DNA of 55,848 nt, counting the filler, from Platydemus manokwari (taxonomy: Eukaryota): assembly GCA_037951405.1 (NCBI GenBank). It is 5 parts of 5 records of this genome, joined end to end, with 100 filler letters (N's around TTAATTAATTAA, not from the genome) between each part and the next. Parts side by side here need not be neighbours in the genome. Positions count along the whole stretch, not along the records: positions 26,243 to 35,084 come from JBBMOY011340649.1; 4 more parts are not named here. The stretch is one strand, 5' to 3'. Shown here piece after piece: positions 1 to 55,848 of the stretch. Both the position numbers and the translations under genes were made by a program. Each line of letters begins with the position of its first letter. Position 1 is the first letter of the stretch. Under the pieces are notes generated by a model. That model had not been told where the DNA came from. It made no database searches and saw nothing but the letters and a program-made list of their open reading frames with translations.

Positions 1-467
1 TGTTCTTCATTTTTCGTTGCCTTTTCACCATCGTTTCTTTTGAGGCTCTTGGACCAATAACTTGAATAATTGACTTGCGTAATTGCCACATGTTTGGCTT
101 CGAATATTCACAATTATCATATTTGATTTGAATATTAATTGTATTGGTGTTTTTGTCCAAATCCATTGATAGAGATTTATTTGGGATCTTTGCGTTCAAT
201 CTGTCTTTTTCATTATTGATGATTATCTTTATTTCTTCTTTTTTTCCACTTTTCTATCATTCTTTTGGTGTTTACATTTCTTGTATCTGACTTCTTGAAA
301 GCCATCATCGTCAATAAGAGTGTGTCTAATATTCTGTTTGTCAGAATATACTCAGATCGTTGAATAGATTTTCTGTGGAATTGTAATGTAACTCTTTGTA
401 TATTGTAACTCTTTTGTAATGGATGAATTAATATTGGTAATGCTGCTAATAAAGGTAAAGACAACAT
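1..467 (-). other. Possible decayed coding frame running off the window (TE ORF or pseudogene)
   Basis: The 84-aa ORF continues in frame past TAA-TGA for ~70 more open codons (KRQIERKDPNKSLSMDL...). No homology recognised. Confidence 0.25.
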
Positions 468-1281
468 TGTTTTGGTTTTTGTAATCGTCCTTATTTCCTA
501 TTAATTTCACTGATAATTTTTAGCGATATAATATTTTTCCATTATAATTGGTTTTGGTTTCTTGTCCTTAACTATTTGGTTTAAAAGTTTATTTATAAAG
601 GCAATAATTTCATATTCAAAAAATCATATCATATAATCTTATCTAACAATTCGTAGAAAAATTTTCAATGACGTAGGTATTTAATAGTTTAATATTCAAT
701 CAATGACCTATTTCATAGTATTTTTGCAATTTAGTGCCTTGTATTTTTAAAACAATTGTTCACCTAATAAAAATTCGCGTAAAGTAATGAATATCTAATC
801 TTATTTTTTAATATTCAGATCAAAGTTGACTTTTGAAATTTCTTAGGATTGTGCAATACTCACTTATTCAATAATAAAATAAACAAATCTAAATTAAAAA
901 TTGCCCCATGGCAATTAAAAGCAAATTCATCTATGAAAATCAATGACGTAATAAATAATTGATTTTATTCTACACCGTAAATCACAAAATATAAATAAAC
1001 AAAACATCAATCAAGCAAAATTACCAAAAATGTTTCACTCATTTACATTTTTTTCTCATCTATATACACACACACAACTTATTGAACAAAAATTTTTATT
1101 TTGTCTTGAACAAATAAAGCCAACCAAAAATCTACAAAAACTTCGAGTGTGTAGAAATGAAGAAATGACACCCAATAAAAAAATAAAATCGGGATTTTTG
1201 AGTCATGAAATCACAAAATAAGGCCAGGCGCGCATTCAAGATAAAATGATGAAATTTCAATTTTGCCACACTATATATCGA

Positions 1282-4200
1282 TTAGGTGGTTTCATTTTCC
1301 ATTTTGAAATCGATGAAGTCCTCGTAGAACTTGCTATTGCATGGCTGGAAATATAATGGTACGGTGATGTTGGCGGCTTGCTTTTTTTGTTTTTCGTTGA
1401 GAAATGCTTTGAAATGGTTGGTATTGATTTTCACTTGAATGTCAGAATTGACAGTTTCGCGTACCATCGAACAAACATCCATCGACACCAACAGTTCCAG
1501 CAGATCGACAAACTCTTCCGAGCTGTTATTGGAATCGGAAACTGATGACATCGGGATATAAATGTTGGCACACGGTTCGCAGCAAGTGTTCATTCGGGGA
1601 AAGAAAACCCGCACCATTTTCGGTTTCATTGATTTTTGGTCACACAAGAACCGTTTGTAAATTATTGCTGGTGTTATGGTTTTGTTTTTAATCAATGCAT
1701 GTGACAATCGAGCAGGGATCACTTGAAATGGAACACGCATGTATTTTTCCCTGGAGATATAAAAAAAATTTTGTTAGAAAAAAAATTTTCGAAAAAAAAT
1801 GGTGACGTACCGAATTTTGAATAAATAAAACAAATACGTTTGACACACTTTACCGATGTCGAACAAATACACCCAGGCCATGTCGTCGTATATTTCAATG
1901 ATTTGGGCTCGCAAAAAGTAATCCGGTCGTATCATAGCAACGCAAACGCATCCAATAGCAACGGGTCTTGGAAGCACAGCTGTATTATCGCCGTTACCAT
2001 AATCAATATTCATTTCCTTTTGCATTTCATTGAATGATCGAATGATATCGGGATCGTAGATGCGGAGTTTAATGTGTTGAATGGTCGACATATCGACAAT
2101 GTGAGCGGCTACCAGTCGACCCAATGGGATCATGGGCTACAAACAAAATATAAAACAATATTTTGGATGGGGAATTTAAATTCTCACTTTCAACCATTCG
2201 GGATTACTGACGGTGGTTTGAAGATTATTTTTAGTGATTTGTTCCAGTGTTTTATTGACCCATTTCTCTAATTGATCTTTCACCGATGGATTACAGGTGA
2301 TTTGGAGAACTTGTTTACCGATTTCTTCCGGATGATTATAAATCAATAATTGAGCACCGAATTTTTTCATCAACTCATTTTTGGTTCTGAAAGACAGAAA
2401 CGTAAAAATTGAAATCAATATTTTTTGATGCCAATTGAATTCAATAAAACAAACAAACGAACTCACTTTCCCTTTTTACCAATGATTCTGCCACCCAAAC
2501 CCACGGGAATTGTTCGCACAATTTTAACATCGGCTTGCACACCACCTTCTTCGAGAACCGATTCATCGAAATACACCACATCGAGCTCTTTGTCGCCATA
2601 AGTGATTTTCTCGACATACAATTCCGGATTGCAATCATCGAAAGAAGGAGAACTTAAAATGGGTGTTCGTTCAGAATCCGATGAATGGATATGGACATGA
2701 TTGTCTAATATTGATTCAGCTGATAGAATAGCAACTCGTTCGGTGAGATTATTGACACAGTGGGCATGATCGCTTTCTGATGATGGGTGTGGACTGCAGA
2801 TATTGATCGAAACGTCATCATCATAGAAATCCCGTTTGATATTATTCAATGAATCTTCATCATTGGGCCAATTATTTTCCAATTTATTATTCGATTCCAT
2901 CATATCAGTGCTGGTTTCACATTTGTTACCATTGAGACAATCTTCAATGTATTCCATGAAGTTTCCTCCAGTCACCATTAAGCTTTCCAAAGATGAATCG
3001 TTGATATAATCCGATGTTTGGGAAATATCACTGCTGCTATCCACATCGACGGATTCTTTGATTGAAACCGATTCTAATTGATTTTTAATGACGTCATCAT
3101 TAGATTTATTGATTTCTGCATTATCTATATCGCCATCAATACATTTGATATCAATATTATTATTATCCATATATTCATTAATATCATTGATTAATTCATC
3201 TTGTTTATCGATTATTACATCTTTAGCAACTTGTTCATCAATGGAATCACGTCCTGATGTTTGATCACATTCCACATGATCCGTTTCTATCATATCATCA
3301 ATAACTGATTCCATATGATTTGTTTCATCATTCACACCTGCTTCTTCGGAAACAACTGATTCCTCAGACATTTCAACCTTATATTCCTCCAAATCTACTA
3401 TCATGTCTGATATTTCTTCTACAATCATATCTTCGTCATTCTCCACTACATTAATAGAGATATCAGATTCCATTTCCTTCTGTTCAGCAACAATTCCATC
3501 ATTTGATTCTTCATTGATTAATTGTTTTGACATTTCAGTGTCATTCAAATCATTTCCTCCCATTACATTGTCGATAGATTCCTCCATCTTCTCATCTTGA
3601 TCATTTCCAGATTCCTCCATAGATTCCAATGCCTTAATCTCTTGCTTCTCAATAACTGATTCATCACGTGTATATTCTTCAATAATATTCTCAATCGATT
3701 CTTCTGCTACTTTCTCTCCCCCTTCAATCGAATCAATAATATTTCCTGATTTGCTAATATCTTCGCTGTTTTCAATGAAAGATTCGTCAACTACCTCGAC
3801 CTCTTCCTTTTCATTTTCTATCGAATCGATAATAATTTCTTTATCTTGTTTCTCATCGAGAGATAAAGTGTTTATTTCGTCAATTATATTCTCATTTTCT
3901 TCGACATGCTCCAATGAGCATTCATGTTTGTCAATAAGCGATTGCTCGATTATTTCGCCTCCTTCTATTTCATCTATAAGGATTTCAGATTTGGCTTGAT
4001 CAGCTTCAATCAGATTGTTCATTGATTCGTTTGTTTCTTCTAAAGCAACTTTAATTTCTTCATCCACGAATGATTCGTCGACAATCTCGCCTTCCTCCTT
4101 TTCATTTTGTATCGATTCAATAATATCCTCAGATGTGTTAATATCTACATTGTTTCCAACGAATGATTCGTCCACAATCTCGCCTTCTTCGTTTTCTCTT

Positions 4201-5527
4201 TCCATCGAATCAATATTTCCGTCGTTTCCAACGAATGATTCGTCAACAATCTCGCCTTCTTCCTTTTCTCTTTCCATCAAATTAATATCGCCGTTATTTC
4301 CAACGAATGATTCGTCAAAAATCTCGCCTTCTATTTCATTGATAGACCTTTCAATGATCTCATCAATTTCCATTTTATTATTTATTGATTCTTCTGTTTC
4401 CTCCATGGCAATTTTCATTTCATTTTCATCCAAAGATTCATCTATTATTTCCCCATCTTCCAATTCACAAGAGATATCCCCATTTTTGGTAAGAAAATCT
4501 GAATCTTCTCCTCTACAATCCAAGATGGGATCGTTTTGATTTTCCAAACTTGATTGGCCATTAATGTCTTCATTAATAGAGATTTCTTCTACACCAATTT
4601 CGATTCTATTATTGGATTCATTAAACGTTTCTTCGTGTTGATCCTCATTTATCATTTCTTCATTTGTTAATTCGATATTATTACAATATTCTATTTGTTC
4701 TTCGACATCACCATCTTGAATTGCGATTAAAGATTCACCATTTACCTTGATATCGTCGTTTTCCAAAATATCATTAAATTCCTTATTCTCCGATATACTT
4801 GTTTCTTGTTCCTTGATTGATTCTTCAATTACTTCACTCTCCTTAATATTAACGCATATTGCAATGTCTACATTATCATTGTTGTCATTTTCCATAACTT
4901 TATCACTCGAGACATCTGAATTCAATACATTTTCGATACAATTTGTATTTGCAGAGTTTTCTAATTTCGTGACATCTTCGATTACAATTTCTTTTTCAAG
5001 ATTATTATTTATGAAAGAGTCGTGTGTGTTCGAATTGATATCGATTACCTTAACTTTATTACATAACATATCTTCCATTGACTTGTCAATGCTAGAACTT
5101 GTTATAATGCTATCTTTTACATTAAGGCTTGATGACATGTCATCATTATCTGAGCTATCAGTGCTGTCATAATCCACATTGCTGTAGTTTTTAAACGAAT
5201 TTTGGCGGACGGTATTGAAAACATTTTCGCCTTCAATTATTTCTTCAAACGTTTCAGGTATCGTCACAATTTCCTTATCAGACTCTATTTGATTAACATT
5301 TGTGTCGTTCATTTGAATGTCGTGATTCTCGCATTCTTGATCTATATTATCAAGGCATTTTTCTGAGTCTGTCTTTTTCTAAATAATAAATAAATGTATT
5401 ATGTATCATGCATTATACATAAACTAACAAAGAATTTCGTGTTCTTTTTAATCTTAATCCATAGGAAATAGACGGTTGATGCAAAAATTGCGGCACTGAT
5501 AATAAAATTAAACTTACTTCCAATCAT
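1282..5527 (-). CDS. Membrane-anchored KH + extended Tudor protein (AKAP1/spoonbill- or TDRKH/PAPI-like), 5 coding exons, ~1334 aa
   Basis: Exons 5527-5429, 5378-2467, 2386-2188, 2136-1811 and 1750-1282 are joined by GT-AG introns of 50, 80, 51 and 60 nt, all phase-compatible (total 4005 nt, ends TAA). N-terminus MIGSKFNFIISAAIFASTVYFLWIKIKKNTK is a hydrophobic signal-anchor plus basic flank. A ~930-aa D/E/N/I/S-rich region follows. The KH domain (IPVGLGGRIIGKKG|KTKNELMKKFGAQLLI) has an intact GxxG loop. Extended Tudor: GCVCVAMIRPDYFLRAQIIEIYDDMAWVYLFDIG...FKIR|EKYMRVPFQVIPARL. Confidence 0.85.
3690..4470 (-). repeat. Coding tandem repeats, core unit 72 bp / 24 aa (EKEEGEIVDESFVGNDGNIDSMER-like)
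   Basis: tttccaacgaatgattcg recurs at ~4153, ~4225 and ~4297 (period 72). More diverged EGEI/DES copies lie on both sides. Confidence 0.85.
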
Positions 5528-8500
5528 ATATCCGAAAAATAAATTATTTGACCTAAAATTAATACATAAAATTGGTAACAAATCAAAAACTTAGTCATAT
5601 TATTTGAAAACAGTTAAAAATCATACATATTTAATAAATTTACGGTGTAAATTAAATATTAAATCTTTAATATACAGCACGCGGTGTATGTTTTTCTATA
5701 AATTTAAAAATTATTTGATCACTTAAAACAAGGGGGTTTATAAATATATTTATAAGATATAAATTGAAATTGAAACCTTTCTGTTTTTTAGTATTTATAA
5801 CTTAAGTAAAATAAATTTTTTGTTGTTTATAATTCAATGATCTCAGTGAAAAATAATTATTAGATTAAAAATATAAGATTAATATTTACTAACAATAAAT
5901 ACATTTAACATATCTTTCAATATTTCATCAAATACCAACACTTTTGGCCAAGAAGCATGAACTAAATTTTCTTCTTAACGATAAGCCTTATCCTGATTAT
6001 GAAAAATTATATAATTAGGATAATTTATTACTGAAGCCCCACTATAATAATTATTTTTAGTTTAAGTAAAATAGAGATATATATTGATATTGTAAAATAT
6101 TTGAATATTCTTGCTTAGAAATTCATCGATTTATAGGGTTTATTCACATATTTATAAAGCCATTAGAGATTATCAAAAACAAGAATGATTATGAAGAATA
6201 AATTAAATTAAATTTCAACAATTTGAGGAGTTGCAATTCCTGCAATTTTGAGCTTTTCGAATTCAATTAGTATCTTTCGAACATAATTTTGTAGGTTAAT
6301 CTGAAATTACACAATTGATTTAAAAACAAGTACAATTGAGAATCTTTTGTTGATAAATTTGAAAACATCCTGCAAAGTTCATTTATTAACTATCCAAGTA
6401 ATTTTATTCAATACAATAAATTATAAATTATCTCAAGTTACTTCTTCTTATGATTAAGTATCGAAACCCCTTATTGATTGGCATCAATACGTGAATCAAA
6501 CATTCTTTTCTTAACTCTTGTTTCATTATAAGAAAAATTACAGTATTATTCAATTTTCTTTTTGATCAATTGATTGTTTAATTTTAATAGAGTCCAGCTG
6601 AATTGAATATGATGTAGTGAATAGATACCATGTTTTAATAATTCAAATATCGACCTCACTTGTATAGTTGACAGAAGTCAAATTCTAGTTAATAAATATA
6701 AAAAATGTGTTTTCATTGAAGATAAATTCGGATAATATATAATTATAAATAACTTAATAAATTTGAAAGACTGAAGATTTACTGAAACGCGTTATCCGAC
6801 TACACATTATTGTGTGACCCCCGAGTACCAAAATAACCTAAATTTAGAATGTCAAAATAGGAGAAGGCCTGATTGTTGAACCTTCCTCATTCTAATTTCG
6901 ATACTTTGAATTAGTGGAAATATTTATGTGATTACCACATCGAAACCGTTTCGTTCTGCGTTTCCAAATCATTAATTAAATATAAGTGTACTCATTTTAA
7001 GTTAAAATAAAAGAAAATAGTCCCTAGCAAGCTCGAATTATTTTCAAATCGCTTCTCTTATAATATCTTTCTAAAATTTTCTGATACCCTTATATTTACT
7101 GCTAGTGTTAAGAAAAGTTGTCATCGCTAATTTTCAAGAAATTGCAGTTTGACTTACTTTGACCTTTTTTCAAATACTAAGTTATTACTCTTCTTAAATA
7201 CTTAACTAAAAAATTCCAAATGATTTTAATATATCTAATTAAATAAACTACACAGATTTTTGCTCAACAAATTAAAAATTTTATTTTACAACTTTTCTTG
7301 ACTTTAGATAGAAATTGAAAAAAGAAAATTATAAAAATTTATCGATTATGCGTTTTATTGTGAACTTTTATAGTGTGCAAATCATCTTGTGACGATTAAT
7401 TTTTTATTCAATCTGTTTTTATTCTATGAATTGATACTTTTGACTTGATCTTTATATTGTAGGAATAAATAACAATAAGAATGAATAAATAATTAAAATG
7501 GGCAAACACGGAACAAATAGTTAAACACCAGTATACGAATAGATTAAGTGATGATTATATAATCTAGTAAATTGGGAAAATAACGATTGATTGAATAATA
7601 ATCAACCAAAGTGGAAGGCACATAACATACACGAATTTTCCAACTATCATTGTACCAGAGCAAACAGAGGTATTAAGTAAAGTGAAAAATCAAGAAGCGC
7701 TTAAATTAAATTCTACAAAATCAATCAATTTCGACATTTTTAAGGAAATATAATAAATTTAATTTTATAAACTTAATTTAATCTAGTTAATAAGAATTAA
7801 TTTGAATAATAAACCATTTGCATACCGAGTGCTATAACTTAAAAATATTGCGTGCAAAGAAACAATAATTCTATAAAGAAGGATAAATTAACGGAGTTAA
7901 ATAAATTTAGGAAAAGTTTTTCAAGTAATTAAATGAAGAAGACGAGTAATCGGAGCAATTAAGAAGTAGAGAGAAGCATTAAACAGGAAATGAAATGACA
8001 TTAATTAATGAAAAAGAACTGAAATGACAACTACATAATCATTGGTCACAGTGGGTCAAGAAACAAATTTCTACACATTATTTTCCAGGAACAATTTAGT
8101 CGTGCCAATTTTGAAGTCAGGCTGGAGGTAGCAGCAAAAATATGAAACAAAAAAGAACACAAATTTGTTGAAGACATAACTCACTGAAGAACATTTTAAA
8201 TAATTTATTATTTTTCTATATTCTTCGTGACGTGGAACTAACCGAAGTAACATATTGGTCACTTGTTCGACCAAATTCGAGTAAAGAAATTTTGTAAACT
8301 CTAGTTCGTTTTCTCCTGTTATATACATATTGAATTTTTCTTAGTCAATTGCAGAACGTACATCGATAGTATAATTATTGAGCTAATATCGGGACCTTCA
8401 CTACAATCCTTTAGTCACATCTATATAGTTTTCGGTTGCATTATTATTAAAAGTAAAGCTCTGAAGTTACTTCCCGGTATCGTCATTAATAGAATTATTG

Positions 8501-10615
8501 AAGGATAATGCGAACATAAATTGATCAATTCTCAGTTTATTGTACTGATGTATAACCTTATCAATCTGTTCCATTACAGCATTACTCTTCAAGTTAATAA
8601 ACTGTGCCAACATTTGATAAAATTGATTCTTAAATATCGGTTTTTATATTTATTATTTATGATAACTCCATGATAACTTTCATTCTTCACACTTTCTATA
8701 AATTTCGCTATAAAAATAGCAGAGGAGTCAAGCATTAATAAAATAATTTAAATACCAAAAGTAAATTTAAAGAAAATAATTAATTAAAAATAATATAATT
8801 AATGAAGACTTCATTTATCAATTAGGAGAAATAAATGGCGAAAACAAGAAAAAAAGTAAAAATAAATTAATTAAAGTTTGATGAGTGGAAATTAAGTGTT
8901 AACTTGGAAAAATAACATTTATTAAAATTAAAAAGAAAAAAATGTGAAGAATGTCAAGTGAACAGCTTATACATAAATCAACTTTAAAAGTAGAAGCATT
9001 CTTCTGAATATGTGCTATACTTAATCTTAATCAGTCGACAAACACAGAACATCTTGAACTCAGTGATAATAAGTGGATCAAAATATTGCTCTCATAGCAG
9101 CTTCTAAATTCGATTGTCTAGATACCAGATATTCATTCCGCGATTTCATCACATACTAAATACATTCTATTCATACGTGAGATTTGAGAACTTTCGATTC
9201 ATTGTACATTCATGGAATTATGACATTCACGTATCGCAAATATTTTTTCTTTTGATATCAAATTGCTTCAATCAGTTAATAACTTTTAATCATTTTTATT
9301 AATTAAAATTTGAATAACTGATATCCGACTCCTCTGCATTTTCCTCACCTATGCCCATACTGGTGGTGTATCCACCGTTTGTTATTAGATTTTGTTGTTT
9401 TCCTTTTTGAAACTTTCATAAATAATAAACTTTTGAATATCGTCAATTGTTCTTCATATAATTTACACCTTGGTGGCCATCATTAAATGCATTTTATGGT
9501 TTCAGGGCCATTCACTTTTCATATTTTTGAAGGTTTGATTGCAATAATCAAAGATAATAAATTCATCAGATTCAAAGAATAATAAACGCTTCACGTCGAT
9601 ATATAATTGATTTGCTATACGTTTGTAAATTAGGTTTATAGATATTTTCAAAATTATTATTTTAAGTCGCTAATTACCCGATTTCAAAAGGTAGTGTGGA
9701 TAATCCTTATTGATATGTTAAGGAGACATACAAATATTTATTGATAAAACAGTTTTTTTATAAAATTTTAATAATTAAGAACATAAATGACCTCAATAAT
9801 ATCTTGGATAACCAAATATCTTAATTCCCCTTTAATGAAGTTTACAAATCCTACAGATACTCAAGATAAAAATAATCAACAGTATGCTGAGCGGAGAAAT
9901 ACGGTGAAAAATGTATTTATTACCACTGAGTTCAAAAAGTGAAGTAGGACTTTTCTTAACACGGATTCTACTTTCAGGTTATTCCAGTCACACGTTTTTT
10001 TACATTTATTTCCCTCTTAATTGATTTTAAACAAATGTTACTTTTCCCATTCGACATGGCCGTCGATAGTCTAAGAACTGCTGACGATGTAATAATGGTA
10101 TTCAAAAGACGAATACTATTCAAATTGCACTATATACCGATTAAACAATCAGAAGAGAAAAATTAATTAATATTACGTTTATAAACGAAACAATTAACAA
10201 AACATGTTTAGCTCGTGCCAATCAATACGTTAGTTCCACTAATTTCCATAACAAGAAGTAACACGATTTAATTTATTATTCTAAATAAAAATTGTATTCT
10301 CGAATTTTTACCAAATATTTAGTAATTAAAATATATTTATCAATTGTTGATAGCTTAATGTTATTAAAACTCTTAAACTATCGTTTTTAATCCAATTTCA
10401 CACCAAATTGTGACTACATATCTAACATAAAAATAACAACTCACACTATTTGAATGAATGTGAATAGTTAACCATAAACTGTTAGTGCCCTATATTATAT
10501 AATAACAATTATGTGAAGACGAAACGTCATAGGATAAAAATTTTTAATGAATAAAACCAATTCTTCATCCTGAGAAGTCCAATGAACAAATCAATGACAA
10601 TACAATTTTAATTCA

Positions 10616-10936
<321 letters not shown>

Positions 10937-11543
10937 TTATGTGGCAATAATAATCAAATTGAATAACTAAAACAAAATAAAATTATACTTATAATACGTC
11001 AAGTGGAATTATTAAATTTGTATGGAAATAAATTTTATATTTAATTTGATTTATTATTCCTTAACACTGTGCAATTATTTATATAACTTTAATTAAAAAA
11101 ATTAAATTATTTTGTTGATCATTGAATTAATTATCAAATATTTTTGCACGAGTCAAATTAAGAGTAAATATTTAAAGATTACTCGCTATTTCAATGGGGG
11201 GATTTAATATAGAATTAAAATTTTGATAATAGTGCTTAAATAACTAAAAAAAACTTTAGAGTTAATTCTATATAATTAATGAAAATATAAATTTCGAAAT
11301 TTGTACCTTTTAAAGTATAAATGTATTGTTAATATATTTATGTTTTAATGAAATTTTATTTTATTCGCTTTGTTTGACCGAAATGATTTGAAAAATTACA
11401 TTTGAAATGAGTGGTTTAAATAATTATAAAATTTAGGTTTTTTGGCTGAAGTTAAGAAAAAGAGTAAAAATCAAAAAGTTTACCAAGTTGTACAACTTGT
11501 AACTAGATAACGTATGAAGGACTTGAATGGGAATCAAGCCTAA

Positions 11544-11643
11544 NNNNNNNNNNNNNNNNNNNNNNNNNNNNNNNNNNNNNNNNNNNNTTAATTAATTAAN
11601 NNNNNNNNNNNNNNNNNNNNNNNNNNNNNNNNNNNNNNNNNNN
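11544..11643. other. Artificial contig spacer N44-TTAATTAATTAA-N44
   Basis: Six-frame stop linker embedded in Ns. Confidence 0.95.
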
Positions 11644-12556
11644 TTTATATTATTATGATTATATATCATGATTATTATTGTGGAGTTGCATATTATTCGA
11701 GAAAGCTTTCTATATAAATGTCGCAAATTTCGCTAATACTTAATGTTTCTCCAAATTCATTTTGTTCTTAAAATATTTCGATTATACTTTCTTTCGATTT
11801 TAAATCACCGATATAGATTTGTATATTTTTCTTATCAAATAGTTTTTCTATATTTTATTAAGGTTGTCAGCAAAAGTTTTATGCCATGCTTCTTAAAAAA
11901 TCAATAAAAGAAGTTTGTTCTTTCCATTTTAATTTAATTGGTCAGAAATAATAATTTTCACAAAAACTAAATCAGTATTTTTAAAAATGTTTTAATAAGA
12001 ATTTTCGGTTTTCTATTATATTAATCTCCTGGAGATATTTATTTATTAAAAAATTTATATTTATAACAAATGAAATTTTTTGAAAGCACTGCACCTTTCG
12101 TCAAGTTCCTTCAGTAAATCACAGTTGTTATAATTGAACAAGTAATAAGTGCATGGATTACAGTAAATTAAAAATTACACAATTTTCAAGGGTTTTGTGA
12201 AAGATCTGAAAGGACAAACTGAAACGTTCGTCCATGATAAGGTTTATGATAGAAAAAAAAGTTTTAATAAAAAAGTTTACTTCTCATCAAACAAACATGA
12301 TAATTTAATTCTATAGAAACCAATTTGTTTCACCCTAAATTTACTAGTAGTGCTTGGAATTAAATTGATCAACTAAGGTTAATTTATTTAGATTCCAAAT
12401 GTGTTTTTCTATTAAGAGATTTGGGAATAACAACTCGTTAAACTTCATAAAATTACTTATCATTAATTTAATTAAAAGAAATCATTAAATAAAAGATAAT
12501 CCATTTTATAATGATAAGTGAATAGAAATAATTGTTAGAATCATTTCAGTATTATT

Positions 12557-13834
12557 ATGCCGGATTCTAGAGAAAATTCCGAACCAAATGATGATAGCAA
12601 AAGTAATACTGAATCAACGTTAAAAAATTCGCCAAAATCAAAAGAAAATATCATTCCTCGAAAACTGACAATACCAGCATCCAGTCAATTACCTTTACCA
12701 TTAATATTTCCTAATGTTGATCCCAAAATAAGAATTGTAGCACCGAATCCCGGATTAACATCACCAATGTTTTTCAATCCAATGTTTTTTCAATCCAATA
12801 TGATGAATATGATGAATTTTCATTATCTCAATCAAGGTATATTTATACCTCAAAATGCAGGAAACAATGAGTTCTTCTTTATACCTGGTAATATTGGATT
12901 GGAACAAAATAATCGAGGTCCCAATGAAAAGTTAAACGAAGTGACTTCTGGGCATCAAAACAATGAGACAAAAAACGAAAACATTGATAGTAAAAGTTCT
13001 GCAAGTTCTGATTTACGAGATCCTCCTCAACAGATTTATTTCGTACCGAAATTAGACTCCAGAGCCAAAAGCATTCATGAAGAATTTAAACATGATAAAA
13101 ACTATGACACTTATTTGGTTCCCATAAAAATAAAGAAAGAAGTAAATGGAAACATTGAGTTATTACCTGAATCCAATACTCAAATAATCACGCAACAACC
13201 TAACCTCAATCAATTAAATATCCTTAAAAAAATTTATCTTTTAAAGAATCAAAATAAATCTGAAGAACCGAATAATTTTGCTCAAATTGTTAAAGTAGAT
13301 GATGAGTTTATAGAAAACTGTAAAGAAACTAGTACATCAATCAATGAAGATATGATTAATAGTATCCAAGACAAAACCCAAGGTTATATGATGGTAAGAT
13401 TTAATAAAACAAATACAAATGATGTTGTGACCATAGAGAGTGATATATCTAATAAAACTCTGAATAGTAATTCTTTAAAATTATCTGCGGCAGAAAGTGT
13501 AATATCTCATGATGATATCATAGTTAAACGAAGTAAAAGTAAAAAGAAAGGAAAAGTACATATTCTTACTCTATCAGCCGAACTGGAAAAAAATATACAA
13601 TCAACTCAACGAACGTCAAGATTTCGAAGATTAAGAATTGATGATAAAACCCATTGTTGGCATACCAATTCTTCTTCGTGTACAGATACAAAACTTCGTG
13701 ATATACCACCGAATATTCTCAATTTGTCAGTATCAAATGCAATTAACATTCCACCATCAATATTTAATTTATTCAATCAACAACCAATACCAACATATTT
13801 ACCAGGTAATAATAACAATATATATATACGTTAG
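12557..13834 (+). CDS. Uncharacterised single-exon 425-aa protein, largely low-complexity/disordered (N/P/Q/S-rich, basic NLS-like KRSKSKKKGK)
   Basis: A 1278-nt open frame in very AT-rich DNA is unlikely by chance. No domain recognised. Confidence 0.65.
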   Translation: MPDSRENSEPNDDSKSNTESTLKNSPKSKENIIPRKLTIPASSQLPLPLIFPNVDPKIRIVAPNPGLTSPMFFNPMFFQSNMMNMMNFHYLNQGIFIPQNAGNNEFFFIPGNIGLEQNNRGPNEKLNEVTSGHQNNETKNENIDSKSSASSDLRDPPQQIYFVPKLDSRAKSIHEEFKHDKNYDTYLVPIKIKKEVNGNIELLPESNTQIITQQPNLNQLNILKKIYLLKNQNKSEEPNNFAQIVKVDDEFIENCKETSTSINEDMINSIQDKTQGYMMVRFNKTNTNDVVTIESDISNKTLNSNSLKLSAAESVISHDDIIVKRSKSKKKGKVHILTLSAELEKNIQSTQRTSRFRRLRIDDKTHCWHTNSSSCTDTKLRDIPPNILNLSVSNAINIPPSIFNLFNQQPIPTYLPGNNNNIYIR

Positions 13835-16800
13835 GAGTGATGATGTAGTAATATCTAATTCCATAATAAAACTGTTCTAATTCACATACTGCAGGAATTA
13901 CTAGAACCTGTGACATATGTTCTTTTCATTTTTCTCACGTTTTCGACACAAATATATGACTCTGAGTTTATTAGTAAGCTAAAGTCAAAGACAAGTTGAC
14001 TTTATATTCGAATGGTATTAATAGATTTCAAATATTATTTATAATTTATTTAATTTAAATAATTTTCGCTACTTATAAATAACAAGTAATATAAAATACG
14101 GGGAATAATAGAAAAAAATTATAAATTTTTGATAATAATTATTGAATAGGTAATTTACTCTCAGGAGCAATTCCAAATTGTGAGCACAGTTTTCTACAAG
14201 GTTATTATTATTTTTTATTAGTTTTTTATATTAATGTTTGAATTTTTATTATAGTTATTTGATTATACTATTTAATATCTGATAACTGATTTTTATTAAA
14301 ATATGGCATCTATATCATCTACAGAACATTCTTTTACTATAACTTTGCACCCTTAAACTTATCAGACCTTACAACTCAAATAGCTAAAATGATAACAGGT
14401 AGAAAAATAAGAATTAAAAACAATCGATCCTACAAAAAGTTGATAATTTTTCCTCTGAAATGAAAAAAAGCAACCTCTAGATCAAATTATTAACTGAAGT
14501 CGGAGTTTAAAACGACAAATACGTATTTTTCACGATGTTGCTAAATAAAACCACTGATTTACTATAAAGAATAATTTAATTTTTACTTCGAAATATCGAA
14601 TGATTATCAAAACAATGATTCTCAAGAAATAACTAAGTTAATGATTTAAAGAAACCCGGTGTGCTAAAGTGGAATTTAGGTTTCATATTATTTATCTATG
14701 ATCAAAGAATCATAAAGAATCATCGCTATAATCTTCAGCAACTTCTAAATCCTATGAAATAAAAATCATAAATATTTGTATATCTGCATAACATTTTCTC
14801 TCAGAGAAAATTACTGAAAATCTAATTTATGATTCATTGATTTTTTTATTCTTCTAAATTTAAGATGCATTGATATTATCGTGATAACAATAAATTAAGC
14901 TGAAGATTTGATAAAATTCTTCTGGTTTCGATAATTCATTTCTCAAGACCTTTTAGATTTATAATCCAAATCAATTCAGAAAAAACCATAATGTTTCCCT
15001 GGTTTTGGTTTTTAATATAAATTGTTGTAGTGTTTTTAGTTTCTTGAGAAATGAAATTTTTATAAAGGATCCTCGAAAATTTTGATAAATTCGAAATTTA
15101 CAATATATTCAGATTACGAAAAATCTTGCATTGGCTCTATTTATCACATATTTAAACAAAATAATGAAAAATATATAAATTATTAATTACTAATTTCACT
15201 TTAAATTTCCAATGAAAAATTAGAACATGTTTCACTCCTTATGAAAAACAAACGCAGCGAACTTTCTGCAATCAATGATGTTAATTCACTTCCATGTTTA
15301 TTTTGACAGATTTAAATAATCTAGGTGAATTTTCAATAGATGTTAGTGAATAATCTTTTCATTTTTATTTCTTGTTTAGATTTATACTGCAATATGTTTG
15401 AATTTATTCTCAATCATTGAATTGCGATTTTCATCTTACCTTACAATTTAGATGAACGGTATTTTATTTTAGCAATTCTTTTAAATGGGGAAATCCACCA
15501 ACTACTACCAATTGAGAAAATAGTTTATTTTATTTGATTCATTGTTTTAATCATCGAAATTTCTCCTGCATTGCTTATAATATTGTCATTATAGCATTGC
15601 CTCTAATCTGACACATGAAAAGTTTCAGGATGACAGTGATGATTAAAAACTGCAGAGAAACATCTTAGAGAGGGTTCTGATTTATAAATGAATTTGGGAT
15701 TAGTTTTATTATCTTCAACTTTGATTATAAGCTATACCGATAATAAATACTCAATAATAATTTTTTTCGTTTAGATAAAAAATTGAAGGAAAACCTTGAG
15801 AAGGAGCATTCCCAAAATGCGAACAAACGACGCTTTTGGTATTATATGTGTTCGATGAACAATTGTGAATTTACAAAAACCGAAAAAAGCATTATATAAC
15901 TTTTCTTTTCGTAAGTTTGAACTTCACTTAAAATTATTTGACTTAAGTTATAAAAATTTGTAAAATCATGATGTTGAAGCTAATAAATGTTTTATAATAA
16001 ACGGAACAAGTTTATAAGTGTAATTTCTAATATTTTATTATTATTATTATTACTATTATTAACCAAAAATCTTTTCGCTAAGTTTTGCCATGGACTAAAT
16101 ATAATCCATTACTAAATATAAACTATAACATTCATTTCTAGAATAATGCACGAGTCAGAATTATAAGTAAAATTGAGAATTGCAATATTTTATTAAAAGT
16201 AATATTTTCAATTAACTAGATATACATTGATGCCATTATTACAAAGATGATCTTGATAATTTGAGATCAATTTGATTCAATAAATATGCTATTTTTATTT
16301 TTATAATCATTTTACAATATTTAATATTTTTATTTGAGAGCTACACAATCTCATTTAGTATTCTGATTTTAGATCAAATCAATGACATAGACTAATAAAT
16401 TTTATAATGCTTCATTTGATTAACTATTAAAGCTATTCTTTAATTTATATATTTTCCGGGAAACTCGGCACCAAAATGAACAGATGATGAGTTCTGATTT
16501 TAAAATATGAACTTCATTTTCAGAAAAAAAAAAACATTTCAAATAAATTATTTGAAAATGCAGTTAATTAAATATGTTATTCATTTGAGATTTTAAGTGT
16601 TTGAATTAATTGGTATTGTTCATAATTAAAATTGAGGTTTTCGTTTTCCGAAATAGAAACAAGAAAAAAATTAAAAATACTTTTTTAAAATTATTTTTGG
16701 TTCGAAAAAGGGTTCGATAGTAAGTATTGGAGACTACACTGCTGGAAAAAATTATCTAAAGGCTTTATTTAGAGTTTGTTATTATAATCAAAGATTAAAT

Positions 16801-19800
16801 GTGACAAATTTCCGTTTATCCAAATAGAATTTTATACGGAAAGCTCAATTTATGATTATCGTTAACTGTACTGTACAATAATCATTGACACACTGAACAA
16901 AACAATTGTTATTTATAAAATTTTATTTTTGAAAATAAAGATGTGCAGAAAATAAAATAAAACGTAAACAATAAATATTCCATATCCGATACCTCGTATA
17001 AGTGAATTATCCGGAGTCCAAGCCGGCAGAGAAGACAAGAAAATTATAAGTTAAAATACAATGGCGTTAAATTATGAGTTAATATTTATAATGACTAAAT
17101 GCTTTACAATAAAATACTTATCCAAGAAAAAAAAATTACCCTTAATATAATCCGCTCAATTGAAGAATAAAATATCTTCAGATTAGTAATAAATTCACGA
17201 AAAAAACTTTCTCACGAATCTATTAACTGATACTCCTTGTTCGAAAAGCCAATCAAATGAACTTTTCGAATAAATATTCTGAATATTCTTTATTTGCCTT
17301 ATTAGTTTGTAATCGTAGGTGATCATAGGGTGATCATTCGGTTCTAATATTTATAGTCATGTCGATGGAGTCGTTAATTATGTAAATATTCTTTTCTTAA
17401 TTATCATTTTGTCGCATTTATATTGCTTCATTACTTATCTTTTCCTTACATAAATATAAAATGATTAAATACAATAAGGTATTCGATTACAATTTTTATT
17501 ATGTTTTTTTCACTGTCGGTTGTCATTAAAGATCTGATAAATCTCGCTCATCAATTAAAATTATTTGAATCAAAATTTTCCATTATTTCACTCCATTATA
17601 GAGATAGCAAATGACAGACTCGTTTTGTCGTTACATCATCAAATAGATTTTTGAAATCAAATTTTCCTCATCTATTCAGACTTAGTTTTGTTTGTTTTGT
17701 TGTAAATTTTGAAATATGTGAGAACATTCTTGATGGGAGTATTTTTTGAGTCAAAATTTTTAAATGTATTTAATTAATCGCTACAAAAATATAATTTTTC
17801 TTGTTTTCAGTTTGATATTTTAATTGTTCAAATGTTTATTGATTAATAATTTCGAATAACTTCATGTCAACATTTACAATGATTCAATCAATTCTTTATT
17901 CCATTTATAATGTTCATATAGCACTTGAAATATATAATTATTCCCATAAACTATTTTTCATTCGATCATTCCAAATAAGGCTTATTTGGGATTAAATCGA
18001 GTGCCAATGTGGGTGGGATTTTATTCTACAAGGTTAAAAATAAACATATGCTCTTCACCAATATTAAATTTAACAACAATTAATTACTTATTCCAGCAAA
18101 TTCAAATTCTCTATAAAATCTACTCACGAAATTATTAAGTAATACAATGTTTGTTTTTATCATATCAATAAAGAAATGGTCGATTTTCTTTCAGTATCAA
18201 TTTGTCTTTCACATTTTTCTTGAAAAACATTCGAATTATTGATCTTCTACTGGATCTCAACAATAAAACATTAAGTCTCATGACATAATAATTGATACTG
18301 GAGGATCTTAAAAATATTCTATTTAATATTACAAATCAAATATATCAGATTCTCTTTAAAATAGTTCCAAAATATAAGGACATCGTTGAAATTTTCGAAA
18401 GTTATCTCAAATTTGGATTCATGAATTATGATTCGAATTGTTGCTCGACATTTTAATATTTCTCCAATAATTTTCTATTTTCTTTATATTAGGTATTAAT
18501 TTTCTATTAACATGGCTCCTGATTTTTTGTTTATAATTTTCGTTCGACACCATAAATTGATTAAATAAAACAAATGCACACACACATACATACATACACA
18601 CTGTTACAGGAATAAATTATCATTTAGAGTGAAACCGTAGTGAATTGAAACTTCATAAATGACTAATAACCATTACTAATATAGATTGTATTCGTCACTG
18701 ATTACTTCTATTACTGACAATATGTATTTTTATATATGTTGCATGAGAAGAGTAGCATGTTTGATGTCGCAAAATTATCACAATCCAGTTTTGGAACATG
18801 GCATTTTCTATAAATTAATACGATTCTCTTCAATATCTCTTCGAACATTGATGCTCTCACTTAATCAATTAAATCCTTTAATATTTTTTAAACCGGAGTC
18901 TATTTATTATAAAATCAAACATGATATTAAATTCCAGATGACATTCGTTAGATTTGATAATATATTGGATTATAGATTTTCCCCTTGTATTTCACAAAAT
19001 TATTTATTGATCAGCATTAATTTCCATATCTTAAGTTTCTAAATCAAATTCTCATACGATTTGTTTCTCCATCGAACTGGAATTATTTTTCCAATGATAA
19101 TTATATCCATTTGCAAATGATTTGTCTTAAAAAATTGTCTTTGTCCATTATTCAGGGAATAAAGTTGTTTGAGTCATTTCTTATGTAAGTGTTGCATTTT
19201 ATTGCATCGTCTTTGTTCATTTGTGCTTGTGTCATTGGAAAAAATAAACAAGATTCGATTTTTGACATATGGGGTGACTTATTGAGAATTAGTAGTTTTT
19301 TTTTGCAGTTAGTTTATTTGTAAATAAAAAATAATAGTAACATGAAACAATTCTCAATCAATTGATGTTGATATTATGACAATGATTTACCATATGTAGG
19401 TGATGATAATTGAAATAAATAATCGATATTAAACACTTGAATAGAGAGCTATGTGATTTACTATGTGTTTGTATGTGCATCATTTGTTGTTTGATCTGTG
19501 ATGCCCAATCAGATTTTATTCGAGCATTTATAAGTTTCAGATAAATGCTGTCTATTTCAGCTGTTTTGTGTATGGACAGCACTGAGTAGAATAATCATTT
19601 TATTAACTCATTTTACCTTTAATGAATCAAATGGGAAAGCTAATCATGATTGCTTGAAAAGTATATTATGGTGCTCCAGATATTATTTAGGTCAAATATA
19701 TCCAATTATTTTGTCCGAAATCATGAAATCGATTAGAAAATTCTATTTTGTTATCCTTTGTGAGTGATATAAAATAATAAATCAACATTGATTTCGTCCT

Positions 19801-20715
19801 GGATTTCAACTAAAATCGCCTGGCAAACAATAATACGATTCCAGCTGCATCATTTGTCTATATTTTTGAACTTTACCAATTATTTTCAATCGGTTTTTTT
19901 ATAATAATACTGCGTTCAAATTACATCAGTAAAATTACTTTTATGACATCCAATTAAAAATTATAACAGTTAAATATTTGATATTTCTGTCTGTTAAAAC
20001 AATACTTTGTGATAATATCGGTTTCGATGAGGATAAAATCTTGTTGGTAAGAGTCATTTCTATCATTGAATAATGAAATTATTTGTAGGATATTAATAAT
20101 TTGCGTTATAATCAATTTCTAAACTTTATTTATCGGTCATCATTTAAATAGATGTTTGATTTTAGAATGTGTGTGTGTGTGTTAATCATCATATAATATA
20201 ATACAAAGGTTGCATTGTATAATCAAAAAACGATGTGGATGCCAAAATCAAATTTCTAGTATTCTCTTAAAATATAATAGGAAAAATCATTAATTGTTTT
20301 CTTTATTAATAATTTGTTGGACAAAGAAAGAAAAATCTGTACATATTCGGCTTATTTAGCTCATCAACTTTCACACAAGCACAATGAAAACAACTAATAT
20401 CATCGCTACGAAGTTGAAGAAGGGATTTTTTATTATTATTTTCCAGTTACCTATAAATAGATGGTAATTATTTTAAGCAATTATATTAGAATATTAGTTT
20501 ATCTGATACAATAAATAGTCTTCCTTGTTCGATTAACATTTATTTATTTGCGTCTAGTACGACAGATCGACATATTGTATGTTAATAATGATTTCTGATG
20601 TTATATTAGTAGAATAATCAATTATCATCCCAAACAGAATGGGCTGTTAAGATAAATAATTGCAAATATTCATTTTATATTAAATAAATTTATATTTAAT
20701 TATTATTATTATAAG

Positions 20716-23700
20716 GAATATCGCAATTTGGCACTGGGCCACAACACAAATGAAGTGCGAATGGTTTTCACACCGTTTAATTGCGTCCAATGTGGTACCG
20801 ATTTCACACCACTTTGGAAGCGAGAACGACCAGGCAGCAGCAAAGTCGTATGTGAATCTTGTTGTGGTGAAAATTATCGTCGGGCTCTACAAAATGATTA
20901 TCAGGATAAAATTCGTCTTGTTCTCAAAAAATATCAAGATCAGGTTTGGACGTTTTTGATTGGTCAATAAGAATTAATGAAAAATATTTTTATATATTTA
21001 ACGTGGCATTATTTGAATAACCCAATTGATATGATTCTATAAACAGAAATATTTGCTTAGCATGTCAACATTTTTCGAAATATGATTGGCTAATTGTAAA
21101 TTGTGTAAAAGTTTTGAACAATCGAGTTTGGAAAATCTCATACAAATATCATTTTTATTTCAAAAGATTAAATTTAACCATAAATAAATCATGATCAAAC
21201 CTTGAATTAGGATAAACTGTACACACACCTATACTTGTATATGTGTGTGTCTGTGTGACGGTGTGCGTATAATTATCAGATCTAAATGTTTTCTAAAGCA
21301 TTTTCACGAAAACAGGTTTTCAATTTTCTATGCTTTCATTACAAAAATATTTTCCTCAAAAGCTTCTTGTATTTTACTTGGGTACTATTGGAACAAGAAA
21401 TGAAATTTGTTTCCCTTTTTTGTAACGAGTATATTTATTTTTCATTCAATTTATATCTAATCAATAAAAGGAGAAATCTGGGAGAAGAAAAAATATTTGT
21501 ATTTAAAGCCTAAATATTGATATAAGAAGTCTTCTAATTTTTGTCGACGAACTGACAGTCGTTCATTTTTTATGAAGTTAATTTTACATTAATATTTATC
21601 AAAATTTTTCTCTCATTTATCAATGACCAAAATTCTAAAAATATAATCAAATATACAAATATGAATTGTGCAACGTGTACAACGAATATTTGTTTCTGAA
21701 TTTTTGACTTACACGTCAGAGAGATAATGAAAAAGTGACACGAATGTTGTTCCATATTTTGAGTAACCATAGTAACTGGATTTCTAAAATCTCCAAATGG
21801 AATCAATATGCAAAAATATATAAATTCTTGAGTGATTTGATCCTGATTTTAATTTATATAAATCTTCTATTTATATCGTCTCAATGCAGTGATGTCTACA
21901 AATCAATATCCCACACGTGTTTTCCAATAAACAATGAATGATCATTTTCATGTGTAATCGTTATTAATATTGTGTGAAATTGAAAATGTTTTAAACTGGA
22001 AAATCAATTATTGAATTCGTTTCTGTGTTTGTTTTAAAAATCATTAACATATTTAATGAATTTTCGAATATTGTTTCCAATTGTTTTTCAATATTTCCCC
22101 GACTAATCTGTCTCGTCAGATCTCAAATCAATTCATTTCATTTCTTATTTATTTTTATAATCATGCTCAAAATTGTTTCCGAAAATCTTTCTGTGGTTTT
22201 TGAATTTATTCAATATGAAATCGAACCAAAGCAATAAAACAATTGCTATAAAATATTGAATAAACTGGATTTTCTAATACGTTTGTAAATAATTTATGTC
22301 TCTGTGGTGTCACAAGCATCTTGAAGTTATCAATATTACAATAAATATCTTAGAAACAAAGTTGCTTTGCATTTATAGATTTAATTGATAAACCAAATCG
22401 TTATTTCCCATTCTAGGAACGTGATCTGGATCGTGATTATAAAGATATGCTCGATAGTCCCAAAAAATTCGAATTATTCCGTAAAGAGCAAGAGAAAAAA
22501 TTACTGGCAATGAGTACGACCAGTACTAGGCCTAGTACTGCAGCTACGCAACCAGGATCTCGAACATCCACAACTGGACACCATCATCAGACTCCCACTA
22601 ACACAGTTAGTGCTACACCACCTCAAGGTCGTCCCACTCATCGCCCTTCTAATTCGGTTGCCACCGTCAGTAATACAGGTCGATCAGCTTCGACCACGGG
22701 ATCGCAGCAATATGCACAACAACAAATGCGCCATCAGAATACAACATCCAGTGGAATCAGTGCTTCCTCAACCCCTGCATCACAGTTAACTGTTGACCAA
22801 CTCGCATACATGCAAATGTTTCAGGCCCTCAATCAACTTAGTTCATCAAGCACCCGTGAGTCACTTTATTTAATCGATTAAATATTTTATGCGCACATCA
22901 TAATTATTGGATCTGTTTTATCTGGAACATGTTCTTAATCCTGTTGAATGTTGAATTTATTGATTTATTGACCTGGGATGGTGATAATTTAAAAATTAGA
23001 TTTACCCCGATTTCATTGGTTGGGCTTCTCTAAGATTAACAAATCTTTGACAAAATTGTTTATCTCCGATTCTCCTCTAAATCTTCAGTATAGAAAACAA
23101 TTATCTCATTGTTACATGTTAGAATATCGTCGAATATAATATGAGATGTACCAATTTGAAAGATTCGAGCCCGAAAATCAATATCCATGAGATAATGGTG
23201 TGTGCGTGTTTGTGTGTTATAAATATCAATATATTCATTAATCACAAGGGATTGTAATTGAAAATGGTATATTTCATGATTGTGTGTCGATTATTTCATT
23301 AAATCATTTCCGCAAGACTAATAAATAATAAGTTGAAAGGTTGAGTTGATCTCGTTCTCCTGGCCATAAATCAATACTTTATTCACTAAAATATATGCTG
23401 GACATGAATTCAAAACGATATTTGTTCCTTTCAACATCAACTCCAATGATAATGATGTGTGTGTTAATTGCCTGGTATCAAGCGATAAAATCAATACTTT
23501 GCTGTGATGATTTATCACACATGAGTTGATCCTATTAATGTTATCTCTATTACGTCATCAGTAAATCAGCAAGCCTCTCGTCAACAACAACAGCTCATGC
23601 AACAAATCGTTCAGATGGCCTATATGAGCAGTGCCAGCACTCTCTTAGGCGGTTCCACAAACAGTGCAGCTGCAAATTCATTTGTTCAATTTCTTAGTAA

Positions 23701-23842
23701 CATGGCAGGTCTCCTCAACAATCCCACCAGCACTCCCGATACGACCAGTGCAACTGGAAACAGCACTGCCAGCAATGCTCTTTTGAATTATTATCTTTCG
23801 ATGCTACAACAACAACAGGCGGCAGCTAATTCTGACAAATGA
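20716..23842 (+). CDS. GATAD2: GATAD2/p66 (simjang)-like NuRD subunit, 3' three exons (5' part not identified)
   Basis: Exon 20716-20943 encodes the CR2 GATA-like finger PFNCVQCGTDFTPLWKRERPGSSKVVCESCCGENYRRALQNDYQDKIRLVLKKYQDQ (cf. p66 CAQCxTDFTxxW...CExC...NxKKALK). It joins in phase 0 to 22417-22855 (ERDLDRDY..., S/T/Q-rich) and in phase 1 to 23562-23842 (...QQQQAAANSDK*). All introns are GT-AG. Confidence 0.85.
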
Positions 23843-25231
23843 TTCTTGATGGGTAGTCCCTCCTGCAGAGGGCCCGGAATGACTCATGCGTATTTATTTG
23901 TGTAAAAGTCTATTTGTTTTCTACTATATAAATTTTTATGACTACCGTCACGTTGTTGTTATCTTATTGGACAATATTGATTCAAATGAGATGTTTTTGG
24001 TGGTTATTGATGAGAAAGGGTTTAACGTAAATATGATGATTTTTGTGAAGTTTTTTCAATATACAAATTGTGTGCTTTTTGCTGACATATTGGTAATATA
24101 TATATGTGTGTGTAAATCACGTGATTTCTGACAAATCTGATTGGCTGAGGAAGATGGAGTTGGAAATTTTTGATGATTTTGAGGATTGGAATTCAGATTT
24201 TTTTAACCATCGAGATGGAACTTGTTAGGACTAGGGAACTTGGGATTATTTGAACATTTTTCCTAAGATATTTCGCATATAGGCTGTGCTCACATTGGTT
24301 TTTGGAGTCGGCTGGGAATGCTCAATTAACAAAAACTCCTCTGAAAAGAATATCACGAGAGACTACTGGCTAAAACTTGACTACTACTTAGACTACTCCA
24401 CTGCCTTGGTAATCGTCATTCGTATTTAAAATTAGTAACCTGGTGTATGAGGGATTTTAAATTTATCTAAAGAGAACACTTATGTAAAGAAATTCTGTTT
24501 TGAAAGAGTTTAATATTTCCATTTAAGACAGAGTTCCATCCTTTAATAAGCTCACAAGATCAATAAAGCAGCTAATTTTTATATCATCCTATCGTATTAA
24601 TTATTGTCAAAAATCGATTACGGATTTCAGCCCTCGTGTGATTTTTCAATTACATTCCAATACTGACTCAGAATCACAGTTTATAATGAACATCGGATGA
24701 ACTTCAAAATGCAAATTGCTAATTATTTATTGGAACTAGGAATTCGTGTTTCGTAGGCAAAATTACACCTGATTTACCAAATTTGAACTTGCATTTAATG
24801 TCAAACAAGTTATTGATTAATGTGAGACAGACGATTATTAATTACTTTCTTTTAATCTACAAAAACAAATGTTTATAAATTGCTTTCTATTACTTGCAAG
24901 AATTGCATCAATTATCGCGTATAAACAGTTCCTTCAAATTATTTATTTATCAGTGAAAATGAAAATTTTATCCACAGAATTAGTATATTTTATTTGAAAT
25001 TGTTTACAGGAACAAAATTTTATTTTATTTGTTTGAAAAATAATTCAAAAATGAAATTAATGTGGCATAAACTATTCGAAGTGAGTAATGTGATAATTTA
25101 ATATTTCATTCTGATATTTAGAAAATGATATCAAGTTTTTTTTTAATTTATAGATCGCATCGGGTTTGTTTTCAGCTTTATCTCTCTTAAAATATTTACG
25201 AACACAAGAAAATCAACGCGTGTGATTATAA

Positions 25232-26142
25232 TGTTGGGATCCCCACCTAGCACATCAGCACAAAATCCCCATTTAACCCACCTAGTATATAAAATATAAA
25301 ATTGTACAAACATCTCAAAAATATAAATTTAGTTAGGATTCCCGTATGAGTAAAATATTGTAACCCAGTTAATCTTTGAGTATGGATTGGTAGGAGCTCG
25401 AATATAACAAGCCAGAATATGAAAATGTGAAAATGATGTCAACAGTTCGCCCCAAACACAATCCCAAAACAATGCAACAATCCAAAAAAGAAACAATTTA
25501 CTTTGTGTCATAACAATATTGATATTATGTGCTTTGTGTTATAACAATATTAATATTATGTGTCTAACATTAACATTTGCATGGAATAATATTATGTGTT
25601 TGACAATTAACATTTATATGGAATATTATGTGTCTTAATATTTTTATTCTTTATTTTTTTAATTTTTATTTTTTGTTGTGAAAATCCGATGGAGGATTAA
25701 AAGAGAGAAAAAACGCGGAAAATTTAAAATAAATAAATAATTAATAAAGATAATTAATATAATAAAAAAGATAATTAACAATATAGGTATAGAGATATAA
25801 TAATAATAAACAAAAAAAGTTTGATAAATAATACTTATCAATAATAAGAAATAGAAAAATATGCACTTTTAACCGTGAGAACGGTGTAATTTAAAACGCA
25901 TAAAGCGTGAAAAATTCAGCCAAGCGCATAAACAAAAATAGTAACACGCGCAATGGCATGAAGAGCTGAGCGCGTAGGTGTCATGATCAGTCAGTATAAA
26001 TAGAGACTGCTGATCATGGCATGACACCGAACACTGAAACCGAACACAACACCAAAAAACCACTCCAGAAAACACTACTAGAAAAGTGCGACTGTGATCA
26101 AGAAAATCGATAAAAGCATAGCAGAGAAACTAGAAGCTATTA
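25232..26142 (+). mobile_element. Probable LTR-like fragment, cut by the assembly join
   Basis: Starts TGTTGGGATCCCC. Contains internal ~30-40-bp tandem repeats (25503-25635), a TATAAATAG box at ~25995 and a downstream CA-rich tract. No partner LTR or coding region seen. Confidence 0.4.
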
Positions 26143-26242
26143 NNNNNNNNNNNNNNNNNNNNNNNNNNNNNNNNNNNNNNNNNNNNTTAATTAATTAANN
26201 NNNNNNNNNNNNNNNNNNNNNNNNNNNNNNNNNNNNNNNNNN
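26143..26242. other. Artificial contig spacer
   Basis: Same 100-nt N/TTAATTAATTAA/N pattern. Confidence 0.95.
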
Positions 26243-28694
26243 TCATTCTAATTTGGTTTATCATATTCATTATTGTTGGCTTTGTTCTGCCATTTTTGAT
26301 CATACCTATAAATTATTGAATTCTGAACATAATAACATAGGTAGGCTGGTAGTGTACTCAGACAATGAATCTCATAGTGTACTAGAGGGCGAAAGGATGC
26401 AATGACTTTCAGCCTATACAAAGTATGGAAAGAGAAAAACGACGAAACGGATTCGATAATCTATCAAACTATATCGAAGAAATATAGGTTGATGAACAAG
26501 GAAACTGATATTGAGAAGTAAGTTCACAATACTTGGTAATTGTTGTCCAGCCTGAAAAGACCTGAAAAGAAAATAAAAGAATTTGAAGTAAGAAGAATTG
26601 CAGTGTCTATCTAGATGCTTAAAGTTAATTCCACCTGAAGTCTTCAAATTTGAATTCCAGTCTTTGAATGCTAATTCTTCCAATTATAACGCAATTATCC
26701 TTTTGATTCAAATCTAATTGTTGAGTTGGGGTCCAATCGACTTTATTTCTATAATAATAATTATTATTCTTGGTACCTTTAATCAATGCCTGAGTCTTAT
26801 TAACACTCCGGAATTTGCAATTAACATTATATTATGATTCTGCTTAGCATCGGTAACTAATAATCCACATATGAAGACTGGATGAGCGGCTCTAAACACA
26901 GCGCTAATTAACCCTAATATTCATCATTGTTAATGTTATATTGAATTATTTGATAACCATTAATTATTTACCGATAATTATCTCTTTCGTATTGCAACTA
27001 AAATCTTCGTCTGTTACACGGATTACCCTGTTAATTGCTGAGGCTAGATACGGGACATTTAAAAGACATTTTTGTTGTTATTTTTTGATATTAATTGTTG
27101 AACCTTCTGTTTCCTAACTAATAAATATTTGAAAACTCATATTTGACTTTTGATTTACTAGCGATCACGATTCATCATCATACCACCAAAGTGTGTAAGG
27201 GCAGTCAAATTACAATTGAAATTGATTTAGGATAGACTACTAATTAGCGCAGTTTTTGTAACTGCATCATTATCATTTCAGGCTCAGAGCAACTCAGTTT
27301 CCTCCGTGCTCAATTATTAATTTAAAATCGAATTTTTTTCCAACAGCTTGGTCATCATACCAGTTGTTGAAGCCTCCAGAACCAGCAAAAATATATAAAA
27401 TCATCCGTCAACAAACAATTTGTTTAATATTTTTAGTATATCCTTTTATATATCTTGTTATCAACTTTCCTTTATTTGACCTGCTTAGCAAAATCGGTTG
27501 CTAATTTTGTTATTTTTCTTTGGTCTTCCATATGTGTAATTTTTCTGTTCTTTGTTTTTAATTTAGGTAAAAACTTTGTTACCGATATTATTTTCTTTGT
27601 CGTGAATGATCGTGGCCCATTTATATCACGATGTTTTGTTATTTTAATAAGACTTTCGAACAAAGCCTAAATAAAAATATGTTTGATCTTTTGAAGATAT
27701 TTTATTTTCATGTATTTATTATTATTATTTTGCTAAATATATTAATTGTGTTGTCATCTCAGTGGAACGAAATGCATAATTTTACTCATGTAAATATAGA
27801 TGAATTACCCTCGCGTAAAAAAGTAATCACCTGATCCATGTTTTATTTTATTGGACGAAACTCTGATAGGGGCTAGGCCCTTGTGGGTGTAAATTAAGGT
27901 TGTATATTGTTATTTAAATGTAACTTAGTGTGAAACTCTGTTTGGTTTTTGCAGTCAGGTTATTAACGAGAACTACATCCAGTAGACCCAACATATACAA
28001 AAATTAAGAATTAAGGATAAAAAATAAAATTTCTTTACTAATAAATGTTAAAATAGAGGTTAATATAAATACTTTAATTTAAAATTAGATAATTCCTCAA
28101 ATAAAGCAATGAATAATGAAACCATTTACCAAAAATGATTTAAAAGGATTAATAACGACATAAGGTACAAGCTACATAAGTTTGATAAGTTTGATAACTA
28201 TAAGTTAGATCTACCCTCGATTTAATCACCCAAATATTATATAAAAAATTACAATATTTAATATTCGAGTGGAGCTAGCAGATAATGCATTTTGTTTATT
28301 AAAAGTAAGTGAGTTAATAAATAATACAGTCAAATGATACTCCATTTTGAACAAATGTTACGTTTTGAGGTAACTCTCTTTTCTGGTTTTATTATTCTTT
28401 CTTATTGATTGATCGATTCTACGTCTTATCAGTACTCTAAGTCCGTCTTGATCCTCAGGTAGTATTATGACCTTATGTGTTTGGTGTTTATTCGCCTCGA
28501 CAATCACGACTTATATGGAGATAATCAGATTGGCGTGGAAATTGATTTTTATTTTTGTAATTGCCTCTATTATTGTCTTATTTATGGTATTGATTTTTTG
28601 ATTTTATTGATTCTTACTATCAATCTTACTTAATAATGCACCAGAGTAACTTTAAGAGGTGATGAATGATAATGAATTATATACATTATGAAAT

Positions 28695-29692
28695 TGTGAT
28701 CTCTTAGGCTTACTGGCAGAATTAAAACAAACTCAATGCTTGTATTACAATGATTTATTATGCATTACACTTATACACCAATTACTACTTCTATACAATT
28801 ATGGGCTTATAAATTACTACTTTTACTGTACTGTATACAATTATTAACAATGAACACAATATTCAAATGATTTTACTACTACTTCTATTCACATAAACAA
28901 CGGGATTTATATACAATTCAGGGAAGCAGATGTTGGACAAAACATTTACCCTTCGTGCTATTGGGTCAGTGTCCTTTTCTTCAGAGGTTTTTTCTAGCTC
29001 GGCTCGATAGATAGGAAGAATATGCGTTATATATAATTGAATATATGATTTTAAATGTATTATCTTACTGTTTGTTCTTCCAGTAGAAAATACTGGCAAT
29101 ATCCTAATCCCCGTCCGGCAATGAATCGTCGATGTTACTTTCGGGTTCTTGTAAAAATCTGCTTATCTTGTTCTGATGTTCTCGTCTTGTATATCGTACC
29201 CTTATATTGTACCCTTTATTGTGCGCTTTAATGATTACAGTCACCGCCTTATATAGGCAGCGGTGAGTCATTCACAGATATTACCTGTGAATTTAATTTA
29301 ATGCCGTGCATATATGTTTAATGCACTATGATTTATCGTGGCAGAGAGAAATTCTCTGAAATTAATTCCATTACGGCAGAAAGAATTTCTCTGCGAATTT
29401 AATGGATGGTAATTTATTTTATTTAATGCATGGCTATTTTTTATTTCAGCTGGATATTTTATTCGCAATGCGCGATAATTTATTGCGCTGGATTATTTCA
29501 TAGATAAATTCACTACGTGTTTTGTTTTAATCAGTGAATTTATTATATGGTAATTTTAATATATTTAATTTTATTATATCAGTACCGGGTTTTTTATTAA
29601 TTATAGGGATTATAAATTAGGGTTTAAATTATATATTATATTATATTATAATATATTATATATTAATATATATAATATTCCCTTCAGTCACA
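28695..29692 (-). repeat. Putative 3' LTR (~1 kb)
   Basis: Termini TGTGA...TCACA. TATATAAG box at ~29250 preceded by TGACTCA, AATAAA near the 3' end (~28755), weak purine-rich tract (CAGGAGAA) just upstream. It lies ~550 bp downstream of integrase. No second LTR is available to confirm. Confidence 0.6.
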
Positions 29693-30251
29693 AAATTCTC
29701 CTGAATTTTCATAAAAATGTTTTTCATGCAATAATAAAAATTATACATTAATGCATGCAATTAACGTTAAAAAAATTGTCATAAGCCCCAAAACCCAACA
29801 AGTGGTTCAGTTGTAACTTTATTTTTAATTTCTCTCTTTCATACGTGAATTGTCAGAAGAGAGTTCGGCCATCCGAAATCATAATTAGGATTAATCCAAA
29901 ATGCGGTTTTACACGAGTATCGTCTATCCTATGTCAGATCATTAATAATTAATTTTTCATTAAATTCGTCTAATAGAAATACTTTGATGTATGAGCCAAT
30001 TTCGGATAGTTATTAGATCGTGAGTTTTATATATCCAAATAAAATGAGTGTATGAGGAATAAATTTTTAATCATTCAATTAATTCGATTTCTAATATTGA
30101 TGAAATCAGTGTAGCTATTGCGTGATCAATATTAAATAAAATTATAAAACATGAAAAGTAATAAGCTGCAAAACGTTCTTGAAGTGCCTACTCGTGTCGT
30201 TACATTACCTGTCGTTCGTGACTTACCTCGCAAAGGGTCATTGATGGTCGT

Positions 30252-30960
30252 CTACTTCAGACATTTTTGACATCGATTAACGTGAACGACAATAGTTTCG
30301 GCATTTTTCGGTTTAAATTGTTTTATTTTCAAGTTCGTTGGGGTTGCATCACAAACAGTGTATGGGCCTTTATGTGGCCTGTTTGATTTCTGAAATATTC
30401 TGCAGATATTTTCTGGTCGAACTAGATAAACTAAGTCCTCTGTTTTGATTTTATGTTCATGTGCTTTCTGATCATAAGCGCCTTTATATTGGTCCTGTTC
30501 ATATATTTTAACCAGCTTTCGGCCAAACAAATTATAATCTTTCTTGTAATAGCGATTTATAATCCGCTGTTTCCATATACTGCGTTATAGGTTCCTGATA
30601 ATTTAAATCTATAGCGACTATTTCTGCATTTTGATTTTTAATTGCGAAGGCTTCCGGCCATTTTGTCAAGTAATAGCAAAATACAAGAATATATTTATTG
30701 CCGTTATTCCGGAAATGCTCCAACTATGTCCATCGTTGTTATTTCCATGGGTGTAGAAGGTGCTGGCATGGGTATCAATGATACTTTAATTTGTGCTCTA
30801 GTATTCCGTCTGGTTATGCATATTTTGCAAGATTTACACCAGATTCTGACATCCGGTCCAATTGCAATCCAATAATATTTTGATTTTAAACTAAATAATG
30901 TCTTTTTAGAGGATAAATGACCTCCTAATCTATCGTCATGGTACTTCATGAGTAAAATAT
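30252..30960 (-). pseudogene. Gypsy integrase remnant
   Basis: HHCC finger YHDDRLGGHL...YYW...VRIWCKSCKIC; core start MDIVG...GNKYILV...LTKWPEAFAIKNQNAEIVA. The rest of the DDE core is deleted. C-terminal GPYTV and VVHVNR motifs are present. Confidence 0.9.
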
Positions 30961-31279
30961 GTTTATGTTTTTCACGTACTACTAATAATATATCCTTACC
31001 GGCATAATATTTTAATAAATCTTTATGTATAAAATATCTGGGTTGTATTAATTGTTTTGGGTCTACATTGCAAACTCGTTTTTACAATGACGTTTAAATT
31101 CATTTAAATTCAGTATGATTTTTCTTGATCCTCCTTAAATTTATCCATGCTTGAGACATCTCTCGCTCTCATTAAAATAGAAAAAAAAGGTTTTTCTATC
31201 ATCAGTTTCATCGTCCCTAATTCTTCATAGTGTACATGTGTTGGCATTCGATTTTTCAGATCTATACCTAATTTGATTC

Positions 31280-32360
31280 ATAAGCCATTCTAGGGGATTA
31301 TGATCTGTATATAATATTATTTTATGTTCTAATAAATATTGTCGAAAGTTTTACTGCAAAATTGATTGCTGATGCTTCTTTTTCTATAGTTGAATCATTT
31401 TTTCATGTTTTTTCGAGGCTCTACTAGCTTATGCAATAACGTGATCCTTTTCGCCATCATCTTGCTGTCCCAATTCAGGGCCAATAGCAAACCCACTTGC
31501 ATCTGTCATTACAATAAAAGATTTCTTCATATCTGGGTTTTAATAATTGAAATGCTTTCATTATTATTAAGCAGTGTGTTAATAGGCTGAGCAATATGCG
31601 AGAAATTTTTTATAAATTTCCAATATTAATTAATAAGACCAAGAAAATATTTAACTTCATCAACATTGATTAAGGTTTTAAACCTTCCTTAGAAATAGTA
31701 TCACCAATGTATATGACCTCTGACTTGGCCCATTCGCATTTAGAAGCTCTAAATTTAAATTTTTGTATCTTAATCTTTTAAAAACTTTTTTATATCAATT
31801 AAATTTTCTTTAAAATCTTTAGAAAAATAATAATGTCATTGATATAAACTATAGCATGTGCGACATCCATGAGTATGAAATCCATAGCTCTCTGAAAATT
31901 TGCAGGAACTTCCATTTATCCAGATGGTAATACATTAAACTCAAAAAGTCCATCATCGTCCACGAACACTGTTTTAAATTTATCCTCCTCCTTTATTGCA
32001 AATTGCCAATACCTTTTGTTTAAGTCAATAGTTGAAAATACTTGCGAATTTCCTATTTTATCTTAAATAGTTTGTGGGAGCGGTAATGAATAAGTATCTT
32101 TTCTAGTGACAACGTTTAATTTTTGATAGTCCACACACCATCTGATGCTACCATCTTTCTTTTTTACCAATACCGGGAATACTAGGAATGCCCATGCGGT
32201 AAAACTGGGTTTTATAATTTTATTCTCAAGCATTTGTTGCTTTTGTCTTCTACTTTCTTCCAAGTGCGCGTACGGTGTAGGGTACGGTCTTATTATTATT
32301 GGTGTTTCATTATCTGGTAATAATGGTATTTTATGTTCAACCACGTGAGTGCTACCTACT
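31280..32360 (-). pseudogene. Gypsy reverse transcriptase + RNase H remnant
   Basis: HKIPL...RPYPTPY...PVLVKKKDGSIRWCVDYQKLNVVTRKDTYSLP; FSTIDLNKRYWQ; GLFEFNVLP; VYINDIIIF (YxDD changed to YIND at 31846-31835). RNase H: FIVMTDASGFAIG...STIEKEASAINFAVK...IIYTDHNPL. Confidence 0.92.
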
Positions 32361-32719
32361 TCAAATTCATGTTTAGCTGTTATATCATCATATCGCTTAA
32401 TTAACAATTTTAATTTTAATTTTTGATTTTCATTTATAACTTCACTATCAATTTTTATATCATCATAAGTTTTTGTTGGTATTTTCCTAATAGTCGGTTC
32501 AATATCAAATATAGTTGATAATCCTCCGAGACGTGTATTAGGATTAAGTGTTACCATTCTATTTTCAAAGTTAGATAACCTAACTGGAATCTTTTGATTC
32601 TCTATCAATACAAATTCAAAATAAATTGGCATTTCATATTTTTATATAAATTGTTGGTTTGGTTCAAATAATAAACATCATTTTTCTGTTTCGGATGTGC
32701 TAGCATAATATACGATCTC

Positions 32720-33110
32720 TTAACGTGGTGGTATAATTAACATAGTATCTAAATATTCTTCATTAGATTTATGCATTAATTTCCGAGAAGTGACTTCGAC
32801 AAGATTTCCTATTCGAAAATCTAATACTATGTTTCCACGTCGTTCTAGCATATCCATTCCTAACAGACATTTAAATGGGCAATCGCCTATCACTACCACA
32901 ATGTGTTGTATTATTTTTCCCATCATTTCAATATTTACAATAGTTCCCCTACCGTTTGTGGTGCTGACCTTGATATGGTTTTTATACTCTCTTCTCCTCA
33001 AACTATATTTCCTTCTTCCTTTTGAGTCAGAAAGTCTCTTGATACTATAATGATATTTAATTCTGAGTCAACAATTGCGTCAACCTTCCTGTCATTTAAC
33101 TTAGTGTCAT
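32720..33110 (-). pseudogene. Retroviral-type aspartic protease remnant
   Basis: TKLNDRKVDAIVDSELNIIIVSRDFL (catalytic DSG changed to DSE, 33069-33061) and C-terminal CPFKCLLGMDML. Confidence 0.8.
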
Positions 33111-33489
33111 ATATACATATGAGCTAGGTATCCCTAGTTGATTTCTTCTCTCTACGTCCCAATTTATTCTTTTTTTATTTCTGGAGTTTCCTTTAAGATT
33201 GATTTCATCTCTTTTAATTCAGTTAAAGGGTAAAATGGTCGTGGTGGTTTGAATGTTGATGGTATAAATAATTCATTAAAACGTGATTTATTTTCTTTTT
33301 CTAAATGCTCTAATTTTGATAAGGTTCCCGAATCTTTCCAATTTGGTACCGATATGTCTGAATTTGTGATAATATTGTCATCGTCCCTTGAGTTAGTGTC
33401 ATTATTTTCATCTTTTGGTAGAGTGTCCTCTGAAATCGAAGATGTACTAAATCTTACTTTCCTTTTATTTCTCATTTCAGATTCATTTC

Positions 33490-34660
33490 TTCATGTTGAT
33501 GATTGATTATAAATAAATTAGCTCAGAATGGAATACATCCTAAGATTAATTTCCATGAACCGCCTACCATGCTATAAGTAGATAATATTTGTGCACTAAA
33601 ATGATACATACACTCCTATCAATCCGGCACAGGCTTGTCCGAATAATATGATCTGGGCCTAGCAAGTATTCGTAATTTGCTTGACTGCTTTCTCTTGGTA
33701 AAATAGTATCAACGAATTCTATTATTACGCGTTCTCTCTTTGCTGGGAATAGTAAGTTACGTCTGGCTTCCTCTAAGTCCTCTGGTGAATACATTCCCGT
33801 AGCAGCCAAATTATTTAAAGATGTAAAATTTATTAGGTATTTTAATTTAGTTAGTTCCAATTTTTCAGGTGGTTTAACTATATTTAGTAGCGCAATCCAA
33901 TGGTCGGGCGTTATTCTGTATAACGGTGCTAAAATAGGGTTAAATTCTAAATTTTTGGGTTTCGTTCCTTCTTCCAAGATAATTCGAGTTATCGGTTTTA
34001 TAAAACGTAGTTTCCTTCGACATTGATTAGAAGTTTCATATTTCATTATTTGGATTGATATTTGTAGCTATATAGTGCCTCGCTTTAAACGCTACCAAAT
34101 ATTCCAATTTGGGGCAAACCAGCATAGGTGTTACTGCATTTGAGTTTGTTAAGGCCATCGCCATTCTATTTCGAAGAATTTCTCGGTTTAGTTGACTTTC
34201 GTTTAATTTAACCTCTTGATATATACTAACAACTGTATTTTGGCCAAAATGAAAAGTATAGTCTAATTTAATATTAAAATATTGGGCCAAATTTATATCG
34301 CCATTATTGACTAATTCCTTGGCACTTTCTAATTTTGCTTTCGATATATATAATCCTTTATAGTTGATCTGATACACTAATTTACCATGTTTTGCCACGG
34401 TGTCGTTTCTGATAAAACACATTCCGTCTTTAGTCAAGGTTGACATTAAAACAGTTGGAGTTCGTTTCGTTCTTACTATGATGCCCTTTATCTTTAGGTG
34501 TTCGATCGGAAGGTAAGTTGTTAATAACTTCATTTACTCGTTCACCCTTAACTTCCATTAAATTAGTTTCTTTTAAAAATGCCAAATTGCAATCTTATGA
34601 CATTATATACCAGTACTGACTCACAGGTTTGGCAACTTTTATGTTTTGAGTTACAGAATG
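33490..34660 (-). pseudogene. Envelope glycoprotein remnant, chuvirus G / herpes gB-like class III fusion protein (C-terminal half with TM region)
   Basis: Motifs recognised by eye as chuvirus-G-like: INLAQYFNIKLDY...SIYQEVKLNESQLNREILRNRMAMAL (central helix); FIKPITRII; NPILAPLYRI...W; NLAATGMYSPEDLEEARRNLLFPAKRERVI; then frameshifted membrane segments LFGQACAGLIGVY and YSMVGGSWKLILGCIPF. Confidence 0.8.
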
Positions 34661-35084
34661 AATGAGTTTACATTTGACTGTATTATGGTAAGATAATAAC
34701 CGCTTCGTACCTCAACTTTTCTGAAATCCTTCTTCTGATTCTCTTTACCTTTGTACAAAAATGCTCTTTGAAATTCTTCATTTCAACTCTTGATTTCATC
34801 AAACTGATCTCAAAAAGAAGGTACATTTAAGCCTTCCTTTTTCCATATTTTTCCACAAAACGTGAAAATACTTCTGAAAGTAGAATTAATAGGTAAACAT
34901 TGTTCTATATACAGTATCAACAAATATTTTAACTCACTCAAATTACGAAACATTGATATATTTACCGTAATAATTTCTAAAATTTATAATTTATTATAAT
35001 ATTCATATTATAGATAACTATTTAATAAATCATAACGATGAAAGAACTGGTATATTATCTTCTGATATTCTGAGAAAACTAAAG

Positions 35085-35184
35085 NNNNNNNNNNNNNNNN
35101 NNNNNNNNNNNNNNNNNNNNNNNNNNNNTTAATTAATTAANNNNNNNNNNNNNNNNNNNNNNNNNNNNNNNNNNNNNNNNNNNN
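35085..35184. other. Artificial contig spacer
   Basis: Same pattern. Confidence 0.95.
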
Positions 35185-35202
35185 TATTGAATAATATGGA
35201 AT

Positions 35203-35270
35203 TTATTATTATTATTATTATTATTACATTGTTATTATTATATTTATTATTATTAATATTATTATTATTA
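35203..35270. repeat. (ATT)n microsatellite
   Basis: Visible trinucleotide run next to the contig end. Confidence 0.7.
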
Positions 35271-37046
35271 TAACTGTTGCTTTTGCTAAAATCTAAATAT
35301 TGATTATTCGATATTAACTTATTCAACAGGCATGTTCCTTCCTATATATTTTTTTCCAATCCTAGTTGATCAATTATATGCAATACACGCTCGCTTAATT
35401 CTACATTTTTAATAAGAGAATGTTTTATAACTTCACAAAAATGTTCAATAAACTTTATTGTTTACAGATAATTCTCTTGAATTTTGACTCAATTTTAATT
35501 AGTAGTCAAACGAAGAGGAAAACTGGATAACAAATTTCCATTCAACATTTAATCGATAGATTTGGGAATGTATTATAGAATACGTTGTAAAAACCTCATT
35601 TATGGCAAGTTATCAAGGTTTATTAGTTCGGGTGATAAATTCTCATCAATGTAGTAGTGATTGTCATACTTTGAAAGTGTACTCAAATTAATCCATTCAC
35701 TTAAGTTCATATTTGCCCTCTAATTCTCGGAATTTAGTGATACTTTGACATTAGAATGGTTTAGGTTATTAAAATCATTTCCTATAAACCATTTGAATTA
35801 AAATTTTGAAAATTATTTCATTTCATTGCTTTGGTCCATGAATTTTCCGGAATGTTTTAAGGACTTCAACGACGGCAAAGATAATTTTAGATTATTTCTA
35901 TTATTTTCTAAAATAATTAAAAATATTAGGTAATTGTTTGATGTTATGATATCGTCACTAAATTTATAGATACTATTCAAGTGAAAAATAAATAACTTTT
36001 ATAACAAATAATAATACATATTCAAAGTTCAGATCATCATGACAATTGACAATTTTCGAAAGTGTTTAACACACCACCACATCAATGATCTGTGATTTAC
36101 CGAATTCCGATTTGTCATTCATCAGATGAAGTTGCAATTCTGTGAACATTGAATCTACAGAACAAATTGATGTTTGGGTAACGTTTTCATGGTATAATGG
36201 AACGATTATAAAATTTTTATTCTTAGAATAAATTATTTTGCCTTTTTCAATAAGGTGTCCTAACCGACTTGGTATTCTGAAATCGATCACGAAATTTAAT
36301 TGAATTTCTTAACTACAGATTGAAATTTATTAATATTAATAATAAAAAAATAATTATAAGTAATAATAATAATCAATAATAAATATTACTAATATACAAA
36401 TAATAATAATGATAATTATATTATTTTTAGAATAAATGGAATTTGTTACTTAATAAATCAGATGTTTACATTTCGGACCTCTACTCAGTTATCGATGGAG
36501 ATCGAGAATGGTTTTTAATTTTAAAGGAATTGAGTATTTGATATTTATTGAGATAACTTTAGCAAACATGACATTGAAACCGTAAGAATCTTTGCCAGAA
36601 TACAATAAAAAAACTGAAGAAATATGTATATTCATTAAGACAAATATTTATTTACGGAAACGTTTTTGACGGGTTAGAGCAACTGAATAGATTTCAGCCT
36701 CTATTTCAATTCATCATTTAACCAATTAAGTAGAATATTTCCAGATTGAAAAATTAAATATAAATACAATATAATTCTCCTTTAAAGTAAAAAATATATG
36801 GGATTCGTGTTTATATAATATATTCGAACAAAAATATAACATTTCTTAGAAAATAAATCACTGCCTTCTCTACGCAAAAGAAAAATAAAAAATCATATAT
36901 CGCTTTATATTCGTGCTGGATATATATAAGCATACGGAAAATCTAAAATTTTTTTGAAAAATATTAATAAAACTCTTCTTCACTTGTAAAATTCCGTTCG
37001 TTACATTCGTACTTTCAAATAATCAGCATGGGAGAATTATAACATT

Positions 37047-40000
37047 CTAGCAAGGCACGGAAAATGGTGATGGAGTTTTAATAGATAATTTTGAATTGAA
37101 ACTTTTGAAAACCGGATTGTCGCGGTTAGGTTGATAAATGGATTTAAATTCTTTATCTTTACCAATTATTGGAATATAGTTTACTGTCAAATTGGCTCTG
37201 TCATCTGAACCCACAGTATACGATCGATTTTCTATTTCTTTTTTTGTTATTACACCAATAGCAGAAATGGAATTCGGATCACCATATTTTCGTACAATCC
37301 AACTAGCAACTTTTAAATCATCCTTTCGTAATCCTTTTAATTTATCTAGTTGATTCGAACTATTTACTCCTTTTTCTGTCAGTTCTGTTTGCGTTAATAG
37401 CCGGTGGACTTTAAAATTTGGATCTGAGACGCAAAGTTTTTTCTCCCATTTATTCCAGTCTAATTTTAGTTGTTCAGCTTTATTCCGATTCTGAGTAACG
37501 TAGCTTGGCATTATAGAAATTGGACTACGGTCTAATAAATGCAATGGACGAATATAATTATTGAAGTGATGATTTTTTTCATCTCGTTCAGTAAGTGTTG
37601 GCTTCATAAATGAGCTGTTTAATTCATTTTCTTTCCATGGTTCTTTAAGATCTTCGATCCTACTCACGGACAACTTGTTTTTATCGCAACTATCTTCAAT
37701 GGCTGATCTTAATCCTTTGTTAATCCATTTAGGTTCGGATCGAATTTTGTGCTCTTCGGCTAAAAATTCATTTTCCAAATCCACTGGATCCAGAGTACCA
37801 GAAAATAAATAATTCTGAGAAAACGTATATCGTCTTTTAGAGTCCATCTTATTTCTCACTTCTTTCAAAGCAGATAAAATAGCATTTTTATTTTGCGAAC
37901 TATACGAAAACTCACAATCTTTTTCTGGGTATATATACGTACTAGATCTGCGGTGAATTTTGGAACTGATCTGAGAGTTTTTGTTTTCATTATTCTTGGC
38001 ATGACTAAACACCGGAGCTGTTTTAATGAGTTGCCTTTTCAGTTTCCTATCCAAAATTTTAGATTTGGATTCTTTATCGATTATATTGGGGTTATCATAA
38101 TTCATTTGCGAATCGATATGGGAACAGAGATATTGTGATATATCATTTATCATTTGAAAGGTTGGTATGAGATTATTTCGTGACACAACTTGCATGGATT
38201 CGGCTTTTAGCAAATCATTCAATCGGCAAATTCCTTCTACACAAGTTTTCGGTAAAATATCCCTCACATACAACAGAGGTTGTGAAGCGAAAAATGAAAT
38301 GTCTTTCGATAATACCAATGGAATCATGGTTAAAACTGGATAATTATCGCGTTGTTGGATTATTAATGAGTCGTTGTATAGAAATTTTATGGTGTTTTGG
38401 TAATCCATTGACTGCTGGTAATACGTGTTCAGTGCCTCACTGCAATAATCACGAAACTTTTTCATATTGATCTCATTTCCTTCTATCAATAATAGTTCGC
38501 ATTTTCTATCGACTAGAAAAAATCCAATTAATACTTCATCGGTGACAGCCGATACATCTTTGATACTATAAAGAAATTGTTTCATTTCACTGCGTTCAGT
38601 ACTGTGAAAATTGAGTTGTTGACAATTGTGTTTCAAGATGAATTTAGTGCAAGTGTTTCTGATAAAATCGCAATTGACATTGTTATTGATGATAACTGAC
38701 CGGTTGAAATGATTGCCGCCATCAGACGATGAGTTCAATTTGAATGAAACTGATTCTGATAGTTGAAATGAAATTTTTATCGACGTTTCCGATTCTATGA
38801 AATCGATGTGGTCTTCATTATTATGTTTCGTACGATTCTCATTGTCCTCTTTCAAGGCAATTACTGATACTGGTACTATGGGAACAGTCATTTCTAGGAA
38901 TTTTAGATTATTGTGAATTATATCAGATAAATCGAATTTAGCTTCGCCTTGCGGTTTTACTGGGCTAAGGTTTGTCACTGTTTTGAAGTGGCTTGTAAGA
39001 TTAATATCTCCTATATCTCTATCGTTTTTCGTATCTGTTAGAACATCGTTACCAAAATCATTTGGTTCTTGTTTTATCCTATTAAATAATTTTACAGTGA
39101 AAAATGAGTTCAGTAATTGCTCTTTGATTTTTATTTCCGATAATTCACCCAACAAAACGATGCTGACGTCATCAAAAATGACTGATTTTCTATGAATGTG
39201 ATCAGTTGTTTTATATGGAGGGAGGTCTGCGAATCGATATTGACAATAAATCGGTTTGTATTTTTTATTGATTTCTTCGATTTTATCATCATCGATTGAA
39301 AGATTATTGATTCTTTTAATTTTGATCACTAAAGGATTCAAACGTTTCTTCTGACTTGGTGACAGAATATCCGGTTCAATGGAAACACGACAAAACATAT
39401 CTTCCAAGCTGTTGATTGAATTAGGAATTCGGTTTATCGATTGATTTTTGAGAAACAAATCTGGCATATTAATTCCGAAATTAATGCGACCGTGTTTATG
39501 ATAATCATCATTGTCAAAATGTAATGTAACACTTTTTCGTGATTCGAATATGGTATTACTGTCTATTGGTTGAAGTAAAGGACTATTTAATGATTCTTTT
39601 GCATTGGAAATTGCAGATTTTATTTTCGAAGAATGATTCGAATATGATCGTTTGTGCTTTTCAGAAATGGCATTAGAATTCGATTCTAAAAGCTTTTCCA
39701 ATTGACTAAATGATTCCAGCTTGGGATTTACATTCATTTTCGGTTCTACACATAGTAGCAATTGATCAGATTCTTTCACTTTCGAATTTGGGGAACTGGC
39801 ACTGGATTTGGCTGTCGAAATTGTTTTGGCAGATTTATTTATTCGACTAGTTTTGTCGGGATATCTCTTCAAAGGTTCTGTTAAGACGATTTGATGGGGT
39901 AATATTCTGTCTGAATTCTCATTGTTTGATATTGAATAATTCTTTGATATCGTTAATACGGTGTGTTTGATCCAACTGCTGTTTTCATTAGTCGATTTTG

Positions 40001-40586
40001 ATCTGGTCGCTGATCGAGGAGCTTTAGGTCGATCAAATCTCACTTTTGAGGTGCATTTATCTTTTGTATCCCATACTGTTATTTTCATTTTATGCGTACA
40101 AAGATCTTTAATATGCTTATCTGTGATCCAAAATCTAAAATGCTGAATCCAACTAATCCAAGTATCCTCACCATCGGTCCATGTCGGAATAACTTTAGAT
40201 TCAGATTTATCGGGATAGACTTTTGCAAATGTTCCATGAAATCCAACATCTGTCTTGAAACTATCATGAAATATTTTTGAAGAGAACAAGTCAAATTCTA
40301 AATGAAAATATTGTTGACAATTTCGGGACGAAGACTCGGCAGCACTAGAACGTTTTGGAAGTGATTCTTGAGATTTATTCAGTGTGAAAACTCCTGGGAT
40401 TGCCATTGCAAACGTCACATCAAATGAGACTTCATGACCGCTTTCATCAGCAAACTGAGAAGAGCTTTGAATGGTTTTCATATTAAATATCGAATTGTTC
40501 ATTCCTGAAACACCATCGACATCTGCAACAGATTGATTCTCGTTCAGATTTTGCTCGTTATTTGTTTGAAAACTGACAAAATTCAT
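37047..40586 (-). CDS. CFAP92: Cilia- and flagella-associated protein 92-like (KIAA1257, DUF4550), 1179 aa, single exon
   Basis: N-terminal block FDVTFAMAIP...YFHLEFDLF...KTDVGFHGTFAKVY...VIPTWTDGEDTWISW...HKMKITVWDTKDKCTSKVRFDRPKA matches DUF4550. A second C2-like block reads LNPLVIKI...PIYCQYRF. The frame is uninterrupted for 3540 nt. Confidence 0.82.
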   Translation of the reverse strand: MNFVSFQTNNEQNLNENQSVADVDGVSGMNNSIFNMKTIQSSSQFADESGHEVSFDVTFAMAIPGVFTLNKSQESLPKRSSAAESSSRNCQQYFHLEFDLFSSKIFHDSFKTDVGFHGTFAKVYPDKSESKVIPTWTDGEDTWISWIQHFRFWITDKHIKDLCTHKMKITVWDTKDKCTSKVRFDRPKAPRSATRSKSTNENSSWIKHTVLTISKNYSISNNENSDRILPHQIVLTEPLKRYPDKTSRINKSAKTISTAKSSASSPNSKVKESDQLLLCVEPKMNVNPKLESFSQLEKLLESNSNAISEKHKRSYSNHSSKIKSAISNAKESLNSPLLQPIDSNTIFESRKSVTLHFDNDDYHKHGRINFGINMPDLFLKNQSINRIPNSINSLEDMFCRVSIEPDILSPSQKKRLNPLVIKIKRINNLSIDDDKIEEINKKYKPIYCQYRFADLPPYKTTDHIHRKSVIFDDVSIVLLGELSEIKIKEQLLNSFFTVKLFNRIKQEPNDFGNDVLTDTKNDRDIGDINLTSHFKTVTNLSPVKPQGEAKFDLSDIIHNNLKFLEMTVPIVPVSVIALKEDNENRTKHNNEDHIDFIESETSIKISFQLSESVSFKLNSSSDGGNHFNRSVIINNNVNCDFIRNTCTKFILKHNCQQLNFHSTERSEMKQFLYSIKDVSAVTDEVLIGFFLVDRKCELLLIEGNEINMKKFRDYCSEALNTYYQQSMDYQNTIKFLYNDSLIIQQRDNYPVLTMIPLVLSKDISFFASQPLLYVRDILPKTCVEGICRLNDLLKAESMQVVSRNNLIPTFQMINDISQYLCSHIDSQMNYDNPNIIDKESKSKILDRKLKRQLIKTAPVFSHAKNNENKNSQISSKIHRRSSTYIYPEKDCEFSYSSQNKNAILSALKEVRNKMDSKRRYTFSQNYLFSGTLDPVDLENEFLAEEHKIRSEPKWINKGLRSAIEDSCDKNKLSVSRIEDLKEPWKENELNSSFMKPTLTERDEKNHHFNNYIRPLHLLDRSPISIMPSYVTQNRNKAEQLKLDWNKWEKKLCVSDPNFKVHRLLTQTELTEKGVNSSNQLDKLKGLRKDDLKVASWIVRKYGDPNSISAIGVITKKEIENRSYTVGSDDRANLTVNYIPIIGKDKEFKSIYQPNRDNPVFKSFNSKLSIKTPSPFSVPC

Positions 40587-40651
40587 ATTTATTTTTCTGA
40601 GAGTACGATTTTGTTGAAATCAAAATTTTGCTCTGATAATTGATATGTACG

Positions 40652-40672
40652 GTTGCTAAGATATCAAACAAT
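40652..40672. promoter_or_regulatory. Candidate RFX X-box with adjacent forkhead-like site upstream of CFAP92
   Basis: GTTGCTAAGATAT followed by CAAACAA, ~65 bp upstream of the ATG. A second ATAAACA lies at ~40739. This is typical of ciliary-gene promoters. Confidence 0.45.
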
Positions 40673-41984
40673 AGTTACAGCAAATGCTAATTTATTATAT
40701 TCGTTATAACAGCAGAAATCTGCAATGATTATGCATACATAAACACGGTGTGTGTCTAACGGGTTTGTATGCTAATTAGTATACCGCTCCGTTTTGTAGT
40801 TGAATTTTGTTATTAATAACGGTATATAATTTCATATAATCAAACAATACAACTGCCAGGACGAATAAATTGATGGAGTTATTATAAAAGATAGAGGTGG
40901 TAATAAATTGTATCTTTCCCCATTGGTTAACGAAATTAATTATCCATTTTAATTATTATTTAAATAAATTTTGACTGATTCTTTGTTTTAAATCTTCATA
41001 GAAATTTCAATTGTTATAAAATTTTTGTGCGTTGATAATTATATTGATAATTAAATCCAGAAATAAAATTTAAAAATGTTAATAGAAAAGTATTATATTA
41101 TCTATAAAGATATTTCTGATACAACTTTTCAACTTTGCATGAACTTTTATAGTACAGTTTTTCACATTTGATTATGAAAAATCAAAACGAAATTTTAATT
41201 ATTGTCCTTATTACAATTTGTTTAAGTACATCAAAACTTATCTTCATTGTTAGACTTCAAAAACTTGAATATGTTTGGTAATAATATTTCTCAGTTATCG
41301 TTTACCGTTATTATCTATGAAAATCCAATCATACTGATATATGATAATTACAACTAATAATTAAATATAAGATATTTTCTCTTTATTTTATTTGGTTTTC
41401 AAAGTCATTTTACATTTTATAAACTTCATTTAAATTATTTTGGTATTTTTGTTTGATATTTCTTGAATATCCAAATTACTATTGCAATTATATGATATTG
41501 TATTGTTTTCAATATTATTCTAGTGGAGATTGTTTATTATTAATATTTGTGTCAAAATCTTAAAGGGTTATCTTATTGTTTATTGTACATGCAATTCTTT
41601 TCAAAAATTAAATTTTAAATTTTGTCTAAAATTAATCTCTAGATTATCATTTCAAACATTTTCAACAAAAATTTATATTATTCATTTGTTGAGTGAAACT
41701 AAATCAAGGCATTATTAAACGTAATCCGTTGAGTTTTAGGTTTGTAATGATATTGTTAAATGAACTGCCTAATTGTTTCATAATTAACTATAATAAAAAA
41801 TGATTCCAGTTGTGCAAAAGTGACCGTTGGTATGAAGATTAACATTGTTGTTCAAATACTGCAACATAAACGAGCCAATTTAATAATTATTCTTTTCTCG
41901 GTATACCATTGATTTTCAAATTATCTTTATAGTAATCCAATTAGCTGGTTTTTATTATCATTTTCTTCGTTTTTATTATCATAA

Positions 41985-42249
41985 NNNNNNNNNNNNNNNN
42001 NNNNNNNNNNNNNNNNNNNNNNNNNNNNNNNNNNNNNNNNNNNNNNNNNNNNNNNNNNNNNNNNNNNNNNNNNNNNNNNNNNNNNNNNNNNNNNNNNNNN
42101 NNNNNNNNNNNNNNNNNNNNNNNNNNNNNNNNNNNNNNNNNNNNNNNNNNNNNNNNNNNNNNNNNNNNNNNNNNNNNNNNNNNNNNNNNNNNNNNNNNNN
42201 NNNNNNNNNNNNNNNNNNNNNNNNNNNNNNNNNNNNNNNNNNNNNNNNN
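41985..42249. other. Scaffold gap (265 N, no linker)
   Basis: Plain N run. Confidence 0.95.
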
Positions 42250-42258
42250 TAATCTCAC

Positions 42259-42787
42259 CTCTGTCGGTGCTACTATGTTGACAGTAACACCTTGTTCTGG
42301 TTTCTTGTTCTGTTTTGTAATCGACGTCGAATAGTTGTTCATTTCAACGTTCTTATAATTGGGAATATAATGATTGGCTAATGTTATATGGCTTCTTTTG
42401 TGATTGTTGACTTCATTAGAGGAGACATCTCGAAGAATGGTTTCAAAATGCTTCGTTTCATGAAGAGTTTCTGTTGCTGGAAATGATTGTTATGAATAAA
42501 ACAATACCAAATGAAAAATATAAATACGTCTCATCGTTTGAAAATCCATAGATTTGTGCCATTGGTCTTTTTTCATTTGCTCATTAAATTCCATTGACTT
42601 GTGCCATTGGTCTTTTTTAAGATGTTCATTGAATTCTCGTTTGTAAGTGATTTCTTTTCCAGTCTTTTGAATGGGTCCTAATCTCGTAGAACTGGTTTGG
42701 TCCATTGGACCATGAACCCGTCCAACACTGTCGATATCTGAAGGAAACAATTTAATAATCTTTGTCTGCAATGAAACGACAAGTTTT
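42259..42787 (-). CDS. Two internal exons of an unidentified gene (partial)
   Basis: Exons 42787-42528 and 42476-42259 are joined by a 51-nt phase-1 GT-AG intron (...QTMR|PTETLHETKHF...VAPTE|gtgaga). A possible upstream exon lies at ~44247-44150 (GKTFKLVLPINSSMIEDETFFNDILEIYDSTS|gtaagt). Confidence 0.6.
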
Positions 42788-45701
42788 CTGAAACCGTCAC
42801 AAATAATTATAAAACCAGTTATTCTAAATTTTATTTATAGAATTCGAAATAATTTTCATATTATGCTTTATTATGGTACTTAAACATGAAAATCCAACAT
42901 GAAGCAGTTTTTGAAACAGCAACATGGTTAGAGAAATTGTCTTATTTTTTAGATATTTCCAACATTAAATTCTATTAACAACCCACAAAATACATTTATT
43001 AATGCATTTCGTCTTCGTTCGTCAAATAGTATATTTTTTAAAGTTACTTTTGTAGAAAATCCAACTGAATTAGAGCAAAACCATTTTAGGTAATGCTCGA
43101 ATTGACATTTCTCCTTAAGAAACATCATTTGCTTTCATACAGAGTGGATTTTATACCAAAAGTGTTCTTAATGGCGACATCATATTTATGTGAGCATAAA
43201 GTAAAAGAAAAAACCATCTCTAATCTTAAGAATTTATTCCAAATTTCGATAAAATAAATCAGAAATTATGTTCATCCTTATCACAATTTTTCAATAATTT
43301 TCTGACATTCAAATTCAAAATCTTCCATGAAATGTCAATATGGAAGAGTTAATAAATTAAAGTAATTATAACGATTTTTTTTTAATTTTTGAAATGATTA
43401 AAAATCTAAGCGGTAATTTGAAAAAAAATTATAAAACTGTATTATCCTGCAAAAATACACTCCGGAAAATTAATAAAAATGGAAATAATAACTAATGAAA
43501 ATATTTAAAAAAATCGAAATATGAAAATTAGTTTTTTAATCAATAAAATCGATATTCCAGTTAAAATCAAATTCCTGTTAGTTCGTAAAAATAAAAAAAT
43601 TATATTTCTTGAGAATTTTCTTGGGATAAATTGGAAAATAATTTTTTCATTAATTTTCCTTTAGTCTTCATTTCCTGGAGTAAACTGATTTCGTAATTCA
43701 CTTAATTCCATGATTATTATTTATCATTATTTCTAGAAAAATTAATATCGTTTGAAAACTTCATTGTTATCATTTGTATTTTCAAATATCTTTGTATTCA
43801 ACTGAATTTCTATGAAGTCAGATATACTGTTCCACATTAACAATGAAAAAATACGATATTTTTTGGATTATAATTTCTGTAATATTTAATATAATTTTAA
43901 AATCATATCACGAAATTTTAAATAAAAAATTACCTTATCGCCAGGAACTTAACTAAAATATTTCAATTACTAATCGTATGGACTGAGAAAATAATTCTAA
44001 CCGAGGAGTATTAGCAATATGTTGGAGTTTCATCTAGCTACAATATAAATTAAACAGCATATAAAATCTGTCTTGAAATTGAAAGAATATACAAAAATTC
44101 CACATCTTTAAACTATATGGATATTTTATGAGCAGTAGATAAAACTTACTGGCTTGTGGAATCATAAATTTCAAGAATATCATTGAAAAATGTTTCATCT
44201 TCGATCATACTTGAATTTATCGGTAAAACCAATTTGAATGTTTTTCCTGCCAATATCCAAGTGTTTGAAAAGAAAAAATATAAAAGAGGAAGACCTAATA
44301 CGTGTTAATCAATCATGTGTTTCCTATATCTCACCTATTGTAGAAAAACTGTTGACTAGCTTCTGAATAATTTACAATTTCATAAATTCGTCTAATCTTA
44401 TGATTGATTTTAATTCGACACGATTTCTTTTTACAAGATAGGTCTATTTAATGAATGATTTTCAAAGCTTTTATCAGTTATCATTATAAAGCTTTCTTGT
44501 AACTATATGTGATCCCAAAATAACTTTCTAATATTCAACCTTATTGGTTATTATATTTTTTATATGAAATTGTGGCTTACCGCAAATGATTAATTTATCA
44601 CTAAATGTACCATTATTGATAACGATACATAAAGTTTTCATTATTATCGTTGAGTTCACAATAAACCTTAGATCTCATCATAATCAGGTATCACTTGTAA
44701 TATTAACTGAGTCGAATATTAATTTTATAAAGGCTAAAGTTAAGTTAAGAGGGACTGAAGTAAAATTTCTAATTGGTTGAATGTATTGCAAGAATCTGTA
44801 TATTTTATTTAATTATATTCTTTTCGCAATAAAATAAAAATTTAGATCGCAGGTAGGTATTACAATTGGAGTAACCATCCACCTCAAGTTCACCATACAA
44901 GCTCAACATACAAAATCAAATTTCAATTAATCTTACTAATTATGTAATACGTCAATAATTTGTTTACTATCAACATTATATTTTAATTATAAAGCATATC
45001 CAACGAATATTTTAACCTTTAAACTAATCAATATGTTTCATTTTATTCATTTATGTATTGATGTGTAACTTAATATTATTTATTTTATTTATGTGGCCAA
45101 AACAATGTCATCAACCGATTTATCAATAAACACAGCATGGAGGTAATTAAACGACCAAAAAATTGGTAATTTACAAATTAAAATAACAACGACAATCAAT
45201 ATTTCTAATTATAATCATTAATTGGTTGATTGTCAAATCAATTAAAAACAAATATTCCCATTTTTTTGTATATACATAAATATTGTCAATCAAATCAACT
45301 TTAATAACTATTATTACATATCAACTTAGAACGATATACGAAAAGGAAAAATCGGTATGATTATTTTGTATGATGATGGGAACAATTTTCTTAGTCAGCT
45401 GTTTGCTTGTTCGCTGTTTAGTAGTGGCTGTATCGATAAAATCCATGAGTAATTCCTGCGCAGTCAGTTGATCAGCAAGAAAAAATGAGATTTTTGTAGA
45501 ACGCTATTGAGTCCAGTAAGCATGATTTAGTCAAGGATCAGTATTGCATGATGAAATGCGACGTAACATGAATGAGAGATTTTTATTAATCGAGAAGTGA
45601 TACGCGAAAATTTATAATTATAAATATATTTTTCTCCCATTAGACATGCTTTTTCCATGAAGATTGATTGTTTCGACTTTCGATTTTATTTTCTATGAAG
45701 A

Positions 45702-45801
45702 NNNNNNNNNNNNNNNNNNNNNNNNNNNNNNNNNNNNNNNNNNNNTTAATTAATTAANNNNNNNNNNNNNNNNNNNNNNNNNNNNNNNNNNNNNNNNNNN
45801 N
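45702..45801. other. Artificial contig spacer
   Basis: Same pattern. Confidence 0.95.
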
Positions 45802-48789
45802 TGACTATCATTTATAATATGTTATTACTAATAGTTTGTTTTAATAAACTCGATTTTCGTTGATCAAAAATCATGATTTTAAACAAATTTTATAATATGT
45901 TCTGTCAATAATAACATTTTAATAACGAATCAATAAATAATAACGGTATATTGATTAATAAAATGGAAACAATTATTTCCTGATTCTATATACTCATATA
46001 AATCTCCACGAATATTCCAATAATTTTAGACGATTTCTGTCATCTCAGATATTAATTTATCTCCGCTAATTAAAATTCAATGGCAAAACAAATAATTGAG
46101 AAAACCGGAATGCTTTAATAGATATTGACTATAGTTGATTGAATTTTTGGATAGCAGTCAAGTATGGGCAACAAAATTCAATTTTCCTTTGTTACTTTTA
46201 TTTTTCAGCTCGATTGGAAACGTACATATATAAGCACGATGAGAAAAATTGAACTTTTGTCAGATAAAATTCTCTCTGCCAGGTTTCCCATTTGCACTTT
46301 CCCCTCAAGGTCACAGTATTACATCAATTCAATTTGGGAACCTCTCTTTACAGTAATCGCGAGCCGAGATGACATACTCGTCAGTTTGATGGCCCTACCG
46401 ATATCGATGAAATACCTATTGGAACAATCGTGATTCAATTAGTAAACCGTCATAACATAAACACAGTGCATTAATTAAATAATTGGAAAGAAATTTGATT
46501 TATCAGTCTACTTTATTCCTTGAAACATCTTATCTGATTGACCATAAAGTAACGTTACGCAATTAAAGACCATCAGCTACTGGCTATAGGTATCCGACTG
46601 TCTGATAAAAAACCAAAGCCTTTCAACAGCTTTGACGAAAAGTGATTTTTGCCCAGTATCTATACGTAGAAATTTAACTATGGGCTGGATAAAGCCTGGA
46701 GTAAATGTGATAGCCATAATGCTCTTGCATTGATTGACTAAATTTATTTTTTCCTTAGCGAAATTATAGCCAATAGAACTTTATGGGAAATCATAATGAG
46801 TAACAGGACCATAATGGAAATGACTTTAAATATCTTTAATGATATTTTTTTCAATAATTTTATTAAATTTTTAAAGAATAAGATTTCCTTATCTAGTCAT
46901 TGACAATGGGGAGATCTAATCAACAGACATAACGATTTGTTATTTTATTCTACTATTCAATATCAATTATGACTTCAAATCTATCTCTTATAAAATTTGC
47001 TCAGTATCGGATTTTAATCAAAGAAAGGTCGATCCAATTTCATAAGTTTTTTTTCCAATTAACAATGTTCCTCAAATATCTGCGTTACAAAACAAGCGAT
47101 CTAAATAATACTTTTTTATTTTTATATCTTTATTAAAGCTAATATTTTTTGCTTGACAAGGATGTATTTTTTATATTCTTTTTATAAATTAATATTCAAT
47201 AATTCATTCAAGCAGCAAGACCTCAAGGGAAATTAACAATGGAATTCATTGGTGGGAAATATAAATCATAATTATTGATTTACTTATCTCAGATTCTGGT
47301 GAAGATTCCAAATCAAAATACATGGTAAAGATTTATCAAATAAAGAAAAGCATTGCGACTGTTTGGTTCTATTGATAAATCATATGTACATGAAATAGAC
47401 TGGAGATTTGATTAAGAGAAATTATCACATATATTGTTGGTTTCACAATAAATCATTGGATGATAGGAAATTTCTTTTAATGTTGTCTCATATGAATCTG
47501 GTGCAAAATTGTTTCAGAAATCTTTAAAACAAAACACTTAGAAAATATTAGAAAATCATAATTTATATTTGGGTTGAAAAAATTTTCTAGATCGATTTTA
47601 ATATTTTCTACAATCAATATAATTATCTATTAATATCATGCATTGCACATCGATATATTTAAATATGTAAACAATAAATCATAGATTTAATTATTCCTTC
47701 TTCTCCAAAACGACAAAAACGATAATAATTTTAATAAAAATTATATAATGGTAATTTCATAATAATTAACTAAAGTTGAAGTTTAAAATATTGATGGGAT
47801 TTGTTGTTGGTTTTAATATAGTGTATTTATCAACAATTAATCATCAATAATATCAATTTATATGCTGATACTAAATACAGAGAGTTGAGATTTTGGTGCT
47901 AAATATATCTTTGTGTGTTCCGGCGAAACTCTAATCAGTGTTAAGAGATCAAGAATGTGTGCAGATAAATAAAAATATGGTAAATATCAATATCCCATTA
48001 TTGATATACAACTTTACTCTGTTTGAAATTGGTGGTGCTGTAAAATTAATTTGTTCAACACCAGAAATGAGATAAAGACACCGAAAAGAATTCATTGTAG
48101 TCGTTGATAGAAATTATATAAGAAATGGTAAATCTATAAATTAAAAGTATCAGTTTAATTGTTCTTTAGATCAAGATACTTTAGAATTAATGGCGAAATT
48201 CAGATTTGCTTTGCAAGATAATACACATTGAGATTAGCTGTAATGATATTGAGTTGTACATATTTCGAATACAGAAAGAATAAAATTGAAAAATTAATTA
48301 TTCGATTGGTTGTCATAATAATTTTTTGATGATTTGATTTATTTATTTTGGATTTTTAATTTGTTTTCTCTATATATTACCTTTATAACTTTTTCGCACA
48401 CCATGATCACTGGTTTATACAAGTCTAAACATCCATCATTCGACAGAATAAAATAGAAATAATTAAAAATTTGTCAATTTAATCCAAAAACTTCGAGACA
48501 AATTTTATATAAATTAAAATTTTAAAGAATTAATTCAGAATTTTATATAGAATTATATTAATTTGTTTATATAATTGTATTTAAATATATCATTTGGTGT
48601 CTTGACTTTTCAGTTCGCTTTCAATGTGTGCTACATAAAGTAATAGTGGCGACCACGGATCTGGATTTCATTGTGATATTGTCTATCATTTTAACATTCC
48701 AGCTCCTGATCCTTTATCATCAAACTTATCCATTTTTTTCAAGATTCTGTCGTTTGACATAATATAAATACTGAAGAGATGTGTAGAGC

Positions 48790-50200
48790 TTTCAAATCCT
48801 TGTCTGAATCTGCTCTAGGCTCAGACGGATTGGCCATATAGCAACTGGCATGAAGTTGACACCAACTTTTGTATTTTCCTTTCTGTTTTTAACTATATAT
48901 ATGTAAGTAGAGTTATTCCCGACTAATTTTTTGAGAGAAAATTTCTATCAAAACAAAATCCAAAAAGCAAAAAACAAAGACCTATGCGAGACTGTGCAAT
49001 ATTCTTTTAGATTTTCAGGTTATCATTGTTTCTCAAGTTCATCTTTCACATGTCTTTCAGATTTTTCTCCATTCACGCTTTCCTTTTCATCTTCGTATTC
49101 GTGACGTGAGTACACAACAACTTAACTCATCTCATGGAATATAACCTCTTGGATTCTTACCTGTGTAAGCTTTGATGGGAAAAAGCGTGAACTAGTCAGG
49201 AGTATTATAAGTAAATACCATGTATAAAACCTGAATAACAACTTTTCTATGCTCCTTGTAAACTCGGAGATCTTGAATTATGCCTCCTCACTGTGTGTTT
49301 TTGTACAGACAATTACCGGTACTATCAGATTTTCAGATATCTTATGATTTCTCACTTGATCGATGTAACCGATGCTCGTTTTATTCCAAGAAGATCTTAA
49401 AATCTTGAACAACCTTTTGAATGGCTGTCACATAAAATTCCTTCTGTTTATAGACAAAAGACAACCTGGTAGTCAAAGGTCAGACATCGTAGCTTTGGAA
49501 ATGATTGTTTCACACTAAGAATTCTTCTATTTTTCTTTGTCTTTAACTTTTATCCAAATGTCATAAAGTTCTAAAAGGTCTTCATGTCTTCACCATCAAC
49601 TTTGGAAATTTATTGTTAGAGCTAGGAATAATCTTCTGTTATTAAACTTTCATCTATAAAGTGCTCAAAGACATTTGTCAATTATTTGTCAAAGATGTAA
49701 TGCCTCTCATGAATCTTCTGCACATGTTCTTATTCACCGTCATGCAACACTACAACTTACTTCTGCTCATAATAATGCTGTCTTGAATACTCTATGTTCC
49801 TCTCGTCGCTCTCGTGGGCTTGGTGTTGACCTTGGCGTAACAACTGTAGAGATACCCTCAACTTTGCGCCATGAGACTGTTGTCAGAGACTTTCAGAAAA
49901 ACCTTACTGTTATCTTAGACTTGAAAATCTCTTATGACTTGGTAGAAATTTTTCAAACAAATCGTTTCAATAATCGAGATAAGTATACACAACACGCTGT
50001 CGATATCTGCCGGCGAAATAGACACGAGTCTACCTTTAGTGTTATTGGTTCTTGGGACCCAAAAAACTTTCAATATTTAGCCTTCGATAAAAAGACTGTA
50101 AATAAACTTTCAAATTTTTACTAACACAAGTGATCCGGTCTGCCTGCAATATCTACTTGAGTTACATACGTAGTGATAACACAACAAAACTTATAAAAAC
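48790..50200 (+). mobile_element. Decayed non-LTR retrotransposon with restriction-like endonuclease (R2/NeSL/Utopia-type)
   Basis: LWKFIVRARNNLL, zinc knuckle CQRCNASHESSAHVL, (R)HN-like AHNNAVL, RLE motifs LRHETVV...VILDLKISYD...RDKY...IGSWDPKN. An RT domain-0-like GSDGL remnant lies at ~48820. Confidence 0.75.
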
Positions 50201-53200
50201 TGGATCATTACGTCTCTATCCTAAACCATCATTAACACAACTACTTAACTTACAATAATCATCATTTTGGGGCTCTGTTGTCATCTATCATTCTCACTAT
50301 TTTTATCATTTTCACTATCATTCCTAATTAACATCAATCACCTCATCATTCATTTGTCGCATAGTTAACTCTAAATTACCGATCTTTGCTTTATCTAATC
50401 AGACTTACTCCCCTTGTCTTCGAACTTGGCAAACCTTACCTACTCATGACTCAATATTTATCTCCTATTCCTCCTCCTGGGCGGTATTGATTATTACCAT
50501 AACTAACCATATAATTCTGTAAATATTTCAATTATTCTCCTGGACGGATCAGATTACGATTTTTCAACAATGAAAGTGAGCATTTCTCCATGTTGAGTAC
50601 GATTCTGAGACCCGAAAGACAAACGATATCAAATTGTCCTGCTGCTCAGCCAATCGAATTTTCAACAACCCGACCTGGGTGATTGCGGACATATGGTGCA
50701 GATCAGTCCACCAAATAAGGAAATGGGTGCCTATTAATAAATATTTGTATGACTAGAAAAACATTTTGATTTTTCTTGTGTTCCTCGGCCAAGCCTTACT
50801 TTTGCTGTATGTATTTCATATTTATATTTTTATAAATTTAATTTCAAATTATTTTAGCAGCGGCTTAAAAAATGTATTTTTATTTGAATTGATTTTGGAA
50901 AGCTTCGTATCAATAACAAAAACGTTTAGATCCTCTACTTAGTTTTCAAGGTTAAAATGAAATTCAATATTGTCAATAGAACAAAATATCGGCAGTATTC
51001 AAATAAATAATATTCTAAATTTGTCTTGCTGAGAACTCGTTAATATTTTAATTCAATATACCTTTTGAATTCCAAACTTGAAAATAATTTAATGAAGTCC
51101 ATTTTAAAATAAAATAAAAATATACTGCAGTTAAATTTTTGAAGAAAGTCAGATATTAAAAATATAATTTTAAAATGAATAAAAATATTTATTTATAAAT
51201 TGTCTATTTAAAGTCTTAAAACTTTTGTTTTTATAGATTAATATTTAATGATTTATTTCCCCAGAACTCAAATCGTACATATATACAATCAATAAATAAT
51301 AATGACATTTCGGATAATAGATAAAATTAAAAATCAAAATGTAGTAAATGGAACAATTTATCAGCAAAAATCAAGGGCTATCGAGTACAAATAAGTGCGA
51401 CTGAACTCGAGTGGTAAGAGAATATGCTAGAACATAATTATTTCTCAACTAATGAACGATATATAATTAACGGGCCATTTCAATTATGTATGCATCTAAA
51501 ATTCCAGAAAAATTTTATAGAAAATTTTTCACTTCATTATGGCTTGGTTTGTTGTATATTTTCGGATATTACAAAAAATCTATATTGTTGTAAATTTTTT
51601 GGTTTGTTTGAAAGCGATGTGTTTTTGATGTGAGTTTTAAAATTTCTTTAAACTTATGAAAATGTCGTTTCATGGGAAACTTTATGGAAAATAGAAGCCA
51701 TTGTAAAATGTAGAGAGATAGTATTGATGACCAAGACAAACGTCTTTAGATTACAAAGTGGAATTTGATCATTTGAACGAAGTTTCTCAAGTAGCACATT
51801 TTATTTTTTGTAATAAACCAAGTGATAAAGCAAGAAATTTGAAATAGTCTTTTTTCGACAGATTTCAAATGAGATCATGATAATTGATTTAATTTGGAAA
51901 TAATTCTTATCGTTAATTTTAACGAGACAAAGATAAATATGTCAAATGATGATTGGAATAAATTGCGATAGAAAAATATTATAATATTGGAAATAAAATT
52001 ATATTTCTAAATATTTTTCTGTAATAATAATTATCTCATTCAAATTATAATAATTATTCTAAATAATAATAATAATCATACTTGTAAAAATATTTAAAAC
52101 GACGTAATTAATATGTTGATATGAAATTAGAACTGGTTCTTACAGCTAGTAGATGATTGAAAACCAAGTTGACTCTTATGGAATTCAGTTCCTTTAATAA
52201 ACGAATTATTAAATTACGAATTTGATATTTTATCTCATAATAATGAGTAGAAAGTACTTCGAAACGGGATATCAGTAGACTAATTAGAAATTGTTGCAGT
52301 TAATATGACAATGACGCATTTTTAGTGGATTCTAAGAAGACCAGTACCAGAAAAATATAGGAGATAAATTTATAGATGATGTAGAATATATAGAGAATGA
52401 ATACTTATTTATATGGCGAGAAATATATAGATTTTGATTCCAAAGAATATAAAGATTATTTCTAGAATTTCAGACTGATAAGTGAGAAAAGAAATAGAGA
52501 TAACGATAAGTTGGAAGAAAAGCAAAGAAAAGGAGAAACAATGATTTTAAAATCAAATAATTTTTTAAATATTTATAAAACACATTTAAATTACTTAAAA
52601 AGTGTTGCTGAGCCTACTTGTCCCATCGTGTTTATTAAGAAAAAAAACATAAACAAATCTGTTTGATTCGTTGGAAACACTCGTTAATCAAATAAAAGAG
52701 TAAAGATATCTTGTACTTTTATGGTCACTCAGTAAATTTTAAATAAATATGTCGCATGAAAAAATATCTGAGATGCCACGAGACAAAAAAAATTTCTTGA
52801 TATTTCAAGGTAATAAAGTTATTCAAGTATGTGAAATAAAAATTTATAATAATCATGGAAACCAAAGTTGAGATGTGTCAAATAACTTTATATTAAAATT
52901 TTAATATTTAAAATGTGTACGAAATGAGAGAAACTGAGTAGACAGTACGTATATTCTTTTTCTTTTGTGTGAAATTTATGATGGAAAATCATTTTTATTA
53001 ATTTTCTAGCTTATTTTATCAAAATATATTTTTATTATAATATTATCTGTTTTATGATACTATTTTTTGCATGGACTAACATAATGATAATATTACTAAT
53101 AATATATAATGATAATTGTTGGGTAAAGATGAAAAGGAAAGGAAAAACAATTTTGCATCTTAGAACCCTTATTTTAAGAATTTAAGCATGTGCATCCCTA

Positions 53201-55364
53201 TACAACCATACAGACATAGCAACCAGTATATTAACGAGGAATAAAACTGAAGATTTTAATTCGTAAAATTGGACATAACTACACAGTAATACACAGACAT
53301 AGGGATTGACCAATCCCGATCACACAGAATCGATAAATCCTAATGGAACTTGAGAAATAAAAGATGAAATCAAAACATGATACACAAATTACGCACAAAT
53401 ATCAAGTATAAATACTAATTTAAAGATGGTCTACTGCCAGTTAAAAGCTGAGTATTAAGACGTTGTTTCGTATTGATTTATGGAATATTTTGAAAAATTT
53501 TATAATTGTTTATGTACGTACTTATTAGTATAATTCAGAGAAATAAAATTGCAACATTCGATTATAATGACAATAATAATAAGAACTATGATAATTTTAT
53601 TCATAATAATAGAATGTTATCTGTTTCAACCGCTTAATAGGATTATAATATTAAGATAATTAATTTGATTTTCAAACAAATTTGAATAAATTAAGTCGGC
53701 TTAAATTAAGAAAAAGATTCCTTTGATCTAATTTTAATGTAATGATTTCCACTATATTATTTAATTCCAAAATTAATTTATAAATATATTTTTTCAGATT
53801 TTGACTTACAGTTTAATTTTAGATGAAAAAGAATAAAAGCAATGAAATTCTATCACATAAAGCAACACTCACAATTAAATATCAAATCAATGTTTTGAGA
53901 ATAAATATCTCAGTCATATGGATTCAAAAAACACTTATAATGATACACAATGATAATCGAAGTTTTAAAGGTATGACCTCCAATAAATTCTCAAAGCAAT
54001 TGATCAGGCCTCATCTATCATCAACTAAATATAAAGCAATACTTTAATTGTTAATTTTATATTTATATTGCATTGTTTCACTCCAGAATTGTCATACCCT
54101 AATTTTAAAATAGAAAGGAGAAGACATAAATAAATCATAAAATTTTATATTTAGCTTTATTTTTAAGGTCATTTGGTGAAAGTTTATATTTCAGTTGATA
54201 TTTCACAATTTATGATGTCGAATTATGAACTAAATAGAAATCGCTAAATCGAGTTCCTATTTTAATCGTAGCACTTCTATAGTAAGTTCTGAGTTTTTAA
54301 ATTTAATTTTTTAAGATTACCATTCGAGTTATAAAACTACTAATATGTTTAAAACAATTGTAAAAAATTAGTGTATCTCTCAATTTGCTTTTATTGTTAT
54401 AAAAGTGATTCTCGCTAATTTTGAATAAATTGCAATTTGACCTACTCTGACCCGTTTTTCAAATAATTTCAGTAATTTTAGTTTTTAATGACGATTATAA
54501 GAATTGATTTACTGGATTACTAGATAAATGATCAAAATATAAATTAAATTTGCTGATCTATCTTAGGTCATCGAATCAACCTGTTGAAGGAGTCAAGAAG
54601 ATTAAATAGACTTAATATTTGTGAAATTCATGCCTTAAAACTTCTATTCATAAAGAGATTCTACTAATCTACTAGTACGATCGCTATAAAACACGTGCCA
54701 TGACTCAAAATTCATAACAATAATGATAATTTAAATTCGATTTATTTCAATTAACGCATTATAAATAAATTAATGTGAATCTAACTAATGAGAATAACTG
54801 AGAGTTTGGCCGGTATCGTATTTCTTTATTGAGCATTTTTTCAACAGGTTCCACCAAAGCCTGGGGCAAAATAGAAGCGATTTGACTGAATTCTTTGTGC
54901 AACTAAATTAAGTGAAAAAATATAGAAAATAATTTCAATAAATAAATTATTAAATTATCCCGTTGTTTGTATGAATTATTATTTTTTAAATGTATCCATT
55001 AAAAGAAACCACTTTTATAAAACGAACAACAAATATCTGATGGCATATTTTTATCTTATTTACCAATAGAGAAATAAGTTATGGATAACGTTATTGTGTG
55101 AAGGGTTTATTATTGAATTTTGTCAACTTCATCACAATTTATTGGTCTATTTGATTAACATTTCATCTCATTATAGTCAATGTTAGCTGATATTAACAAA
55201 AGTGACTTATAAATTGTGGTTTGAACTTTTATTATTAACAGGAATTATTTAATACTTTTCAAATAACTGGGAAAAATATTCAAATTCGAAAAAAATTCAT
55301 TCAATGATGTTTATTTTGAACTATGATCCAATGTCTGTACTTGTTAAATTGCTTTATTTATTTA

Positions 55365-55520
55365 TATCTTTGTATATTCATTTAAGTTTATTTTGTTTTA
55401 ATTTTATTGTTTTAATTATTGTTTATTCATATTTATTTACAATTGTTTGTTTTATTTTATCTATTTATTTATTCATTTATTGATTATTTGTAATCAATTT
55501 ATTATTCATTTCTGAATCAT
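55365..55520. repeat. Degenerate (TTTA/TTTG/TTCA)n simple repeat
   Basis: Visible tetranucleotide low-complexity tract. Confidence 0.6.
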
Positions 55521-55848
55521 TTGATTGCTGGATATCGTTCGATAAATTCAATAGAAAATATATTTGAGCTAATAAAAAAAATTATGATTATGTTTTCTTT
55601 ATTTTCCAGCAGACAAACGGTGAAGTAATTACCTAATCATGTCTTTCTGAATGTTAATAGCAATTTTAATAATACCCTAACCAATGCCAAAAAGACGAAA
55701 TAACTCAATGACTTTAGAGATTGGCTTTAAATTGAAGATGTAAATATTATATTCAATTCGAATTCTAATTCAATATACTTAAGTAATCACCATTAATTCG
55801 ATTCAATCTTAATTTAAACTACTGTTTTTAATTTCTGTATTATATAAT

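Follow-up and report, generated by a model that had tools for sequence, protein, structure and literature searches.

The locus described here raises the question of whether a class III (gB/chuvirus-type) envelope remnant lying directly ahead of a Ty3/gypsy pol belongs to that pol or came to lie beside it by accident, and, if it belongs, whether envelope and enzymes were once made as one chain. It is found in a 55,848-nt stretch of Platydemus manokwari DNA (GenBank assembly GCA_037951405.1), hereafter the window, which joins five parts of different records; the N runs around an identical 12-base spacer at 11543, 26142, 35085 and 45701 are the joining filler and an artefact. Our reading, with a probability of about 0.9, is that this is a dead Ty3/gypsy copy with a gB/chuvirus-type env ahead of a protease, a reverse transcriptase (RT), an RNase H and an integrase, whose intact relatives are encoded in one frame and likely yield a single membrane-threaded polyprotein. 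The domain order, the decay, the one-frame env-pol arrangement of relatives (gag-env-pol in some), the class III fold of a relative and the shared RT lineage are directly supported.

All recognisable parts are on the minus strand, in the order env, linker, protease, RT, RNase H and integrase (Pfam matches and alignments to the relatives P0005 and P0011), and the span from env to integrase is compact (~4.4 kb) within AT-rich surroundings (about 21–37% GC per kb). A gypsy-type pol is indicated by Pfam matches to RVT_1, RT_RNaseH and Integrase_H2C2 and by the Ty3 RT as best match. The protease remnant (about 32840–33135) is of the retroviral aspartic type and is split over two frames (PF13975, E 0.004; linker plus protease profile), the RT remnant (31673–32380; RVT_1, E 7e-15) contains stops, and the catalytic motifs of both are changed. 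An RNase H remnant follows at 31192–31536 (RT_RNaseH, E 9e-18), and then an integrase remnant at 30252–31081 that retains the zinc finger and the C-terminal part (PF17921, E 1e-13; PF18697, E 0.004; P0011 alignment). Among 90 solved sequences, the window RT matched the Ty3 RT best (E 1.7e-34; next family 4e-20).

The copy is heavily damaged. P0011 (2,627 aa) aligned to the window in 13 pieces, in three frames and with 19 stops, part of which arise where the alignment continues beyond a frameshift. Relative to this protein, ~110 residues of the integrase core are missing (the alignment skips from P0011 residue 1955 to 2066 at about 30615), and two shorter losses of ~20 residues each lie ahead of the env anchor and between the RT and the RNase H. 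Of the eight env cysteines that are conserved within the aligned part, four are lost. No continuous reading frame runs across the window copy, and its stops, frameshifts and deletions mark it as a dead genomic copy. Of the words sampled from the element, roughly half occur in one run, and no RNA holder is listed.

The env remnant (33469–34682) comprises the middle and C-terminal part of the protein, spread over several frames and interrupted by stops and deletions. Its two longest open pieces both matched the Pfam family PF24664 (Monjiviricetes_fusion), the piece 34067–33564 above the curated cut-off (E 5e-13) and the piece 34533–34036 below it (E 9e-5). An intact 350-aa metagenome fragment, P0001, aligned in five colinear pieces between 34667 and 33669 at 50–65% identity (tblastn, combined E 4e-79); searched in the Atlas, it gave no usable match. 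A profile built from 15 relatives extended the alignment to seven pieces in three frames (34682–33446) and included the membrane region at about 33694–33469. The anchor itself (33481–33694) lies in two frames, with a main hydrophobic segment and a weaker second one (P0011 917–945 and 954–996; profile positions 560–644). These results bear out the sequence-only reading of a frameshifted, chuvirus-G-like glycoprotein with a transmembrane region.

Its suggestion of a class III fusion-protein fold was followed up on a relative, the natural 748-aa protein P0013 (alignment of 23 sequences; pLDDT 73, pTM 0.46), which is 29–33% identical to the window env pieces. Both kinds of match that the reading had proposed to look for, to chuvirus G and to herpes gB, were obtained: the best viral matches were glycoproteins of chuvirus-like type (that of Tacheng tick virus 4, E 8e-39) and the best solved structures were herpesvirus gB (HSV-1 gB, E 2.6e-13). 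Whole-chain TM-scores were low, at 0.26 against gB and 0.39 against the best-matching chuvirus G, which one would expect when a long and flexible protein is modelled as a monomer. Taken together, the P0013 model and the Pfam hits indicate that the window env is probably class III. That the best structural matches are chuvirus-like would also suit a glycoprotein of a chu-like RNA virus, endogenised after being copied in by a gypsy element and now adjoining it; against this, those matches are only 17–21% identical in sequence, while retroelement polyproteins with pol in frame reach 28–43% to a window piece, and a pattern scan of viral contigs gave 9 matches, 0 confirmed as a relative, and no locus. 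We consider the likelihood of such an origin negligible. The same scan of metagenome contigs gave 52 matches, likewise with none confirmed and no locus.

Upstream of position 34682 the env could not be followed. The first ~200 profile positions were unalignable there (in 34660–35084, 174 of 200 shuffles scored as well), and the N-terminal env profile found nothing above chance beyond the gap (24 of 50 shuffles were as good). Domains I–II are mostly absent from the window. The sequence at 34683–35084 (minus strand) is a candidate for heavily decayed env N-terminal sequence, from the by-eye likeness of one short motif to Schmidtea rows. It is bounded by the filler at 35085–35184, which lies upstream of the alignable env at a distance of ~400 bases, and neither gag nor a 5' LTR was seen on either side of this filler; the gag regions of five relatives gave a single tblastn match in the window, distant from the element (E 0.3). 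The 5' end of the copy is cut by loss, by the end of the part at 35084, or by both. Self-comparison of the window revealed no LTR-like repeat pair in or around the element, and a primer site was likewise not seen. On the 3' side of integrase, at about 28700–30100, short tandem repeats and TATA-like words occur; this region could be a candidate 3' LTR, with no second copy of it in the window.

Elsewhere in the window, a host gene with a single 1190-aa open frame (37047–40619, minus strand; DUF4550, E 2e-22) ends ~2 kb upstream of the same filler, in another joined part, so that adjacency in the genome is not implied. A second host gene (1282–5378, minus strand) has a Tudor domain (E 6e-5), a 971-aa acidic exon with 72-base repeats and, at its end, what we take to be a KH-like motif. 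A 154-aa frame at 49660–50124 (plus strand) contains a Cys-x2-Cys...His knuckle, and the motifs after it may be reminiscent of the restriction-like endonuclease that R2/NeSL-type non-LTR elements encode; no Pfam match to such an endonuclease was found at this place.

Between env and protease lies a hydrophilic linker of 108 aa (33164–33490, stop to stop), with no hydrophobic 19-mer (maximum 0.05) and no Pfam match. The sequence-only reading had the glycoprotein run through a ~100-aa hydrophilic linker straight into the protease with no LTR between: the length, the hydrophilic character and the lack of an LTR all hold, and this interval of the window has no remnant of a primer site either. The uninterrupted reading does not hold, the linker frame differing from both of its neighbours and ending in a stop. 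Near 33235 on the minus strand the linker contains Tyr-Pro followed by Leu, and Tyr-Pro also occurs 76–124 residues past the anchor motif in seven of the eight relatives in which it could be placed. This motif may resemble late domains of the YPxL kind or tyrosine-based sorting signals.

Whether this junction is native was addressed through relatives of the env. When one env piece was used as query in a full HMMER search, 33 relatives were returned (word-index searches had found one, then none), and three further full-length proteins outside this set (P0035, P0154 and P0156) came from cluster look-up and RT search. Nine of the 33 run at least 150 residues past the complete env end; in all nine a protease follows there in frame, and four of them reach the RT, while the remaining 24 stop in or near env. 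The frame from env to protease is unbroken in these nine and in P0035, P0154 and P0156. A CCHC knuckle lies upstream of env, in frame, in 5/33 relatives, and env is in frame between gag and protease in P0010, P0011, P0014, P0028 and P0156, with a Retrotrans_gag match in P0028. P0011 and P0156 run within a single frame from a zinc knuckle through env, protease, RT and RNase H to integrase, and P0005 and P0011 are colinear with the window from env through the end of integrase. The proposed ancestor, a Ty3/Gypsy element with a class III env ahead of pol in one polyprotein, therefore has counterparts that carry all parts in frame, and the opposite arrangement, with env 3' of integrase, was sought among the relatives: in none of the 33 does RT or integrase precede env. 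P0005, P0008, P0012 and P0013, all long relatives, start 116–130 residues before env without a knuckle, and because of these four, some members of the family may encode gag in a frame of its own.

Some further properties of these proteins were recorded. The NCBI entry of P0011 names it a hypothetical protein from a metagenome bin of Flavobacteriaceae; it likely stems from an animal contig that was placed in a bacterial bin. Tandem aspartic-protease domains within one polyprotein occur in P0005, P0008, P0009, P0010, P0028, P0035, P0154 and P0156, with up to seven protease stretches in P0035; some of the multiple protease domains come after integrase, and C2H2 fingers and ankyrin repeats are interspersed.

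The stop at the end of the window linker, just before a protease that starts in another frame, is what one would see if env ancestrally ended there and pol were a separate frame reached by read-through, frameshifting or splicing, with Pol made more rarely than Env. One-to-one output of Gag, Env and Pol is unusual among retroelements, which also counts in favour of separate frames. On the other side stand the unbroken env-protease frame in all nine long relatives plus P0035, P0154 and P0156, the planarian env reported in frame (PMC6431247), and the condition of a copy in 13 pieces with 19 stops; because stops and frame changes run throughout it, one more stop at the linker is to be expected. 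Ancestrally separate frames are therefore very unlikely in our estimate.

A profile of linker plus protease scored 28.7 bits at the protease remnant, a value equalled by none of 200 shuffles. The distance from anchor to protease is ~162 codons in the window and 89–163 in seven of the eight relatives placeable among the 12 examined (329 in the other; P0008 and P0035 belong to one cluster). The linker has no significant match to the linkers of relatives (E 0.14), the copy has suffered several deletions and the gap is 400 bases from the alignable env, all of which would fit a chimera, that is, the env of a pol-env element lying upstream (of gypsy or BEL/Pao type) that a nested insertion, a deletion or a misassembly brought next to a gypsy pol to which it is unrelated. 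Such a chimera is extremely unlikely given that the protease continues env in 9/9 long relatives, that the spacing agrees with theirs, that no LTR or primer-site remnant separates env from protease, and that the window RT falls inside the clade of env-first proteins.

This last point comes from the RT phylogeny that the sequence-only reading had called for, which comprised 43 rows (the window and the 42 of 122 sequences that remained after an 80% cut, P0036 having been dropped as too short) with gypsy-like matches to P0011 as outgroups, named reference lineages being absent from the tree. The window RT grouped with all six env-first proteins at a support of 99/98, on a long branch (1.44), and four of these six had been found through their env, not their RT. 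Because relatives continue from env into protease, the spacing agrees and the RT lies in the env-first clade, we consider that the env and pol of the window belong together and that their junction appears native rather than due to chance. The chimeric, separate-frame and viral readings were rejected on the in-frame env-protease relatives, the spacing, the RT clade and the closer retroelement envs.

How a single chain of this kind could work can be sketched, with hydropathy as the sole guide to membrane topology and cleavage. In relatives, one strong hydrophobic segment flanks the ectodomain on each side. Gag would be synthesised in the cytosol; the hydrophobic segment before env would then act as an internal signal that opens translocation, and host signal peptidase would cut at this first segment, parting Gag from Env. 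The Env ectodomain would fold within the ER lumen, and its C-terminal anchor would bring the chain back to the cytosol, where the hydrophilic linker would form the cytosolic Env tail; the weaker hydrophobic stretch after the anchor would have to remain at the membrane surface. The element's own protease would then release Pol, and Env trimers would permit particle budding and fusion into other cells. Such a layout would be of general importance, since the capsid, the fusogen and the enzymes would all derive from a single chain threaded through the membrane; in the parts of the literature on such elements that were covered, we found no demonstration of particles or cell entry for an env-before-pol layout.

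The chain may not end with integrase. In four of the five complete env-first relatives, integrase is followed by a signal-like hydrophobic segment, then an ectodomain and finally another hydrophobic segment as anchor (P0005 2486–2740, P0011 2257–2557, P0035 4361–4729, P0156 3528–3829), P0154 being without this tail. The tail ectodomains have in common a short Leu-x-Pro-x-Thr motif, which we take to be fibronectin-III-like, and one tail has fn3 clusters as its neighbours in the Atlas (0.91, recognition being low). None of the four tails matched Pfam fn3, the tail fold reached a pLDDT of 38 and left the fibronectin reading unconfirmed, and only two of the six tail pairs are clearly alike. Because of the low Atlas recognition, the lack of a Pfam fn3 match and the pLDDT of 38, the fibronectin reading remains a lead. 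In the window, a T-rich stretch at 30092–30180 (minus strand), hydrophobic in translation (hydropathy 1.8, two frames), is a possible relic of this second membrane protein. Compared with window 28500–30260, the tails of relatives gave no significant similarity (185 of 200 shuffles were as good; 12 of 12 pairwise tests were non-significant, the best at 8/100). The proposal that the polyprotein crosses the ER membrane twice, with a class III fusogen and a post-integrase, fibronectin-like signal-ectodomain-anchor protein, that many members have tandem proteases, and that the window stretch is a relic of the tail, is in our view doubtful as a whole; if true, it would give a retroelement an envelope of two proteins released from the same chain, a fusogen and a partner that binds receptors or serves as a decoy. 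The literature text covered was found to mention neither such an additional membrane protein past integrase nor a fibronectin-like domain in such elements, and the words "polyprotein", "fused" and "fibronectin" are absent from the main text of PMC13524379.

As to known systems, the env-before-pol layout has already been described from planarians, nematodes and bryozoans (PMC6431247; PMC13524379), and the contribution of this locus is accordingly small: it is one more record of the lineage, from a copy too decayed for a functional test, together with the lead on a second membrane protein in relatives. The sequence-only reading had regarded gB-type envelopes mainly as a BEL/Pao trait, a premise now outdated by published gypsy elements with a gB-type env (PMC13524379). 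BEL/Pao elements with a chuvirus-like glycoprotein (Dezordi et al. 2020, as cited in PMC13524379) captured an env of the same type, whereas the pol of the window is Ty3/gypsy and its env is ahead of pol; no BEL/Pao pol features were detected in the window, its RT being nearest to Ty3 and no BEL-type peptidase being matched in Pfam. Insect errantiviruses (gypsy/ZAM type) have an F-type env in a separate frame 3' of integrase, in contrast to the class III env 5' of pol in the window, where no env-like match was seen 3' of integrase. Nematode endogenous retroviruses (ERVs) with a Metavirus pol and an RNA-virus-type glycoprotein before pol were described by Sacco et al. 2022 (J Gen Virol), as cited in PMC13524379. 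These non-canonical ERVs have the same env-before-pol order as the window, in nematode hosts. Their gag-env-pro-pol is reportedly one continuous frame.

In planarians, the Burro/GYPSM1 env lies in frame between gag and pol within one polyprotein and matches mononegavirus fusion glycoproteins, and decaying fragments occur in a third planarian (PMC6431247, Genome Biol Evol 2019). Burro exceeds 30 kb, with an ORF of 4,900–5,100 aa, whereas the window element measures ~4.4 kb from env to integrase and is most like the 2,627-aa P0011. Burro also has long LTRs and accessory MATH, BIR, BCL2 and ankyrin domains; relatives share Bcl-2 (P0013) and ankyrin (P0035) matches with it, while none of these domains was matched by Pfam in the remaining part of the window element, its 5' part being absent. 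The window element is not assigned to Burro.

The closest counterpart is the group of ancient errantiviruses reported by Chary and Hayashi (eLife 2026; PMC13524379), in which the gypsy elements with a gB-type env from Nematoda, Bryozoa and Platyhelminthes have the order GAG-ENV-POL, those of different phyla not forming one clade. Nine flatworm elements are listed there, among them Smed_errantivirus_2 with 215 copies, LTR or primer site being unlisted for eight of the nine rows, and ENV-POL matches are given for two further planarians. By-eye counts gave 26/44 identical residues in one ungapped block between the envs of Smed_errantivirus_2 and the window, and, for Smed_errantivirus_1, 22/44 in the same block and 13/23 in a second one. 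This closeness to Schmidtea elements, whose envs have cysteine bridges of type C1a, and the low GC make a free-living flatworm the likely host. A gypsy pol, a gB/chuvirus-type env and the position of env ahead of pol, directly upstream in the window as in 9/9 long relatives, are common to both; the listed elements are intact and mostly multi-copy, whereas the window copy is decayed and has no visible gag or LTRs. Intact frames and several copies are a rule for inclusion in that paper and not a trait of the lineage. Because of its 13 pieces in three frames, its 19 stops and its deletions, we class the window copy as a decayed member of the lineage and not among the intact elements, and, from sequence comparison, we regard it as a new but decayed addition to the GAG-ENV-POL group of gB-type Ty3/gypsy elements already published.
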